From Flavobacteriales bacterium (GTDB lineage Bacteria; Bacteroidota; Bacteroidia; Palsa-965): a stretch of 64,000 nt of DNA. Positions 1 through 64,000 of the stretch are shown one piece after another. A program made the position numbers and the translations under genes. Every line of letters begins with the position of its first letter. The first letter of the stretch is position 1. The notes below the pieces were generated by a model. That model ran no database searches and was not told the origin of the DNA. It saw only the letters and a program-made list of their open reading frames with translations. The DNA is taken from the NCBI GenBank assembly GCA_040377305.1, contig JBEIPA010000023.1, positions 1 to 64,000 on the forward strand, in the 5' to 3' direction.

Positions 1-125
1 GGCAATCCATTTTAAAAAGGTAAAAGGGTTTTTCCGTTTGTGTGTTTTGGTCTGTTTTGTTATGTTAATAATTTGGAACTAGTCGGGAGCAAACGTTTGA
101 AAACGGTTTGGATTTACAACTTGAC

Positions 126-155
126 ACCCTGCAGGAGTTAAACGCTTGCAGGGTT
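126..155. repeat. REP-like palindrome (ACCCTGCAGGAGTTAAACGCTTGCAGGGTT)
   Basis: Imperfect inverted repeat; a near-identical copy in the opposite orientation lies at 8572-8602; overlaps the recQ stop codon. Confidence 0.75.
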
Positions 156-2055
156 ATTTGATTTTCAGCTTCCTCGTCTTATCAAACACCAACACCTCCC
201 GATCCAACAACTTCCTCAACGCCGTATTTACCTCGGCATGCAATTCACTCGGGAACATCGCCAGCAATTCCCGAATATCTTTCTGCTCAATTTTCAGCAC
301 CGCAAGAATTTCATCTTCAATATCCAGACGGACCTGCGCCTTCGAACTTGCCGATTTCCGCTTGCAATTATCACACTTTCCGCAAATGGGAGCATTCTCT
401 TCACCGAAAAACTTCAGAAGCAATACTTGTCTGCATACTTCCTGATTCTTCACAAATTCCTTCATCGCATTGATTCGGTTTCCTGCAGTCTTCTTGCGCT
501 CGATCAGATTTTCCGGTGAAATGTAAAGTGAATACGCATCAGGTCGTGGTTGCAGCAATGTAAATAGGGGCTGATCCGTTCTCGGAATGTAACTCATCAG
601 ACCAAGTTTGTCGAATCGCTTAAGATCGGCAGCAACAACTTCTCCGCTTTTGCCGGTGCGACGAGCTAAATCCATTTCGTTGATGCGAACATACGTATCG
701 AACAAACCACCGTACATACGCAACATCGCTTTGATCAAAGTTTCGTCAGCCATGTTTTGTACTTCGTACTTGTACAAATCTTCATTGGAAACTTTGATAT
801 ACACGCGCGATGGCTGCATGATCGCATCCGAAAGCACGAGATATCCTTCGCGTTCCATGGTTTTCATGCTGTGATAAACCTGCAGCTGATCAAGGTTGTA
901 CGTTGTACAGATCTTCTTCAGATCGAAAACATACGTCTGACCTTCGCTGGTACCTACCGGAAGCTGATAGAAATTTGCAACGGCCTGCCAACACTTGCGA
1001 ATGTCTTTCAGCTCAGGAAACGATTGTCTGAACTGCGATTCAAGATTTGAGATATCAGAATCATTCCAGAACATAATTGCACCCGATTCAACACCATCAC
1101 GGCCTGCACGACCTGCTTCCTGGAAATACGCTTCTGGACTATCCGGTAAATCCATGTGAACGACAAAACGAACATCGGGTTTATCGATTCCCATTCCGAA
1201 CGCGTTTGTTGCAACCATCACACGTGCTTTGTTCTCCAGCCACATTTGCTGACGGGTTGCACGTTCCTGTGCGTTCAATCCTGCGTGATAAAACGTCGCA
1301 GAGATTCCGGATGACTGCAAGAGCAAGGCAAGCTCCTGTGTCTTCCTGCGATTACGCACGTAAACAATTCCCGGTGCTTGTATGCGTTCAGCAAGCTTAA
1401 ATAGCTGTCCGTTTTTATCTTCTGTCTTGCGGACAACATAAGCGATGTTATGTCGTGCAAAACTCTGAGAAAATACTTTCTGATTTTTGAAGTTCAGTTT
1501 TTCCTGAATGTCCAGAGCAACTTGTGGTGTGGCTGTTGCAGTGAGTGCAAGAACCGGAACATTCGGATGCGTTTCCCGTATTTCCGCAATTTCCAAATAC
1601 GGAGGGCGAAAATCGTAGCCCCATTGAGAAATGCAATGTGCTTCATCGACTGCAAAAAAACTGATTGGCATTTTCCCTATGCGCACACGTGCAAGTTCGG
1701 TGATCAGTCTTTCCGGAGAGAGATAGAGAAATTTAGTTTTTCCGTAAACGCAATTATCGAACGCAACATCGATCTCGCGTTTTCCCATGGTCGATGTTAT
1801 CGCAACCGCTGGAATATTCATTTCCTTCAGACGGTTAACCTGATCGAACATCAAAGCAATGAGCGGAGAAATGACAATGCAGATTCCATCCATGCACATA
1901 GCAGGAACCTGGAAGCACAACGATTTGCCACCACCTGTGGGAAGGAGCGCAAGCGTGTCTCTTCCTTCGAGAATATTACCGATAATGTCGCGCTGAAGCG
2001 GACGGAATTCACGGAAGCCCCAGTATTCTTTGAGTATTTCTTCCGGTGATTTCAA
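154..2055 (-). CDS. recQ: RecQ-family ATP-dependent DNA helicase (RecQ2-like)
   Basis: [10 protein letters not shown] (motif I), [33 protein letters not shown], Cys Zn-binding region CRQ...CGKCDNC; TTG start. Confidence 0.93.
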
Positions 2056-2067
2056 ATCGAATATAAT

Positions 2068-2700
2068 TTAGAATACAAACACTACAGATTGACGCCACAC
2101 GGGATGATCGCCCTTGTCGCAAACAGGAGGAAGCCACGCTGGCATATCCGTAACGATTTTATGAATCTTCGTCCGGATGTCGAGCGGAAGTGCGTTGTCT
2201 TCAACGGTGACTGCAAAAGTGGTAAATGATTTGTCGTCGACTTCAAACACCACCATCACCGCTTTACCTTTCATCATCGCTTTCTCCTGTTCGGTGAAAT
2301 CAGTATTGATGTGCAGTTGAATATATTCCTGCTTGCCTGCATTCCCACCAAAATAGCGCGGACCACATACCAGCGAAGGAACGTGAACCGAATCAACGAA
2401 AGTTTCTTTGTGCGTATCGAAGTTTAAGGTTTGTACGAGGAAGCCAACTGTATCCGCAGAATAGTAATTCCAGATTCCAACCGGATTGCCATTGTTGTAT
2501 TGACCTTCAACGTACACTTTGCCGTAGCGTGTGTAGCGAACGTACTTGCCAATTTTGATTCCGTCTTTGTTCGTGGAATAAACTTCATTTTTTCCACCGT
2601 CTTTGTAGGTTGTTTGCACAGGAATTGTGTCCTGCGAGAAAACAGAACCAGTGATGAGAAGAAGAATTACAGTAAAGATGCTTTTCATAAAGGGGTTCAT
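2068..2700 (-). CDS. Exported protein with MORN/YwqK-like repeats and TonB C-terminal-like domain
   Basis: Signal peptide (likely start at 2688), EGQYNNGNPVGIWNYY repeat, C-terminal MPAWLPP...PVWRQSVVFVF resembling TonB_C. Confidence 0.6.
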   Translation of the reverse strand: MNPFMKSIFTVILLLITGSVFSQDTIPVQTTYKDGGKNEVYSTNKDGIKIGKYVRYTRYGKVYVEGQYNNGNPVGIWNYYSADTVGFLVQTLNFDTHKETFVDSVHVPSLVCGPRYFGGNAGKQEYIQLHINTDFTEQEKAMMKGKAVMVVFEVDDKSFTTFAVTVEDNALPLDIRTKIHKIVTDMPAWLPPVCDKGDHPVWRQSVVFVF

Positions 2701-2729
2701 TATGTCTACTAAGATGCAATTTCTATGCC

Positions 2730-3461
2730 TTACAGATGCTTCCCGGTCATGAATAAGTGATAATTAACGTGCTGATAGCGACGCATCATCTCAAAATCAG
2801 GAAACTTGAGGAACATTTCTTTGTCTTCAATTTTGAGTTGCACGGCGTCTTCATGCAGATTGCAATAGGGCGCATTTTTCAAACTGCCCCATGAAACTGA
2901 AATTCTTCCGACCAACAACGACGCCGCATTCAGCTTAGTATTCTTTAATTCAATGAATCGGGTAGCCGGTGCGCCACAAACGAGGCATTCATTTGCCCAT
3001 GTTGCGCGTTCCATCACTTTACATTTGAAGTCGGTATCGTCTTTCACATCTGCTTTTGTGAACGCTCTCAATTCGCCTTTGTGGGAAATGAGCCACGATG
3101 TGCAAACCGTACATTCTGCGAGTTCGTTCTCATCTGCGGAAGTTAGATTGCTTTCCATTGCTCGTCCAAATTCCTGGTGACAATACGGACACTTTCCGAT
3201 GCGAAGGGTAGCGGTCGTTAAAATGCCACCTCCAAATACAAGGACGCCAATCCCAACACCAGTCCATGTAAGCCATGACCAACCTAGACCTTGTCCGATT
3301 GCAGCAATAATTCCACCTACAAGCAGAGCAGCGAACAACATCTGAAAAAACTTCTTGATTCGGGTTCCAACCGGTGCACTGGTGAGCTGAGTAGAATGCG
3401 GTGGATAATACGGAACAATTTTCCCGTGATAAACTGATACTTGCTGAACAACTTCTTCCAT
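2730..3461 (-). CDS. Hypothetical membrane protein with multiple CxxC zinc-ribbon motifs
   Basis: Two hydrophobic helices, then CPYC, CTVC, CLVC, CNLH; TATATTTG -7 box upstream at 3479-3486. Confidence 0.7.
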   Translation of the reverse strand: MEEVVQQVSVYHGKIVPYYPPHSTQLTSAPVGTRIKKFFQMLFAALLVGGIIAAIGQGLGWSWLTWTGVGIGVLVFGGGILTTATLRIGKCPYCHQEFGRAMESNLTSADENELAECTVCTSWLISHKGELRAFTKADVKDDTDFKCKVMERATWANECLVCGAPATRFIELKNTKLNAASLLVGRISVSWGSLKNAPYCNLHEDAVQLKIEDKEMFLKFPDFEMMRRYQHVNYHLFMTGKHL

Positions 3462-3509
3462 TGGCTATTGTGATTACACAAATATAACCCTTCAACTAGC
3501 GCAGGACAA

Positions 3510-3645
3510 GTGTGCTAATGTGTTTGATTGCTAATATGTGAAATGGAGCAAATAAGAAACCCTCAGATTCTCCGGGAACGAAAAATCTGAGGGTTAATCC
3601 GGGTCAATTCTTTAGCACATCAACCCACTAGCACATGAGCATATT
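3510..3645. repeat. Inverted arms of ~8-mer microrepeats (TGTGCTAA / TTAGCACA) around a hairpin
   Basis: gtgtgctaatgtgtttgattgctaat ... ttagcacat..ctagcacatgagcatatt. Confidence 0.6.
3558..3595 (-). terminator. Stem-loop / probable terminator after the amidohydrolase gene
   Basis: AACCCTCAGATT ... AATCTGAGGGTT, a 12-bp perfect stem. Confidence 0.65.
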
Positions 3646-6600
3646 ATTCATCAAGCCCACACGCATCATGCATGAAGGAATGAGTTTCTTCGTGGAATTC
3701 ATAGTTCGCGTTGTACTTCGCATTTTCCCACCAGAACTTCGTACGTGTCTTCGGCGAATTTCCGATTTCATTCATCGTTGCTGCATCATACAAACGTCCG
3801 TTCACCATGGTGTAGCTAATGAATTCCGAATTGCGGATATTCTCCAAGGGATTCTTGTCCATCACAACAAGATCTGCAAGCTTCCCTGCTTCGATCGAAC
3901 CGATATACTTATCCATTCCGATAGTCCACGCACCGTTCATTGTTGCGCAACGAATGGCTTCCTGATTAGTGAATCCACCCTGTGTGAACATCCACATTTC
4001 CCAATGAGCACCAATGCCGTGGATTTGTCCGTGTGCACCGAGGTTTACTTTCACACCTGCATCATAAAGCTTCTTACACGATTTCGCAATGAGAATGTGC
4101 CCGTTATCATACTCTTCTTCCGGAGCCATTTCACGGTTGCGTGCGCGTGAGTCAATCATGCCACGAGGATAGAAATCAAGAAGGCGTTTGTTCTCCCAGA
4201 CATTCGTGTGCTGATACCAATAGTTCTCTCCGTTTTTCGCGCCGTAAGCAACAATAAGAGTAGGAGTGTATGCTGTACCGCTATTCGACCAGAGTTTCAC
4301 AACGTCGTCATACACCGGAGCAATCGGAATGTTGTGTTCAATGGTTGTGTGTCCATCAAGAATCTCCGTCATGTTGTGCGAGTACGTTGATCCGCCCTCA
4401 GGCACAACCATCATCTGCAATTTGCGTGATGCTGCAATCACCTGCTGACGCTGATCACGACGTGGTTGATTGTAGCTCTTCACCGAGAATGCACCACATG
4501 CCTGTGTGCGTTGAACTGCCGAGCGTGCATCGTCATAATTGTTGATCGTTGCTTTGAAGTCGCCTTCAGCACCGTAAAGAATCCAGCCGGTTGAGAATAT
4601 ACGTGGACCAACCATGGTTCCGTTCTTCACCATCTCCGATTGAGAGAAAACCATTTCGGTGTTCGAAGAAGGATCATGTGTAGTTGTTACACCAAAAGAA
4701 AGATTCGTGTAATAACTCCACTGCTTTTGCGGACTGATTCCATGACGGAACGTGCCCAGGTGAGCGTGTACATCGACAATTCCGGGCATAATCGTTTTGC
4801 CGCTGCAGTCAATTACTTTCACATCAGAAGCAAGTTTCATTGTTGCAGATTGCCCGACAGCTACAATTTTGTTGTCTTCAATCAGAATTGTGCCGTTCTC
4901 AATTACGGAATTGTTTGCGTCAACCGTGATGATACGTGCATTTGTCAACGCGATTTTACCTTTCGGCTTATCACTCTTCATCACGAGACCAATCTTAGTT
5001 CCTACGGTATCAGGTCCCGGAATAGAATCCGGAGCGCCATCAACATAACCGAAAGTGGTTTTGATTTCACGCGAGAAATATTCATCGCCCATGGTCCAGT
5101 TAAGTTTTTTAGAATCTGCGCTCCAATGCAGCGACTGACCTGCATCACGAGTGACACAATTCATCGGAACCTGACCCATGTCTTTGCTCAGCTCCAGCGT
5201 TTTTCCGGAAGCAGGCCAGGCACATACGTACACTTTAAAAAGCTCACGGAATGCAATCCATTTGTTGTCTGGCGATGGAACAATTTCCCACGCATACGTT
5301 GAATTCGCAACAACTTTGTCTTTTCTGTCGGTGAGATTATATTCATGCAATTCTTTCGCATCACCCATGTCGAGGAAATAGTGAATGCTTTTTCCATCAG
5401 CACTGTATCGCGGCACTTCTGCTCCATTGTAAAACCAGAATGTGGCATCTCCACCAGATGATGGAACAGTGTAGATTCCTGGTTTCACACAGAAAGCTCC
5501 ACCTTGTGCATCATTACCATCTTCCTTGTCGAACACAATTGTTTTTCCATCAGGTGAGAATGCAGGTGTACGGAAAATTCCTTTTTCACGGGTAACTTTC
5601 GTACCTGTTCCGCCAGCAGCAGGAATAGTCATGATTGCACCGGTCTCTTCATCGTTCCATGTTACATAGGTGATCTTGCTTCCGTCTTTTGAATACGATG
5701 GTTCGAATTCCAGATCAGTTCCTTTTGTTAAACGAGTTGGTGTTCCATTCGGCAATGATTTTTTCCAGAGATAACCCGCCGCGTTAAACACCATCGTTTT
5801 TCCATCCGGAGAAGTTACGGCGTGACGAATCATTTTTGCCGTGAATTCTTCCGGTGCAGGATTCTGTTCAAAGCGAAGTGCATTGTAAATTTTGTGTTTG
5901 CTGTCAACAGTGAAAGGAATTTCGCTGGTAGCTTGTGTCGCAACATCAATCTTTACAATCTTTCCGCCAGCCCAGATTACGATGTTCTTATTATCGGGCG
6001 TCCAGCTGAAACCGGTGTAAGCACCAAAGAGACACCATGCTTCCATCTGATCTTTGCTGAGCTTATCGAAAATCGGCCATTCTTCTCCTGTTGCAAGATC
6101 ACGCAGAAACAAAACAGACTGTGTGCGCACACGACGAACAAAGGCAAGCATCTTTCCATCACGAGAAACCTGCGGACGACAAGCGCTTCCAGGTCCACCT
6201 GTAACGTATTCAATTTCTCCGGTCGTCATATCGTAACGGTAGATCACGTAGATCTGACTGTTCGCGTCCTTGTTATACTGGAAATATCCACCCGGATACA
6301 TATCCTCACTGTAGTAAAGATATTTTCCGTCGAGCGATGCTGAAGGTTCGTTAACGTCCTGCTGTTTGTTTTTCTTCTGCGTTAACTGAACGCCGTCTCC
6401 GCCTGTCAGGTGATACATCCACATTTCACCAGCACCCAATGAACGGGTAGAGGAGAAGTGCTTCTTCGCGATCACATATTGACCATCTGCAGACCAGCAA
6501 GCGTTATTGCACAAGCGAAAATTCTCCGTAGTAATTTGTTTCGCATCGGTTCCATCACTCTTCATGTACCAGATGTTATCTCCGCCGCCACCATCGCTGG

Positions 6601-6916
6601 TGAAAGAAATTTTCGATCCGTCGGGACTATAGCGTGGTTGTACCGTCCAGGCGTGACCCGTTTGAAGTGGTGTTGCTGTTCCGCCAGCAATTGGCATGGT
6701 ATAGATGTCACCAAGAAGGTCAAACACGATGTTCTTGCCATCGGGACTAACGTCGAGGCACATCCATGTTCCTTCGTTCACCGTGAAGGAAACTTCTTTG
6801 TAATCACCCATCGCAGGATTATTTACATCCCACTTTTTAGGTTTGCCATCTCCGGCTGCAATGAAGAGAGCTGCTGCCGCAATTAAGGGCAGCGCAATGC
6901 GAATTTTCTTAGTCAT
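3644..6916 (-). CDS. Secreted amidohydrolase with N-terminal TolB-like (PD40) beta-propellers
   Basis: Signal peptide, many SPDGK repeats, C-terminal MPGIVDVHAH and GSIEAGKLADLVV amidohydrolase motifs. Confidence 0.9.
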   Translation of the reverse strand: MTKKIRIALPLIAAAALFIAAGDGKPKKWDVNNPAMGDYKEVSFTVNEGTWMCLDVSPDGKNIVFDLLGDIYTMPIAGGTATPLQTGHAWTVQPRYSPDGSKISFTSDGGGGDNIWYMKSDGTDAKQITTENFRLCNNACWSADGQYVIAKKHFSSTRSLGAGEMWMYHLTGGDGVQLTQKKNKQQDVNEPSASLDGKYLYYSEDMYPGGYFQYNKDANSQIYVIYRYDMTTGEIEYVTGGPGSACRPQVSRDGKMLAFVRRVRTQSVLFLRDLATGEEWPIFDKLSKDQMEAWCLFGAYTGFSWTPDNKNIVIWAGGKIVKIDVATQATSEIPFTVDSKHKIYNALRFEQNPAPEEFTAKMIRHAVTSPDGKTMVFNAAGYLWKKSLPNGTPTRLTKGTDLEFEPSYSKDGSKITYVTWNDEETGAIMTIPAAGGTGTKVTREKGIFRTPAFSPDGKTIVFDKEDGNDAQGGAFCVKPGIYTVPSSGGDATFWFYNGAEVPRYSADGKSIHYFLDMGDAKELHEYNLTDRKDKVVANSTYAWEIVPSPDNKWIAFRELFKVYVCAWPASGKTLELSKDMGQVPMNCVTRDAGQSLHWSADSKKLNWTMGDEYFSREIKTTFGYVDGAPDSIPGPDTVGTKIGLVMKSDKPKGKIALTNARIITVDANNSVIENGTILIEDNKIVAVGQSATMKLASDVKVIDCSGKTIMPGIVDVHAHLGTFRHGISPQKQWSYYTNLSFGVTTTHDPSSNTEMVFSQSEMVKNGTMVGPRIFSTGWILYGAEGDFKATINNYDDARSAVQRTQACGAFSVKSYNQPRRDQRQQVIAASRKLQMMVVPEGGSTYSHNMTEILDGHTTIEHNIPIAPVYDDVVKLWSNSGTAYTPTLIVAYGAKNGENYWYQHTNVWENKRLLDFYPRGMIDSRARNREMAPEEEYDNGHILIAKSCKKLYDAGVKVNLGAHGQIHGIGAHWEMWMFTQGGFTNQEAIRCATMNGAWTIGMDKYIGSIEAGKLADLVVMDKNPLENIRNSEFISYTMVNGRLYDAATMNEIGNSPKTRTKFWWENAKYNANYEFHEETHSFMHDACGLDE

Positions 6917-6951
6917 AATATATTTGATTCAGGAGGGACAAAGAAAACGAA

Positions 6952-6985
6952 AAACCCCCGACTTAGCTGAGCAAGTCGGGGGTTT
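6952..6985 (-). terminator. Rho-independent terminator
   Basis: AAACCCCCGACTT-loop-AAGTCGGGGGTTT with an A-run on the left (U-tract on the minus strand). Confidence 0.75.
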
Positions 6986-7066
6986 CTCAATGAAATATGA
7001 TAAGCGGTAATTTTTCGCTTAGAAGCCTATCCCAACGCGTTGGTCTGGATGGGCCGTTTTTATTTT

Positions 7067-7537
7067 TTAGAAGCCCACTTTAGGTGTCACCATTTGCTCG
7101 ATAAGGATACCGAGGCAAGCACCATCCTGTGATTGGCCTTTTGCAGCACCTCCAGGGATGATCACCGTGATGAACATGTTACGTGTAGTTTCGCATGAAA
7201 ACTCCATGCTTAGCGCTTTGCTATCTGTTGCATTATCATAAATAATTGATCCGTCAGCTGCGTCACTTAAAGTGAACTGAATGTCAGTTCCCAAAGACGC
7301 ATCCGGACAAATGCTGATACAGTAATCGAAACCTGAATAGAATATTGCTTTCAGTTTAGATGTAGTGCCGCGAGCGAAAAGTCCGCTTCGTGACTGTGAG
7401 TTATAACGGAATCCATCTTCAGAAGCTAAGCTGCATCCAGCCTGACGGTGGTAATTGCTGCACGGTAGCTGCGAAGCGAGGTTAATGTGCAGGCTCATGA
7501 GCACTGCGATCATCACGATTGAAAACACTTTTTTCAT
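7067..7537 (-). CDS. Hypothetical exported protein (Cys-containing beta-rich domain)
   Basis: Signal peptide, several Cys, codirectional with the adjacent lipoprotein. Confidence 0.7.
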   Translation of the reverse strand: MKKVFSIVMIAVLMSLHINLASQLPCSNYHRQAGCSLASEDGFRYNSQSRSGLFARGTTSKLKAIFYSGFDYCISICPDASLGTDIQFTLSDAADGSIIYDNATDSKALSMEFSCETTRNMFITVIIPGGAAKGQSQDGACLGILIEQMVTPKVGF

Positions 7538-7561
7538 AGCAGGATCTCTCTGTTCTTTGGG

Positions 7562-8458
7562 TTATTTAGCTTCTACAAATGATTTACGGATTTCTCCGAT
7601 TTTCTTTTGAATGGCATCAAATTGGTCTTTCGTGATGTCTTTCTTTTCACCGCCACCAATTTTCATACGCTTCCCATCTTCTTGTGTAGGATCTTCCTTC
7701 GCGGTTGTTCCTACAGCATCGAATAAAACATCAAGTTCTTTCACCTGTAACAAAACCGATGCCACATCTTCGTTGCTTTCGTATTTCGTCATGAATTCGA
7801 TTAGGTTGTGCAAAGACAAATCCTGCTCTGCAATCTTGTTTGCAGCTTCTTTGTCTTTCTCAAAATCGTTCACCATCGCAGCAGACAAGTACATAGATTC
7901 AATCCATCCGCCAGCTAACATGATTGCGAGTTCCGGACCGCGATCATTTGCTTCGAGGTTGGAGAACGTAGCGAGGTACAAATCATTACCAACTGCAACA
8001 AGCGAATCAGCATTACCGTTTGCTTTGTTGATGCGTTCCTGATCTTTTTCAGAAAGTCCGGTTGCAACTTGTAGCGTTGTTCCCATGCGCATGCAGATAC
8101 CGAAATATGAACCTACTTTGTCTGTTACTTCAAAAGTAGAAGCGTACAGCAAATCGGCAGAGTACACACCCAGATTCAGCGCTTGTGATTTTTTGCTTGT
8201 ATAGTTCTTCTCGTTCGAAACCGGATTCAGCAGGTTGCCGTCTCCTTTCTTCGGACCGAGTGTCTTCATGAATTCGAAGATGTCACTTGGAGAAGGAACA
8301 CGAACTACATCTTCCGTTGTAGTAGTCTCAAAACCGCCCAGTGTGTCAACCGGTACGCTATCTTGAGGAGTATCAGTTCCAGGATCGCCGCAAGATGTTG
8401 CAGTGAGGGAGAAAGTGAGCGCTGCCAATGCAACACTTTGAAACATAAGTTTCTTCAT
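7562..8458 (-). CDS. Hypothetical alpha-helical lipoprotein
   Basis: MKKLMF... signal with lipobox ATSC; long ORF; start placed at MKK (8458). Confidence 0.75.
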   Translation of the reverse strand: MKKLMFQSVALAALTFSLTATSCGDPGTDTPQDSVPVDTLGGFETTTTEDVVRVPSPSDIFEFMKTLGPKKGDGNLLNPVSNEKNYTSKKSQALNLGVYSADLLYASTFEVTDKVGSYFGICMRMGTTLQVATGLSEKDQERINKANGNADSLVAVGNDLYLATFSNLEANDRGPELAIMLAGGWIESMYLSAAMVNDFEKDKEAANKIAEQDLSLHNLIEFMTKYESNEDVASVLLQVKELDVLFDAVGTTAKEDPTQEDGKRMKIGGGEKKDITKDQFDAIQKKIGEIRKSFVEAK

Positions 8459-8539
8459 ACGAGGATAAGTAATGAGTATCAGCAAAAATAGCTTTTTTTC
8501 GACAAGTGGGGCAGTTTAGGCTGAAAAAATGGCAGTTGG

Positions 8540-8603
8540 AACTCCTGCAGGGTTCGCGCGCGCGCTCGTGTAACCCTGCAAGCGTTTAACCCTTGCAGGG
8601 TTA
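8540..8603. repeat. REP-like cluster (half copy + full AACCCTGCAAG palindrome)
   Basis: aactcctgcagggtt plus aaccctgcaagcgtttaacccttgcagggtt; same family as 126-155. Confidence 0.75.
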
Positions 8604-9029
8604 CGGGATCGTCTCCGCTTTTGCAGCAGAATCCGCTATTCGTTCTGAATCTGCATTTTGGATAGAATCTAAATAGTTCTTCGCTAACGAATCCGCGTAT
8701 CTGCTTTGAGCACTCGTGTCACAAAGCCTTCCGACGATTTCATCATCCCCACAGGATTGAAATAGTACTGTTCCGAAAACCAGTAATAATGCTGCTGCAA
8801 ATCGAATAATCTGAACCGAATATCTTCTCGAAGTTGACACATGGGATCTGCTGAAAACACCACAAGGTTGTTCGGTGCTTGTTCTTATTGAGTTCAGAAT
8901 TTCTTCAGTGCTTTTTCCTCTGAAATCTATCACCACTTTGCTGCATTCGTCACAATAGAATCCAGTGGCAACCTTTTCCATGGAAGTCGATTTACGCATA
9001 CAAGGGTTTGGAATCGAAATTGCTCTCAT
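8601..9029 (-). CDS. Small protein with N-terminal Cys4 (IPNPC...FYCxxC...CG) domain, TM helix and internal lipobox; paralog 1
   Basis: ISIPNPC, GFYCDECSKVVIDF, CGVF, hydrophobic helix ending LFQSC. Confidence 0.75.
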   Translation of the reverse strand: MRAISIPNPCMRKSTSMEKVATGFYCDECSKVVIDFRGKSTEEILNSIRTSTEQPCGVFSRSHVSTSRRYSVQIIRFAAALLLVFGTVLFQSCGDDEIVGRLCDTSAQSRYADSLAKNYLDSIQNADSERIADSAAKAETIP

Positions 9030-9445
9030 TTGGTCCTATTTGTCTTTGCAACGGAATCTGCAAGACGTGTTGAATCCGCTTTCATCTGCGCTTCCAGTTC
9101 GAACATTGAAACGGAATCACCCATAGCCAAGGAATCTCCAATTTTATATGTTTCATCACTCCCACACGACGCAAAAAGCGTAACGCCAAAAGCGAGCAGG
9201 AGAGAAGCAACAAACCGCATAACCTCAAAGGTCGGTTTGCTCTTGTTGTTTACCTGGTGATGCTGATAGACTCCGCAAACTCTTCCTTTTTCTGAATTTT
9301 TCAGTGCAGAAATGATCTCCTCATCCGCTCGTTCCCGAAAATCGATTACGACTTTGGAACATTGACTACAGAAGAATCCACCGTCAACTGGTGAGAGCTG
9401 ATTCAGTTTCAGCGGACAGGGGTTTGGAATGTTGACAACAGCCAT
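9026..9445 (-). CDS. Small protein with N-terminal Cys4 domain, TM helix and internal lipobox; paralog 2
   Basis: VNIPNPC, GFFCSQCSKVVIDF, CGVY, helix ending LFASC; ATGA overlap with paralog 1. Confidence 0.75.
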   Translation of the reverse strand: MAVVNIPNPCPLKLNQLSPVDGGFFCSQCSKVVIDFRERADEEIISALKNSEKGRVCGVYQHHQVNNKSKPTFEVMRFVASLLLAFGVTLFASCGSDETYKIGDSLAMGDSVSMFELEAQMKADSTRLADSVAKTNRTK

Positions 9446-9576
9446 GTGGTGAAAATAGGAAATCATTCATCACCTAAAAGTGCCATTTACGGCTTTTGAA
9501 CAACCATTAACAAAGTGATGCCGACTTTCACCGGTCTCCTGTCTGTCGTCTCCGGTCTATTAACTACCTTCGGAGT

Positions 9577-10317
9577 ATGAATTCTTTTCGCCGCATTTTC
9601 GTTGGAATATGCCTTCTGGTTTCTGCAGGAATTTCTGCACAGCAACAGGGCGAAGTCAATTCTATGGCTACGGGTGTTGAATACACGCGTCCGGTTCCAG
9701 GCAAAGGCATTAATCTGCACGCCGATTACGTTTACGCGGTGATCAATAACCGTTACGAAGTCGAACGACAGTACAAATCGGGAGTAGGAGTGGGATTGGT
9801 TTACCGCAGCGGACAATGGTTTTCTTTGAGTGCTGTGCTCACTAAGTTCCAGACTCATGATGTGCGTTCGCTCGACAATTGTCAGGCATGGAATTTTGAT
9901 ATCGACGGACAGCTTTCCATGCGCATATCCGAAAGTGATTTATACTTCCGAATGGTTTCTGGTGTTGGGTACGTGGACTGGAAAGGTTATTACGTTGGTC
10001 CGAACCTGAACGATCAGAATCACTACTACATTGGAAAACTGCTGAACGATAGATTCTGGACAGCAAACATAGGCTGGGGCTTTTCTCATTACTTCTGCAG
10101 GCAACGACTTGAAGGTTTTGGCGACTTTCGTTTAAAGTTCGCTGCTGATCCGAGGGTGATGTTTTCGATCCGCGATACACAATTTCACTTCGGCTTACGT
10201 TATTCCATAGCGAGAGAGCAAAAGGAATCAGTGAAAGGGAAAGATGGTAACGGAAAACGTAAAACGAAACACGACAAGAAGCGTAGAGTTTACAAATGGG
10301 TGAAAGACAGATCATGA
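9577..10317 (+). CDS. Probable outer-membrane beta-barrel protein
   Basis: Signal peptide, alternating aromatic beta-strands (FHFGLRYSI), basic C-terminal tail. Confidence 0.65.
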   Translation: MNSFRRIFVGICLLVSAGISAQQQGEVNSMATGVEYTRPVPGKGINLHADYVYAVINNRYEVERQYKSGVGVGLVYRSGQWFSLSAVLTKFQTHDVRSLDNCQAWNFDIDGQLSMRISESDLYFRMVSGVGYVDWKGYYVGPNLNDQNHYYIGKLLNDRFWTANIGWGFSHYFCRQRLEGFGDFRLKFAADPRVMFSIRDTQFHFGLRYSIAREQKESVKGKDGNGKRKTKHDKKRRVYKWVKDRS

Positions 10318-11054
10318 TCCTGAAGAAAATAGGAATGGCAGTTTTACTGTTTTGCGGAGCGAATGCTTTTGCACAAACGAGTGCTGTGCCTATTATCACT
10401 TTCACAGGAACCTGTTATGACATAAATGATTCATTGTCACAGCCCGCGCCGATTGTAGTAAACAAAAGGACCGGAACTGGTCATGCGTTTATGCCCGGTG
10501 CAGTTTTCTCCATTCAAGGATGGAAGACTGATACGTTCCTTGTAACAGCTGGTGGCTATGAGTTTGTCCGTTTTTGCTTTAACGATTCTATGTCGCGCTC
10601 AGGTTATTATGAGCGTGTGGGATTAACGCTCAAAATGAATCAGTTAAACGCGGTTACTATTTTCCCTGTTAAAGACTTGCAGACTATCAAACAGGATAGA
10701 CAGAATCTTGGGGTTGCACAAACAAATACTACCCAAGGTGCAGCCGACGCTATGTCAAGTCCGATTACGTATTTGTACGAGCGGTTCAGTCAGGAAGGAA
10801 GATCAAAAGCTTTAGTAGCCCAGCTAGAAAACCAGGATCGTTACCATGCAGTATTGAAGGATCTGTTCCGTACCTACAATCGGGCAGGGGTAATGAATCT
10901 ACCGGAAACAGAATTCGATTCCTTTATTCTGTATCTCGCGATGCCGGAGTGGTATCTGAAATCGGCATCAGACTATCAGCTCGCTGTTACCATTAAACAG
11001 CGATATGACCAGTTCATGTACGCTAAGAATCTGCACAACCAGAATCAGAAGTAA
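10314..11054 (+). CDS. Exported protein with CarboxypepD_reg-like N-terminal domain
   Basis: Signal peptide, FTGTCYD...VVNKRTGTG...DTFLVTAGGY, SPITYLYERFS; ATGA overlap with upstream gene. Confidence 0.65.
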   Translation: MILKKIGMAVLLFCGANAFAQTSAVPIITFTGTCYDINDSLSQPAPIVVNKRTGTGHAFMPGAVFSIQGWKTDTFLVTAGGYEFVRFCFNDSMSRSGYYERVGLTLKMNQLNAVTIFPVKDLQTIKQDRQNLGVAQTNTTQGAADAMSSPITYLYERFSQEGRSKALVAQLENQDRYHAVLKDLFRTYNRAGVMNLPETEFDSFILYLAMPEWYLKSASDYQLAVTIKQRYDQFMYAKNLHNQNQK

Positions 11055-11093
11055 TATCTGAAGTTGATCCGGCAACGCTTACATTTGTTGCGG

Positions 11094-11804
11094 ATGAAGA
11101 AGTTGTATTTCCTGTTTCTACTTGTACTTGTTTATTCATGCGGATCAAAACCCGAAACGGTTAGTGATACGGTGAAGAAAGATTCTGGAGTGAAAGTTCC
11201 CGTGAAAATTGATTCTTTGCGTAAGAAATTGACTTACCCAAAAGTCATGTCTGTAGTACGCAAAACCGCTTACGATGATTTTTACGTCCGGGTTGAAGAC
11301 TCTGCATACTTCTGCAATTACAAAGGTTTGTTTCAAAGTGCCGATACTTTGGGCAACCGTAAATCAAGACTGTTTGATCTCAAAGCCGGTTACCTGATTG
11401 ATCTCGTCTATTTTATGCCGCTATCGGATAATCAGTTTTTTGTAGCATGGCAGGAGACCGATCACAAAGGAGTATTTTCACATTTCGCGGTATACAACAG
11501 GGGGAAAGATACTCCAGCCTGGAAGCGGTCGATCAAAGCGCATTCACCCGGGCAGCCGGTGATCGATTCATCTGACGTATACATTTCTACTTTGGGCATG
11601 GTTGGCAAAGTTGATATCGCCACTGGAACATTGAAGTGGCAGCATGATTCGCTGTTCGACCCAATTTCATTAAGGTTCAAGCAGTTTGAGAGACCGATCT
11701 TGTATACCAACACGGCCTGTTTTTATGATATGCCTATCAAAGGCAAGAAAAACAAACGCGACACGGTTTGGGTGAATGAAAGCAGTGGAAAAATTGTTCG
11801 TTAG
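11094..11804 (+). CDS. Lipoprotein with PQQ/BamB-like beta-propeller fragment
   Basis: Lipobox VYSC, PVIDSSDVYI..GKVDIATGTLKW; TACATTTG -7 box at 11080-11087. Confidence 0.7.
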   Translation: MKKLYFLFLLVLVYSCGSKPETVSDTVKKDSGVKVPVKIDSLRKKLTYPKVMSVVRKTAYDDFYVRVEDSAYFCNYKGLFQSADTLGNRKSRLFDLKAGYLIDLVYFMPLSDNQFFVAWQETDHKGVFSHFAVYNRGKDTPAWKRSIKAHSPGQPVIDSSDVYISTLGMVGKVDIATGTLKWQHDSLFDPISLRFKQFERPILYTNTACFYDMPIKGKKNKRDTVWVNESSGKIVR

Positions 11805-11821
11805 CTGAGGGTTAAATCAAT

Positions 11822-11829
11822 TACCTTTG
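11822..11829 (+). promoter_or_regulatory. Bacteroidota sigma-A -7 element for pyrR-pyrB
   Basis: TACCTTTG matches TAnnTTTG, 11 nt upstream of the pyrR ATG. Confidence 0.6.
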
Positions 11830-11840
11830 GCGTCTAGGCA

Positions 11841-12374
11841 ATGGCACCTAGACTCCTCTTCACTCCGCAGCAGCTCAATATTACGATCAATCGACTTTGT
11901 CATCAGTTGATCGAGATTCACGATGACTTTTCTAACTCCGTAATCATTGGTTTACAGCCGAGAGGTGTGTTTTTAGCGCGTCGTATTCACGAAACACTGC
12001 AGAGCATTCTTCAAAAGAATGATGTGCGGTTTGGCCAACTCGATGTTACCTTTTATCGGGACGACTTCCGTAAGAAAGATCTTGTTCCGAATAAAACCCA
12101 GATTGATTTTATAATTGAAGACAAGAACGTGGTCCTGATCGACGATGTTCTGTATACCGGACGCACCATTCGTTCCGGCCTCGATGCAATGATGGCATTT
12201 GGTCGCCCGAAAGATGTTGAGTTATTGGTTCTGATTGATCGCCGTTTTAGCCGCAACCTTCCTATACAGGCTAAGTATGCCGGAAGAACGGTTGACACGA
12301 TTTCAACTGAAAATGTAAAAGTAGATTGGAAAGAAACCGGTGGTGAAGATCACGTTTGGTTAATTACACAATAG
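11841..12374 (+). CDS. pyrR: Bifunctional pyr regulator / uracil phosphoribosyltransferase PyrR
   Basis: LDVTFYRDD, VVLIDDVLYTGRTIR, LIDRRFSRNLPIQA; directly upstream of pyrB. Confidence 0.93.
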   Translation: MAPRLLFTPQQLNITINRLCHQLIEIHDDFSNSVIIGLQPRGVFLARRIHETLQSILQKNDVRFGQLDVTFYRDDFRKKDLVPNKTQIDFIIEDKNVVLIDDVLYTGRTIRSGLDAMMAFGRPKDVELLVLIDRRFSRNLPIQAKYAGRTVDTISTENVKVDWKETGGEDHVWLITQ

Positions 12375-12377
12375 AGA

Positions 12378-13310
12378 ATGTCGAAACGATTAAGTGTAAA
12401 TCACCTTTTAGGAATTCGCCAGGTAACGCGGGATGATATTCAGCTCATTCTCGATACGGCGGTTCAATTCAAAGACGTGATCAATCGTCCGATCAAAAAA
12501 GTTCCCTCACTACGTGACATTACAATTGCCAACCTCTTTTTTGAAAACTCAACGCGCACCCGTGTGTCGTTCGAGCTCGCACAAAAACGGCTTTCTGCGG
12601 ATACGGTAAACTTCTCGGCTTCCACTTCATCAGTCAAGAAAGGGGAGACGCTCATTGATACCGTAAACAACATCCTTGCGATGAAAGTCGACATGGTAGT
12701 GATGCGTCACCCCAATCCGGGAGCCTGCATTTTCCTGTCGCGACACATTAAGGCAAGTATTGTAAACGCAGGTGACGGAGCGCATGAACATCCAACACAA
12801 GCACTGCTCGATGCGTTTTCAATCCGCGAAAGATTGGGCGATCTGGAAGGCAAGAAAGTGGCGATCATAGGCGACATTCTGCACTCGCGGGTTGCCTTGT
12901 CAAACATCTATCTGCTCAAAAAAATGGGAGCAGAGGTCATGGTTTGCGGACCAACAACACTCATTCCGCGCTACATTTCAAGCCTTGGTGTAAAGGTTGA
13001 ACATGATCTTCGCAAAGCATTGAAATGGTGTGATGTAGCAAACATGTTGCGCATTCAATTAGAACGTCAGGATATCAAATATTTCCCATCACTTCGCGAG
13101 TATACCATGCAGTATGGTTTGACGATGGATCACCTCAGGAGTCTGGACAAAGAAATCATTGTCATGCACCCGGGGCCTATTAACCGTGGTGTAGAAATCA
13201 CGAGTGAAGTTGCCGATTCCAAACAGGCAATTATTCTGGATCAGGTTGAAAATGGAGTAGCGGTAAGGATGGCTGTTTTGTATCTGCTTGCCTCCCGGAC
13301 AGAAAACTAG
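12378..13310 (+). CDS. pyrB: Aspartate carbamoyltransferase catalytic subunit
   Basis: [39 protein letters not shown]. Confidence 0.97.
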
Positions 13311-14062
13311 AGTCCGAAGCAGAAACTTGCGCGGACTCCCCAGCTATTGATTCCACCTTTGAAATAGTCTTTTGAATAAGTCGAGGGATTATTCGGATTC
13401 AAACTTTCACGATCATCTGCAACAGAAACTTTCCAGAACGAAAGTGCATAAAATGGTTCAATGCAAATTGCTTTACTCTGGCCAATTGCAATCGGTAATG
13501 CAACTTTACCTCCGAGGTAAAAGTGATCTTGTATTCCGGAAGTAGTTTGTCCGAAAGGAATGAGAAAGAGCATTCTCCATGCGGTTGCAGCTGCTCGTTC
13601 AGCAGCACTTTCAGTCGTGGATCGCAAAACCACAGAATTGATCGTAAGACCACCGATTATACCGAAACGGAATTTCTCACTATTCACCAGATAAGTTCCC
13701 ATCATTAGTTCGAACCCGCGATTCTTAATGATATAGCTTAAATCAAGAGTATTACCTGCCGAATCTGTTCCTTCAACGTGCACATTGGTTTTAAATCCTG
13801 AAAGATTGTATTGTAAAATCAAACGCTCCGAACTGACACCAATGCCAATTGAGGCTCCGTACCGCCGTGGAATCACATCTGCTTTCTGTGTAAGCCATGG
13901 GCGTAATTCATTAAACTCTGAAAACAAATTCTTATACCCTGTCCATTCGCCGGAACCGATAGCGAAACCTATGTTCAGTGACGCACCGTCATTAACTTGT
14001 GCTCTGGCACTGATCACGGCAAGAAAGAAGACGAAACCAAGAAGTGTCCTTTGAATTTTCAT
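13307..14062 (-). CDS. Probable outer-membrane beta-barrel protein
   Basis: Signal peptide, amphipathic beta-strands, C-terminal [11 protein letters not shown]. Confidence 0.6.
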
Positions 14063-14406
14063 ATCCAGGTATTAAGTTGATTCGGATAAAGATGAAAAAT
14101 TATATTGGTGTGGAGAATAGCCAATTCGTGTGACTTCAAGGCGAATTTCATTCCCATGCAGAAGCAAAACTCAAAACCATTTTCGTATCGATGAGAATCC
14201 CGGTAAACTCCGATAATCCTGATTTCCAAAAGATGAACTATTACTGAACATTTCGGACCTATACCAGGCCTTTGCGTATCCAGCAGACAGAGGAGAATCC
14301 TGGTACCTAGGCAAATTTGATTTTTTCGCAATAAGCCCCCGCCTTATTATTACTGAACAGTGTAATTCGCCATTTTTGTCTAGAAAAAGTACTATTTTTG
14401 CTAAGT

Positions 14407-14778
14407 ATGAATCAACCTTTTACCGTTGAACGTGGAGATCGCTACACTTTAATCAAAGTGTCGGCAGATAAACTGGACACACTGGTTGCGCCAGCGTTGA
14501 AATCTGAGCTCGTGGTGCTGAATGCTGATGGCGTTCGTAACCTGATTATTGATCTCGGAGAAACACGCTATTGCGATTCTTCCGGATTGAGCTCCATTCT
14601 CGTTGCAAATCGTCTTTGCAAAAACGCCAACGGAACTCTGGTACTTTCCGGACTACAGGATCCTGTTAAAAAACTGATTGCAATTTCTCAGTTGGATTCT
14701 ATATTAAAAATTACATCGGGTGTAGCTGCCGCCATTGATGCGATCGTAGCTGCTGATGTTGAGAATAACGCTGATTAA
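14407..14778 (+). CDS. STAS-domain anti-sigma factor antagonist
   Basis: LIIDLGETRYCDSSGLSSIL (DSSG phospho-Ser motif); TATTTTTG -7 box at 14393-14400. Confidence 0.88.
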   Translation: MNQPFTVERGDRYTLIKVSADKLDTLVAPALKSELVVLNADGVRNLIIDLGETRYCDSSGLSSILVANRLCKNANGTLVLSGLQDPVKKLIAISQLDSILKITSGVAAAIDAIVAADVENNAD

Positions 14779-14794
14779 CTCCCAACATTTTTTC

Positions 14795-15565
14795 ATGAAA
14801 AAACTTTACTTCATTTCCATTCTTGCGCTGTCTTCTATCGCCGCTGGTGCACAGTGTGTGATCAACCAAAGTGTATTTTCAGGCCCGAACGATTACCGTA
14901 TTCTTCCGGACACAGTAACTAACATACCATGGGCAACAGTGACTGTACCTTATTCAACTGACCTTCAGTTTCACGTTGATCCCGATACAGTAACTCCGCT
15001 TGGAACTTTCCCAATTGTGCAGGTACAAATCGACAGCATCGTTGGCATTCCGGCAGGTTTCTCGTACTCTACGAATCCAGTAAATGGAACCTTCCCTGGT
15101 GGAAGCTATGGTTGCGCGAACTTTACCGGCCTTGCAACTGCAGGACAGGAATTGGGCGGACCAAATTCTGACGGTGCATATCCAGTCGTGATTCATTTCA
15201 CAGCAACTGTGAACGTGTTCAGTGTACCTCAGGAGTTTCCTGCAACAAAAACAGGTTACATTCTACACATTCAGGCTGCGAACAACGTTCCATCTGTAAC
15301 TGGTGTAAACTTCACAGTTAGCCAGAGCGCACCGAACCCTGCAGATTCAAAAGCAGATTTTGTGTACATGAACCCATCAAACGGAAATGTGCAGTTCACT
15401 TTGTATAACATCCTTGGTGAGAATGTACGTTCAACAACATTGAGCGCTACAAAAGGCGAAAACCGCTACTCACTGAACACTTCTGATCTTCCTGCAGGAG
15501 TTTACCTGTATACATTCCGTTCAGGTACTTCAACAGTTACACGCAGGATGACTGTGTCGCACTAA
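14795..15565 (+). CDS. T9SS type A sorting-domain protein
   Basis: Signal peptide; C-terminal PNPA...LYNILG...LPAGVYLY..RRMTV CTD. Confidence 0.85.
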   Translation: MKKLYFISILALSSIAAGAQCVINQSVFSGPNDYRILPDTVTNIPWATVTVPYSTDLQFHVDPDTVTPLGTFPIVQVQIDSIVGIPAGFSYSTNPVNGTFPGGSYGCANFTGLATAGQELGGPNSDGAYPVVIHFTATVNVFSVPQEFPATKTGYILHIQAANNVPSVTGVNFTVSQSAPNPADSKADFVYMNPSNGNVQFTLYNILGENVRSTTLSATKGENRYSLNTSDLPAGVYLYTFRSGTSTVTRRMTVSH

Positions 15566-16494
15566 TGGCATCACGTTTCGAGCTTACTATCCTCGGAACG
15601 AGTTCCGCTACTCCCACTTCAAAAAGATTTCCGACAGCTCAGGTACTCAATGTATCTGAGCGTCTTTTTTTGATCGACTGCGGAGAAGGAGCTCAGATTC
15701 AGTTGCGTCGCTACCACGTGCGGTTCCAGCGAATCAATCATATTTTCATCAGTCACTTGCACGGAGATCATTTCTTCGGATTGATGGGTCTGATTTCTTC
15801 CTTACACCTTCTTGGCCGACAAAAGAACCTCACCATCTATTCTCCGAAAGGATTGCGCGAGATTGTAGAACTGCAACTGAATTACACCGGCACAGTTCTG
15901 AGCTACCAGATTGATTGGGTCGAGCTCGATACAAATAAACCGAAGTTGATCTACGAAGATTCGCAGGTTGAAGTGAGCACCATCATTCTCCATCACCGCA
16001 TTGCGTGTTGCGGATTCCTGTTCCGTGAAAAGGAAAGACCATTGTCTCTCATTAAAGAGAAACTCCAGGAGTATGGCGTTCCGGTAGTATTATATCACGC
16101 ACTAAAACGCGGTGAAGATATAACCCTTGAAGATGGCCGCGTTTTACAGAATAAAGAACTTACACGCGAACGTGCCAAGCCTCGCAGCTACGCCTATTGC
16201 TCGGATACGCGCTACAATCTGAAAGTTGCAGAAGCGGTGAAGGAAGTCGACTTACTGTATCATGAAGCAACCTTTCTGCATGCGTTGATCGACAGGGCGG
16301 AGAAGACAGCACACTCAACTGCACTCGAAGCCGGCAAGATTGCCGCGATGGCCAAAGTTGGTAAGCTGCTGATTGGGCATTATTCAGTCAGATATAATGA
16401 CCTGGAACCTTTGCTTACTGAAGCGCGTTCAGAGTTCCCTGAAACTCAACTTTCTGAAGAAGGCATGACGATCTCAGTTGGTAACTGGGCATAG
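15565..16494 (+). CDS. rnz: Ribonuclease Z
   Basis: LIDCGEG, IFISHLHGDH, YCSDT, HEATF, HST, GHYS motifs. Confidence 0.95.
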   Translation: MASRFELTILGTSSATPTSKRFPTAQVLNVSERLFLIDCGEGAQIQLRRYHVRFQRINHIFISHLHGDHFFGLMGLISSLHLLGRQKNLTIYSPKGLREIVELQLNYTGTVLSYQIDWVELDTNKPKLIYEDSQVEVSTIILHHRIACCGFLFREKERPLSLIKEKLQEYGVPVVLYHALKRGEDITLEDGRVLQNKELTRERAKPRSYAYCSDTRYNLKVAEAVKEVDLLYHEATFLHALIDRAEKTAHSTALEAGKIAAMAKVGKLLIGHYSVRYNDLEPLLTEARSEFPETQLSEEGMTISVGNWA

Positions 16495-16553
16495 TTCAAA
16501 AAAATCGACAAGTATCATTTGGAATTCCCGATCTGAACACTAGTTTTGTACCG

Positions 16554-16576
16554 TTATTTATATTTAGTCTAAATAA
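16554..16576. promoter_or_regulatory. AT-rich palindromic operator, Fur-family-like box
   Basis: TTATTTATATTTAGTCTAAATAA, ending 2 nt before the ATG of the LuxR regulator. Confidence 0.6.
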
Positions 16577-16578
16577 AC

Positions 16579-17247
16579 ATGGCGATTCGCATTCTATTGA
16601 TTCACAACCACTTTCTGGTTCGCGCGGGACTCAAAAACCTGATTTCGGGTAATGCTGAGCTTGAATTTGCAGGAGAGTTGGAAAGTGTTGAGCAGGTTTC
16701 CGGCTGTAAGGCGAAGAATGTGGATGTGGTCGTGTTCAATTTCAAGGATCTCGAAACCGGGATTGTGAACATGCCGAAGTATCAGTCCTTGTTTCCAAAT
16801 GCAAAGTTCCTTTCGATTTCATACATGCCTTCACGCTTCGAAGTGACTGAAGGATTGACCAAAGGTGTACTGAGTTTCCTGCTTCCTGATTGTGACAGCG
16901 AGGAAATTACGGAGTCGCTTAAGGCAACGGCTGCAGGTGAACAATTCTTCTGCGGAAAGATTCTTTCTCAAGTCATGCAGTCGCAAGACGAGGCTATTCC
17001 AGCTTCTGAATTTGTATGCGACGGTATCAAAATTTCTTCACGCGAATCAGAGATCATACGTCTTGTTGCAGAAGGATTGACGAACAAAGAAATCGCAGAT
17101 CGTTTGTTCCTGAGTGCGCACACAGTTACCACGCATCGCAAGAATATTATGGCGAAGCTTGGCGTAAATAACACGGCAGGACTGGTGTTGTTTGCAATCC
17201 GTAACAGCATTGTAACGCCGAACCACTTCCTTTTCAGCGGCAATTAA
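16579..17247 (+). CDS. NarL/LuxR-family regulator with degenerate (pseudo) receiver domain
   Basis: C-terminal SSRESEIIRLVAEGLTNKEIADRLFLSAHTVTTHRKNIMAKL HTH; the REC domain lacks the DD, D and K residues. Confidence 0.88.
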   Translation: MAIRILLIHNHFLVRAGLKNLISGNAELEFAGELESVEQVSGCKAKNVDVVVFNFKDLETGIVNMPKYQSLFPNAKFLSISYMPSRFEVTEGLTKGVLSFLLPDCDSEEITESLKATAAGEQFFCGKILSQVMQSQDEAIPASEFVCDGIKISSRESEIIRLVAEGLTNKEIADRLFLSAHTVTTHRKNIMAKLGVNNTAGLVLFAIRNSIVTPNHFLFSGN

Positions 17248-17380
17248 TCATTTCAACATTTGTGTATGGATAACGTTCTGGCGATCAAAACGTCGGCTTT
17301 CAGCTATTCGGTACTTTTCAGGGTGAGTAATCCGGGCGTTTAGTCAGGATTCACGATTGCCATACTGAAAATAAAATCGA

Positions 17381-18226
17381 ATGAGTAAAATCCTGATTGC
17401 CGATAGCGGTTCAACAAAGACCGAATGGACTCTTCTCGAAGATAACCTGGTTGTGAAGTCTCTTTACACAGAAGGCATCAATCCCAATCAGGCGAAAGAC
17501 GAAGTGATTGCGAAGATGCTGCTCAAAACAGAATTGCGTAGTTGGGCACCCACACACATTCACTTTTATGGTTCTGGATGCGGTAGTGCAGGAGGTAAGG
17601 CGATTGTAAAAAGTGCGTTCGATGCAATTTTCACTTCTGCACAAATAACCATTGAATCCGATTTGTTTGCTGCGGCCCGCGCATTGTGCGGTTCAGAAAA
17701 AGGAATAGTTGCTATTATGGGTACGGGCTCTTCTTCGTGTTTGTACGATGGAGTAAAGATTGTGGAGCAACGTCCTTCACTCGGATTCATTCTGGGCGAT
17801 GAAGGGAGCGGAGCTGTTCTCGGAAAAATGTTCATCCGCAAATTATTATACGGTGAACTTCCGAAAGAAATGACCGAAAAGTTTTACGAAGAGTTCCCGA
17901 TTGATAAGGATGCGATCATCGCTCGTGTTTACCGGGAGGCTTACCCGAATCGGTTCCTGGCAACATTTGCCGAATTCATAGCACAGTACAAACATCAGGC
18001 GGCTATCAACGAAATCATCCGGGAGAATTTCAACTCATTCATTAGATCGCATCTGTCTCGCTATACAAATGCAAAAGAATATCCCATTCACTTCACCGGT
18101 TCAGTAGCGCATCACTTTTCAGAAGAGATGTTCGGACTTCTGCGATGGAATGGATATGTACCGGGCACAGTAGAGCAATCGCCAATGGGAGGTTTGATTC
18201 GTTATCATCAACACAACCAGAAATGA
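17381..18226 (+). CDS. BadF/BadG/BcrA/BcrD-type ATPase, probable N-acetylglucosamine kinase
   Basis: IADSGSTKTEW, IMGTGSSS, LGFILGDEGSG. Confidence 0.85.
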   Translation: MSKILIADSGSTKTEWTLLEDNLVVKSLYTEGINPNQAKDEVIAKMLLKTELRSWAPTHIHFYGSGCGSAGGKAIVKSAFDAIFTSAQITIESDLFAAARALCGSEKGIVAIMGTGSSSCLYDGVKIVEQRPSLGFILGDEGSGAVLGKMFIRKLLYGELPKEMTEKFYEEFPIDKDAIIARVYREAYPNRFLATFAEFIAQYKHQAAINEIIRENFNSFIRSHLSRYTNAKEYPIHFTGSVAHHFSEEMFGLLRWNGYVPGTVEQSPMGGLIRYHQHNQK

Positions 18227-18317
18227 TTTGAAAATTTGAATATTCGAAAATTTGAGATGACCAAGGTTTTCCAATAGTCCCCCGATTTTCAAATCTTCAA
18301 ATCTCGAATCTTCGAAT
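18225..18317. repeat. Inverted arms of 8-mer ATTTGAAA/ATTCGAAA microrepeats
   Basis: gatttgaaaatttgaatattcgaaaatttgagat ... ttttcaaatcttcaaatctcgaatcttcgaat, between convergent genes. Confidence 0.8.
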
Positions 18318-18724
18318 TACTTCTTAGTGGAGAAGTACTTTTTTAATGGTGTCCAATAGAAATCCTTCCATCCCGTCACAAAATTCTTTGCAATCGCAAC
18401 CGGAACTTCTTCGTGAAGAAAATTAATTTTCGTGCCGCCTTTTACTTCCCTTAACTCGAAGGTAATTTTCGATTCGTGTCCTGCAGGCCATTTGTCTTCC
18501 ATCGCAATCCACGTCTGCACGATCGACTTGCCCGGCTTGAGTTCAACGTTTCTGCCAATGATGTAGCCGTCGTAAGTATAATATGCATCACCAACTTTCT
18601 TACCCATTTTTGCTTGTGCTCCTGTAAACTTTGAATGTTTTGCAGACGACATAAGTGCGGAGTAAACTTCTTTCGGAGAAGCAGGAATGGTGGTGGATTG
18701 TTTGATTGTGGTGGTTTTACTCAT
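18317..18724 (-). CDS. SRPBCC/AHSA1-like domain protein
   Basis: ASPKEVYSAL, ELKPGKSIVQTW, GTKINFLHEEVP, GWKDFYW. Confidence 0.85.
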   Translation of the reverse strand: MSKTTTIKQSTTIPASPKEVYSALMSSAKHSKFTGAQAKMGKKVGDAYYTYDGYIIGRNVELKPGKSIVQTWIAMEDKWPAGHESKITFELREVKGGTKINFLHEEVPVAIAKNFVTGWKDFYWTPLKKYFSTKK

Positions 18725-20105
18725 TGGGTAGGGGTTGGTAGGGGTTGGTGGACAATTGAAAATACTCTGGGTTCAATTCTGAAACCGGCAAACAAATTGA
18801 AGTGGTTACACGTGCGCTTGTTGGGTCACATCCTTCTTTGTCGAGCGTGATTGTTACACACTTGTCGTACTTGAATTTGGAATAGATTAGCGTTTCAACT
18901 CCCAGCGCCCATGGAACAAGAATAATTTCCTTGTTCGCAACAGATTCATCGAGAATGTATTTATCGCCCGGACCAGCCATTGCTTTCTGCACCAATTCAT
19001 CGAGATAGGCTACGCGTTTCTTGTACATGAGACAGCCAGCATTGATGTAGCGGATGCCGTTAAAAACAAAAAACAAAACAAACACAATCGGAATCCACTT
19101 CTGGTTTTTGTTGTGTTTAAACAAGAGATCAGCCAATACCAGATTAATCATAAAAAAAGTGGGCAGGAAAATTCTCTCGATCATTATACTGGAATCTCCA
19201 CTACGAAATGTTACAGATGCTATCGCTGTGTATCCTATTGCACCAATAACAAGACAAACTAACCTGAGGTAATCCTTCTTGATCACCAACCAAACTCCAG
19301 CTACCAATGCTGCAAGTTCGGGCAACCAATAAAAGTGCGTGAAATGAATTTTCAGAAAGTTTAATGCACCACTTGAAAAAAGTGATTCTGACCCGGAAGT
19401 TGAAGACAATTTTTGAAACTGTGCTTCATCGTAAGGGTTGGCCGGAAAAAACAAATTCAGCAGAATAACCAATACAATAATGCCTGCAACAAGATAAATT
19501 GAGGGATTATTCAATTGCCGAATGTGGATGGCGAAATATGCAATTACAAATGCCGCAGAGAAAATTCCAAGGGGGTGCGCATACAAAACTAATAGCGTTA
19601 CAAACGTAATGATGATCAGTTTCAATCTATTGTTTTTGAATTCAAACATCAGTACAGCGTAAAGTAGTGCACTATATACAAAACACTGGTGCGTTTCAGA
19701 GACCGTGTGCAGAAATGCTTCACGCACTCCAACTACCATCCCTAAAATTATGACCAACCCTGCCACAGGACTCTTCAGTTTATATGTGCAAATCCGCCAA
19801 ACAACGTAGTAGAGAAGTATGTAACTGGTCGAAAATATATAAACGAGCGTTTTAAACGGCAGGTGCATTTTGGTTGCAAACCACAACAATAGTTCCGAAA
19901 AAAACGCAGAATATCGATTCCCGGGGAAAGTAAGCTGTTCACCATTGATTCGCTCGAATGAAAGCCACGCAGAGTCGACATAAGTTATTCTTTCGGCTGC
20001 ATACACAATCGAAAATGCGAGCATGCCTAAAAAGAATACGTGTCCGAAAATTTTGTGGAACCCCACAAAATTCAAACGTGAAGATGTGCCGACTTCGTGG
20101 TCCAT
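18717..20105 (-). CDS. Polytopic membrane protein (possible GT-C-type glycosyltransferase)
   Basis: About 10 hydrophobic helices, early loop RITYVDSAW, HP motif; the function is inference. Confidence 0.6.
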   Translation of the reverse strand: MDHEVGTSSRLNFVGFHKIFGHVFFLGMLAFSIVYAAERITYVDSAWLSFERINGEQLTFPGNRYSAFFSELLLWFATKMHLPFKTLVYIFSTSYILLYYVVWRICTYKLKSPVAGLVIILGMVVGVREAFLHTVSETHQCFVYSALLYAVLMFEFKNNRLKLIIITFVTLLVLYAHPLGIFSAAFVIAYFAIHIRQLNNPSIYLVAGIIVLVILLNLFFPANPYDEAQFQKLSSTSGSESLFSSGALNFLKIHFTHFYWLPELAALVAGVWLVIKKDYLRLVCLVIGAIGYTAIASVTFRSGDSSIMIERIFLPTFFMINLVLADLLFKHNKNQKWIPIVFVLFFVFNGIRYINAGCLMYKKRVAYLDELVQKAMAGPGDKYILDESVANKEIILVPWALGVETLIYSKFKYDKCVTITLDKEGCDPTSARVTTSICLPVSELNPEYFQLSTNPYQPLPNE

Positions 20106-20116
20106 TCAGCAATCAA

Positions 20117-21577
20117 TCAATGTGATACTACAAATGTACCACCTGAACTCATCCCAGTTTGATCAATTACTTGATAATGATAAATGCCACTCTCAAGTTG
20201 CGAAACATCGCAGGTTAATTGAACACAATTTGAACTGATTTGATTTCTTGTGAAACCTTCAGATGCATTCACAAGTCTTCCGGACGCGTCATAAATATTC
20301 ACATCCAAATTGTTAGATAAGTTGTTCTTACTATCAAGCGTAAATACGATGTTGTCTGATGAAGGGTTGGGATATGCCGTTGCCGTGAAGTTAGATACAA
20401 CAGGTTCCCGAACAGCAAGTACAATGGTGGTGACACCAAACGTATCCGTTTTCACCAAGTATACATTAGATTGAAAAGCACCATAGCCATTTGTAGAACC
20501 ACACATTATATAACCACCATCATGAGAAACATCGATTCCAAATCCTTCATCAAGCGAGGCAGTACCATAACTATAACTGGCCCAAGTTACTGTATGAAAC
20601 ATCATCATGTCACCAGCTCCAGCTCCAATGGTAAAATTGCTCCCAACTGCTGCCGCAGTACCTTCCGGGCGAGTTACAATATCGTAGAAGTATTCATCGT
20701 CACCACCACCAAAAGTGGAGTTCAGTATGCTATCTCCATTAAATGCCCAGAGACTAAAATAGGGATCGTCATTCCCAGGGGAAGTTTCACGGTTACCACA
20801 GAAATACAGTATTCCAAATGGCGTTGAACTTGTAATTCCATAAGCTTTGTCCGCTTCATTATTAAAATGTGCGGTTGTCGACCAGAGTGTATCTCCATTG
20901 ATATCATCAATATTCAATATCCAACTGTCGCCAAGTGTATCTCCTAAACTATAAGTCCATCCACAAGCCGCAAACGTAGAGTCTGGCATAACACAAATGC
21001 TTCTCGCTTCGTCTTGTTTCAATCCACCGTAGGTGCGCATCCATACTAAGTTCCCAAGTGAGTCCAGTTTAAGAAAAAGCATATCTTCATCTCCTTGACC
21101 CGCTCCATAAGTTCCGCCAGCTAAGACGAAGCCGCTGTCGGATGTCACGGCTACATCATAAAAGAAGTCCCATTCAATTGTTTCAAACGTATAAGTCCAA
21201 AGTGTATCTCCGTTTTTGTCAAGACGAAGCACCCAGCCATCGTAGCCTCCATTCCCAAATGAGTTTGAGTAACCCGCAGCAATAAATCCTGAATCACTCA
21301 GTAATTCAATGGACCGGATGATATCGACGTTAACTCCACCATAATACTTGCTCCACATTACCAAACCTAGACTATCAGTGCGCACGAGATATGCATCCGC
21401 TGGTCCTGAAACAGAAGTAGTGCCGGCAACAATGTAACCTTGATCGAGACAAGACTTAACACCATAACCAGCTTCAACCCCTATACTCCCGTACACTTGC
21501 TGCCATTGCTCAGCGGTCTGGGAGTTAGCAACTGTGCTTAATACGAGGGCTTGTAACATGAGTATTATCTTCTTCAT
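20117..21577 (-). CDS. T9SS type A sorting-domain protein with beta-propeller repeats
   Basis: Repeated D.GYI.AG / YLVKTD..G..W units; YPNP...IYDASGRLV...LESGIYHY CTD. Confidence 0.88.
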   Translation of the reverse strand: MKKIILMLQALVLSTVANSQTAEQWQQVYGSIGVEAGYGVKSCLDQGYIVAGTTSVSGPADAYLVRTDSLGLVMWSKYYGGVNVDIIRSIELLSDSGFIAAGYSNSFGNGGYDGWVLRLDKNGDTLWTYTFETIEWDFFYDVAVTSDSGFVLAGGTYGAGQGDEDMLFLKLDSLGNLVWMRTYGGLKQDEARSICVMPDSTFAACGWTYSLGDTLGDSWILNIDDINGDTLWSTTAHFNNEADKAYGITSSTPFGILYFCGNRETSPGNDDPYFSLWAFNGDSILNSTFGGGDDEYFYDIVTRPEGTAAAVGSNFTIGAGAGDMMMFHTVTWASYSYGTASLDEGFGIDVSHDGGYIMCGSTNGYGAFQSNVYLVKTDTFGVTTIVLAVREPVVSNFTATAYPNPSSDNIVFTLDSKNNLSNNLDVNIYDASGRLVNASEGFTRNQISSNCVQLTCDVSQLESGIYHYQVIDQTGMSSGGTFVVSH

Positions 21578-22836
21578 CAGAACGCGTAGCTAAATTTTAC
21601 AAAAGCTCCTCCGGCAGCAAGAGCCGACGGATTGAACAGTGAAAGTGCATTGGTTGTTCCAACCTCCAAACAGGTTTGACGCAACGCATAAATTTCTGCT
21701 TTGAGCGGAACTTGTAATCTTCCGTAACCGCCGTATGCAATTCCTCCGCTAACCATGAATTCATCTGCCCGCCAACCCGTGGTGAGTGCACCGTAAGGAA
21801 TTGCTTCTGACCACATCGGTACTGCAACTTGCGCTTTCAGCATGACGCGGGAAACACAAAACCAACGCGTGTACATGGCGCGCGCAACAGAAGGAAGGAA
21901 AATGCTGCGGTGAAATTCGGTTGTGTCGCTCTTGATGAAATCGTTTTCTTCCGGAAGTTCAGCAACGTAATTCGGATCGAGGAAATAGGGAGTTACATCA
22001 ACGCCGGACCATTCGAAAGAGGTGTCGACATACTGGTGAATGGTTTTGTTGTTCCAATTGATGAATCCGAAATCAATCAGATCAAAGCGAACCATGTGGA
22101 AATTTCCTCGCGGCAATAAATCCCACCAGATCCAGGAAATGTCGACCGAAGTTCCGATTCCGTTCAAAGCAAATGCAGAAGTGTTCGCGGTGTCTGATGA
22201 CCAATAATCGGCGGAGACAGAACTTGTCAGATTCAATCCTTGCGAATCGGTATATAGCTTTCCGTATTCTATGTCGGCCTGATTGTAACGATGTCCGGCA
22301 AGCAACGAGAATGCAAATGAAACGGTTCCATTTGGTTGCGGTGTTGTGTAACCGAATTGCAATTGCGTCCAGCTCATGGAAGTAAATCGGGTGCGACTGA
22401 AATCGGCTTCTTCTCCTTTAAAGCGTGTGTTGCCTTGAAACGCCAGACGAAATGCATCATCACTGAATGTGCCGGTGATATTGTTCTTGCTCTTTAACGC
22501 TAAGCTCCACGATTCACCACTGGTGTCTTTCACGTGTTGTGAATACATAATCCCCAGGGTTGTTTGCACACCAAAACGATTCTTCGGAAGTAGTGTTGCC
22601 GCAGATTTCTCCATGAACGCAGAATCCATGTAACCACCCTGATAAAGATTGGTCATGAACTCGTTACTCACACCGTCGCAACCGTAAGCAAAGCTTCCTT
22701 CACCCATTACGAATCGCTTCGCCCAGGTACTGTCGCGCATTTGACCATTCACATACGGGTAATCATACCAGAAGTTCTGCGCGAACAAGGCCGGACAAAC
22801 TATTACCACTAACAACGTTGCGAGAAGCTTTCTCAT
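21577..22836 (-). CDS. DUF5723-like outer-membrane barrel protein
   Basis: Signal peptide, LAFQGN, GIGTSVDI..DFGFINW, C-terminal FSYAF. Confidence 0.65.
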   Translation of the reverse strand: MRKLLATLLVVIVCPALFAQNFWYDYPYVNGQMRDSTWAKRFVMGEGSFAYGCDGVSNEFMTNLYQGGYMDSAFMEKSAATLLPKNRFGVQTTLGIMYSQHVKDTSGESWSLALKSKNNITGTFSDDAFRLAFQGNTRFKGEEADFSRTRFTSMSWTQLQFGYTTPQPNGTVSFAFSLLAGHRYNQADIEYGKLYTDSQGLNLTSSVSADYWSSDTANTSAFALNGIGTSVDISWIWWDLLPRGNFHMVRFDLIDFGFINWNNKTIHQYVDTSFEWSGVDVTPYFLDPNYVAELPEENDFIKSDTTEFHRSIFLPSVARAMYTRWFCVSRVMLKAQVAVPMWSEAIPYGALTTGWRADEFMVSGGIAYGGYGRLQVPLKAEIYALRQTCLEVGTTNALSLFNPSALAAGGAFVKFSYAF

Positions 22837-22837
22837 A

Positions 22838-24451
22838 TTAGTTCACGTTGTATTCGAAATCGGCAGTAAGATTGAAATCTAACCGATTGGTGGTGAAAAT
22901 CTTTACGAAATTCGGATTCGTTGAAGCACCCGTGTCGAAACGTGCTTTCATGACAATGTGATGTGAGTGAAACATCTGACCGGTCTGCGATTCATTCAAC
23001 GGAATGGTGAGCAAGGATTGTGTTGCGCCATTCGAGAAATAATATCCGTTCAGGAATGTGAGTGGGGCAGAAGCAACCAATCCTGGTGATGCAACAACCT
23101 GATCGAGTAAGTTATTATTCTCATCAAGGAAGTACAACTCAATGTTTGCCGAGAACGGAAAGCTGTTGCCTATGAACAATTTCAGATTAGCTTCTTTCAC
23201 GTCGTGGTGATTGTCCAATCCGAAGTCGACATCCAACGTATCAACGAGTAAAATCTGATCGGCGTAAAAATTCACCGGCATGTCTACATCGATGTAGGCG
23301 TTGATGCCAAACTGCGTGTAGATGAAATCGTTGTTACCGGAAACATTGCCGAGCGGATTTGTCCATAACGAGAAATCGTAGCCAAGAAAATCGGGCATGA
23401 CTTCGAACATGTCTACAATATTCGAATTCGCGTTGTTGAAGGTCCAAGAGTAAATTGACGGAATGGAAGGCGGATAACTGAAACTATATGCCGCGCGGTT
23501 AATGTTCACCGGTTGACCAATTAACGAGTGATTCAGATTTACTGTTTGTGAAGTTGCTGCACGGCGCGACCAGAGATTGTTCACTGTAAAACGTGCGTCG
23601 ATTCCGGCGTAGTTCTCCAACGTGAATGTCATGGTGATTGAATCAAGTCCCAGTGAACCCGATTGCACTTTCGAGAAGAAGTCAACATACGTTTCTTCCG
23701 GACCGATTTCAATTGTTTCACTACCGAAGTAACCGCGAACGTAGGAAGGGCGGATGTCTTCGAAGGTGATATCAACTACTACGCTGTCCTGATTGTTAAC
23801 AGGAGTCGAACCAGGCGCGCTGTTGTCTACGCTAATAGAGAATATTGTGACAAGCGTATTCACACGATCACCATTAAGACCAGTGAAGTCGATTTCATAT
23901 CCGGTGAGATCAAGTTCAACGTCCATTGTAGAAGGTACAGTATTGCTTGGTGCTGCTGGAACTACATAGCTGATAGTGGCGGGAACATTGTTAATTGTTG
24001 CACTCTGCAAAACGTATGTGACCAACATCGGACACATCATGTCATTCTTGAAGTGAACTTTAGCCCTTCCACGTTCAAGAATACCGTATAATAATTGAGC
24101 AGATTGCAATTGATACGTAGTCTGTGTCGGTTGATTCGAAATCAGAGTTTGATTCGGACTAAGAGTGCCAGGAATAAATGGCCATGCATATGCGTTTCGC
24201 AATGTCGTATCCGGAATATTGAACAGCGTATCCGCATTAATTCCCGGAACAGTTGCCCGATAACACACACGCAAGGAACCGTCGGCACCCTCACAGGTTA
24301 TCGAATCATCGAGTATATCATTAATCGACAGTGAACCATATGCAATAGGTGCGGTGAGATCAAGATCCCAACTTGGGTCATCCCGGCGACAGGAAACCAC
24401 AAAGAGGAGTCCGAGAATACCGGCAAAAAACGCAGATTTCAGCCTTTTCAT
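22838..24451 (-). CDS. Large beta-rich lipoprotein (partner of the DUF5723-like barrel)
   Basis: Lipobox VVSC, WDLDLTAPIA, YVRGYFG, NSFP motifs. Confidence 0.75.
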   Translation of the reverse strand: MKRLKSAFFAGILGLLFVVSCRRDDPSWDLDLTAPIAYGSLSINDILDDSITCEGADGSLRVCYRATVPGINADTLFNIPDTTLRNAYAWPFIPGTLSPNQTLISNQPTQTTYQLQSAQLLYGILERGRAKVHFKNDMMCPMLVTYVLQSATINNVPATISYVVPAAPSNTVPSTMDVELDLTGYEIDFTGLNGDRVNTLVTIFSISVDNSAPGSTPVNNQDSVVVDITFEDIRPSYVRGYFGSETIEIGPEETYVDFFSKVQSGSLGLDSITMTFTLENYAGIDARFTVNNLWSRRAATSQTVNLNHSLIGQPVNINRAAYSFSYPPSIPSIYSWTFNNANSNIVDMFEVMPDFLGYDFSLWTNPLGNVSGNNDFIYTQFGINAYIDVDMPVNFYADQILLVDTLDVDFGLDNHHDVKEANLKLFIGNSFPFSANIELYFLDENNNLLDQVVASPGLVASAPLTFLNGYYFSNGATQSLLTIPLNESQTGQMFHSHHIVMKARFDTGASTNPNFVKIFTTNRLDFNLTADFEYNVN

Positions 24452-24574
24452 ACTGTACGAAGATAATTGAAATACAGGTAGTTCCTGCGTTATAAGACCC
24501 TCATTCTTACTTGTTCATTGAGTTAACGGCAAACCTTTTGCACAGTACTTCGTATATTTGTCCTCGGATTACAA

Positions 24575-25030
24575 ATGAAGAAGTACGGAAAGAGATTTAT
24601 GCTAGGTTGGATCTTCTCATCCATCCTTATGTTCGCAGTTTCATACCTGTGGCACGGAATCGTACTCAACGATTTTGAACGCATTTCTTACCCGTTCGAA
24701 GTTTACCTCATTTCTGCAGGAGTAGTTTATCTCGTGATCGGGTTCCTGATGAGCCGGATTTTCATTGCAGAATTTCTCGATCGCTATTCTGAAAAGGCGG
24801 TGGTTCGGGGACTGTTCACCGGAATCGGTTTGGGTGTAATTGTGTTCATGTCAACACTTGTGTTCGGCGTTTCATTCTCGAGCATAGCCGATCCGAAGTT
24901 CCTACTAATGGATTTCATCTGGCAAGTTGTTGAGCAAACCGTTGGTGGACTTGTAGTTGGACTGGTGTATTTACTCGTGTTTGAGTTCATTCCTCAACCG
25001 ATGGAAGATGAAAGTGGCAATGCGCAATAG
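24575..25030 (+). CDS. Small four-TM membrane protein
   Basis: Four hydrophobic helices, YLWHG motif; TATATTTG -7 box just upstream. Confidence 0.75.
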   Translation: MKKYGKRFMLGWIFSSILMFAVSYLWHGIVLNDFERISYPFEVYLISAGVVYLVIGFLMSRIFIAEFLDRYSEKAVVRGLFTGIGLGVIVFMSTLVFGVSFSSIADPKFLLMDFIWQVVEQTVGGLVVGLVYLLVFEFIPQPMEDESGNAQ

Positions 25031-25123
25031 TCAATGCGCAATACGCACCAACTGTGTCTTCGAAATTATCTTTAGAGTTTACTAATTGCGTATTGGGCAT
25101 TGGACATTGACAATTGCGCATTG
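25017..25123. repeat. Inverted arms of 7-mer CAATGCG / ATTGNNN microrepeats
   Basis: gcaatgcgcaatagtcaatgcgcaatacgca ... attgcgtattgggcattggacattgacaattgcgcattg. Confidence 0.75.
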
Positions 25124-25124
25124 G

Positions 25125-26408
25125 TCAATACCCGTACTTCTCACTCCAGCACTTTCTCAGGTACATTCTCAGATCATTCTCGCGCGGATTATTCCCCGGA
25201 TTATATAATCTATTTCCGCTAACCATATCAGGCATGTATTCCTGTTCGCCGAAGTTCCCTTCGTTACTGTGACTGTAATCGTATTCCTTTCCATAGCCGA
25301 TATCTTTCATCAGTTTAGTAGGAGCATTTCGCAGATGAATCGGAACGGGAAGATCGCCGGTTGACCGAACCAACTCTTCAGCCGTATTGATGGCCATGTA
25401 AGAGGCATTACTCTTTGCTGAAGACGCGAGATAGGTCACACACTGAGAAAGAATAATCCGCGACTCCGGCATCCCGATTGTGTGCACAGCATTGAATGAA
25501 GCCTGCGCCAACAACAAAGCATTCGGATTTGCATTGCCGATGTCTTCACTCGCCAAAATGAGTAATCGGCGTGCTATGAACAAGGGATCTTCTCCGCCTT
25601 CGAGCATTCTCGCCAACCAGTATACACCGGCATTCGGATCACTTCCGCGAATGGATTTGATGAACGCAGAAATGATATCGTAGTGCTGTTCGCCGCTCTT
25701 ATCATACAACGCCAGATTCTTCTGAATGACTTTAAGTACAAAATCATTTTTGATGTGATGTTCACCTTCCGGTAGTGCATCGGCAACAACTTCAAGTGCA
25801 TTCAAAAGTTTACGCGCATCTCCACCTGATATGCGAAGGAGCGCTTCTGTTTCGTCAATTACCAGATTGCGCGTTTTGAGAACCTCATCTTTGGTAATGG
25901 CGTCGTTGAGAAGCTGTTCAAGATCTTCCCGTTCAAGTGGTTTCATGATGTACACCTGACTTCTCGAAAGCAAAGCGGGAATGACTTCGAAAGATGGATT
26001 CTCTGTTGTTGCACCAACCAGCGTTACAATTCCCTTTTCAACCGCACCAAGGAGAGAATCCTGTTGCGACTTGCTGAAACGGTGAATCTCGTCAATGAAC
26101 AACACTGGTAGATTAGTTCCGAAGAATGCCTGCGACTTCGCCTTTTCAATTACTTCACGAATGTCTTTCACGCCGGCATTAATTGCACTGAGCTGAAAGA
26201 ACGGTCGCTTGAGGTGAGTCGCAATGATCTGCGCCAGTGTAGTTTTACCCACACCCGGCGGCCCCCAGAATATCATGGAGTGGATGTTCCCGTTCAGCAC
26301 AGACTTTCTCAACACCGCATCTTCTCCAACGAGATGGCGCTGTCCTACGTACGTGTCCAGTGACTTCGGACGCATGCGTTCTGCAAGAGGAGCATGTTGA
26401 CTTTCCAT
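25125..26408 (-). CDS. rarA: Replication-associated recombination protein A (RarA/MgsA AAA+ ATPase)
   Basis: [52 protein letters not shown]. Confidence 0.95.
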
Positions 26409-26563
26409 GGTAACAGTGTTCGGAACTGACTCTACTTAGACAAAGATAAGGTTGGAAGGCGGTGTTAGTATCGTGTTCAATACCATTGGAATGATAATTG
26501 TATTCTATTTCTCAGATGGGAATCAAAACGCTATTTTTGATAAACTCAACAGCTGACCAAAAA

Positions 26564-27013
26564 ATGAAGAAGTCTGGAAGTATCATCCTCGCCGCATGCA
26601 TGTTTTTCTTTATGTGTTCGTTTGCCCTTGTTGGCGGCGACACTACTGCGCTGGAAGGAAAAGTCTATAAAGTGACAATGACGCTTAACAAGAAAGGCGG
26701 AAAAACGGGTCCTCCGGAATCTGAGGAAATCACGTTTAAAAGCGGAAAATTTCAGTGCAAGCTCATCGACAAAGAAATGGGAGCGAAATTCATCCCGATT
26801 GAATTCAGTGTCGATTCATCATTCGAAGAAAACGGGGAAGAACTTCCTTACGTGGAATTCGAAGGAGAATTCGTGAACAAACTCGACGAACAGGTAAAAG
26901 TTACCGGAACAGTTGACGGATACGGAATTGAAGGAAGCGTAATTCTTTCCAAGAAAGATAAAGAGAAGAAGAATTACAGCTTTGTGGGATCGTTGAAACA
27001 GAAGAAGAAGTAA
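26564..27013 (+). CDS. Hypothetical exported protein
   Basis: Signal peptide from MKKSG, beta-rich, Lys-rich C-terminus. Confidence 0.65.
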   Translation: MKKSGSIILAACMFFFMCSFALVGGDTTALEGKVYKVTMTLNKKGGKTGPPESEEITFKSGKFQCKLIDKEMGAKFIPIEFSVDSSFEENGEELPYVEFEGEFVNKLDEQVKVTGTVDGYGIEGSVILSKKDKEKKNYSFVGSLKQKKK

Positions 27014-27125
27014 TTCGAAAATTTGAAGATTCGAAATTCGAGATAAAAAAGGACCTGATTTACTAGTCAGGTCTTTTCTTTTACTACGATCAGGTCAAAT
27101 TTTCAAATCTTCAAATTTTCGAATT
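27013..27125. repeat. Inverted 8-mer ATTTGAAG/ATTCGAAA arms flanking a terminator
   Basis: aattcgaaaatttgaagattcgaaattcgagat ... aaattttcaaatcttcaaattttcgaatt. Confidence 0.8.
27045..27078. terminator. Bidirectional Rho-independent terminator
   Basis: AAAAAAGGACCTGA-loop-TCAGGTCTTTT between convergent genes. Confidence 0.75.
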
Positions 27126-27126
27126 G

Positions 27127-27849
27127 TTATTGTACCGAATTAATCTTCTCGAGCACCATATCCTTCGGCACTAATCCTTCATTCCGCCACTGAATCTGCC
27201 CGTCTTTGTAAAGAACAAGTGTTGGCATTGCAGCAATGTTCATGAATTCTGCTACCGGACGATCGCGATCGACGTCGACTTTGATCAACTTAAACTTCTC
27301 CGGAATTTCGGTCTCCAATTCATGCAATGAGGGAGCAAGAATTTTACAAGGTCCGCACCAGGTTGCCGTGAAATCAACGAGCACAATTTTATTGTCGGCA
27401 ATGAACTGTTTGTATTGGTCGAGTGAAACACCATTTTCAAGATCGTTGCTTACTTCAGCCTTCTCAACTGGCTTGCCAGCAGATTCCCAGGCGCCATATC
27501 CACCATCAAGTTCGTAGACGGCAGTGAAACCGTTCTTCGCAAGATATTCCGCAGCTTCCTGACTACGATTGCCGGATTGGCAATACACCAACACAGGTTT
27601 TGTCTTATCCAGTGCACCAACGTTGATGGAGAAATCCGAATTCTTCCAATCGATATTTTGTGCACCCTGCATGTGTCCAGCTGCAAATTCTTCGGGTGTA
27701 CGAACGTCAAGAATCTGTTCGTTGTTCGAAGCAGTAATCAAAGAGTCGAACTGTGCAACGTTGCTGTCCACGATTCCGGTTTTCTCATCAGATGCGCATG
27801 ATGCGAAAAACATTAGCGAAGACACTAAAAGAAATGTCACTTGTTTCAT
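27127..27849 (-). CDS. Lipoprotein, rhodanese-thioredoxin fusion
   Basis: Lipobox FASC; LDVRTPEEFAAGH..VYCQSGNRS rhodanese; DFTATWCGPCK thioredoxin. Confidence 0.9.
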   Translation of the reverse strand: MKQVTFLLVSSLMFFASCASDEKTGIVDSNVAQFDSLITASNNEQILDVRTPEEFAAGHMQGAQNIDWKNSDFSINVGALDKTKPVLVYCQSGNRSQEAAEYLAKNGFTAVYELDGGYGAWESAGKPVEKAEVSNDLENGVSLDQYKQFIADNKIVLVDFTATWCGPCKILAPSLHELETEIPEKFKLIKVDVDRDRPVAEFMNIAAMPTLVLYKDGQIQWRNEGLVPKDMVLEKINSVQ

Positions 27850-27894
27850 ACCCCAAAGTTAACGAAAACACTAATGGTAAGGAGCAACCCGATT

Positions 27895-27934
27895 TCAGCA
27901 TTTGCACATCTTCACATCTGCAAATCTGCACATT
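27895..27934. repeat. Tandem 8-mer TGCACATC microrepeat (single arm)
   Basis: tcagcatt tgcacatc ttcacatc tgcaaatc tgcacatt. Confidence 0.65.
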
Positions 27935-27940
27935 CAGCGA

Positions 27941-29935
27941 TTACATCTTAAACACCTTCTTCCACACGGCAAATGCCATGAACTTGAAAATTCTGCCATT
28001 CTCGGGTTTTCCCTTGATGTCGAAGAAAGAATCGAACTCACGCATTAACTTTTCTTTGCGAATGATTCCGTGAAAATCCTGCTCGAAGTAGGGACGGAAC
28101 TGATCTTTCATGTTGGAGATCCACAGATTGTTCGGCGTCACGTATCCCATTTTATCCTTGCGCTTGCGAATTGCATCCGGAATAAACGGAGCAGCAGCTT
28201 CGCGCAAAATGTATTTCGAAACGCCACCGCGGATTTTCATTGTGCCTGGAATGCTGAACACGTGTTCAATCATTTTATGATCGTCGGCAAATGGTGTGCG
28301 CGACTCCACAGAATGCCACATAGAACTACGATCCTCACATTTGAGATAACCTTTGAGTCGTGTGTTCACGAATTCCCGGTGCAACATTTCATTCAAAGTT
28401 TGCGGAGAATGAAGTGAAGTATATCCCGATTTGTATTCTGAAATAAGATCCGGTGAGAGGTAAGCTAAATCCGGGAAATACTTTTTCTGCAGATACATCT
28501 GCATGTTCACCGGCAATGAAGGCACAATGTATTGCTTCAATGTTTCCTTGCGATGATGCGTCACAACTTCGCTTCCCCAGGCATGCATTTCTGCTTTCCG
28601 TCTGAGCGAGTGGCCATTCTTCTTCAGTTCCTTCCAGAACGGAATATAGTAAGGCATGTAACCGGCAAATAGTTCATCGCCACCTTGTCCGTCGAGAAGA
28701 ACACGAACGCCATTATCTGAAGCCAGTTTCATTACGCGATGTTGCGCGTACGTACTCGTGCTCCAGATCGGAACGTCTTGTGAATAGATGAGGCTTTCAA
28801 TATCCTCCATCATTTCTTCCGGACGCGGTGTGACTTTCAACCAGTCGGCTGAAGTTTGATCTGCAACCAGTTTTGCCCAGTGACTTTCGTCGAGCGACTT
28901 ATCATCGAAAGTTGCAGTAAACAGTTTCAGTCGATCGCCAATGTTGATACTCTTATCTTGCTTTACAAGATGCGCCATGATTCCACTGATGGCAGAACTA
29001 TCGATACCGCCACTCAGGCATGCACCAACCGGAACATCCGAACGCAAACGGATGCGAATTGCTTCTGTTAGTAACTCACGTACTTTGACAATTTCCTTCT
29101 CTAAACGATTGCCGGTAAATTCGCCCGGACCGTCATTGAATGTGAGTGTATACCACTGACGTAATTCAATTTTACCTCCGTCGAGATGAACGAGCAGATT
29201 GGTTCCCGGGAAAAGTTCAAGGATGTTTTTGAAAAATCCAGTAGGCTCATATTCGATTTCACCGTCGACAAAATAGTCTGCGACAGCGGAATGATTGAGC
29301 GATGTATGAACGATCGGACAAACGGCAAGCGCTTTTATTTCAGAAGCAAATGCGAAGTAGTTCTTATCGCGATAATAGTAGAATGGTTTTACACCAAAAC
29401 GATCCCGTGAACAGAACAGCATATTTTCAATGCGGTCCCAAATCACAAAAGCCCACATGCCATTGAAGTGCTCGGTGCACGCTTGTCCCCATTGCTTGTA
29501 AGCGGCGAGAATTACTTCATTGTCCGTTTGCGTACGAAAAGTATGTCCTTTCGCTTCGAGCTCAGCACGTAACTCGATGTAATTGTAGATCTCACCATTG
29601 TACGTGAGCCACAATTCTCCGTTCGAATAACTCAGCGGCTGATGACCTGTAGGCTCGAGATCAATAATGGCCAGGCGACGATGTCCAAAAGCAAGTTGCG
29701 CATAACTCTGAAACTGTCGCGTAGAAGTATGTGGTGCCCAACTGAGATCAGAATCAATAATTTTTGAAGGCGTGTCGATGGTAAACATCGGTACAGGCGC
29801 ATCATGTCCGTTCCACGCGAGTAAGCCTTCACCATCAGGTCCACGGTGACGGATTTTGGAATTCATAAGCACAGTTGCAGGCACAACCAAATCGGTTGGA
29901 CCTTTCAAAGATGCTATGCCGCTGATTCCACACAT
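27941..29935 (-). CDS. asnB: Asparagine synthase (glutamine-hydrolysing)-like amidotransferase, polysaccharide-cluster type
   Basis: MCGI N-terminus, HRGPDG, GHRRLAIID, NGEIYNY, LSGGIDSS, DGQGGDELFAGY. Confidence 0.92.
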   Translation of the reverse strand: MCGISGIASLKGPTDLVVPATVLMNSKIRHRGPDGEGLLAWNGHDAPVPMFTIDTPSKIIDSDLSWAPHTSTRQFQSYAQLAFGHRRLAIIDLEPTGHQPLSYSNGELWLTYNGEIYNYIELRAELEAKGHTFRTQTDNEVILAAYKQWGQACTEHFNGMWAFVIWDRIENMLFCSRDRFGVKPFYYYRDKNYFAFASEIKALAVCPIVHTSLNHSAVADYFVDGEIEYEPTGFFKNILELFPGTNLLVHLDGGKIELRQWYTLTFNDGPGEFTGNRLEKEIVKVRELLTEAIRIRLRSDVPVGACLSGGIDSSAISGIMAHLVKQDKSINIGDRLKLFTATFDDKSLDESHWAKLVADQTSADWLKVTPRPEEMMEDIESLIYSQDVPIWSTSTYAQHRVMKLASDNGVRVLLDGQGGDELFAGYMPYYIPFWKELKKNGHSLRRKAEMHAWGSEVVTHHRKETLKQYIVPSLPVNMQMYLQKKYFPDLAYLSPDLISEYKSGYTSLHSPQTLNEMLHREFVNTRLKGYLKCEDRSSMWHSVESRTPFADDHKMIEHVFSIPGTMKIRGGVSKYILREAAAPFIPDAIRKRKDKMGYVTPNNLWISNMKDQFRPYFEQDFHGIIRKEKLMREFDSFFDIKGKPENGRIFKFMAFAVWKKVFKM

Positions 29936-29937
29936 GG

Positions 29938-31233
29938 TTAATCTGTTGACGTTTTATCGTCTTTTGGTTGCCTGAAGACATTGAGCAATGCTGTGACATC
30001 GCTTTTTCTTGGGATGAGCTCCTTAATTTCTTCCCGGAAATTTCTTCCGGTGAGCATGAACATTGTGAAAATGAAGATAGTCAATCCGGTGTAAGCGATG
30101 GACGCAGTGATTCCGGCACCAATTACTCCATAAGTTGTAATTATAGTGCTTGCCGTGAGAATGGTAAGAATGAAAGCAAATGATCCGCTCATGAAATTCA
30201 TGTAAGGCTTTCCAATGCCGGTGAAGTAGTGTCCAAAAACTGTTCCGAAGCTCACAGCAATAATTCCCGGTGTGATACTTCTGAATGAATCGCTTACCCC
30301 GCCGAATGAATCTCCCAGCAACCAACTATAAAACGAAGCTGGCATCATGGCGAAGAAAAGTACAGCAGGAATGGTAAGTCCAATGCTCAATTTGCTCAGT
30401 TGCAATGTGCGTTGACGGGAAATCGATGCAAGCTTTTCGTTGGAAATTCTGGCAGCCAAAACAGATGCAACACTCGCAGCAAATAGCAGAATTGCTTCTC
30501 CCAGAGAAATTGCAGTCGAGTAAATTCCAACGGAGTGCCGGTCATCGTGCATCTGATCTTCGAGTTTGTAATACCCGAAGCGAATGCTAAGCTGGAAGGA
30601 AAGATTGGCCAGCTGTGTGAAGATTCCATTGGCAAACATCACCAACAAAACCGGGCGATTGTCGCGGAGCTTTGGAACGTGGGACTTGCTGAGCACAAAG
30701 TATAATCCAAGTGCTGCACATCCGCCATACGCGATGTATGTTGCATCCATATACGGAACAGCCGCAGAATGATTCAGCAACAAAATGCTTGCCGCCATTG
30801 AACCAAGCATGAGCGCACCTTGTAAATAGAGTAGGAGGTTGTATTGCTTCAATCGCTCCTGACCGAGCAAGATATTCATGCTGATTGAGTTGAGCGACAA
30901 TAGCACAGCAGAAATCAGAACCGGAATGGCATAACCTTCAGGAATTGCGTTGTACCAAACGAGTACGCCCCAGGTAATGCCAGAGGAAAATAATGTCCAT
31001 GACCAACCCGTAAGCAACAACGTCCTGAGTTTCGCGCGCGGAGCCATATATACAAGAGCAGGTCCGCCGATAATGTCACTCACCAGATGAATGATATTGA
31101 TTGCAATCTGTATCAGACTGATTTCTCCGCGAACTTCACTTCCGAGCAAATGCGTGGTAAGCAGTAGCGTACAGAAGTACATGACCTGCATTGCGAGTCG
31201 TGCCGAGAAGTTTACGAAGATGCTTCTGATCAT
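29938..31233 (-). CDS. Wzx-like polysaccharide flippase
   Basis: About 12 TM helices, VGIYSTA, YGVIGAGITASI; glycosylation-cluster context. Confidence 0.8.
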   Translation of the reverse strand: MIRSIFVNFSARLAMQVMYFCTLLLTTHLLGSEVRGEISLIQIAINIIHLVSDIIGGPALVYMAPRAKLRTLLLTGWSWTLFSSGITWGVLVWYNAIPEGYAIPVLISAVLLSLNSISMNILLGQERLKQYNLLLYLQGALMLGSMAASILLLNHSAAVPYMDATYIAYGGCAALGLYFVLSKSHVPKLRDNRPVLLVMFANGIFTQLANLSFQLSIRFGYYKLEDQMHDDRHSVGIYSTAISLGEAILLFAASVASVLAARISNEKLASISRQRTLQLSKLSIGLTIPAVLFFAMMPASFYSWLLGDSFGGVSDSFRSITPGIIAVSFGTVFGHYFTGIGKPYMNFMSGSFAFILTILTASTIITTYGVIGAGITASIAYTGLTIFIFTMFMLTGRNFREEIKELIPRKSDVTALLNVFRQPKDDKTSTD

Positions 31234-32930
31234 TTACGGGAAATCCTCCTTGCCTTGCGTGAGAATTGCGCCTTGAAATTAGCAAAATTAAAGCGGAAGG
31301 ATTTGGCGTCGATGAGGGTTTTGTCACCATAAGCATTAATGGTGTGAATGCCTTTGTTATAGTCCCAATGCTCATTCGCTTCAACACGTTTGAAAGGTTT
31401 TTCTACAAATGACGTTGGAGTAAGTTCAAGAATTTCATTGAACACAATAGCATTTCCGTACGTAATTGCAGAATCCTGCGCGGGTCGGATCAGCTTTCCT
31501 TTGATGTTGAGAATTGCTCCGGCAGATCGGGAATTGCGAACGTTGGTCTTCACCGGATTCAATGCATGAGGTTGAAACTCTTTGTCGGGATGTTCTGAAT
31601 GATAAATGAATAGTGCGGCATTGTTCTGGTCATCTTGACGGTGCGTGAAAATCCACCATCGCTTATTGTGTTCAAGCATTACCGGATCAACCAATGGTGC
31701 ATCAACCAACTGCAACGTTTCTCTTACGCCATTCATCAAGAACAAGGAATGTGTGCCTGATGCTGACATTTCCGGACATAAATAGTGTTGTCCGTTAATT
31801 TCAACCGGTAATGGAAACGAAATATGATAATCACGCGCCAGGATAATTTCTTCGGTCTCTGCATTGACGATGTGGCTCATTTGCTTCGAGCCGCTGAAAT
31901 ATTCTGCTACAATGGTTGACTTCCCGTTAACCGACATGTTAAACGGATCAGCCAGATAAGAATCGTTTTGCTTAGCACGCATCCATGTGATGTCCTTCTG
32001 AATACCATTGCTGATCACACTTTCAATTGGCTGATCAACAATTCCGATTTGCCAGGTTTCCGGACAAAATAGATTCTTCCAGTGAAAAGCAAACTTATTG
32101 CCAAGCAGCATGCACCCGAACTGAATCATCCGGAAATTGCCGGGATAGGAAAATACTTTCTCCGTTACTGAAACCGGAATAACCGGTGGAGCAATCTTTC
32201 CATTGTGATGTAGTTCGGTCAACGCATTGGCCATCCAACACGAAGAATTCATTAAAAGTGAATCCAGATTTTCCCGGAAAGAGTGTTTTACAAGCGACCA
32301 GGTTCCTGCGCGCAAGACAATTCCGTTATCAAGTTTCTCCGTGAGCCTTTGAAGGATTGCTCCAGTTGTATTTTCCTTGAGGATGTATTCCCAGAAACCT
32401 GCGGGACCACCACGGATAACCATCGGATCGGCATGGTGATACGACCACACTCCGTGTTTCGCAACGTTCAGAATTTCTCCGCGAAGAATATTGAATCCGA
32501 ACCGAATGATTACATCTGCCTGATGCGCTTTTACTTTTTCAATATCGGTCGCAGAAAAGTACTGGGAGTGTTTTCCTTTCAGCTCCGGAACAACATCAAT
32601 GCGTGGAATGCCCTGAAAAATAGCTGAGGTCGAAAGCTCTTTCGTCGCATTTACTTTTCCGTACTTCTTAAACCAGCGGTTCCAGAAGAGTCTCTTCCAA
32701 TTATATCTCCGAATTCGTTTCAGTACACTTGATCGTGGTACACTGTCAGACTGAGCGCCTGACCGCCGCGGTGGGGAGTCGAAGGCGGACAAAGATGAAC
32801 CATCATGAATCTCCAACACAATCTCCACAAACTCCAACTTCCTCACTGCTTCCAACGCAGCAACTTCCCACGCTTCCAGAGAATCGCCACGCGTAAGAAC
32901 CGCAACACGGATTTTGTTTTCAGCACTCAC
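31230..32930 (-). CDS. Formyltransferase-like N-terminal domain + GINT1-like/GH beta-propeller protein
   Basis: GVWSYHHAD..RGGPAGFWE..LQRLTEKLDNG, then YLADPF, HISFP, RSAG, RPAQD, GIHT; GTG start. Confidence 0.75.
   Translation of the reverse strand: MSAENKIRVAVLTRGDSLEAWEVAALEAVRKLEFVEIVLEIHDGSSLSAFDSPPRRSGAQSDSVPRSSVLKRIRRYNWKRLFWNRWFKKYGKVNATKELSTSAIFQGIPRIDVVPELKGKHSQYFSATDIEKVKAHQADVIIRFGFNILRGEILNVAKHGVWSYHHADPMVIRGGPAGFWEYILKENTTGAILQRLTEKLDNGIVLRAGTWSLVKHSFRENLDSLLMNSSCWMANALTELHHNGKIAPPVIPVSVTEKVFSYPGNFRMIQFGCMLLGNKFAFHWKNLFCPETWQIGIVDQPIESVISNGIQKDITWMRAKQNDSYLADPFNMSVNGKSTIVAEYFSGSKQMSHIVNAETEEIILARDYHISFPLPVEINGQHYLCPEMSASGTHSLFLMNGVRETLQLVDAPLVDPVMLEHNKRWWIFTHRQDDQNNAALFIYHSEHPDKEFQPHALNPVKTNVRNSRSAGAILNIKGKLIRPAQDSAITYGNAIVFNEILELTPTSFVEKPFKRVEANEHWDYNKGIHTINAYGDKTLIDAKSFRFNFANFKAQFSRKARRISRK
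32744..32785. repeat. REP-like element with nested GC palindrome, inside a CDS
   Basis: TGTCAGACTGAGC[GCCTGACCGCCGCGGTGG]GGAGTCGAAGG; related sequence at 44433-44458. Confidence 0.65.
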
Positions 32931-32932
32931 CG

Positions 32933-34108
32933 TTATGCGATCACTTTCTGGTAGATGGAATTGAGTTGATCCGCTACTGCACGATAACTATATCGCTGCT
33001 GTGCCCGTTCACTAATGGATTTTCTTAATCCGGAAATATCTCTCTCGTCGGTAAGACTACGCTTCATAAGCAACATGGCTTTGCTTAGCTGCTGGGTATC
33101 TCCCGGATTAACCATAATGTCTTTCGGGTTCGTCAGCATTTCACGAATCGCGCCGGTGTTGGTTGCAAGAACAGGCATTCCGCAACATTGTGCTTCGATG
33201 ATTGTTACCGGCATGCCTTCGAAGTTACTGAACATCAACAATGCGTCGTGATCGTTCATGAGCACTGCAATTTCGGCAGGTGATTTCATTCCCACGAACA
33301 AAACCTTATCGCCAATGTTCAGCTTGCGTGAAGTTTCTTCGTGCATCTTTCTTTCCGGACCATCTCCAACAATGGTAAGATGAAAGCTACTGTGCTTGGA
33401 GGCCTCCGCGAATGCAGTCAACATACCGGTGATATTTTTCTCACGGTCAACAAGCATAGACACATGAAGAAAACGAAATGGTTCTGATTTCATCTCACGT
33501 GGAGAATGTGCAAATACACCCGTATCGGCAGCATTGGGTAAGTGATGAAACTCCGCCTCAAGTCCGTGCAGATGCATCGCAGCTTTCATCTTTTCTGAAA
33601 CCACGGTAACAACTTTCGATTTTTGAATTAAAGCACGTGTGTAATGTTTCAGAAAGAAGCCGGTATAATTTCCATCTTCCGGTAAATAGCCGGACCAATG
33701 TTCTGTAAGCACGATAGGCTTGCCCAATTCTTTCGCCATTGGAAGAACAACTAATGCAGCAGGCCACGCCACGTGAACGTGAATGATATCAGGTGGTCCG
33801 TGTTGAGCTATGCTGCGTGCAATGACTTCGCGCATGGCTTTACGGTATGCTTTTACTTTGCGAACTTTGCTGAGTACGAGATCGCCTTCTTTAAGCTTGG
33901 GATAATGCGCAATGAACTCTGAAAGATTTCCGTCGTGATGTTCATCTATACAATTGTGCTCGGCGGAAGAGAATGCAGCAACAACGCTCACATTATGTAA
34001 TGCAGCAACGGCATATGCGTGACGTTGTATGAAATTTCCCAAAACGGGTTGATTGCGGTTCGGGTACCAGCTTGCAACGAATAGGATATGCAGCTTTTTT
34101 TCGCTCAT
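32933..34108 (-). CDS. GT4-family glycosyltransferase
   Basis: SWYP, PDIIHVH, LTEHWS, EKN, SNFEGMPVTIIEAQCCG. Confidence 0.92.
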   Translation of the reverse strand: MSEKKLHILFVASWYPNRNQPVLGNFIQRHAYAVAALHNVSVVAAFSSAEHNCIDEHHDGNLSEFIAHYPKLKEGDLVLSKVRKVKAYRKAMREVIARSIAQHGPPDIIHVHVAWPAALVVLPMAKELGKPIVLTEHWSGYLPEDGNYTGFFLKHYTRALIQKSKVVTVVSEKMKAAMHLHGLEAEFHHLPNAADTGVFAHSPREMKSEPFRFLHVSMLVDREKNITGMLTAFAEASKHSSFHLTIVGDGPERKMHEETSRKLNIGDKVLFVGMKSPAEIAVLMNDHDALLMFSNFEGMPVTIIEAQCCGMPVLATNTGAIREMLTNPKDIMVNPGDTQQLSKAMLLMKRSLTDERDISGLRKSISERAQQRYSYRAVADQLNSIYQKVIA

Positions 34109-34896
34109 GATCGCGCCCGACTAGCATAGATTTCAACCATTGCGTCGAACCCGTTCTCTGATACCGGATTCACAAACGGTCCGCTGCCTAGATTATTGTT
34201 CAAACGGTAACGAAATCCCGATAGTTTCAGCAAGTTCAGAAGTTCTGATAACTGCTGTGGCGTATTCTCTGCACTGTGCCATTCCACAAAAATATTTTCC
34301 ACCTTGAACAACTGATCGGCACAATCGGGCAGGACTTCGTTTTCGGCTCCTTCAATGTCCATAATCAGCAGATCTATGCGCTTTTCTTCTGCAATGAGGG
34401 TACGAAGTCGTTTGCATTCAACATCTGTAGGACCAAATCCGATTTTCCCGCCCAGTTTTCCGTCGGGCTGGAACTTTAATCTTCCGTCAGCAGTGTGCAG
34501 CGCTACATTGAAAGCCTCCGCACGCGATTCATTGCGGTCGATATTGCTCTGCAAGACGGCAAACAAATCCGGATCGGGTTCAAACGCTTTGATCCGCGCA
34601 TTCGGATACAACTGTTCGAGATGCAGAACTTCGAGTCCGATATTCGCGCCACAACAATAAATAATCGGTGATTCAGAATTGGACTTGAAGTCGAACGATT
34701 TGCGTTGAACAATTTCTTCGTACTGATGGAGCAGGGAAGGACCGTCATTGCCTTCAACCACAAAACCATCTAGCCAGATAGTGACGTGCTTCCCCTTCTC
34801 GTGCCGGCAACCTTTCTGTACCCGTAAATACGCACGATACTCCGGATCTTTTAAGTATCGGTACAGAGGTTTTAGCATTTGACGAAGTAGTCCCAC
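34105..34896 (-). CDS. FkbM-family methyltransferase
   Basis: CGANIG, AFEPDP, LLIMDIEGAE, FVEWH. Confidence 0.9.
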   Translation of the reverse strand: MGLLRQMLKPLYRYLKDPEYRAYLRVQKGCRHEKGKHVTIWLDGFVVEGNDGPSLLHQYEEIVQRKSFDFKSNSESPIIYCCGANIGLEVLHLEQLYPNARIKAFEPDPDLFAVLQSNIDRNESRAEAFNVALHTADGRLKFQPDGKLGGKIGFGPTDVECKRLRTLIAEEKRIDLLIMDIEGAENEVLPDCADQLFKVENIFVEWHSAENTPQQLSELLNLLKLSGFRYRLNNNLGSGPFVNPVSENGFDAMVEIYASRARS

Positions 34897-37026
34897 TTAG
34901 TTCAGTTTTTTCGTGCGCAAGAGTAGTGAATTTCCGATTACAATCACGTCGGAAAATGACATCGCAAGTGCAGCAATCATCGGTGTGAGGAATCCGGCAG
35001 CAGCAATTGGAATTGCAACCACATTGTAGAAGAAGGCCCAGAACAAGTTCTGTCGGATGGTGATCATACTTTTCTTCCCGATCTGAATAGCTGTTTTGAC
35101 TACGAGCAGATTATTTTCTCCCGGAACAATAACCTGTGCCGAGTTGATTGCAGCTTTCGAAGCATCGGAAAGTGATATGCCCACATTCGCTCTTGAAAGT
35201 GAAGGCGCATCGTTGATTCCATCGCCGACCATTACGGTTGTTCCCGCAGACGCGTAATCAGAAATTCGTTTGAGTTTTTGCTCCGGCAATTGTTCCGCGA
35301 AAACATTCCTGATTCCGAGCTGTGCCGCCACGCTATCGCATTTCTCCTTACGATCTCCGCTCAGGAGTACCACGTGAATGTCTTTGGAAAGCAGGTAATC
35401 GATTGTTTCTTTCGAACCTGGTTTGATTTCATCCTGCAAATCCACAGAAGCTACAGCAATTCCGTTTTTCACTACGAAGAAATCGTGTTTCACAACTTCA
35501 TTCGGAGCTACGCGCCACGATCCGATTCTCCATTCGTTGTTGCTATCATCAACACCGAAAATACCAATGCCCATTTCTTCCCGAACCGATTTCATTGGAA
35601 TCAATTCCTGTTCCTTCATCAGTGCCAGAATGGATCGCGCAATGGGATGTGAAGACTGTTTTTCCAGTGACCACAGCGCACGCTTTATTTCGGCTTCGTT
35701 CGCTTGATTCATGAAGCCGATATTCAGCTTCGTAAACTTGCCGGTGGTGAGTGTTCCTGTTTTATCGAACACGACGGTCTTCACGTTGCCGAGTTCCTCC
35801 AACGCTTTTCCGCTGCGAATGAGTATTCCCTTTTTAGCGGCACGACCAACGCCAACCATTACTGCCGTTGGAGTTGCAAGTCCCATTGCGCACGGACACG
35901 AAATCACCAATACGGCAATCGCATTCAGGATGGAACTCTTTAAAGTAAAATCAAGTGCGAAATATTCGATGAGGAATGTTCCTGCTGATATTGCGAGTAC
36001 AATCGGAACAAACCACGCGCTGATTTTGTCAGCCAGCTTTTGCACCGGAGGCTTTTCGCGTTGTGCAGCTTTCACCATCTCGATAATCTGCGCCAGTGTA
36101 CTTTGCTGCCCGATTCCGGTTACACGAAAGCGAATCGGACCATCAATTAATATTGATCCGCCAATGACACTAGCGCCTTCCGGTTTACCAACAGGAGTAC
36201 TTTCTCCACTGATCATGGATTCATTCGCATTGCCAGCGCCGGAAACAACAACTCCATCTGCCGGAAAACTTTCACCAGCATTTACCTGAACAATATCACC
36301 CAGATGCAATAACTCGGGCGTAATAATTTCTTCCCGTTCCGATTTTCCAATGGTCACAATCCGTCGTGCTTTCTCGGGTAGTAGCGAAGCCAATTCCCCA
36401 ATGGCAGAACTTGTTTTTCTTACCGAACGTTGTTCAAGCAAATTCCCCAGGAGTACAAGTGTTGTAATACTGCCAGTTGTTTCGAAAAACATGAATTCGT
36501 GAACAAGCTCAGGCGTGGTGTACAGTAACATTCCAGCAACGCTGTAACCAAACGAAGCAAGAATACCGGTGACAATCAATACATCCATATTCGGGACTCC
36601 GGATCGTAAAGAATTCCAGGCACTCTTTCCGAAATGCCAGGTTCCCAGAAGGAAAACCGGACTAGCCAATGCAAGCTGGAAATAGGGATTGTGAAAAATG
36701 TGCGGTAAACCCGGAATAAAATGGGTGAGCATCAATGGCAAAGAAAACGCCAGACTGATATAAAACTTGAACGTGAGCGAAAGTCCGCCCGACTGTGAAT
36801 GTCCGTGCTCATCAACTACTTTGTAGCCGAGCGATTCAATATCCTTAATTACATCTTCTTCTTTCCGATGCTGAGCGAGCTGTAAACTAGCCTCTCCGGT
36901 GGTAAAGTCTACGTGTACGTCGTGGTCTCCGCTACGGATCAATTTCCGTGTGATTCCCTGAGCGCAGTTGGCGCAATCCATGCCTTCCACCTTCAGGTTG
37001 ATTCGAAGAGAATCTTCTTGGCCCAT
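34897..37026 (-). CDS. copA: Copper-type P1B ATPase
   Basis: GMDCANC metal-binding domain, CPC, DKTGTLT, SSHP, GDGINDAP, YN and MSFS signature residues. Confidence 0.88.
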   Translation of the reverse strand: MGQEDSLRINLKVEGMDCANCAQGITRKLIRSGDHDVHVDFTTGEASLQLAQHRKEEDVIKDIESLGYKVVDEHGHSQSGGLSLTFKFYISLAFSLPLMLTHFIPGLPHIFHNPYFQLALASPVFLLGTWHFGKSAWNSLRSGVPNMDVLIVTGILASFGYSVAGMLLYTTPELVHEFMFFETTGSITTLVLLGNLLEQRSVRKTSSAIGELASLLPEKARRIVTIGKSEREEIITPELLHLGDIVQVNAGESFPADGVVVSGAGNANESMISGESTPVGKPEGASVIGGSILIDGPIRFRVTGIGQQSTLAQIIEMVKAAQREKPPVQKLADKISAWFVPIVLAISAGTFLIEYFALDFTLKSSILNAIAVLVISCPCAMGLATPTAVMVGVGRAAKKGILIRSGKALEELGNVKTVVFDKTGTLTTGKFTKLNIGFMNQANEAEIKRALWSLEKQSSHPIARSILALMKEQELIPMKSVREEMGIGIFGVDDSNNEWRIGSWRVAPNEVVKHDFFVVKNGIAVASVDLQDEIKPGSKETIDYLLSKDIHVVLLSGDRKEKCDSVAAQLGIRNVFAEQLPEQKLKRISDYASAGTTVMVGDGINDAPSLSRANVGISLSDASKAAINSAQVIVPGENNLLVVKTAIQIGKKSMITIRQNLFWAFFYNVVAIPIAAAGFLTPMIAALAMSFSDVIVIGNSLLLRTKKLN

Positions 37027-37086
37027 ACAGTGTGATAAAGTTACGGTTTTTGAAGAGGGTGGACTTGCAGAAACACGTTCAATCGC

Positions 37087-37094
37087 TATCTTTG
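37087..37094 (+). promoter_or_regulatory. -7 promoter element for tRNA-His
   Basis: TATCTTTG about 30 nt upstream of the tRNA. Confidence 0.6.
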
Positions 37095-37123
37095 CAGCCG
37101 CTTCCTGAACAAGGAAGGCATAC

Positions 37124-37198
37124 GGTGACTGTAGTTCAGCTGGTTAGAGCATCGGTTTGTGGTACCGAGGGTCGCGGGTTCGAATCCCGTCAGTCACC
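37124..37198 (+). tRNA. tRNA-His (GTG)
   Basis: Acceptor GTGACTG/CAGTCAC with G-1:C73, D-arm AGTTCAGCTGGTTAGAGC, anticodon arm TCGGT-TTGTGGT-ACCGA, T-loop GGTTCGAATCC. Confidence 0.97.
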
Positions 37199-37209
37199 CA
37201 ACATTTTTG

Positions 37210-37235
37210 AAGCCTCCCGAAAGGGCGGCTTTTTT
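37210..37235 (+). terminator. Rho-independent terminator after tRNA-His
   Basis: AAGCCTCCC-GAAA-GGGCGGCTTTTTT. Confidence 0.75.
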
Positions 37236-37350
37236 GTTTGCAGAGTACCGAACTCCGTTCGAGGACTCGGCAGAATAAAAAAGACGAGAGCGCCTTAGCG
37301 CGACGGCTTCAAAAATGTTGAGTCGCCCCCTTGTGTGGATCAACGTAGCT

Positions 37351-37366
37351 AATCCCGTCAGTCACC
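37351..37366 (+). repeat. Direct repeat of the tRNA-His 3' end (att-like)
   Basis: AATCCCGTCAGTCACC, identical to 37183-37198. Confidence 0.85.
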
Positions 37367-37408
37367 GAAGAAATAGCTATTTTCAACTCCCCATCCTGCC
37401 GGACTTTG

Positions 37409-40372
37409 ATGCGTAGAATATTTTGTTTCCTATTTCTTCTGATTTGTGCTGGCGTTGCTTCCCAAACTCCAACTTCCCTCATTCCCGGTGGCTTCCGTCG
37501 CATGCTGGTAACCGATGGAATTCCCAGTAGTGAGGTTTATGAATCTTATCAGGACAAAGCGGGATACTTGTGGCTCGCAACTGATGCTGGTATTTGTCGC
37601 TACAACGGGGTTACATTCACAACATACACAACACTGAACGGACTACCCGACAATACCGTGTTTCACATTCGGGAAGATTCAGAAGGAAAAATCTGGGTGC
37701 AGACTTTCACCGGAGAGATTTCATATTTCAAGGATAACCGTTTCTGGGCAATCGACGCGAATCCAAGTCTGATGCAGTTGTATGGCAACGGACAAAAAAC
37801 GCAGTATACTTTTTTTGTGAACGAAAACGACGATATTATCGTTGGCGGACTTTACGTAGGCGGCTGTTATTCCATTTTGAAAAAGGATAACTACGGTTCA
37901 TTGAAACAGGTTGAGGCACCGTTTGCACTTCCAGCGGCGCGACAACTCTGGACCGACGATAAAGGAAATTGGTATGCAATAGGGGAAGGATTGTATGCCA
38001 ATGATCCTTATGCTGAAGTTCTGCACAACGGACATCATGTAAAAGTTCCTGTGGGCTATTCCATGTCGGTAGGAATTAATATGCGTGTGCTAAGAAGCAA
38101 AGACAATCACCTCTATTTCTCTCACCGGGAAACGGTTTATGAAGTTGACACTGCCGGCAATGTGAAAGAGCATGAATTTCCGGGACCGATCATTGGAATA
38201 GTTCAGGATTTGTCAGGTGATATTTGGGTGACCATGATGCAGGAGGGAACGATTCGCTTCGCGGACGGTAATCTGAGTAATCCAGGTATAAATTATCTCA
38301 AAGGTTACTCCGTGAGTTACGTCTTACAGGATGCTGAACGTGGTTACTGGTTTACTACAGTTGGCAAAGGAGTGTTCTATCGCGCCGGATTGGAATTCAG
38401 TTATTGCACGGTGAGTGAAGGATTGCCGCCTTATGCAATTGGTTCCATGATGCCGCTTGGAAAAGATCGTGTGTTTCTTGGACAGGCGTTCTGTACGATT
38501 ACGTTGATCTCTGCGCGAACAGGTGGAACGTTCGCAGTTAGGTCGGGTGTAATTGGTAAGTATGATGAAATATCCGTTGAAGCTTTAGGTGTGTTTAACG
38601 GAAAGCTCTACAGTAATACAGATCTTACTTATTACAACGACACTTCACTCAGACCTATTGTTGACGGTGCACAACGACATCTGAAAGGGAGCGCATTACA
38701 TCCAGGTGGAGATACCTTACTTGGTTTTTCGCATTCGTCCGTGGTGTGGATGGACAAGAATCTTAAGATTATCAAGACTTGTTTAGCACCCGAACGAATC
38801 GTTTCTGCGTGTTACCAGGGCAATGTATTGTGGCTCGGTGGGCTTACAGGATTGTGGAGATGCATTGATACAACCATCGTTTATTTCGGAGATCAATACG
38901 CAGGACTAGACGCACGTATTGACGACATGGTTACTGATGGAGACGGACGCTTGTGGATTTCAACGCGCGGTGATGGAGTTTTCGTTCTCGATAACGATAC
39001 CGTTCATCACTTCGACAAGAATGCGGGACTGAGTTCCAACACCTGCAGAAGCATAGCGCGCGATGAGAAGGATAATATTTGGGTTGCATCGAACCATGGC
39101 ATTTCCGTGATTTCCGATTACAATCGTTTTCTTGGCACAGCAAACATCAATCGATTCGACATTACAGACGGACTGCTCTCTGATGAGGTCAACTTTATCG
39201 AAGTGAAGGAAAGCACAGTGTGGATGGCGGGGCCCGAAGGAATTTGTTGGGTTCCTACAAATAAACTTCTGATCAATTTAACGCCGCCACCAGTCTACAT
39301 CAATTCGATTATCATAGCGAACGATACATTGCCTGTTTCAGATTCCATCGTTCTCGATTATGCCGATGAACGTATCCGGATTATCTGTGAAGGAGTGAGT
39401 TTGCGTAATGCATCGAAGGTGTCCTTCCGATATAAACTTGTTGGAAGTATCGACTACTGGATCACAACAGAAATCCGTGAGATAACCTTCAGCAACCTCG
39501 CGCCGGGAGATTACACATTTATCCTGTATGCACTGAATGGAAATGGAATTCCCAGTCTGGAACCTGCGGTAATACAGATTCACGTTAACACGCCGTTCAC
39601 ACAAACGTGGTGGTTCTATACGTTAATTGTATTAGGCATTCTCATCGTGTTGTTTATCATCGCGCGTTACCGGGCGAATATCATCCGTAAAAAAGCGGCT
39701 GCGAAAAGTGAAGAAGAACAACGCATGTCCGAGCTGCGTTTATCTGCCTTGCGTGCTCAGATGAATCCTCACTTTATCTTCAATGCGATTAATTCTATTC
39801 AGCACTACATTCTCAACAAGGACAGTGATAAAGCTTACGGGTATCTCGCGAAGTTTTCGAAACTAATCCGGCTGGTATTGGATCAATCGCAATCGAAAAC
39901 AATTACACTTAAGCAGGAGCTTGAAATTCTCGGACTGTATCTCGAACTGGAGAAACTTCGTTTTGAGAAACCGATAACGGTGTCAGTAAATGTTCCTGGC
40001 GATATCGATCAATCCGGAATTCGTTTACCGGGAATGTTGATTCAGCCTTATGTAGAGAATGCAATCTGGCATGGCTTGTTGCCGTTACAGGACCGCGACG
40101 GGGTTCTGACCATCAACATCACCGAAGAAGGAGAGAATCTTACCATCGCGATTGAAGACAATGGAGTAGGACGGGCTGCTTCCGATGGATACCAGAAAGA
40201 TCCGGAACGGCGCTCGTATGGAATGCTTATCACCAGTGAGCGACTGAAGCTTATGGGTCGAACAGACTTCAATGTGAATAGTGTTGCAATCACCGACTTG
40301 CGCGATGAATCTGATAAACCAACAGGCACGCGTGTTGAAATAACCATTGGCTTAGCTAACTTCGAGGACTGA
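37409..40372 (+). CDS. LytS/YehU-type sensor histidine kinase with periplasmic Reg_prop beta-propellers and Y_Y_Y domain
   Basis: QDKAGYLWLAT / GL..N repeats, NLAPGDYTF, TM helix, LRAQMNPHFIFNAINSIQ, QPYVENAIWHG, IEDNGVG. Confidence 0.93.
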   Translation: MRRIFCFLFLLICAGVASQTPTSLIPGGFRRMLVTDGIPSSEVYESYQDKAGYLWLATDAGICRYNGVTFTTYTTLNGLPDNTVFHIREDSEGKIWVQTFTGEISYFKDNRFWAIDANPSLMQLYGNGQKTQYTFFVNENDDIIVGGLYVGGCYSILKKDNYGSLKQVEAPFALPAARQLWTDDKGNWYAIGEGLYANDPYAEVLHNGHHVKVPVGYSMSVGINMRVLRSKDNHLYFSHRETVYEVDTAGNVKEHEFPGPIIGIVQDLSGDIWVTMMQEGTIRFADGNLSNPGINYLKGYSVSYVLQDAERGYWFTTVGKGVFYRAGLEFSYCTVSEGLPPYAIGSMMPLGKDRVFLGQAFCTITLISARTGGTFAVRSGVIGKYDEISVEALGVFNGKLYSNTDLTYYNDTSLRPIVDGAQRHLKGSALHPGGDTLLGFSHSSVVWMDKNLKIIKTCLAPERIVSACYQGNVLWLGGLTGLWRCIDTTIVYFGDQYAGLDARIDDMVTDGDGRLWISTRGDGVFVLDNDTVHHFDKNAGLSSNTCRSIARDEKDNIWVASNHGISVISDYNRFLGTANINRFDITDGLLSDEVNFIEVKESTVWMAGPEGICWVPTNKLLINLTPPPVYINSIIIANDTLPVSDSIVLDYADERIRIICEGVSLRNASKVSFRYKLVGSIDYWITTEIREITFSNLAPGDYTFILYALNGNGIPSLEPAVIQIHVNTPFTQTWWFYTLIVLGILIVLFIIARYRANIIRKKAAAKSEEEQRMSELRLSALRAQMNPHFIFNAINSIQHYILNKDSDKAYGYLAKFSKLIRLVLDQSQSKTITLKQELEILGLYLELEKLRFEKPITVSVNVPGDIDQSGIRLPGMLIQPYVENAIWHGLLPLQDRDGVLTINITEEGENLTIAIEDNGVGRAASDGYQKDPERRSYGMLITSERLKLMGRTDFNVNSVAITDLRDESDKPTGTRVEITIGLANFED

Positions 40373-40380
40373 TTAACACT

Positions 40381-41127
40381 ATGATTACTGCACTAATTGT
40401 TGATGATGAACCGAAGAGTCGCGATGTACTTAAAACGCTGCTCAATCGTTTTTGTCCGGATGTAGATATTCTGGCACAAGCAGGTTCAATTTCTGAAGCG
40501 AAAGAATTGATCAGGCAGTTCAATCCCGAATTACTTTTCCTTGATATTGAAATGCCCGGTGGCAATGGATTGCAACTGCTGGAGTCAGGTGCAACCGGAA
40601 ACGCGGAAGTGATCTTCGTAACATCTTACGCACATTATGCAATTCCAGCTTTGCGTTTGAGTGCTGTCGATTATCTTCTCAAACCTATTGAAGTCGATGA
40701 ACTTCGTGCGGCTGTTGAACGCGTTGCAGAACGTAAACGCAGCAAGGCATCAAGCAATATCAATATTCTCAAAGAAAATCTCGGACAAAGCGCACCCTTG
40801 CAGAAGATTGCCATTCCCGGCATGCAGGATGTTCGCTTCGTGAAAGTAAACGAGATCATCCGTATCGAAGGCGATAGCAACTATTCATTCATTTATGTGG
40901 ATGGAGGAGAGAAGATTCACTCCTCACGCACACTGGGTGACTTCGAAGAGTTGCTCACCGGACAGAAGAATTTTTTCCGTGTACACAAAACACATCTTGT
41001 GAATCTCGATCACGTGGTGAAGCTGATCAAAACCGATGGTGGTTATCTCGAGATGAAAGATGGATCGCAGGTTGAGATTTCCCGGCGCAGAAAGACAGAG
41101 GTATTACAACTTCTTGGCCTTACTTAA
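40381..41127 (+). CDS. LytTR-family response regulator
   Basis: IVDDE, FLDIEMP, DYLLKP, FFRVHKTHLVN, ISRRRK. Confidence 0.95.
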   Translation: MITALIVDDEPKSRDVLKTLLNRFCPDVDILAQAGSISEAKELIRQFNPELLFLDIEMPGGNGLQLLESGATGNAEVIFVTSYAHYAIPALRLSAVDYLLKPIEVDELRAAVERVAERKRSKASSNINILKENLGQSAPLQKIAIPGMQDVRFVKVNEIIRIEGDSNYSFIYVDGGEKIHSSRTLGDFEELLTGQKNFFRVHKTHLVNLDHVVKLIKTDGGYLEMKDGSQVEISRRRKTEVLQLLGLT

Positions 41128-41284
41128 ACACATAGAATCATAGTCCCGTTGTTTTCTTGTTGGGCGAAAGTATTACATAGCTCACAAGAGAATATCTCTT
41201 CGAGATATTACTCGTGTGTTCTATGACGGACGAGCTTGCTCGGCACGCTTAGCAACCAATGAATTTCCTATGGTTCTATGTGGT
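41128..41284. repeat. MITE-like element with CATAG/CTATG terminal repeats and nested hairpins
   Basis: acacatagaatcatag ... ctatggttctatgtggt; internal aatatctc-ttc-gagatatt and cgagcttgctcg hairpins. Confidence 0.6.
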
Positions 41285-41291
41285 GAAGAAA

Positions 41292-41696
41292 TTATACTTG
41301 CTTCTTAAGCTGCTCTTCGAGCGCCTGGATCAGCAACTCTTTTCGCGCAACTTCCAAACGCAAACGTTCGATCTCTGCTCTGAGATTATCATTCTCTACG
41401 CGAACCTGCATTTCATCAGGCGCCCAGATGTTCACATTGTAGAATGGTTTTGTGTCATCATCTACAGAATCATCCGGTCCGCGGAAGAAACTGTACAGCG
41501 GAATGCGAAGCTCTTTCGAGATTTGTTCGAGCGTACGAATCTCAATCGTATTCTGTTCGAGAGCGTGATCAAGTTGCTGCTCGCTTACTCCGAGATAATC
41601 TGTAAGCTGTTTGTACGTGAGATTTCGCGCAGCCAAAACGGCAACGATACGCTCTTTAAGATTCGGCACGGTATGCTGAAGATCTAACTCGCTCAT
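41292..41696 (-). CDS. XRE-family HTH protein with C-terminal coiled coil
   Basis: LTYKQLTDYLGVSEQQL..TLEQISKELRIPLYSFF; heptad-rich C-terminus. Confidence 0.75.
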   Translation of the reverse strand: MSELDLQHTVPNLKERIVAVLAARNLTYKQLTDYLGVSEQQLDHALEQNTIEIRTLEQISKELRIPLYSFFRGPDDSVDDDTKPFYNVNIWAPDEMQVRVENDNLRAEIERLRLEVARKELLIQALEEQLKKQV

Positions 41697-41705
41697 TCGG
41701 GGAAA

Positions 41706-42314
41706 TTAATAAGGGGTAGGTCCCAGTGGCTTTTTCGGCGCTTCTGGTTTTGGTAATTCACTCTTAAACGTCTTCAGGAAATCTTCATACGTCATCGTTG
41801 CTTCCTTTTCTTCTGCATAGTAATGCAGATAAGGCTCGAATTTGTCAGCCGTCATATAACCCTGCATAATGGTAATATGCGTTCGTGGCTTGTCGAAGAT
41901 GGCGTAAGAAGGGTAAGAAAGTTGACCATGAAGAACAGTCACTGCAAAATCGTGTGCACTGCGGGTATTAACGGCACCGCGATTGAAGAACTTCTGTCCG
42001 TTGAACGTTACCGTATCGCGCGACTCTGCATCAAACTTGACGCAGTAGTAATTCGTGTTCATGTATTTCGCGATGATAGGATTCGCAAAAGTTTCTGCGT
42101 CCATTTTCTTGCACCAACCGCACCAGCTTGTGCTGAAGTCGATGAAGATGCGCTTTGGAATTGAATCGCTTAGCTTCTGTGCTTCTTCAATGTTGTACCA
42201 TTTGATGGCTTCCGGCTTTGTTTCAGTTCCACCAGCTTCGGATTTCGATGCTGTGAACACGGTAAAAAAGATTGCAGAAACAAGTGCTAATCCGAAGTAA
42301 ATTTTCTTCTTCAT
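41706..42314 (-). CDS. Exported thioredoxin-like protein (DUF255/SoxW-like)
   Basis: Signal peptide, IDFSTSWCGWCKKMDAETF, VKFDAE, SYP. Confidence 0.85.
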   Translation of the reverse strand: MKKKIYFGLALVSAIFFTVFTASKSEAGGTETKPEAIKWYNIEEAQKLSDSIPKRIFIDFSTSWCGWCKKMDAETFANPIIAKYMNTNYYCVKFDAESRDTVTFNGQKFFNRGAVNTRSAHDFAVTVLHGQLSYPSYAIFDKPRTHITIMQGYMTADKFEPYLHYYAEEKEATMTYEDFLKTFKSELPKPEAPKKPLGPTPY

Positions 42315-42330
42315 GGTATACGAATTTACG

Positions 42331-42364
42331 AAAAAAACCCTGACGATCTTTCGAGGCCAGGGTT
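42331..42364 (-). terminator. Probable terminator after the POT transporter
   Basis: AAAAAAACCCTG...CAGGGTT. Confidence 0.5.
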
Positions 42365-42386
42365 CACATATTTTATGCCAAAACTA

Positions 42387-44297
42387 TTATCTGACGCCGT
42401 GCATCATTTTTAACAACATTCCGCTCAGGAAGAAGAGAATCACGGACGCAACTCCCGCCATAAAGACGAAAAGCATGAAAAACGAATAGAGGTCATTGAT
42501 CTTATATCCCAGGAAAGATTTCTCTTTAACAATTGACCCTTGGAAAGCGCTTTTTACTACGGCCTCTTTATCCGCTTTTGCAACATCACCAAAGCTCAGG
42601 TTATCGATGCTGTAGTAACGGGTGCCAGCAATGGTATCAACTTTCTCCGCGTTCGCAACCATGGTAATTCCTGTCTTCGTCTGCTGCTCCTCGATCACCT
42701 GGACCTGAAGCATGGTCTCCGGATAATATGAGCTTAGCGTTCCTGCAAACTTGTTCGCAGCTGCCGTTGAAAGGAACCAAACGCCCATCAACAAAGAAGC
42801 GAACTTTACAGGTGCAAGTTTGTTTACCATTGAAAGTCCGATCGGCGACAAGCACAATTCACCAAACGTGTGAATGAGGTATAAACTGAACAACCACATC
42901 ATGCTCACTTTGGTAGAAGCGTCAAGTCCTTTAACACCAAATGCAATTACTACATATCCAATTGCAAGGAGGAAAAGACCGATCGACTGTTTGTATGGTG
43001 ATGCTGGTTCCATTCTGCGTTTCCCAAGTCCTATCCACATCATAGAGAATAATGGAGCGAAGATCACAATTGCAATTGCGTTAATAGACTGGAAGTAACT
43101 GGCAGGAATTGTGTCGATTGAAACTCCTTCCGGAGCCAGACCGGCAATCAGCCAGATCATTAACAAAACACCAGCTCCAAGCAGTATCGCGAGTACTTCA
43201 CGAATTCCTTTTTGTTCATTCTTCATCTTCGTTATCACCTTGTACAGGTAGTAACCGAGGATCGCAGCAACAATAGAATAAAGTGTTATCATGATGCCCT
43301 TGCTGATGTGCAAGCCAACATCCCGATTCGTTTGCTCTTCTGCGAAGAATGTCAAGGACGCACCCGCTTGTTCGAATGCTGCCCAGAAGAAGATTACGAA
43401 GAATGCAACAATGTAGATTACCCAGATTCGCTGCTTCTCTATTTTCGTAAGCGACTTATCAGAAATAATAAATCCTGGTGCGGCAATAGATAAAGAGAAG
43501 ATGAACGAACCGATAATGCCTTGTCCGAGGAAATAGAAAAGTGTAAATAATGCGGCTTCAATTCCAATCCATGTGAAAATCTGCGCTTGAGTGAATTCAG
43601 ATTTTACTTCTTTAGCCGTGTCAACATCCGCAGTTTCGCGCTTGCTGTTTGGTTTTGTACCAATTGGTTCACCAGTCGGAGTTACGATGTAGTGATCTTT
43701 CAACCAAACGAAGATGATTGTACTCACGCACATCCCGATACACGCCGCAAGGAAGCCCCATTTGAAGTCAGCAGGATTTCCAGTGTCGCCAAGGAATCCG
43801 CAAACGAGTGGAGAGAAGAATGCCCCAAGGTTAATACCCATGTAGAAAATCGTGAACGCGGAATCGATACGACTGTCTCCTTTCGGGTAAAGCTGACCAA
43901 CCATCGTCGAAATGTTTGGCTTGAAGAATCCGTTACCAAGAATAAGCATGGTCAATCCACCCATCATCAGAATAGGAGCAAGACCTGCATTATCATAAAA
44001 CGAACCGGCGAGGAACATAAAGAACTGTCCGATCGCCATCATAATACCCCCTACAATAATCGACTTGCGGTTACCCCAGTAACGATCTGCCATGTATCCA
44101 CCGATCAGTGGAGTGAGGTACACCAATCCCGTGTAGCTTCCGTAAATATCACTGCCGAGTGCTTTATCAAACAACAAGGCTTTGGTAAGAAAGAGCACGA
44201 AAATCGCGCGCATGCCATAATAGCTGAAGCGCTCCCACATTTCCGTCACAAAAAGCACGTATAAGCCTTTCGGGTGTCCTTTGGTTGGTTCTGACAT
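42387..44297 (-). CDS. POT/PTR-family proton-dependent di/tripeptide transporter
   Basis: GHPKGL, EMWERFSYYGMRA, GNGFFKPNIS, FYMGINLGAF, GELCLSP. Confidence 0.95.
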   Translation of the reverse strand: MSEPTKGHPKGLYVLFVTEMWERFSYYGMRAIFVLFLTKALLFDKALGSDIYGSYTGLVYLTPLIGGYMADRYWGNRKSIIVGGIMMAIGQFFMFLAGSFYDNAGLAPILMMGGLTMLILGNGFFKPNISTMVGQLYPKGDSRIDSAFTIFYMGINLGAFFSPLVCGFLGDTGNPADFKWGFLAACIGMCVSTIIFVWLKDHYIVTPTGEPIGTKPNSKRETADVDTAKEVKSEFTQAQIFTWIGIEAALFTLFYFLGQGIIGSFIFSLSIAAPGFIISDKSLTKIEKQRIWVIYIVAFFVIFFWAAFEQAGASLTFFAEEQTNRDVGLHISKGIMITLYSIVAAILGYYLYKVITKMKNEQKGIREVLAILLGAGVLLMIWLIAGLAPEGVSIDTIPASYFQSINAIAIVIFAPLFSMMWIGLGKRRMEPASPYKQSIGLFLLAIGYVVIAFGVKGLDASTKVSMMWLFSLYLIHTFGELCLSPIGLSMVNKLAPVKFASLLMGVWFLSTAAANKFAGTLSSYYPETMLQVQVIEEQQTKTGITMVANAEKVDTIAGTRYYSIDNLSFGDVAKADKEAVVKSAFQGSIVKEKSFLGYKINDLYSFFMLFVFMAGVASVILFFLSGMLLKMMHGVR

Positions 44298-44432
44298 TAT
44301 ATGTTCGTTTTTTTGATTTTTTGGATGCTTGCGAAGATAACAGATTTACCTGCTAAAGACGCAGCCAAACCCCATTCGATTGGCACGTGGACAAGAATGG
44401 CTATAAGTGGTTGCATTTTAGCCGCTTAAGAT

Positions 44433-44458
44433 TGTCAGACTGTCCGCCGCGGCGGAGG
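44433..44458. repeat. REP-like hybrid with perfect palindrome TCCGCCGCGGCGGA
   Basis: TGTCAGACTG + TCCGCCGCGGCGGA; shares both parts with 32744-32785. Confidence 0.6.
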
Positions 44459-44485
44459 CGTCAAACGTTGACTAGCCGCAATTGT

Positions 44486-46672
44486 CTAAAGATTCTCCTC
44501 AAGAAAAGCCGTCATTTTCACGTACAAGTGATAACGACCGCTACCCATTCCGTGATTCTGGTCGGGGTACATGAAAAAATCGAACTGCTTGTTGGCTTTC
44601 ACCAGCGCATTTACCAGCGCAACTGAATTCTGGAAGTGTACGTTATCGTCTGCTGTTCCGTGAACGAGCAAAAGCTTGCCGCGAACTTTATCCATGTTCT
44701 CTGTTGGGGAATACGCATCGTAACCTTTCGCGTTGTCTTGCGGAAGACCCATGTAACGTTCGGTGTAAATCGAATCGTAGAATCTCCAGTTACTTACGGG
44801 TGCAATAGAAATCGCGGTTTTGAAAACATCAGATCCAACGGCAAGACACAAGCTCGCCATGTAACCACCATAACTCCAACCCCAGATTCCGATTCTTTCT
44901 TTGTCCATTCCCGGCATATCCCCAATGTAACGCGCAGCTGCAATCTGATCCTGACTTTCCAGTTTCCCCATTTGTCCGTACGTACACTTCTTGAATTTCG
45001 ATCCGCGGTATTCTGTTCCGCGATTGTCAACACATGCAACAACATATCCTTTCTGAGCGAGCATCTGGTGCCAAGGCAAATCACGTTCCCACTGATCCGC
45101 AACCATGTTGTGTCCGGGACCGCCATACACAACCATGAGCACCGGATACTTCTTGTTGTTTGGATCAAAACCTTCCGGCTTGATCATCCAGCCGTACAAA
45201 GTATCCCCGGACTCGTTCTTAAAGTTGAAGAACACCTTCTTCTGGAAGCCGTATTCCTTCGTTTTGTTCGAAAGTCCTTCATTCGTGCGGAGAGTCATGA
45301 GTTCTTTTCCGTCTGATGAATTCATCGTGATGTAGTTCGGCGTATTCGCAGTAGAATAGTAATTCACGAAATACTTCATGCCTTTACTGAAAGTAACCTT
45401 GTTCGATCCCACTTTCGGAGTAAGTTTTTTCTTACCCGTTCCATCCAGCTTGATGCTGTATGCACTGGTGGTGTACGGTGTGCCTTCGTTGCCTGAATAG
45501 AAAATGGTTTTGGATTTCTCATCGTAACCGTAATAATTGATTACATCCCACCAACCTTTTGTAATCTGCCGAACAAGCGTTCCATCCATGTTGTAGTGGT
45601 ACAAATGTGTACGGCCATCCAGATCATTGCTCCACAAAAACGATTTACCGTCTGCGAGGAATGTCAAATGATCACATACTTCCATATACGTGCTGCTGTT
45701 TTCAGTCAACATCACCATTGCGGTTCCTGTGGTAGCATCAGCAAACAAGAGCTCTTGCTTGTTCTGCAAACGATTCATGCGAATGAAAGAAAGCTTATTC
45801 GCGTCTTTCGTCCATTGCATGCGAGGGATGTACTGATCAGTTTCTTTCCCAACATCAACCGGAATGGTTTTCATCGTTGCCAGATCGTAAACGTGAAGCG
45901 TAACGGTAGAATTCTTCTCGCCAGCCTTCGGATACTTGAACGTCGATGGTTCGGGATACAAACCGGTGTTGTACATCGTCATCTGGTATTCTTTCACCAG
46001 ACTTTCATCAAAGCGATAGAATGCAATCTTTTTGCTGTCGGGCGACCATGCAAGTCCATTCGGTAGAGCAAATTCTTCTTCATACACCCAATCAGTTCCG
46101 CCGTTGATGATCTTGTTCCACTCTCCATCGGTTGTGACTTGCGTTTCCTTATTCGTGGCAAGATCAACTACGAAAATGTTGTTGTCGCGAACGAAAGCAA
46201 TCTTCTTACCATCGGGAGAAAACTGAGCCAGACGCTGTTTGCCGTTTGTGGAAAGTGGAGTAAGCTGCTTCGTCTTTACGTCGTACACGTAATTTGCTTC
46301 CCGTGTAGAATAACGATAGATATACTCTATATCGGTTGCAAACAGAATTTTCGACTCGTCGGGACTAAATGTATAGGAGCTGCATTCGATGGGTTTGCTT
46401 TGTCCTGCAGGTACCAGATCATCGCCGTCGAAAATCATATCGAGTTTCTTGCCCGACTTGATTTCATAACGGAACAATTTCGTGCCTTCAACTCCAGAGC
46501 CGAAAGCAGCGTAGTGTTCACCGCTATTCAGCCAATCCATACCATAAACAACGTCCTGGCGGAAAGTTCCTTTAACGAAAATGTCTTCATTAGTGATATC
46601 CTTCACTACACCGCCAAACACTGTTGATGATGCTGTGAACAACAAACCGAAAACGACTGCAAATTTCTTCAT
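44486..46672 (-). CDS. Dipeptidyl peptidase IV (S9B)
   Basis: DWVYEEE, YPKAG, VYGGPG, GWSYGG, HGTADDNVH, YPDQNHG. Confidence 0.95.
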   Translation of the reverse strand: MKKFAVVFGLLFTASSTVFGGVVKDITNEDIFVKGTFRQDVVYGMDWLNSGEHYAAFGSGVEGTKLFRYEIKSGKKLDMIFDGDDLVPAGQSKPIECSSYTFSPDESKILFATDIEYIYRYSTREANYVYDVKTKQLTPLSTNGKQRLAQFSPDGKKIAFVRDNNIFVVDLATNKETQVTTDGEWNKIINGGTDWVYEEEFALPNGLAWSPDSKKIAFYRFDESLVKEYQMTMYNTGLYPEPSTFKYPKAGEKNSTVTLHVYDLATMKTIPVDVGKETDQYIPRMQWTKDANKLSFIRMNRLQNKQELLFADATTGTAMVMLTENSSTYMEVCDHLTFLADGKSFLWSNDLDGRTHLYHYNMDGTLVRQITKGWWDVINYYGYDEKSKTIFYSGNEGTPYTTSAYSIKLDGTGKKKLTPKVGSNKVTFSKGMKYFVNYYSTANTPNYITMNSSDGKELMTLRTNEGLSNKTKEYGFQKKVFFNFKNESGDTLYGWMIKPEGFDPNNKKYPVLMVVYGGPGHNMVADQWERDLPWHQMLAQKGYVVACVDNRGTEYRGSKFKKCTYGQMGKLESQDQIAAARYIGDMPGMDKERIGIWGWSYGGYMASLCLAVGSDVFKTAISIAPVSNWRFYDSIYTERYMGLPQDNAKGYDAYSPTENMDKVRGKLLLVHGTADDNVHFQNSVALVNALVKANKQFDFFMYPDQNHGMGSGRYHLYVKMTAFLEENL

Positions 46673-46784
46673 GAGATGTGATGGATTGCGATAAATTTAC
46701 CGGTGAAAATACTCATTTATTCGGGCTGCAAACAGTGCATTCTTCCCGATGGCGATGAGGTATTACCAAAGGACGATTTCAAGG

Positions 46785-48188
46785 ATGAAATACAATCAAC
46801 CTTCACCAGCTGATGTTGAAGCACTCAAAGCGATTTGTGGTGCTGAACATGTGTTTGTAGACGAAGAATCGCTGGAGAAATACGGTCAGGATGAAACGGA
46901 AGACTTGTTGTACAAACCTGCTGCTGTTGTGCGTCCGTTGAATGCGGAACAGATCAGCAAAGTGGTGCTGCTGTGCAATGAGAAGTTGATTGCACTAACG
47001 CCACGTGGAGCAGGAACCGGACTGAGTGGGGGAGCGCTTCCCGTTTTCGGTGGCATTGTTTTGTCGATGGAGAAGTTCAATCGCATTCTGGAAATCGATG
47101 AGCGGAATTTGCAGGCTACTGTTGAGCCCGGTGTAATCAACGAAGTATTTCAGGAGGCCGTGCGGGAGAAAGGATTGTTTTATCCGCCCGATCCGGCTTC
47201 GAAGGGAAGTTGTTTTCTCGGAGGTAACATTGCACACAGTTCCGGTGGACCGAAAGCGGTGAAGTATGGAACCACGCGTGATTATGTATTGAATCTCGAA
47301 ATGGTTCTGCCCACCGGTGAAATCATCTGGACCGGCGCGAATGTGCTGAAGTATTCCACCGGATACAATCTCACACATCTCATGATTGGCAGTGAAGGAA
47401 CACTCGGAATTATCACGAAGATTGTTTTCCGTTTGATTCCATATCCGAAGAATAATCTGGTGATGCTGGTTCCGTTCAATTCTGCCGAGAAAGCCTGTGA
47501 AGCCGTGAGTGCCGTATTTCGTGCTGGAATTACTCCATCCGGAATGGAATTCATGGAGCGTGATGCCATTGATTGGGTAAGAAATTTCGCGGAAAATATC
47601 AAAGTAGTTGTGGGTGATGACGTTCAGGCTCACTTGCTCATCGAAGTCGACGGGAATGATATGGACGCGTTGTACATTGATGCTGAAAAAATAAACTCCG
47701 TCGTTTCTCAATACGAATGCGGTGAAGTTCTTTTCGCAGATACAGCCGATCAGAAAGACATGATCTGGAAAATGCGTCGTAAAGTTGCAGAAGCGGTTAA
47801 GTCGAACAGTGTTTATAAAGAAGAAGACACAGTTGTTCCGCGGGCAGAATTACCGGCTTTACTCAAAGGGGTGAAAGCGATAGGAGCCAAGTACGGATTC
47901 AAGTCGGTCTGTTACGGCCACGCCGGAGATGGAAATCTGCACGTCAACATCATCAAAGGAGAATTGAGTGATGAATTCTGGAATGCGGAATTGCCGAAAG
48001 GCGTTACGGAAATCTTCGAGTTGTGCGTCAAGCTCGGTGGAACTATCTCTGGTGAGCACGGAATCGGTTTAGTTCAACAACCTTACATTCCAATTGCGAT
48101 TGACGCGAAGCGTGTGGAGCTGATGCGTGGAATGAAAGAGTTGTTTGATCCGAAGATGATTTTGAATCCGGGGAAGATCTTTTATTAA
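46785..48188 (+). CDS. FAD-linked oxidase (GlcD / D-lactate dehydrogenase-like)
   Basis: PRGAGTGLSGG, YPPDPAS, GSEGTLG, GHAGDGNLH, SGEHGIG, LNPGK. Confidence 0.93.
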   Translation: MKYNQPSPADVEALKAICGAEHVFVDEESLEKYGQDETEDLLYKPAAVVRPLNAEQISKVVLLCNEKLIALTPRGAGTGLSGGALPVFGGIVLSMEKFNRILEIDERNLQATVEPGVINEVFQEAVREKGLFYPPDPASKGSCFLGGNIAHSSGGPKAVKYGTTRDYVLNLEMVLPTGEIIWTGANVLKYSTGYNLTHLMIGSEGTLGIITKIVFRLIPYPKNNLVMLVPFNSAEKACEAVSAVFRAGITPSGMEFMERDAIDWVRNFAENIKVVVGDDVQAHLLIEVDGNDMDALYIDAEKINSVVSQYECGEVLFADTADQKDMIWKMRRKVAEAVKSNSVYKEEDTVVPRAELPALLKGVKAIGAKYGFKSVCYGHAGDGNLHVNIIKGELSDEFWNAELPKGVTEIFELCVKLGGTISGEHGIGLVQQPYIPIAIDAKRVELMRGMKELFDPKMILNPGKIFY

Positions 48189-48242
48189 CACTCTCCTAAA
48201 TTCTATCTCTGATAATTCCTTGAAAGCCATTCTAACTGCACG

Positions 48243-49649
48243 TCACTTGCTCACTGGCATATGAAGCGCAAATGCAACTACAGATTCAGAAGGTGGATTT
48301 GAAGTAAAAAAGTTTACCTTTTCACTCATCTGAACTTTCAATATACCATCCGTTGGGTTTAAATTCTGATTGGTGAAAAGTCCTGCCAGCCGTTGATCCA
48401 GAGATCCTGGCAGTCTACTGACTTTAAACATCAGTTCATTTATGTCGAATTCTGCTCTGGAAAAAATAATTGCAAGATTTTCCTGACTACAGTTTGCGCA
48501 GATTTTCATACTAACGCCATTCCCACTTGCCGGATCCTGATGTGGCACTACAAAAGTATTAGTGAGATCTCGATCCATTAATGGATTTGTAACCTGACCC
48601 AACAAATCATTGAAAGGATAAACGGGCTCGCAGGTACCGTCATTATTTAAAGCAAAAACGTAAACATAACAGCTTGTCGTTATATGCATTCTAAAGAAAT
48701 CACCAGAATGCATTGGTGCTTCAAAATTGGTTGTTTTCACTTCGACTGGTTGAACATGACCGCTTACAAAATCATCATACTCCACGGTTAAACGCGATGC
48801 ACCGATGGTCAATGAAACTGGGACCACTTGACTGTTGGAATACTTCATAAGCTGAAAGCTTCCACTCAACGGGCAACTCAACGTAGATTTCCCAACTCTG
48901 ATTTGGTCAGACCCAACGTAGTAGTGAGTTGGCAAAGGTTGAATAGTGGTCGTTGTTTGAATTGGTAAGCTTACTGGAGCACTAATTCTGGTATTAACCG
49001 GGATAGGCAACTGAACAAGGCTGTTCCACGGTTTCATATGTAGTTGATTGGCGAATAAAGTATTAATACTCGCATTGAGTATACTGAGGTTTTCAAACTG
49101 GTTATGTTCATTCCATGTTTTAATGATATTGACAATCGCGAGCGTGACTTCGAAACCCATCTTGATCATTTCCGGATCAACTGGTCTTTGGTTAAGCTGG
49201 ATGCGATCTGTAACAGGTTTCAGGTTCGTCTCGTAAGCTTCAATAGCTCCTATATAACCAAACGCATATTTCTTTGCAAAATACGTAGAGGAGTCTACGG
49301 ACGATTTCATGCGTTTGAGAGAATCAAGGCAAAGCAGGTCAGCTTTAATCATGTCGACCCATGCATTAAATTTTTGTGAAGTGATTTCGTATCCATTCCT
49401 CAGGGCAAGCCTATCTTCTGCACTCACCTTGTCATTATTTCCAAACTCCGATATCTGTCTTTCTATTCCAGGTTTAAGTGTGTCTCTGTAACCCACAATT
49501 TTGGGTAAATTGTTAACGATAATGATAACGTCCTCAAACGTCACTTTTTTGCCAATAGGTTTTGCTTTGGCTGGATTTGTAAAACAAAAGATAACTCCCG
49601 AAATGACTATCGAAATAAGTAGGAGGAAAGTGGTTTGTTTGATTTTCAT
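48243..49649 (-). CDS. Exported protein with C-terminal DUF4384-like domain
   Basis: Signal peptide; helical N-terminal part; GDFFRMHI..CYVYVFALNNDGT..VYP..ENLAIIFSR pattern typical of DUF4384. Confidence 0.7.
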   Translation of the reverse strand: MKIKQTTFLLLISIVISGVIFCFTNPAKAKPIGKKVTFEDVIIIVNNLPKIVGYRDTLKPGIERQISEFGNNDKVSAEDRLALRNGYEITSQKFNAWVDMIKADLLCLDSLKRMKSSVDSSTYFAKKYAFGYIGAIEAYETNLKPVTDRIQLNQRPVDPEMIKMGFEVTLAIVNIIKTWNEHNQFENLSILNASINTLFANQLHMKPWNSLVQLPIPVNTRISAPVSLPIQTTTTIQPLPTHYYVGSDQIRVGKSTLSCPLSGSFQLMKYSNSQVVPVSLTIGASRLTVEYDDFVSGHVQPVEVKTTNFEAPMHSGDFFRMHITTSCYVYVFALNNDGTCEPVYPFNDLLGQVTNPLMDRDLTNTFVVPHQDPASGNGVSMKICANCSQENLAIIFSRAEFDINELMFKVSRLPGSLDQRLAGLFTNQNLNPTDGILKVQMSEKVNFFTSNPPSESVVAFALHMPVSK

Positions 49650-49654
49650 ACACT

Positions 49655-52162
49655 TTATTTTTTTGTGGGTAATACAAATAGGTTAATCGGATCGTATGAA
49701 TTTCTTCGTGATGATCCGGACTTCTGTTTTCGCGACGACAGGTAGAACACGCCATCCCGGCAATAAAAAGATAGTTCATCGGTATCAAGAATTTCATTTT
49801 TTCGGATAAAATCTGGAGAAAGAGTATCTCGTCCCGCAGAACTATGCGGTAGTTCTTTATTTCCAAACGCCATTAACAATGTCCGCGCTAAAATTCCATT
49901 TTGCAAGCCGGTATCATCAGCCGCGAGTTCATTGGATGAACATGAGGAAATAGTTAAACAGGATGGGTTAATATATCCCGTTGACACCATATTCTCCTGT
50001 ATTGCTGTTTTAATATCAACTTCTGCTGCTTTCGAGTTTAATGCCGTTCCCGAGAAACATGCATCCAAAAGTATAACGGAATTGCAGCCTTTTTGATTGA
50101 TCTCACTCAACAAACGATCGTACGTTATACCAGTCAACTCTGCGCTATTAGCAATGCAATCGTGGGTAATCATACAAAATGCAGACTTTCCTGTTACGGG
50201 ATCATACATTGGTTTACCATGTCCTGAAAAGAAAAAAACTATAACATCATTCGCTTCACATTCTAATTCCCGTATTGCTTTCAGGATACCATTGGTAGTA
50301 GCCTGCGAATCTGTCAGAAGAGTTGTATAAACGTTATCCCAAAGTCTTTGTCCAGATGGTAATAATTCCTGCCTTCCAAAGGCGCTGTCAATTTGCCATG
50401 CATCTTTACTTGCAAAACGTAAATCACGAAAACTATTATCTCGATATTGGTTGATACCTACTGAGATTACAAATAAATTTCGCGTGCTGTCTGGAGGTTG
50501 TAAAAAATGATTTCGTCTATAATCAATTTGCACTTGACGACTCTCTACTACATTGCCACTATTAAATGTAACCAACAACTTTAGTTTGTTCATGTTGGTT
50601 TGCAATTTAACAAAGGCATAAACATCCACATAACCTTCACCATTTAACGAACTCCAACTCAAGCTATCTCTAGTTTGATACTCAACTGTGAGCTTGCTGT
50701 TATCTATAGGTACAATTGCAACTGATTTTATTTCTTCAGTAGTGTATATCCGAGCGACCAGCGAAAATTCGGGTACATCACTCGTGGCAGTTAATGAAGA
50801 GGGATTTAGCCATTTAATCGTGGCGGTTTCGTGTTCAATTGTATTATTCGGTGCTAGGTGATCAAGTAGGTCTTGCTGATAAGTACCTGTAACGATAAAC
50901 TCAGGCAACGGATCCTCATTAATCTCAAACACTAGTTTAAGGTTAGTAGGTTCATCGGTCAATGGCACATCGATCTTCACGGTTTTTGAGCGTTTTACTT
51001 TCTTTCCCAATCGCGAATTGATCTGGCAGGGCTTATCATTAACCGATCCCGCAATATCTTCGTTCGCGTCGATATTATCAATTGTGCCGGTTATACTAAG
51101 TGTTTTTACGCCGCCTTCAATTGTAATGTATGTTGAATCCAAACTAAAAGAAGGACAGCCGGTATAACCTGCCTCATAATAAGGAAGAAGGGAGAAAAAA
51201 CTTCGATATGATTTTCCGCCAACAACGCAATTCATATGAAAAGCACAAGTATCGAACAAGTCATCGTCCATGATAAAATAGAAATTCTCCTGAATAGGGC
51301 TGAATTCAATTTTTGGCGCGAAACTCATGTGGTCACAACCAATCTCCCATTTTCCTAGAACATATCTCCCGTTGAAATTAAATGTTGGCGTGAAATATTT
51401 GTTAAAGTGCATGAAGCACCCTAGTGAAGATTGACTTGGGAGAAACGAAAAAAATAAAGGTTTGTTCTGATAAAATTTGACTTCAATTGAGTAAGTAGCA
51501 ACTTTTGCATTACGCCGAATGGCAAATGCTGGAGTACAATTGAATGGGCGCATAGTACGTTCAGAATAATTCAAATCGCAATTCCCATTCAACGTGTTGT
51601 AACCATCTAAAATAGTATCACGATAATCGGCCGAGATATGAACATTGATATCTGAAATGTTGTCATTGTTTAAGTCATAAAATATATCGTAATGACCCTC
51701 CGCTACGATTTCATTTACACCAAATAAGAATATCTTCTTTCCAAAAAGTTCTCGTGCTCCAGGACTCTCAGCCTTAATTGAGAGCTCAACTACGCTTTTG
51801 ATTGCATCTATTTTGTGATCCGTTGCTTTGTAATCAAAACTAAGAATAGTTTCTTCATTGATTTTATCAATTGACTTCGCCCTAGTTCCCCAGCGTCGAT
51901 CCCAGAATACCGGATGCCACGTGTTGCTATTGCTTATAACCCATTCTGAGGCAGACGTGTTGAGGTTTAACACAGCGCGATCATCATAGTGCAAGGCATA
52001 TGAGTTAGTGGAATCAAGAATACAACCCTTCGGCAAATATGAATCGTCTGAATTAACGATCGTCTTCTTTACCGAAGTCTTTATCTGGGAAGAATTGATT
52101 TGTGCATTGACAATGTTAACAAATACAAGTGCAAGCACGGTTGCTGCAGTTCGCATTCTCAT
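49655..52162 (-). CDS. Secreted caspase-family (peptidase C14) protein
   Basis: Signal peptide; FVISVGINQY..LRFASKDA, VFFFSGHG (catalytic His), ILLDACFSG (catalytic Cys); TATATTTG -7 box at 52188-52195. Confidence 0.9.
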   Translation of the reverse strand: MRMRTAATVLALVFVNIVNAQINSSQIKTSVKKTIVNSDDSYLPKGCILDSTNSYALHYDDRAVLNLNTSASEWVISNSNTWHPVFWDRRWGTRAKSIDKINEETILSFDYKATDHKIDAIKSVVELSIKAESPGARELFGKKIFLFGVNEIVAEGHYDIFYDLNNDNISDINVHISADYRDTILDGYNTLNGNCDLNYSERTMRPFNCTPAFAIRRNAKVATYSIEVKFYQNKPLFFSFLPSQSSLGCFMHFNKYFTPTFNFNGRYVLGKWEIGCDHMSFAPKIEFSPIQENFYFIMDDDLFDTCAFHMNCVVGGKSYRSFFSLLPYYEAGYTGCPSFSLDSTYITIEGGVKTLSITGTIDNIDANEDIAGSVNDKPCQINSRLGKKVKRSKTVKIDVPLTDEPTNLKLVFEINEDPLPEFIVTGTYQQDLLDHLAPNNTIEHETATIKWLNPSSLTATSDVPEFSLVARIYTTEEIKSVAIVPIDNSKLTVEYQTRDSLSWSSLNGEGYVDVYAFVKLQTNMNKLKLLVTFNSGNVVESRQVQIDYRRNHFLQPPDSTRNLFVISVGINQYRDNSFRDLRFASKDAWQIDSAFGRQELLPSGQRLWDNVYTTLLTDSQATTNGILKAIRELECEANDVIVFFFSGHGKPMYDPVTGKSAFCMITHDCIANSAELTGITYDRLLSEINQKGCNSVILLDACFSGTALNSKAAEVDIKTAIQENMVSTGYINPSCLTISSCSSNELAADDTGLQNGILARTLLMAFGNKELPHSSAGRDTLSPDFIRKNEILDTDELSFYCRDGVFYLSSRKQKSGSSRRNSYDPINLFVLPTKK

Positions 52163-52523
52163 AAGTGATGTTTGATTCAGGTGAATTCAAATATATAAAT
52201 AGAACTCATATTAATAACTCATCTACGCTTAATTTATTATGTTACCAAACTACTTGTCGAGTGAGACGATGTTAACGAGTCATAAAATCTTGTCACAATC
52301 AAGTTTCGTTTATAATAACGCGATCATCGATAGGTAGTTCGTCAATCTCAGTTAATAGCCAGGTATAAATATTGCTTTTCCGGTTCCTGAATTAGGCAGA
52401 TGCTCATGCCCGAGATAACTCAAGAAATGACGCGGAAGATTTTGACCAGATTCACTCCATCAAATATCAATGGCAAGTAGCAATCTGCTTAAGGTGTAAC
52501 TATTTTCCGATATTTACTCCACC

Positions 52524-53189
52524 ATGAAAATTACCCAACTCACCATGTCCGCTCCCGATCCGGCAGAACTAAAAAAGTTCTATTGGGCTGAACTCGGTTT
52601 CGATGAAATTGAAGCAGCCACCGATAGCGATGGATTTTCGTTTCAATGCGGACATACCCGTGTAAATTTCGTCCCTGGCGATCGCGATGCGAAGTATCAT
52701 TTTGCATTCAATATTCATCCCGATAAATTACCTGATGCAATTGAATGGCTGCAGGCCAAGAAAATTGAGTTGGTTCACAGTTCAGAACATAAAGGATTTC
52801 TCATCGATTTTCCGAACTGGTGGGCAAAGTCGGTTTACTTCTATGATGCCGCAGGAAATATTGTTGAGCTCATCGCGCGCGGTGGACTCGGTCCTGCAGG
52901 AAATACACCTAAGTTTTCTGCGCATTCCATTATTGGTGTAAGTGAAATCGGAATTGTGACTGAGGATGTGGCATACTTCCGCGAGTGGTTGAATATCACA
53001 CACGGAGTGCCGCCTTTTTCGCGTCAGCAAAACACGGATGACTTTTCTGCAATGGGCGACGATCACGGATTGTTGCTGCTCGTGAAGACTGGTCGTAAAT
53101 GGTTGATGGGAAATTTCGACTCGAAGCATTTTCCGCTGGCGATAGAAGGGACAACGGAGGGAAGAGAAGTGAAGTTGATTCTTCCTTAA
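52524..53189 (+). CDS. VOC/glyoxalase-family protein
   Basis: YHFAFNI, SVYFYDAAGNIVELIAR, SEIGIV, GDDHGLLLLV. Confidence 0.88.
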   Translation: MKITQLTMSAPDPAELKKFYWAELGFDEIEAATDSDGFSFQCGHTRVNFVPGDRDAKYHFAFNIHPDKLPDAIEWLQAKKIELVHSSEHKGFLIDFPNWWAKSVYFYDAAGNIVELIARGGLGPAGNTPKFSAHSIIGVSEIGIVTEDVAYFREWLNITHGVPPFSRQQNTDDFSAMGDDHGLLLLVKTGRKWLMGNFDSKHFPLAIEGTTEGREVKLILP

Positions 53190-53203
53190 AATTACTTTAC
53201 GGT

Positions 53204-53297
53204 AAGGGAATTGAGGTATTGGGGAATTAAGGGATTTGGGCTAAATGCATCACACCCAAATCCCTTAATTCCTTAATCCCCTAATCCCTAATTCCTT
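53204..53297. repeat. Inverted arms of GGGAATT/GGGATT microrepeats
   Basis: GAATTAAGGGATTTGGG / CCCAAATCCCTTAATTC perfect 17-bp IR plus further degenerate units. Confidence 0.8.
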
Positions 53298-53322
53298 ACA
53301 TTTGCCGCCTCAACCGTAACCC

Positions 53323-54891
53323 ATGAATAAGCTCATTCTATCTTTCCTTCTCGTCTTTTCTATTCTTCCTGCTATCGCCCAAACGGATATCGCAGAATCG
53401 GATGTAAAAACTGCTGACGATAATTTCAAATCAGAGAACTACGAAGAAGCACTCACGATTTACCTCGATCTATTGACGGAAGATCCGCGTAACATGCTTT
53501 ACAATTACCGGATCGGCGTTTGTTATCTGAACACGAACATCAATAAGGCGAAAGCAATTCCGTATCTCGAATTGGTTACACGTCAACCAAACTACGAACC
53601 GGATGCAATGTACCTGCTCGGACGTGCTTACCATTTCGCGTACCGTTTCAACGACGCCATTGAGGCTTACAACAAATTCAAGACTGCCGGAAAAGGAAAA
53701 GCTGAGAACCTTGCCGATGTCGATCGCGAAATTCAGAACTGTTACAACGCCGAACAGATTATGAAGTTCCAGTCGAACGTAACGTTTGAAAATCTCGGAA
53801 GCAGTATCAATTCTCCGTTCCCGGATTATTCTCCGTTCGTGCCTGCAGATGAATCTTTCATTGTGTACAACACCAAACGCAACGACAACGGCAATCTGCG
53901 CCAGAACGACGGATCGTATTTTTCTACAGTGAGTATTTCACGTGTGAATGACGGTGGATTTCTCAAGTCGAAAAATATCGGAGCGCCATTGAGCACAACA
54001 GATGGCAACGCAGAGTGCGCAGGCATGTCACCAAACGGCGATTACATGATACTGTATTATGATGACGCTGCAGGAACTGGAGATTTGTACTTATCTGAAA
54101 TGGATAAGGTAAAAGGATCTTACAAGCGTGCGGTTAAGCTCGATGAATCAATCAACTCGAAGTACTTTGAAATTGCCGCTACAATCACTAACGACGGCAG
54201 TGTTATTTATTTCGCGAGTAACCGTCCTGGCGGATACGGTGGCATGGATCTGTACATGTCGAAGCGTTTGCCTAACGGAAAATTCGGCCCAGCGGTGAAT
54301 CTCGGTCCCGGAGTGAACACGCCTTACGACGAAGATTATCCAAGTATTTCCGGTGATACAAAAACACTTTTCTTCAGTTCGAAAGGTCACACCAGCATGG
54401 GAGGCTACGACATATTCAAAGCTGCGTTCAATGCAGATTCATCCAAATTCAGCAGCGTAACGAACATGGGGTTTCCAATTAACACGCCAGAGGACAACAG
54501 CAACTTCCGTATTTCAGAGAATGGTCGTTTTGGTTATCTCGCTGCATTGCGTGATGATGGTTTAGGTGACATCGATATTTATCGCGTTACGTTTAACGAC
54601 GTTGTGCCAAACTACACTGTCATTCACGGACCGATCAAGTTTTCCAACGATGCGAGCAAGCCCGGTTACAATGAAGTCTTTATTACGGTGAACGAAACAA
54701 AGACCGGAGAATTGATGGGAACTTACATCCCGAATAGCAACACCGGCAATTACGTGATCATTCTGCCTCCCGGAAATTACAGCATGACGATTGAAGCGCC
54801 GGGCTGCGAAGTGGTGACACAAACGATTAACATTCTCGATAAGAGTTCTTTCAAGCCGGAGATTGAACAGGACATCTTGCTGAAAAACTAG
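53323..54891 (+). CDS. TPR + PD40 beta-propeller + CRD-like protein (PorE-like, no OmpA domain)
   Basis: Signal peptide, TPR helices, NLG..INS / YFASNRPGGYGGMDLY / FSSKGHTSMGGYDIF repeats, C-terminal NSNTGNYVIILPPG. Confidence 0.85.
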   Translation: MNKLILSFLLVFSILPAIAQTDIAESDVKTADDNFKSENYEEALTIYLDLLTEDPRNMLYNYRIGVCYLNTNINKAKAIPYLELVTRQPNYEPDAMYLLGRAYHFAYRFNDAIEAYNKFKTAGKGKAENLADVDREIQNCYNAEQIMKFQSNVTFENLGSSINSPFPDYSPFVPADESFIVYNTKRNDNGNLRQNDGSYFSTVSISRVNDGGFLKSKNIGAPLSTTDGNAECAGMSPNGDYMILYYDDAAGTGDLYLSEMDKVKGSYKRAVKLDESINSKYFEIAATITNDGSVIYFASNRPGGYGGMDLYMSKRLPNGKFGPAVNLGPGVNTPYDEDYPSISGDTKTLFFSSKGHTSMGGYDIFKAAFNADSSKFSSVTNMGFPINTPEDNSNFRISENGRFGYLAALRDDGLGDIDIYRVTFNDVVPNYTVIHGPIKFSNDASKPGYNEVFITVNETKTGELMGTYIPNSNTGNYVIILPPGNYSMTIEAPGCEVVTQTINILDKSSFKPEIEQDILLKN

Positions 54892-54899
54892 CACACGCT

Positions 54900-55023
54900 C
54901 AATTCGAGATTCGAAAATTTGAAGATTCGATATGAAGTCAAGAAAAAGCCTCTCCAGATTTGGAGAGGCTTTTCGTTTAACCAGTAACTATATTCGAATT
55001 TTAGAATCTTCAAATTTTCAAAT
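54900..55023. repeat. Inverted 8-mer ATTCGAAA/ATTTGAAG arms flanking a terminator
   Basis: aattcgagattcgaaaatttgaagattcga ... attcgaattttagaatcttcaaattttcaaat. Confidence 0.8.
54944..54973. terminator. Bidirectional Rho-independent terminator
   Basis: AAAAGCCTCTCCA-GATT-TGGAGAGGCTTTT. Confidence 0.85.
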
Positions 55024-55029
55024 GTCGTC

Positions 55030-56946
55030 TTAGTCTTCCGCGAGAACAATAATCTTGTCGACCTCTTTGTAAGCAACCTTCGCCGATTTCTTCGGATTCA
55101 CAACCACACCGTATGCCTTGTCAGCATTCTGAGCGTGTTCAACTACACGATATCCGATTGCCGTTTCTCCACGATTTGCTGCCGCTTCAATTACGGTGTA
55201 GAAATCAACTGGTTTGCCCACCTGAACGTAGTCTTTCATGTCACGAATGTAAATTTCAGATCCTTCAGAACGGAATAGATCTTTGAACACTTTCTCGAGA
55301 TGTTTGTTCTCCGATATCTGAGAGAGCAGGAGAGACACCAACTTGTCGCTCACAATAAAGTCGTCTGCCTTCGCGATCTCTGCAAGAGCTCTGTTACGCA
55401 CATCTCGCATTTCGCTGACAATGCTGAGGTTAACATCGTTCTGTTCTGCAATGTTGCGCAAGTGGAGGAGAGTAATCAATACTTCTGCATCAGCTTCCTG
55501 CACTGGCTTTTCGTTCGAGCAGAGAATAATAATGTGGTCGTATGATTTTACATCTACGCCATCCAAAATGTTACGTTCAGTAATAGCTGCGTTCAAATAG
55601 GTCAGCTTCTGTTTACTCAATCCTGCTTTCAAGGCGTTCGCTTCGGCTTCAGAAGTAGAAACGTCAGATACCACAAGAATCTCTGATCCCATACCAACGT
55701 AGTTATCCAACTCGTTGATGATCATCGAACCTTTTTCGTTCCAACCCAACACGATTGTCTTTTCTTTACCGGCAACAGCACGCTGACCATTACGGATGTT
55801 CGCCACATCAGCTTTAGGAGCAGCAGTTGTGCTTGGAATCAATGACTCATCGTCTTCCGTAATTGCAATGATCTGATCGCCTTTCTTAATTATTGTGTCC
55901 ATTGGTGGATTGATCATCACGGTACCATCGGCAGCCATAAAGCCCATCACAGCGGAATCTTCGTAAGCATCAATAACCTCACGGTACGTTTTCCCTGTGA
56001 GTTTTGTCTCTTCCTTAAAGTAGATTTCTGCACCGTCGAAGTCCATGAGCTCGGTGTAAACCACTGAAAGTCCGGACTGACGACAAGTTTGTGCCGTCAC
56101 ACGTGCAATCAGGTCAGAAGAGAGGATGAGAGAAGTTTCGTGTCCGCCAACCAATTCTCCGGCTTCCATATTCTTCTCTTCACGCAACTCTGCAACGATG
56201 TGGTAATCTTCCTTGTGGCGATCAGGGTTGTTCGTCAACGCAAGAATAGACTTGATTACGTATACATCCGGCTGATCAGCTTCTTCCGGAGAAACGATGA
56301 TAATTGATTTCGCTTCGTGCGGGTTAGCCACTTTCAGGTCATCAAGATCGAGTGGGCTACCAGTACGGCAAATCACTTTTGTGTTTTTTGTGTTCGGAAA
56401 CTTGGAACGGATTTCATCTTCCATTTCAACTTTATCGCGATCAGCCATAATTACAATGCGAGGCTTTTTCTTATTCTCATTCGCAATTAACAATTCAGAA
56501 ATGATCGTGAAAATTTTCGGAGACCATCCCAGAATGAGTGTGTGATTTGACTCGAGGACTTTTGACTTTCCTTTACGCATTTCATCAATTGCACCTTCCA
56601 TACCAGAAGTGATTGTACCGATAAGTGTAGAGACAATGAAAATACCTCCAACTGTAACCGTCAATGCAACCCCACGAATGATCCAGTCTGCGCCGGTAGT
56701 TTCGCCCGGAGCACCATCTCCGGCCATATTCCCCGCATCGAACGTACGCATTAGAGAATTCCATGCTGCCTCAACCCAACTGTCACTGCCATCATAAGAG
56801 GTGCCCGTAATAAATACAACCGTTCCGGCAACAAGTACGATTACAAGTGAAACAATAGCGAGCCATCCGATAATAGCAACTGGTCCAGAAGACAACGTGT
56901 TCTCAAACGAGTAACGCATCTTTTCTTTGAATGAAGGTCCTGACAT
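55030..56946 (-). CDS. CASTOR/POLLUX-related putative cation channel
   Basis: RYSFENTLS, pore region RTFDAGNMAGD, KGKSKVLESNHTLILGW, QTCRQSGLSVVYTELMDFDGAEIY, two RCK-like halves. Confidence 0.9.
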   Translation of the reverse strand: MSGPSFKEKMRYSFENTLSSGPVAIIGWLAIVSLVIVLVAGTVVFITGTSYDGSDSWVEAAWNSLMRTFDAGNMAGDGAPGETTGADWIIRGVALTVTVGGIFIVSTLIGTITSGMEGAIDEMRKGKSKVLESNHTLILGWSPKIFTIISELLIANENKKKPRIVIMADRDKVEMEDEIRSKFPNTKNTKVICRTGSPLDLDDLKVANPHEAKSIIIVSPEEADQPDVYVIKSILALTNNPDRHKEDYHIVAELREEKNMEAGELVGGHETSLILSSDLIARVTAQTCRQSGLSVVYTELMDFDGAEIYFKEETKLTGKTYREVIDAYEDSAVMGFMAADGTVMINPPMDTIIKKGDQIIAITEDDESLIPSTTAAPKADVANIRNGQRAVAGKEKTIVLGWNEKGSMIINELDNYVGMGSEILVVSDVSTSEAEANALKAGLSKQKLTYLNAAITERNILDGVDVKSYDHIIILCSNEKPVQEADAEVLITLLHLRNIAEQNDVNLSIVSEMRDVRNRALAEIAKADDFIVSDKLVSLLLSQISENKHLEKVFKDLFRSEGSEIYIRDMKDYVQVGKPVDFYTVIEAAANRGETAIGYRVVEHAQNADKAYGVVVNPKKSAKVAYKEVDKIIVLAED

Positions 56947-57127
56947 AGGGTATAGGGTTTAATTTGGGATTTTAATTGGGGTGGTGAAAATAGTCCGAAT
57001 TCCTCAACGAGGCAAAAATGATCGCTTAAAATTGATAGCTGATTGTGAAAGTCTTGTAAGGTTGGCGGTAGGGTAGCGTGATTTGAACAAGTTTCAGCAT
57101 CTCTGCATCTCCGCCAAACCAAGGGAC

Positions 57128-57200
57128 AAAAAAACGAAGAGCAACGCTTAACCCCAAAAGCGCTGCTCTTCTTGTGCATGTCCTGCCGGGCGGCAGAACA
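57128..57200 (-). ncRNA. Candidate ~70-nt small RNA / attenuator (two hairpins + U-tract)
   Basis: Minus-strand TATATTTG at 57204-57211, then a 5' stem, then GAAGAGCAGCGCTT/AAGCGTTGCTCTTC followed by T7. Confidence 0.45.
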
Positions 57201-57379
57201 AGACAAATATAATGGAGAATGCTTCGGAAATGCACGCCGACCTCCGAAAATTGAAATTTGTTTTTCACGATGAGTAGATGAAAAATACTCTGAGAAATTT
57301 TACAAAATGTTGTGAGAAAACTCGTCATCCGAATACACGTGAATGTCGAAAATCTAAGCGTTCTCATCGGACAATCTGC

Positions 57380-57387
57380 TATCTTTG
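57380..57387 (+). promoter_or_regulatory. -7 promoter element for fabG
   Basis: TATCTTTG 25 nt upstream of ATG 57413. Confidence 0.6.
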
Positions 57388-57412
57388 GTCATCAAGAAAA
57401 TTTAATCGGTCT

Positions 57413-58159
57413 ATGAATTTACTTCAAGGAAAAACTGCGCTGATCACCGGCGCAACACGCGGAATCGGAAAAGGAATCGCCGAATTGTTCGCGAAGAATG
57501 GTGCGAACGTAGCATTCACATATGTTTCATCTGAAGAAAAAGCACGCGCGATGGAAGCTGAACTCGCTGCTAATGGCGTGAAAGTGAAAGGCTACAAGTC
57601 TGATGCTGGCGATTTCAAAGCAGCAGAAGAATTAGTAAACGCGGTTACTACCGAATTCGGTACAATTGATATCCTGGTGAACAACGCCGGCATCACACGC
57701 GATACGTTGCTCATGCGAATGTCTGAGTTACAGTGGGATGAAGTAATGAATGCAAATCTAAAATCTGTTTTCAACCTGACGAAGGCTGTTCAGCGTCCAA
57801 TGTTAAAACAACGTAACGGATCTATTATCAACATGAGTTCTGTGGTAGGATTGAAAGGCAATGCCGGCCAATCAAACTACGCAGCATCTAAAGCCGGGAT
57901 CATCGGTTTCAGCAAATCAGTAGCGTTGGAACTTGGTTCACGAAATATCCGTTGCAACGTAATTGCTCCCGGATTTATTGAAACAGAAATGACGGCTGCC
58001 CTGGACGAGAAAGTTGTTCAGTCGTGGCGCGATGGAATTCCACTGAAGCGTGGCGGAACTCCTGAAGATGTAGCAAAAGCAACGCTGTTCCTTGCGAGCG
58101 ATCTTTCGTCGTATGTAACAGGACAAGTGTTGAGTGTATGTGGTGGAATGCTGACCTAA
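57413..58159 (+). CDS. fabG: 3-oxoacyl-[ACP] reductase
   Basis: TGATRGIG, LVNNAGITRDTLLMRM, GNAGQSNYAASKAG, APGFIETEMT; start placed at MNLLQGK. Confidence 0.95.
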   Translation: MNLLQGKTALITGATRGIGKGIAELFAKNGANVAFTYVSSEEKARAMEAELAANGVKVKGYKSDAGDFKAAEELVNAVTTEFGTIDILVNNAGITRDTLLMRMSELQWDEVMNANLKSVFNLTKAVQRPMLKQRNGSIINMSSVVGLKGNAGQSNYAASKAGIIGFSKSVALELGSRNIRCNVIAPGFIETEMTAALDEKVVQSWRDGIPLKRGGTPEDVAKATLFLASDLSSYVTGQVLSVCGGMLT

Positions 58160-58183
58160 TCAGCAAGAAGTAAAAAATCCCTC

Positions 58184-60274
58184 TTGAAACTAAGCGTAGT
58201 CACAGAAGCTCCTTCGTGGTTTATCCTGCTTTGTCTGCTGACAGGCGGGCTCTACGCTGCTATCTTGTATTACCGGGATCGGAAGTACGATGGCATTGCG
58301 AAGAAGCTTTTGTACTTTTTGTCGTTCCTGCGATTTCTTTCGATTAGTATTCTCGCATTCCTTTTATTGTCCCCTTTACTGAAAACAGTTTTCAGAGAAG
58401 TGGAGAAACCTGTGATTGTCATTGCAACTGACCATTCAGAATCAATTGTTGCCGGAAAAGATTCGGCGTACTACCAGACTCAATTCATCCCTCAACTCGA
58501 CAAGCTGGAAGAAGCACTGAGTGAGAAATACACAGTTGTTCGCTATTCGTTTGGTGATCATTTCTCGGAAGGAGAAGATTCCGCATTCACACACAAGGAA
58601 ACGGATTTCTCTACCGTGTTTGATGAGCTCGAAACCCGTTACAGCAACCGGAATCTCGGTGCTGTCATACTTGCCAGCGATGGAATCTTCAATCGCGGAA
58701 TGAGTCCGGTGTACAGTTCAACCTGGCTCAAGTCGCCGTTGTTTGCAATTGCATTGGGCGATACCACGGTGAAGAAAGACATTCTCATTCCGGATGTCAA
58801 TCACAATTCAATCGCATTCCTTGGCAATAAATTCCCGGTTGAAATTGTTGTCAATGCAAACAAAGCCATCGGAGAGAATGCAGTGGTGACCTTGAGTAAA
58901 GGTGGCCAGACGATCTCCACACAACGCATCAGTCCGGACAAGGAAAGCTATACAACAACAGTTCCGGTCGAACTCGAAGCAACATCAGTAGGCATTCAGA
59001 AATACACGGCAGTAGTTTCAATAATAGAAGGAGAAGAAAACACGGTCAACAACCGTTTTGACTTCTTCGTGGAAGTTCTGGATTCACGCCAGAAAGTTCT
59101 GATAGTTGCTGCTGCACCACATCCGGACATTGCAGCATTGAAGTTATCTATTGAAGGCAATGACAACTACCAGGTTACCACAGCAATCCTTGGAGAGCTG
59201 AATGAACCGGTAAACAAATTCAACCTCGCCATTCTTCACGGCATTCCTTCTGAAACGGCGCAGGGACAGAAAATCCTCGGCGATCTTTCAGCTGCAGGAG
59301 TTCCTGTATGGTATATCACAGGAGCGCAATCGAGGTACACGCAATTCAATGCGCTGGCAACCGGCCTTGAGATCGAAATCAACGGTTCACGTGCGAATGA
59401 ATGTCAGCCCGTCCTCGTAAAAGACTTTCCGCTGTTTTCACTTTCTGATGACGTTGTGAATTTCATTCCGAACCTTCCGATCGTTTCAACACCGTTTGCA
59501 GCTTTCAACACAGCCGCCGGAGTTTCTCCATTCATGAAACAGAAAATCGGAAACCTCACTACTGATTTTCCGCTGTGGGTTTTCATGGAGAAACAGGGAA
59601 GAAAAATGTCGGTTTTTGCCGGCGAAGGATTGTGGAAATGGAAGATGACCGATTATGCAGCGCATGGTTCGCACGAGATATTTGACGAGATCATCGGTAA
59701 GACCATCCAGTATTTGTCGTTGCAGGAAGAGAGAAGCTTCCTGCGTGTTTCATCTCCCACGTCGAAACCGGAGAATGAAGAAATTATGTTTGACGCGGAA
59801 GTCTATAACCAGAGTTATGAGTTGATACAGACACCGGATGTTTTTCTGAAGATCACGGATGATAAAGGAACCGAGTACAGGTATACTTTCTCCAAATCAG
59901 TACGCGCTTATCATCTGAACACTGGAATGAAAGCTTCCGGAGAATACAGCTGGGAAGCAACCACAAAAGTGGGTAACGAAACGTATACAAAGAAGGGCAA
60001 GTTTGTCGTTACCCAATTGATGGCCGAGCGATCGGTGACTACGGCGAATCATCGCGTTCTATTCAATCTTGCGGAAGCTCACAACGGAAAGTTGGTCTAT
60101 CCGGATGCAATTCAGTCTCTCGCCAGCATCATTCAGGCCCGTGAAGACATCAAGCCGGTTGTGTATAACCCCAAAAAACTCATTGAATTGGTTCAAATGT
60201 GGTGGATTTTCGCCATTCTGATGGGTTTATTAACATTGGAATGGTTCATAAGAAAGAGGCAAGGAGCTTATTAA
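58184..60274 (+). CDS. Membrane protein with BatA-like N-terminal TMs and VWA-like domain
   Basis: Two N-terminal TMs, DHSES (MIDAS-like), ASDG, Ig-like region, C-terminal LEWFIRK TM. Confidence 0.8.
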   Translation: MKLSVVTEAPSWFILLCLLTGGLYAAILYYRDRKYDGIAKKLLYFLSFLRFLSISILAFLLLSPLLKTVFREVEKPVIVIATDHSESIVAGKDSAYYQTQFIPQLDKLEEALSEKYTVVRYSFGDHFSEGEDSAFTHKETDFSTVFDELETRYSNRNLGAVILASDGIFNRGMSPVYSSTWLKSPLFAIALGDTTVKKDILIPDVNHNSIAFLGNKFPVEIVVNANKAIGENAVVTLSKGGQTISTQRISPDKESYTTTVPVELEATSVGIQKYTAVVSIIEGEENTVNNRFDFFVEVLDSRQKVLIVAAAPHPDIAALKLSIEGNDNYQVTTAILGELNEPVNKFNLAILHGIPSETAQGQKILGDLSAAGVPVWYITGAQSRYTQFNALATGLEIEINGSRANECQPVLVKDFPLFSLSDDVVNFIPNLPIVSTPFAAFNTAAGVSPFMKQKIGNLTTDFPLWVFMEKQGRKMSVFAGEGLWKWKMTDYAAHGSHEIFDEIIGKTIQYLSLQEERSFLRVSSPTSKPENEEIMFDAEVYNQSYELIQTPDVFLKITDDKGTEYRYTFSKSVRAYHLNTGMKASGEYSWEATTKVGNETYTKKGKFVVTQLMAERSVTTANHRVLFNLAEAHNGKLVYPDAIQSLASIIQAREDIKPVVYNPKKLIELVQMWWIFAILMGLLTLEWFIRKRQGAY

Positions 60275-60347
60275 CAGGCTTGTAGAAACCCCGTTTTGTG
60301 CGTATACTTGTAAAACATTAAGGCAAACACCTAACACAAAACACTCC

Positions 60348-60551
60348 ATGAAAAAGTTCATTTCAGCAAAAATGATTCTCGCGATGCTCGCACTTGGTTC
60401 AGTTGCTTTCGTAGCTGAGTCTTGCGGAAACAAACATGCATGCGGTACTAAACACCAAAAGCGTGCGCGTCACAAGCGTATCAAGAAGAACACCAACTTC
60501 ATGGCTGGTTTCAATGCATTCGAGCAGCCTGTAGAGGTTAGCACAAAATAA
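60348..60551 (+). CDS. Small basic lipoprotein
   Basis: MKKFI signal with lipobox AESC, A-rich leader, own downstream terminator. Confidence 0.6.
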   Translation: MKKFISAKMILAMLALGSVAFVAESCGNKHACGTKHQKRARHKRIKKNTNFMAGFNAFEQPVEVSTK

Positions 60552-60567
60552 TTCTGAAGAATATCTT

Positions 60568-60612
60568 AAACCGGTTGTCCTGACTGAAAATGTCGGGACC
60601 ACCGGTTTTTTT
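60568..60612 (+). terminator. Rho-independent terminator
   Basis: AAACCGGTTGTCCTGAC-loop-GTCGGGACCACCGGTTTTTTT. Confidence 0.75.
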
Positions 60613-60718
60613 GTTTTGATTTTGTCAGAAGGTATAACTGAAGAACTTAACATGTGATTGCGCCGCTATCGATTTCCTTTCAGTCTAGCATTAAAAATGT
60701 CCGTAGCTTCGATGCCGA

Positions 60719-61159
60719 ATGTATCAACTGAACATCATTCTGAGAAATGCTTTGAATCGTAACGTTTTACGAAACGGGTTCGGGAGTAGGTTTTACCTAA
60801 TCCTGTTCAGCATTTCCATGTTGGGTCAGTATGCTTACGCGTTCTCCCTTAGTTCTGATTATTGCAATGAGAACGTAAAGAATGGGATTCAGTTCACCGC
60901 ACCCGATTCACACCAGAAGCTTGCAAACCCGTTTGACTTTCCTCTATTCAGTGAGCCTGATACAGAAGATTCGGAAACGGAATCAGGTTCCGGGAATGAC
61001 TATGAACTCGACGTTCTGTTCATTCGTTCCACCAATGTAGAATCGTATCTGAATGGCGCACGCAAAAGTGCTTCATCCAGTTTTATTTCTCTCATTTTAA
61101 ACCGGCGTACGGTTTCTTTGATTGTTCTTCATCATTCCTGGAAGAGCGATTTAGCCTGA
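60719..61159 (+). CDS. Hypothetical protein upstream of the RND operon
   Basis: Hydrophobic N-terminal segment, acidic middle, C-terminal LIVLHHSWK. Confidence 0.5.
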   Translation: MYQLNIILRNALNRNVLRNGFGSRFYLILFSISMLGQYAYAFSLSSDYCNENVKNGIQFTAPDSHQKLANPFDFPLFSEPDTEDSETESGSGNDYELDVLFIRSTNVESYLNGARKSASSSFISLILNRRTVSLIVLHHSWKSDLA

Positions 61160-61254
61160 TTGAATAATTAACGCCGGCACTTCCTGTGTCGGTTTGTATA
61201 TGCTGCGGATTTCTCCGTGCATATTCCAACAATTCATTTATTCAACTCAGACAA

Positions 61255-62334
61255 ATGAGAACAACAATAATTCTTGTTGTGGCAGCACTTGCTTTTTGTT
61301 CGTGCAATCATGATGAACATGAAACAACAGAAGAAACAAAATTCATAGCTACAAGTCCGCTACGTAAGGACACCTTAATTTACCGCGAATATGTTTGCCA
61401 GATACATTCAATTCAACACATTGAACTGCGTGCGCTGGAGAAAGGTTATATACAAAAGATTTATGTTGACGAAGGACAGACGGTAAAAGCCGGCGACCTG
61501 TTGTTCCAGATTATGCCGACTATCTATCAGGCAGAAATGGAGAAGGCTGCTGCAGAGTTGAGTTTTGCCGAGATCGAATATCAGAATACTAAATCACTTG
61601 CAGATAGTAATATCGTTTCCAAAAACGAACTCGCACTTGTCCGCGCTCGCATGCAGCAGGCAAAGGCTGAGCTAAGCCTTGCGGAAGCACATTTGGCTTT
61701 TACTCAAATACGGGCGCCGTTCGATGGAATAGTGGATCGCTTTCACGTTCGCTTAGGTAGTCTCGTTGATGAAGGTGAGCTGCTCACTTCATTGTCCGAT
61801 AACAATAAAATGTGGGTGTATTTCAACGTTCCTGAATCTGAATACCTCGATTACGTTACGGCTAAGCATTCAGATAGCTTGCTGAAAGTCGAACTTCAAA
61901 TGGCGAACCATCAATTGTTCGGTCAGCATGGGATTGTTGAAACCATTGAAGCAGATTTCAACAATGAAACGGGCAACATTGCGTTTCGGGCAACCTTTCC
62001 TAATCCGGATAGAATCCTACGTCATGGCGAAACAGGAAATATAATGATGCCCATCCATCTGGATAATGCTTTACTCATCCCGCAAAAAGCAACATTTGAA
62101 ATTCTCGATAAAAAGTATGTGTATGTCGTGGATGAAAAGAACATTGTACACACACGGGAAATTACCGTGGGAACCGAAATACCACATGTTTACGAAGTCG
62201 TGAGCGGTTTATCTGAAGGCGATAAAATTCTGGTGGAAGGCTTGCGGAAAGTGAAAGACCAGCAGGAAATTCATTACGAGTTTGAGAATCAGGTACAGAT
62301 TATTGCCGATCTGAATTCACTCCACGCTGAATAA
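61255..62334 (+). CDS. RND efflux periplasmic adaptor (MFP) lipoprotein
   Basis: Lipobox FCSC, IYVDEGQTVKAGDLLF, IRAPFDG, RATFPNPD, IPQKAT. Confidence 0.92.
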   Translation: MRTTIILVVAALAFCSCNHDEHETTEETKFIATSPLRKDTLIYREYVCQIHSIQHIELRALEKGYIQKIYVDEGQTVKAGDLLFQIMPTIYQAEMEKAAAELSFAEIEYQNTKSLADSNIVSKNELALVRARMQQAKAELSLAEAHLAFTQIRAPFDGIVDRFHVRLGSLVDEGELLTSLSDNNKMWVYFNVPESEYLDYVTAKHSDSLLKVELQMANHQLFGQHGIVETIEADFNNETGNIAFRATFPNPDRILRHGETGNIMMPIHLDNALLIPQKATFEILDKKYVYVVDEKNIVHTREITVGTEIPHVYEVVSGLSEGDKILVEGLRKVKDQQEIHYEFENQVQIIADLNSLHAE

Positions 62335-62357
62335 GCAGAACGTAAAACGTAAAAACT

Positions 62358-64000
62358 ATGTTCAGCAAATTCATCAAGCGGCCGGTTCTGGCTATAGCTA
62401 TTTCACTTGCCATTATTTTTATTGGCATTATCGCCATTTACACGCGTCCAGTTTCTCAGTTTCCTGAGATTGCTCCGCCCCGTGTAAATATTTTCATCGC
62501 CTATCCGGGTGCAAGCGCGGATGTGTTGGTGAACTCAACCTTAGTTCCTCTTGAACGCGCTCTGAATGGCGTACAGGGCATGCAATACATTATATCGGAT
62601 GCAACCTGCGCGGGAGAAGCTACAATTCAGATTGTGTTTGAGCCCGGTGTGGATCCGAACGCTGCAGTTGTGAATGTAAAAACCCGGGTTGATCAAATCA
62701 TGAACAACCTTCCTCCACTGGTACAGAGAGAAGGTGTAGTAATCACTCCGATTCAGCCAAGCATGCTCATGTATGTGAACCTGTTCAGCACGGATAAAAA
62801 CACCGACGAAAAATTCCTGTACAACTATGCAAGCGTTCATATTCTGCCGGAGCTTCAACGCATCAGCGGAATGGGCCGCGCACAAATTCTTGGAAGTCGT
62901 CAGTATGCCATGCGCATCTGGTTAAAGCCGGACAGGATGATGGCGTACAATCTTTCCACCGAGGAAGTGATGGAAGCAATTAACGAGCAAAGCGTAATTG
63001 GACGTCCCGGTAGGTTGGGACAGAGCTCGGGCAAATCAGCACAATCGCTCGAGTATGTGTTGACCTACAAAGGTCGGTTCAACAAACCCGAGGAATACGA
63101 AGAGATTATTGTTCGGGCTACACCTGAAGGCGAAATCCTTAAACTGAAAGATATTGCAGAAGTTGAACTTGGGAGCGAGTTCTTCGATATCTATTCCAAC
63201 AAGGATGGGAATCCCGCGGCGTCCATTGTCCTCAAGCAGAATTTCGGCAGTAACGCAAGCGAGGTCATTGATAAAGTAAAAGTGAAGCTTGAAGAAATGA
63301 AGGGCGACTTTCCTCCGGGAATGAATTACGAAATCAATTATGACGTTTCGAAATTCGTGGATGCTTCGATTGAGAAAGTATTACATACGCTACTTGAAGC
63401 ATTTATTCTCGTCGCGTTGGTCGTATTCATCTTCCTTGGTGACTGGCGATCGACACTCATTCCGACACTGGCAGTTCCGGTTTCGTTGATCGGCGCCTTC
63501 ATTTTCATGCAGATGTTCGGGTTGACAATCAACCTCATCACGCTGTTTGCTTTGGTACTGGCGATCGGTATTGTAGTCGACAACGCAATTGTTGTTGTTG
63601 AGGCTGTTCACGTGAAAATGGAAGAGGAGAACATTTCTCCTTACAATGCTTCGAAGAAAGTATTAGGAGAAATCAGCGGTGCTATTATTGCGATTACGCT
63701 CATTATGACTGCGGTTTTCATTCCGGTTGCATTCATGCCTGGACCTGTCGGGATCTTTTATAAACAGTTCTCCATAACCATGGCCAGTGCTATTGTTCTC
63801 TCCGGACTTGTTGCACTCACTCTAACACCAGTTTTGTGTGCTATGATTCTGAAAAACACGCACGGAAAACCGAAACGTAAGACGCCGGTTCAGATGTTCT
63901 TAACATGGTTCAACAAACGGTTTGACAGGATTACCGGACGCTACACCAACTTTCTCAAGCGAATTGTAAATCGTCGCGTTGTGACCTACGGAATCTTCGC
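62358..64000 (+). CDS. RND efflux permease (AcrB/HAE1 type), truncated by the window end
   Basis: MFSKFIKRPVLA, QFPEIAPP, YPGASA, YAMRIWL, LAIGIVVDNAIVVVE, ALTLTPVLC; open to the end of the window. Confidence 0.93.
   Translation, partial: MFSKFIKRPVLAIAISLAIIFIGIIAIYTRPVSQFPEIAPPRVNIFIAYPGASADVLVNSTLVPLERALNGVQGMQYIISDATCAGEATIQIVFEPGVDPNAAVVNVKTRVDQIMNNLPPLVQREGVVITPIQPSMLMYVNLFSTDKNTDEKFLYNYASVHILPELQRISGMGRAQILGSRQYAMRIWLKPDRMMAYNLSTEEVMEAINEQSVIGRPGRLGQSSGKSAQSLEYVLTYKGRFNKPEEYEEIIVRATPEGEILKLKDIAEVELGSEFFDIYSNKDGNPAASIVLKQNFGSNASEVIDKVKVKLEEMKGDFPPGMNYEINYDVSKFVDASIEKVLHTLLEAFILVALVVFIFLGDWRSTLIPTLAVPVSLIGAFIFMQMFGLTINLITLFALVLAIGIVVDNAIVVVEAVHVKMEEENISPYNASKKVLGEISGAIIAITLIMTAVFIPVAFMPGPVGIFYKQFSITMASAIVLSGLVALTLTPVLCAMILKNTHGKPKRKTPVQMFLTWFNKRFDRITGRYTNFLKRIVNRRVVTYGIF

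Follow-up and report, generated by a model that had tools for sequence, protein, structure and literature searches.

The window analysed here is a stretch of 64,000 nucleotides from a Flavobacteriales genome (contig JBEIPA010000023.1). Two genes on its minus strand, separated by a 5-nt spacer, encode a caspase-like protease of the C14 family (ORF 52162-49655, 835 aa) and a partner protein (ORF 49649-48243, 468 aa), so that the two-gene arrangement proposed by a sequence-only reading of the DNA stands. The pair lies in an insertion with a predicted promoter element:

48189..52523, low-GC insertion, lying between the FAD-oxidase gene and the VOC gene (GC profile; congener comparison)
52188-52195, minus strand, predicted promoter: Bacteroidota-type -7 box TATATTTG, 26 nt upstream of the protease ATG (position; consensus)

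The gene pair has a GC content of 0.393 against 0.451 genome-wide, and an equally low value is found in 0.6% of 4,974 windows of the same size. GC3 is 0.34 and 0.38 in the protease and partner genes, compared with 0.45-0.52 in seven neighbouring genes, as expected from the earlier remark that the pair is AT-richer than its flanks. In 13 of 19 congener loci the FAD-oxidase gene lies no more than 300 nt from the VOC gene: given this empty site, the pair is a recent insertion, which, with the low GC, supports the horizontal acquisition suggested before. The closest congener carries a different cargo at the same junction. A match in G030 was dropped because of stops inside it, and a search for repeats flanking the insertion revealed nothing notable. 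The flanks themselves, FAD-oxidase and VOC, are housekeeping-type genes. As to the pair's own -7 box, the Bacteroidota-type TATATTTG is indeed found before the protease ATG; the window contains this 8-mer 38 times where chance predicts 45, and only its position speaks for a promoter.

Protease and partner architecture

The predicted features of the two genes, all on the minus strand, are the following:

49655..52162, minus strand, C14 caspase-like protease gene, 835 aa (ORF; Pfam Peptidase_C14)
52103..52162, minus strand, predicted signal peptide 1-20, then Gln, cut VNA/Q (read from sequence)
50819..52102, minus strand, N-terminal region 21-448, no assigned domain, fast evolving; candidate sensor (comparison with one full-length relative)
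50513..50818, minus strand, Ig-like pre-caspase domain 449-550 (alignment with neighbouring C14 proteins)
49667..50482, minus strand, C14 domain with His648 (50219-50221), Cys702 (50057-50059) and acidic D587 and D700 (Pfam; alignment)
48243..49649, minus strand, partner gene, 468 aa: signal peptide, helical H domain, linker and DUF4384-like D domain
49563..49649, minus strand, predicted signal peptide 1-29 of the partner, cut AKA/K (sequence and family alignment)
49014..49562, minus strand, H domain 30-212, predicted helical bundle, no Pfam family (searches; structure model)
48246..48869, minus strand, D domain 261-468, predicted Ig-like beta-sandwich (structure model; alignment)

Pfam Peptidase_C14 (PF00656) matches protease residues 568-769 with an E-value of 1.8e-11 (44.6 bits, cut-off 21.4). 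The His-Gly/Asp-Ala-Cys dyad is intact, as first described: SGH648G and DAC702 are both present, with H648 and C702 invariant in 44 aligned rows. D587 and D700, columns D143 and D256 of the C14 alignment (A7), are invariant or column-conserved; by analogy with metacaspase structures, they would be pocket residues for Arg or Lys at P1. These two acidic residues suggest a specificity for Arg/Lys, in line with the cleavage after Arg/Lys initially anticipated. In orthocaspases, basic-residue specificity is attributed to acidic pocket residues (PMC8283722).

Upstream of the catalytic domain, the sequence-only reading had counted some 550 aa of unrecognised sequence. Residues 449-550 align with an Ig-like domain found ahead of C14 in many neighbouring proteins, and its equivalent in L042 matches Pfam Glucodextran_B; only about 430 aa (21-448) are therefore left without assignment, and the idea that an N-terminus lacking WD40 and TPR repeats is wholly unknown was rejected for this reason. 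Identity to the sole full-length relative is 136/446 in the N-terminal part, against 239/384 for residues 449-835. The sequence ahead of the catalytic domain does contain cysteines, nine within 21-555, three of which are kept in that relative. The protease N-terminus has no match in the ESM Atlas, a PDB sequence search with the protease returned nothing useful, and PADLOC matches the caspase domain only. By profile, the nearest solved structures are GSU0716 (3BIJ), AtMC4 (6W8S), yeast Yca1 (4F6O) and MALT1.

Both proteins start with signal-peptide-like sequences, as previously noticed, and AQ falls within residues 11-45 in 34 of 42 rows of the partner family. Because Pfam and NCBIfam detect no type IX secretion C-terminal sorting domain on either protein, the earlier term "secreted" is better read as likely periplasmic; membership among type IX cargo was rejected on the same result.

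A search seeded with the single partner protein gathered a family of 47 relatives, in which an unnamed helical bundle (H) is fused to a DUF4384-like domain (D). The match of Pfam DUF4384 (PF14326) to partner residues 319-398 is weak (E 0.014, 15.9 bits) and under the gathering cut-off of 27 bits, hence "DUF4384-like". A match at E<=0.01 occurs in 2 of 42 H+D rows, and the related D protein L148 reaches 27.8 bits. The D domain is common to papain-type and M43-type proteases neighbouring in other genomes. Foldseek of the partner model against the PDB gave nothing at E<=0.001. A wide fold search, covering mainly residues 36-186, placed helical bundles at Z 6-8, among them ClyA-family chains at Z 6-7.4, and listed no gasdermin; talin, THATCH and chemoreceptor bundles reach similar scores, Z below about 13 being unremarkable for helical bundles. 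The single-sequence fold of the partner was unusable (pLDDT 33). A PDB sequence search with the H profile gave nothing useful, the ESM Atlas returned for the partner only DUF4384 leads, all below 0.9, and a first metagenome scan found no relative. A single-sequence H search of 401 genomes yielded five weak matches elsewhere; the two inspected were glycosyltransferase-like and were dropped. A literature search covering openly readable papers and the main texts of bioRxiv preprints found neither the H family nor the pair described.

Linkage to C14 proteases and a shared tag

The linkage of the partner family to C14 proteases is conserved: a C14 gene lies within 5 kb in 42 of 78 H loci, against a background chance of about 0.026 (from 92 C14 matches across five Bacteroidota genomes that total 46.1 Mb, 6 to 32 per genome), and less than 100 nt away in 8 of 10 H+D fusions. 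A papain/D protease is found within the same distance in 52 of the 78 loci and either protease in 58; of the 20 with neither, some lie at the ends of what are short contigs. Stand-alone papain+D genes are numerous. The usual Bacteroidota cassette combines an H protein, a papain- or M43-type protease carrying D, and a C14 protease. The present pair is a two-gene reduced form of it, with H and D fused and the second protease gone, rather than a novelty standing by itself. The rest of this genome yielded no papain+D gene. A second pair (P0004/P0005), 45-60% identical to protease and partner, is probably linked, as the contigs of both genes have the same length of 4,107 nt.

Protease and partner carry one seven-residue tag, S-[K/R]-LTVEY, and the partner has a further loop site aligned across its family:

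50678..50698, minus strand, tag in the protease, S489-KLTVE-Y495, in the Ig-like domain (sequence comparison)
48777..48797, minus strand, tag in the partner, S285-RLTVE-Y291, equal to family site 2, predicted beta-hairpin (comparison; model)
49173..49193, minus strand, family site 1 (R155-P156), loop preceding the amphipathic helix at about 160-180 (family alignment)

In a test designed after the match was seen, none of 40,000 protease shuffles reached the tag match over five registers, and 1 of about 2,170 other ORFs of the genome did. In six frames, the genome contains [RK]LTVEY twice, once in each of the two proteins. By tag score, the partner's own protease ranks first of 58 loci (0.91, with 0.65 for the next), and KLTVEY recurs in both P0004 and P0005. 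Sharing within a locus is also seen for three further tag dialects (L042; L043/L044; L143/L144). A clear match to the locus's own C14 was seen in none of 8 other H+D loci tested and in 6 of 17 hand-picked loci. In a protease-blind test, 12 D proteins out of 63 ranked in the top 5%, where 3.2 were expected (mean rank 0.40); several of these matches are not the tag, and kin among the 63 are not independent. Over whole proteins, the best ungapped BLOSUM score between protease and partner is ordinary (276/300 shuffles). In the alignment, the protease tag falls on a structural Ig strand; the tag position of relatives corresponds better to R498-DSL than to S489-KLTVE-Y495. Since both proteins share the same seven residues, the partner is a likely substrate of the protease, and the protease/substrate module first proposed draws support from this tag and from the C14 linkage.

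At three distant loop sites, the choice between Arg and Lys is concordant across 42 H+D proteins (phi 1.00, 1.00 and 0.93; next-best column pair 0.61). These columns need the fewest changes on the tree (3, 3 and 4, against 4-9), and within a 19-row Lys clade the lone Arg at each site belongs to the same row, P0033; a tree-aware test of the switching counts only two independent pairs (p 0.5). The partner itself is atypical: site 1 is Arg followed by Pro, there is no site 3, and at site 2 the basic residue is not followed by the small or acidic one usual in the family, which places S285 in the family's basic column.

Proposed mechanism, alternatives and known systems

Our main reading, to which we give a probability of about 0.5, is that a likely periplasmic caspase-like protease recognises S-[K/R]-LTVEY and cuts both itself and the partner after the basic residue. 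Both proteins would cross the inner membrane via Sec and remain in the periplasm, where the variable N-terminal region of the protease may sense an envelope signal. Self-processing within the Ig-like domain would turn the protease on; it would then cut the partner at the D-domain hairpin, remodelling it and, as the output, freeing or unlocking the helical H bundle. This reading rests on the C14 linkage of H loci, the tag statistics and the concerted Arg/Lys at three sites; it is weakened by the other H+D loci without a shared tag and by the atypical partner sites.

The tag could instead be a docking strand rather than a scissile bond, with the partner serving as adaptor, scaffold or decoy inhibitor: it would hold the protease (plus the papain-type protease in the full cassette) in a complex or keep it off. 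We find this somewhat unlikely: a specificity pocket would fit the strict concerted choice of Arg or Lys in the three loops, and the post-Cys loops of neighbouring C14s are mostly [RK]-[GADS]. It would nonetheless account for the Arg-Pro at site 1, for the modelled beta-strand of the tag, for residues after the basic one being more conserved than a simple P1 site requires, and for one H+D clade with G/A-D-[QML], hence no basic residue, at all three sites beside ordinary-looking C14s. D is also adaptor-like in being fused to papain and M43 proteases and, in a table of PMC8283722, elsewhere to caspases.

Rather more doubtful is a pro-toxin, in which a cut would expose the amphipathic helix that follows site 1 and pores formed by the H bundle in the membrane would kill the infected cell from the periplasm or hit a competitor or predator. 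The most hydrophobic amphipathic helix of H does directly follow site 1, the distribution is patchy and mobile, ClyA-family pore formers are among the fold matches, and EACC1, Pepco and gasdermin offer precedents in the main text of 10.1101/2025.11.14.688446. Those fold scores, however, are shared by unrelated bundles such as talin, site 1 is Arg-Pro here and without a basic residue in the majority of stand-alone H proteins, and the PADLOC match confined to the caspase domain, the housekeeping-type flanks and the missing secretion tail also speak against it. Most improbable, in our view, is that the two genes are remnants, transferred together, of a larger envelope protease cluster, without mutual action and with a seven-residue match by chance. 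The H loci with neither protease, the stand-alone papain+D genes and the different cargo in the closest congener would fit; two intact genes 5 nt apart, a probably linked second pair and the tag statistics (0/40,000 shuffles; rank 1 of 58) would not.

A broader extension of the main reading, unlikely as a whole, would make H+D a new extracytoplasmic class of protease-activated effectors, in which the tag dialect of each operon co-evolves with its caspase and insulates paralogues, cutting unlocks a membrane-active bundle, and a caspase-papain cascade serves defence or antagonism in Bacteroidota. Many Bacteroidota genomes hold numerous signal-peptide caspases. The minimal pair described here supplies a candidate substrate and, in protease and partner alike, a candidate scissile bond; the natural Arg, Lys and non-basic H+D variants suit swap experiments. 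With the pair comes the definition of a helical domain family, still without a name, that is found repeatedly next to caspases and papain-type proteases. Should the partner be the substrate, it would offer a target open to direct testing for bacterial envelope proteases of a kind that is poorly understood.

With the Bacteroidota papain(C1)+DUF4384/caspase cassettes, on which no paper was found in the literature, the pair shares the D domain and the C14 neighbour, the H protein being a frequent third member there; it differs by the H+D fusion, the absence of a papain-type protease and a lineage-unique tag dialect. Like orthocaspases and metacaspase-like C14 peptidases, the protease has the His-Gly and Asp-x-Cys dyad, acidic residues for a basic P1 and accessory N-terminal sequence; unlike them, it has a signal peptide, an unassigned 430-aa N-terminus, an Ig-like domain before the catalytic one and a tag-matched neighbour. 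The EACC1-caspase, Pepco, MBL, alpha/beta-hydrolase and bacterial gasdermin defence modules, as presented in the main text of 10.1101/2025.11.14.688446, likewise join a protease gene to a non-enzymatic neighbour and are mobile and patchy. The partner matches none of these families, however, and no phage sensor was recognised; protease and partner look exported, while that main text describes no module as such and does not contain the term "signal peptide". EACC1-caspase membership was rejected (NF047832 59.7 bits against a cut-off of 140; no Pfam EACC1 match in the partner).

Membership of type III-E Csx29-Csx30 was rejected as well: the protease is C14, there is no Cas7-11/CRISPR context and PADLOC fits its caspase model only. 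No CRISPR genes, RpoE or Csx31 were recognised at the locus, and H did not match the Csx30 N-domain in the searches run. As described in 10.1101/2022.08.17.504292, the caspase-like protease Csx29 cuts a neighbouring substrate made of a helical N-domain, a linker and a beta C-domain, within a hairpin of the latter, and one class of Csx30 C-terminal domains is DUF4384. The pair thus resembles it in setting a caspase-like protease beside a candidate substrate of the same layout, with a DUF4384-type C-domain as in that Csx30 group, whereas Csx29 is described there as cytoplasmic, RNA-triggered, CHAT-type and cutting after Met, and the protease studied here is a C14 enzyme of exported appearance.

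A two-gene insertion between FAD-oxidase and VOC genes

The pair's neighbours are an FAD-oxidase gene on one side and a VOC gene on the other. Its two ORFs, separated by 5 nt, are arranged as the sequence-only reading had described:

52162-49655, minus strand: caspase-like (C14) protease, 835 aa
49649-48243, minus strand: partner, 468 aa

Its AT-richness was borne out: GC is 0.393 against 0.451 for the genome, a value equally low in 0.6% of 4,974 genome windows, and GC3 of the two genes is 0.34 and 0.38, compared with 0.45-0.52 in seven neighbours. The promoter box ascribed to the pair is present as TATATTTG, 26 nt upstream of the protease gene; it is a predicted element of the -7 type, but the sequence by itself is not rare. 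Signal peptides of both proteins were called by eye. That predicted for the protease is followed directly by Gln at its cut (also by eye), as in the Bacteroidetes Q-rule (PMC10653852).

Searches for the partner gave no match in 24 congeners (protein search) or in 34 other genomes of the host's family (profile of its helical domain, H), 22 of which are at least 90% complete. Neither protein was matched at any of 19 congener VOC loci, where the FAD-oxidase gene lies less than 300 nt away in 13, at 1.35 kb in one and is missing within 1.5 kb in five. Genome G012, flagged as unpublished, is among the 13 (12/18 without it) and also belongs to both the 24-congener and the 34-genome searches. In the closest congener, G015, the junction (L218:1460-2708) holds two unrelated minus-strand genes of 212 and 188 aa, hence it accepts variable cargo. 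As the congener loci lack the pair and the junction is filled otherwise in G015, the pair has arrived recently, at a site that varies. This agrees with the horizontal acquisition proposed earlier; the GC difference and the congener loci speak against a core-genome locus of normal composition.

Nearby, at 55030-56946 (minus strand), a 638-aa membrane protein, presumably resembling a CASTOR/POLLUX-type ion channel, keeps the same position in G015. The host genome has five further C14 genes (three clustered at C30:116414-122419, the others at C50:146700-150233 and C24:22744-24519).

Domains and genomic neighbourhood

The catalytic dyad is intact: Pfam Peptidase_C14 covers residues 568-769 of the protease, and both His648 and Cys702 are present. 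The N-terminal 550 or so residues, initially considered unrecognised, are so only in part, for 21-448 is unassigned but 449-550 aligns with an Ig-like domain that precedes C14 in neighbour proteins of other loci. The relatives found are P0005, the only full-length one (45% identity; 136/446 across 1-448 and 239/384 across 449-835), and a 134-aa N-terminal fragment. Residues D587 and D700 occupy invariant columns; because acidic pocket residues go with Arg/Lys cleavage in meta- and orthocaspases (PMC8283722), the protease is predicted to cleave at Arg/Lys, the specificity suggested at first.

The partner's likeness to DUF4384 persists as its sole Pfam match, but below threshold. It has two close relatives (60-62%) and 47 distant ones, the latter mostly full length (420-500 aa). 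The genes of P0005 and of P0004, a relative of the partner, are probably linked: each is listed with a 4,107-nt contig as its longest, which would barely take the two (3,954 nt). An AlphaFold2 model from 42 family sequences (pLDDT 80.7) has helices at 38-211 (H) and a β-sandwich at 262-467 (D, the DUF4384-like domain), joined by a disordered linker. Fold searches returned generic helical bundles for H (talin, Z 8.1, rmsd 4.1, 125 aligned; THATCH, Z 7.5; ClyA-family chains, Z 6-7.4) and Ig-like folds for D (filamin, Z 6.6, rmsd 2.7, 97 aligned), among which no single match stands out. H has no family in Pfam, NCBIfam or PADLOC, and neither the H family nor the exported pair is described in the literature listings searched.

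Papain-type proteases likewise end in D (25 of 400 phylum genomes gave a match, almost always confined to D), and so do M43-like proteases; profiles built here found no papain+D gene in the host genome. The H profile has matches in 48 of the 301 genomes searched in family f74, likely Saprospiraceae, and in 9 of 400 class genomes. We collected 78 H loci: 58 regions spanning 62 f74 places, 11 class-search loci, seven from family f85 and two from metagenomes. C14 lies within 5 kb in 42 (background about 0.026), a papain/D protease in 52 and either in 58; the sample is rich in kin, so these counts are descriptive, with no test attached. The commonest layout is H, papain+D, C14. At ten loci with H and D fused, one of which (L217) entered by inspection, C14 is less than 100 nt away in eight, at 2.1 kb in one and absent in one. 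Linkage of the partner family with C14 proteases is conserved within this kin-rich sample.

Stand-alone H proteins (L097-L150, L061-L066, L039) commonly end in long tails that are rich in Lys or of low complexity, and their genes form tandem pairs in L102, L109, L122 and L124. In the f85 loci L039, L064 and L065, H stands beside papain+D and repeated M48-like peptidase + FGE-sulfatase genes, and the stretch retrieved contains no C14.

Basic sites and a shared tag

H+D proteins carry three loop sites of the pattern basic, small or acidic, hydrophobic; site 1 precedes an amphipathic helix of H, and sites 2 and 3 lie within D. Of the 22 columns in which Arg and Lys are both frequent, the sites agree best, with phi 1.00, 1.00 and 0.93 for their three pairings (next-best pair, 0.61), and on the tree these sites need the fewest Arg/Lys changes of the columns compared. 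The state is mostly bound to clade, leaving only two independent pairs, both concordant (p 0.5). Within the Lys clade, Arg occurs once per site and every time in P0033, a protein that carries Arg at only 1 of 12 control columns. In a third clade all three sites read G/A-D-[QML]. Such non-basic tags, or similar ones, characterise a clade of H+D proteins in L147, L148 and L152-L154, four of which have adjoining M43-like metalloprotease+D genes, possibly a switch to another protease. In stand-alone H proteins site 1 is mostly [IVMQ]-D-G, lacking the basic residue. The 610-aa C14 of L217 (from 10711 onward), which adjoins an H-containing protein, ends after K-A-L-P in a short amphipathic segment resembling the helix after site 1.

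Site 2 of the partner reads SRLTVEY and the protease contains SKLTVEY. The match, spotted by eye and tested only afterwards, was equalled by 0 of 40,000 shuffles and its level by one unrelated ORF among 2,169 of at least 300 aa; the ungapped score between the whole proteins is not significant (276/300 shuffles). When site heptamers of 17 loci were compared with the C14s of 58 loci, six proved near-verbatim matches to the C14 of the same locus, and these fall into four dialects; the other 11, including all eight other H+D loci tested, showed no such match. In a protease-blind test of 63 D proteins, 12 ranked within the top 5%, where 3.2 would be expected, and the present pair was among the four best. 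At L042:1178-9351, an R-G-L-[KT]-[VI] tag occurs in all of three tandem C14 genes and in a papain+D gene.

Candidate mechanism and known systems

When a protease of basic specificity and the protein encoded next to it have a basic-residue tag in common, the tag is most simply read as a cleavage site, to which we give a probability of roughly one half. Both proteins would be exported; the protease would sense a signal, cut itself at the tag and so activate itself, then cut the partner at the tag, with H acting as the output. Against this, site 1 of the partner is Arg-Pro, site 3 is missing and site 2 is one residue short, while the protease tag sits on an Ig strand just ahead of R498-DSL, the position of the relatives' tag. 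A tag for docking, or a partner acting as inhibitor, is a less probable account, at about a quarter of our expectation. The partner could also be a pore-forming pro-toxin, the ClyA-family chains being among the generic bundles returned for H, but we consider this improbable. Least likely is that the two genes are unrelated cargo.

The pair is real: a minimal module of caspase and partner, inserted recently, whose partner domain is unnamed and which gives a sharp experimental handle. Among the accessory domains known from cyanobacterial orthocaspases is DUF4384 (PMC7475262, PMC8283722). In Csx29-Csx30, DUF4384 forms the end of one class of substrate (10.1101/2022.08.17.504292); the likeness lies in that ending and in a protease working with a neighbouring protein, whereas the membership features of that system are absent from the pair. 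The EACC1 and Pepco modules (10.1101/2025.11.14.688446) likewise share the protease-neighbour logic, but the pair stands apart from them in their own membership features.

What the first reader, a model, noticed from the sequence alone, without database searches (positions are those of the whole stretch)
48777..50698. Shared S[K/R]LTVEY motif in both the protease and its partner, conserved at protein but not DNA level
Seen: the caspase has ..PIDN-SKLTVEY-Q (50678-50698) and the partner has ..TIGA-SRLTVEY-D (48777-48797). The codons are agc aag ctc aca gtt gag tat versus tcg cgt tta acc gtg gag tat, so this is not a recent DNA duplication. In each protein the motif lies shortly N-terminal of the C-terminal domain (C14 or DUF4384-like). 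Inference: a common recognition or cleavage site (P1 = K/R, P' = LTVEY) for autoprocessing and substrate processing, or a strand-exchange docking peptide.
Basis: partly seen in the sequence, partly recalled or inferred. Interest (0 to 1): 0.8.

Follow-up and report, generated by a model that had tools for sequence, protein, structure and literature searches.

The report
Caspase and partner share loop motif
A likely secreted bacterial caspase-like protease and the protein encoded next to it share a seven-residue motif that, as in related gene pairs whose motifs match within the pair, likely marks where the enzyme cuts its partner and possibly itself; no cutting has been shown.

Summary
The match is real: SKLTVEY (protease 489-495) and SRLTVEY (partner 285-291) are the only two S[KR]LTVEY in the genome's ORFs. 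Alone it is weak (1-9% for proteins this size). Context rescues it. The partner's copy lies in an inserted, predicted beta-hairpin of its DUF4384-like domain, where 39 of 45 family members carry [KR]-x-hydrophobic-x-hydrophobic. In other loci, caspase loops and partner sites match within the pair (22 clusters, window left out, z about 3; controls -1.2 to 0.9). Given that site, such a match in the neighbour is expected 0.0025 times. The protease keeps the His-Cys dyad and acidic S1 residues, and has two more NS[KR] at motif-bearing loops. This pair is a shifted variant: K/R sits directly before Leu. Against: the protease's K490 aligns with the ordinary Ig 'NGK' turn, eight residues before the family's motif column; no close protease orthologue was found; nothing shows cleavage. 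Best reading (0.55): an acquired two-gene cassette in which an Arg/Lys caspase cuts the partner hairpin after R286. The scan already noted this kind of system on other DNA (8 notes); my searches found it in no paper. Closest precedents: Csx29/Csx30, AtMC4.

The parts
49655..52162 (-). Caspase-like protease, 835 aa: likely signal peptide, unassigned N-terminal region, two Ig-like domains, C14 domain
   Evidence: PF00656 E 1.8e-11, over cut-off; no Pfam hit for the N-terminal 420 aa; signal peptide judged by eye and by a crude rule
50867..51145 (-). First Ig-like domain (about aa 340-432)
   Evidence: weak match to a profile of Ig domains from other loci, conditional E 0.003; hhalign probability only 1.3%
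51008..51019 (-). NSRL (aa 382-385): second S[KR]L site of the protease, aligned with the family's motif column in the Ig C-E loop; candidate self-cleavage after R384
   Evidence: function inferred
50513..50830 (-). Second Ig-like domain (about aa 445-550), directly before the C14 domain
   Evidence: lead only; conditional E 0.0009
50678..50698 (-). SKLTVEY (aa 489-495), the protease copy; K490 aligns with the Ig C-C' turn, LTVEY with the following edge strand
49658..50479 (-). C14 domain with H648 and C702 and S1-type residues D587, S646, D700, D749
50027..50038 (-). NSKA (aa 709-712) in the loop after the catalytic Cys; candidate self-cleavage after K711
   Evidence: function inferred
48243..49649 (-). 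Partner, 468 aa: likely signal peptide, helical bundle, flexible linker, DUF4384-like beta-sandwich
   Evidence: (model pLDDT 83.9)
49017..49544 (-). Partner N-terminal helical domain (aa 36-211), no Pfam family; also found as stand-alone proteins
48246..48875 (-). Partner DUF4384-like domain (aa 259-468), Ig-like sandwich
   Evidence: (PF14326 15.9 bits, under cut-off 27)
48720..48809 (-). Inserted predicted beta-hairpin (strands 281-292 and 299-310)
   Evidence: segment 54 aa against 31-36 in versions without the insert; pLDDT 80, 68, 81 per ten residues
48777..48797 (-). SRLTVEY (aa 285-291), the partner copy; predicted cut after R286
   Evidence: (kept as SR/SK in both close homologues); cut inferred
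46749..48188 (+). FAD-linked oxidase, left flank of the insertion (not part of the system)
52524..53189 (+). Glyoxalase-like gene, right flank of the insertion (not part of the system)

Best explanation
The two genes form an inserted cassette encoding a likely secreted Arg/Lys-type caspase-like protease and its likely dedicated substrate, and S-[K/R]-L likely marks the site this enzyme cuts. Shown: the motif copies, the catalytic and S1 residues, the position of the partner's copy in an insertion that carries a basic-led motif across the family, and matching of such motifs within other caspase/partner pairs. Predicted: the partner's copy is one strand of a protruding hairpin. Inferred: the protease binds the folded DUF4384-like domain and cuts R286|L287, loosening the sandwich and freeing or switching the N-terminal helical domain, as Csx29 cuts a hairpin in the C-terminal domain of Csx30; the protease's own S[KR] loops (R384, K490, K711) would act as self-processing or self-blocking sites, as K225 does in AtMC4. 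Whether K490 itself is one of them is the weakest step (about 0.45). The partner could equally be a bait-loop inhibitor that is cut and stays bound.
For: Position: hairpin segment 54 aa versus 31-36 without the insert; 39 of 45 family members have [KR]-x-h-x-h there, shuffles mean 11, max 21, and 32 of 45 have a second copy in a later loop, shuffles mean 7. Co-variation with the window left out: z 3.07, median p 0.003 over 22 clusters, z 2.93 on rerun; caspase core -1.16; shuffled loops 0.17 +/- 0.88; non-caspase neighbours 0.91 +/- 0.78, max 2.6 in 40 draws. Of 16 other loci with a motif-bearing hairpin and a caspase in the fetched region, 14 match in P1-P1'-P2', 1 partly, 1 not (read by eye; 8 clusters: 6, 1, 1). 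Window pair scores 31; next best caspase 18, next best partner 21. Conditional chance 0.0025. Three NS[KR] in the protease: 380 of 20,000 shuffles, 1 of 273 genome proteins of 700-1000 aa (post hoc). K directly before a hydrophobic residue, with K/R exchange between caspase and partner, in L021, L104, L105, L108, L115, and the window enzyme groups with these K-type enzymes (support 86). Acidic S1 residues kept. Precedent.
Against: K490 aligns with the common Ig 'NGK' turn; the family's motif column falls on T-R-D-S (R498) instead. The family register is [KR]-x-L; aligned on L-x-V the window's Ser, not its K/R, takes the P1 column. The window's partner clade has lost the second loop motif and has Pro after the basic residue at the third site. 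No close orthologue of the protease was found, so conservation of its copy is untested. About half of the 50 caspase-adjacent loci show no shared motif, and whole-protein matching is not significant (z 1.74). K/R concordance between the two partner loops (27 of 27) rests on 2 independent pairs, D/N (23 of 23) on 4, p 0.125. One partner clade of 8 mostly lacks the basic residue yet keeps the prime side. [KR]LTVE occurs in 3 other genome proteins. The tree placement has a long branch and no starred support. No cleavage data exist.
Confidence: 0.55

Rival explanations
1. The partner's hairpin is a true protease site, but the protease's SKLTVEY is a look-alike made of the Ig C-C' turn and an amphipathic edge strand; real self-cleavage is at R384, R498 or K711.
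For: Alignment of K490 to the NGK turn and of R384 and R498 to the motif column; L-x-V-x-Y is a common Ig strand pattern; unconditional chance 1-9%.
Against: Given the partner's family-defined site, a 7-mer this close is expected 0.0025 times in 835 aa; the Ig alignment is weak and distorted at this point; other caspases carry the motif in this same C-E region.
Confidence: 0.22
2. The motif is an uncut docking strand: both copies bind one groove (an Ig or DUF4384 edge, or the active site as pseudo-substrate), and protease and partner compete or swap strands.
For: Prime-side alternating hydrophobic pattern is better kept than P1: one clade drops K/R but keeps D-h-x-h; motifs also occur a few residues after the signal peptide in L058, L101, L109, where a cut would remove almost nothing; the copy is modelled as a strand.
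Against: K versus R agrees between loops in 27 of 27 proteins (few independent events); motifs also sit in the post-Cys linker and in papain-type pro-regions (26 of 28 caspase-adjacent against 9 of 14 others carry K/R there), typical cut sites; S1 pocket intact.
Confidence: 0.15
3. Both copies are coincidental in this pair: the family's site has decayed in this partner clade and the cassette no longer uses it.
For: Second and third sites are degenerate and the register is shifted in this clade; about 15 such matches exist among adjacent pairs in this genome.
Against: S[RK]LTVEYDD is intact in both homologues at 60-62% overall identity; the insert is kept; conditional chance is low.
Confidence: 0.08

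Closest known systems
Csx29 (TPR-CHAT) and Csx30 of type III-E CRISPR-Cas
   Same: Caspase-fold protease beside a substrate with a helical N-terminal domain and a beta C-terminal domain, cut in a beta-hairpin/loop near the start of that domain (M427|K428); some Csx30 C-terminal domains are DUF4384 (10.1101/2022.08.17.504292 and PMC10028731, passages).
   Different: Here a C14 enzyme with Ig domains and likely signal peptides, no TPR/CHAT hit and no Cas gene among the scanned flanks; predicted Arg/Lys P1; a sequence motif shared with the protease, whereas Csx30 cleavage depends on loop size and few single residues. Csx30 was not listed in the fold searches (inconclusive).
Type II metacaspase AtMC4 (self-inhibitory Lys225, substrate Propep1)
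   Same: Own Lys inserted in an acidic S1 pocket (Asp at Cys-2, Ser at His-2), cut on activation, then a substrate cut after Arg (10.1101/2020.03.09.983940, passages); those pocket residues are kept here; profile hit E 1.8e-14.
   Different: No long linker domain here (K711 is 9 residues after C702); candidate sites also lie in Ig loops; calcium dependence untested.
Orthocaspase MaOC1 of Microcystis
   Same: Bacterial C14 that self-processes, cuts after basic residues and cleaves a protein encoded next to it (PMC7935541, PMC5756287, passages).
   Different: Cytoplasmic, single-domain, antitoxin substrate with basic clusters; no shared extended motif reported in the passages read.
MALT1 paracaspase
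   Same: Two Ig domains before an Arg-specific caspase domain (PMC4357240, passages); profile hit E 1.3e-12.
   Different: No death domain or C-terminal Ig3; homology of the Ig domains not tested.

Membership tests
Peptidase C14B (meta/ortho/paracaspase-like) | Caspase domain over Pfam cut-off | tested here: met
   PF00656 44.6 bits, cut-off 21.4; profile hits Yca1, AtMC4, MALT1, TbMCA2
Peptidase C14B (meta/ortho/paracaspase-like) | His-Cys dyad | tested here: met
   H648 and C702, invariant columns
Peptidase C14B (meta/ortho/paracaspase-like) | Acidic S1 residues (helix-1 Asp, His-2 Ser, Cys-2 Asp) | tested here: met
   D587, S646, D700 by motif position; no structure of the protease
Peptidase C14B (meta/ortho/paracaspase-like) | Cleavage after Arg/Lys and self-processing | not testable with these tools
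   needs enzyme assay
DUF4384 (PF14326) | Pfam gathering score 27 bits | tested here: not met
   15.9 bits, E 0.014; 4 of 45 family members at E <= 0.01; hence 'DUF4384-like'
DUF4384 (PF14326) | Same domain as the C-terminal domain of papain-type fusions and small partners in caspase loci | tested here: met
   profile searches and alignment; Atlas lead 0.84
Craspase Csx29/Csx30 | TPR-CHAT protease | tested here: not met
   Pfam finds C14, no CHAT or TPR
Craspase Csx29/Csx30 | Encoded with Cas7-11 and a CRISPR array | tested here: not met
   immediate flanks are an oxidase and a glyoxalase-like gene; the wider window was not scanned for Cas families or arrays
Craspase Csx29/Csx30 | Csx30-type C-terminal fold | tested here: inconclusive
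   not listed; whole two-domain model searched
Craspase Csx29/Csx30 | Anti-sigma function of the N-terminal domain | not tested
   no sigma factor seen among adjacent ORFs; likely signal peptide argues against
Type II metacaspase (AtMC4) | Long linker domain between p20 and p10 holding the inhibitory Lys | tested here: not met
   post-Cys loop about 35 aa

The most novel reading that the evidence does not exclude
Exported bacterial caspase cassettes use a private, heritable cleavage code written both in the enzyme's loops and in a plug-in hairpin of DUF4384, a portable 'cut-here' module fused to different effectors (papain-type zymogens, a helical bundle). This pair has drifted to a new register (K/R directly before Leu) in both genes, and the cut releases a helical domain that acts on membranes, an extracellular counterpart of caspase-gasdermin systems. 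The membrane part rests only on an amphipathic helix preceded by a basic residue in 33 of 45 members and middling fold scores to alpha-pore-forming bundles (Z 7.6, tied with talin and chemoreceptor bundles).
Probability: 0.12. Interest if true: 0.85.

Novelty: new variant of a known kind. Interest (0 to 1): 0.56.

Why it matters
Substrates and specificity of most bacterial caspase-like proteases are unknown, and DUF4384 has no assigned role. A site that can be read from the gene pair gives a direct test (one enzyme, one substrate, one predicted bond), and this pair's shifted register makes it a natural specificity-swap control against the R-G-L, R-N-L and K-D-I pairs. It would also extend the Csx30-type 'cut a hairpin of the C-terminal domain' logic beyond CRISPR to exported systems.

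Tried and rejected
Recent DNA duplication: rejected. Exact-motif conservation: 3 of 45 only. Further substrates: none with the full motif; relaxed patterns give 3-4 other hits each in 2,903 genes, strand-like; one 7-mer scoring 31 elsewhere, in a SIR2-like protein judged by eye. Orthologues of the protease: none close (one hit each at 27-29%; 7 of 34 relatives, at most 38% on partial stretches; 0 of 200 stretches); one region search of the protein database could not be made. Genomic context of the two close partner homologues: not obtainable (searches found none; contig look-up closed). Partner not found in 34 relatives of the order (a later deep profile found only domain-level hits). Anchor-letter controls were dropped because they pick the same motif; the three neighbour controls were one draw repeated by a seed error and were redone. 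First fold with 3 sequences was useless (pLDDT 37.5). Foldseek: no hit at E <= 0.001; no solved relative by sequence. Sequencing runs: one DNA holder, possibly the source; no RNA holder listed. Papain pro-region K/R versus caspase adjacency was weak (26 of 28 against 9 of 14).
Full report
Observation. The minus strand holds an 835-aa ORF (49655-52162) followed 5 bases later by a 468-aa ORF (48243-49649). These are the only two S[KR]LTVEY in the genome's frames. Without context this is not rare: 132 of 1,500 shuffles give 6 of 7 identities, about 1% of size-matched proteins match under a stricter rule, and 15 of 1,337 adjacent non-paralogous pairs do, this one included.

Anatomy. The protease has a C14 domain over Pfam's cut-off, H648/C702, and D587, S646, D700, D749 at the positions that form the basic-residue pocket of AtMC4 and TbMCA2 (passages). 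Two Ig-like domains precede it (weak profile matches). The partner scores under the DUF4384 cut-off but belongs to a family (52 hits; 42 full-length ones among them plus the three close sequences make the 45 rows). A model from 102 sequences (pLDDT 83.9) shows a helical bundle (36-211), a loose linker and an Ig-like sandwich (259-468; best fold score filamin Z 8.2). The motif is in strand 281-292 of a long hairpin with 299-310. The pair is an insertion: GC 39% against 45%; its flanking genes lie under 300 bases apart in 12 of 17 published relatives in which both were found, one has 1.35 kb of other genes between them and four have them on different contigs. The unpublished genome G012 is left out of that count; it is among the 34 relatives in which the partner was not found.

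The partner site is a family feature. Both close homologues (60-62% identity) keep S[RK]LTVEYDD, one with K. The letters are not kept further out, but the position is: 39 of 45 members have [KR]-x-hydrophobic-x-hydrophobic in this segment and 32 of 45 a second copy in a later loop (shuffle means 11 and 7). Picking sites by the prime side only, 28 of 45 rows had both; P1 was K/K in 18, R/R in 9, other in 1, but this is only 2 independent tree events, and the D/N match at P1' 4 events (p 0.125). The segment is 54 residues here against 31-36 in versions without the insert.

Co-variation with the protease. I fetched 90 regions, mostly the best-scoring places, not a random sample; with the window, 87 held a DUF4384-like protein and 50 also a C14, in 23 clusters. 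Matching motifs stand out: TRGLKVV in both proteins of L055, TRNLV[IV]E in L057, TRNLI in L100, GKD[IV]D in L080, RNW in L109, SKF in L021. A permutation test on loop regions, window left out, gave z 3.07 (median p 0.003, range 0.001-0.038) and 2.93; controls gave -1.16 (caspase core), 0.17 (shuffled loops), 0.91 (other neighbours, max 2.6). The loop regions were chosen after seeing examples, whole-protein matching gave only z 1.74, and many loci share nothing. Conditional on the partner's family-defined hairpin, a match as close as the window's is expected 0.0025 times in 835 residues.

What is special here. The family register is [KR]-x-L; this pair has K/R directly before Leu. The same shift occurs in L021, L104, L105, L108 and L115, in caspase Ig loops and papain-type pro-regions, with K in the caspase and R in the partner in two of them. 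The window enzyme falls in a 13-row group of K-type enzymes, at support 86 on a long branch, and has Ser at His-2 like 11 of 13 enzymes I labelled K-type and 3 of 22 labelled R-type (hand labels, related clades). It has three NS[KR]: 382 in the first Ig loop, exactly on the family's motif column; 488 (the finding); 709 after the catalytic Cys.

Against. On a profile built without the window, K490 lines up with the ordinary NGK turn of the Ig domain and the motif column with R498, so part of the match may come from the fold. The partner's clade has lost the second site. No close protease orthologue was found, so the direct test, conservation of the protease copy, is open. One clade of 8 partners mostly lacks the basic residue, which fits docking or another protease. 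No complex or protease model was obtained.

Mechanism. Most likely (0.55) the enzyme engages the folded DUF4384-like domain and cuts the hairpin after R286, with its own S[KR] loops as self-processing or self-blocking sites. Rivals: the protease copy is a look-alike (0.22), an uncut docking strand (0.15), pure chance (0.08).

Known systems. Csx30 is cut by the caspase-like Csx29 in a hairpin of its C-terminal domain, and some such domains are DUF4384 (10.1101/2022.08.17.504292, passages; PMC10028731, passages); the supplementary figures that class these domains were not seen and may show whether that hairpin is homologous to this one. AtMC4 blocks itself with K225 (passages); MaOC1 cuts a neighbouring antitoxin (passages). 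The pair works like these but is a member of neither system. Searches for DUF4384 (7 papers), DUF4384 with caspase (4) and related terms (listings, plus passages of PMC7475262 and PMC4933709) showed no description of shared co-varying motifs; subscription papers are largely missing from that library. The scan itself has noted this kind of system on other DNA (8 notes), which I looked up after my own analysis had reached it; they are not independent support.

Verdict. Real feature, a register-shifted variant of a recurring caspase/DUF4384 shared-site system; mechanism plausible and directly testable, unproven. Interest 0.56.

Noticed in passing
G000:C30:116414-122419 (outside the window; L004, L005, L008): Three C14 genes together: a 781-aa caspase fused to a DUF4384-like domain, a 329-aa caspase and a divergent 607-aa one, with repeated R-G motifs in loops; a similar set in L022.
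   Followed up: no
L080:11164-15788: Caspase with a C-terminal FGE-sulfatase-like domain followed by an Avd-like small gene and a reverse transcriptase, suggesting a diversity-generating retroelement acting on a caspase; labels recalled from sequence motifs, not scanned.
   Followed up: no
P0027, P0028, P0040, P0042, P0043, P0047, P0051, P0056: A clade of the partner family in which most loop motifs have G or A in place of K/R but keep D-hydrophobic; may pair with a protease of other specificity.
   Followed up: partly
L030, L031, L032, L033, L035, L039: The partner's helical domain occurs alone as 195-222-aa proteins with likely signal peptides; in L033 beside a papain-type DUF4384-like fusion.
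   Followed up: partly
L021, L055-L057, L081-L110: Papain-type (C1) DUF4384-like fusions beside caspases carry a basic motif in the pro-region matching the locus class, suggesting a caspase-to-papain activation cascade.
   Followed up: partly
L021:9800-11989: One of two caspase genes ends after the catalytic His region; the rest lies in a separate downstream frame.
   Followed up: no
L141:1452-2803: The closest relative has two unrelated ORFs at the same site between oxidase and glyoxalase-like genes, so this may be an insertion hotspot.
   Followed up: partly
G000:C10:164095-165225: SIR2-like protein (judged by eye) with SRITIEY near its C-terminus, the only other 7-mer in the genome scoring as high against the partner motif; probably a strand look-alike.
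   Followed up: no
window 50843-52102: The protease's N-terminal 420 residues have no Pfam match and no homologue in the searches made; Cys- and aromatic-rich, possibly a sensing domain.
   Followed up: partly
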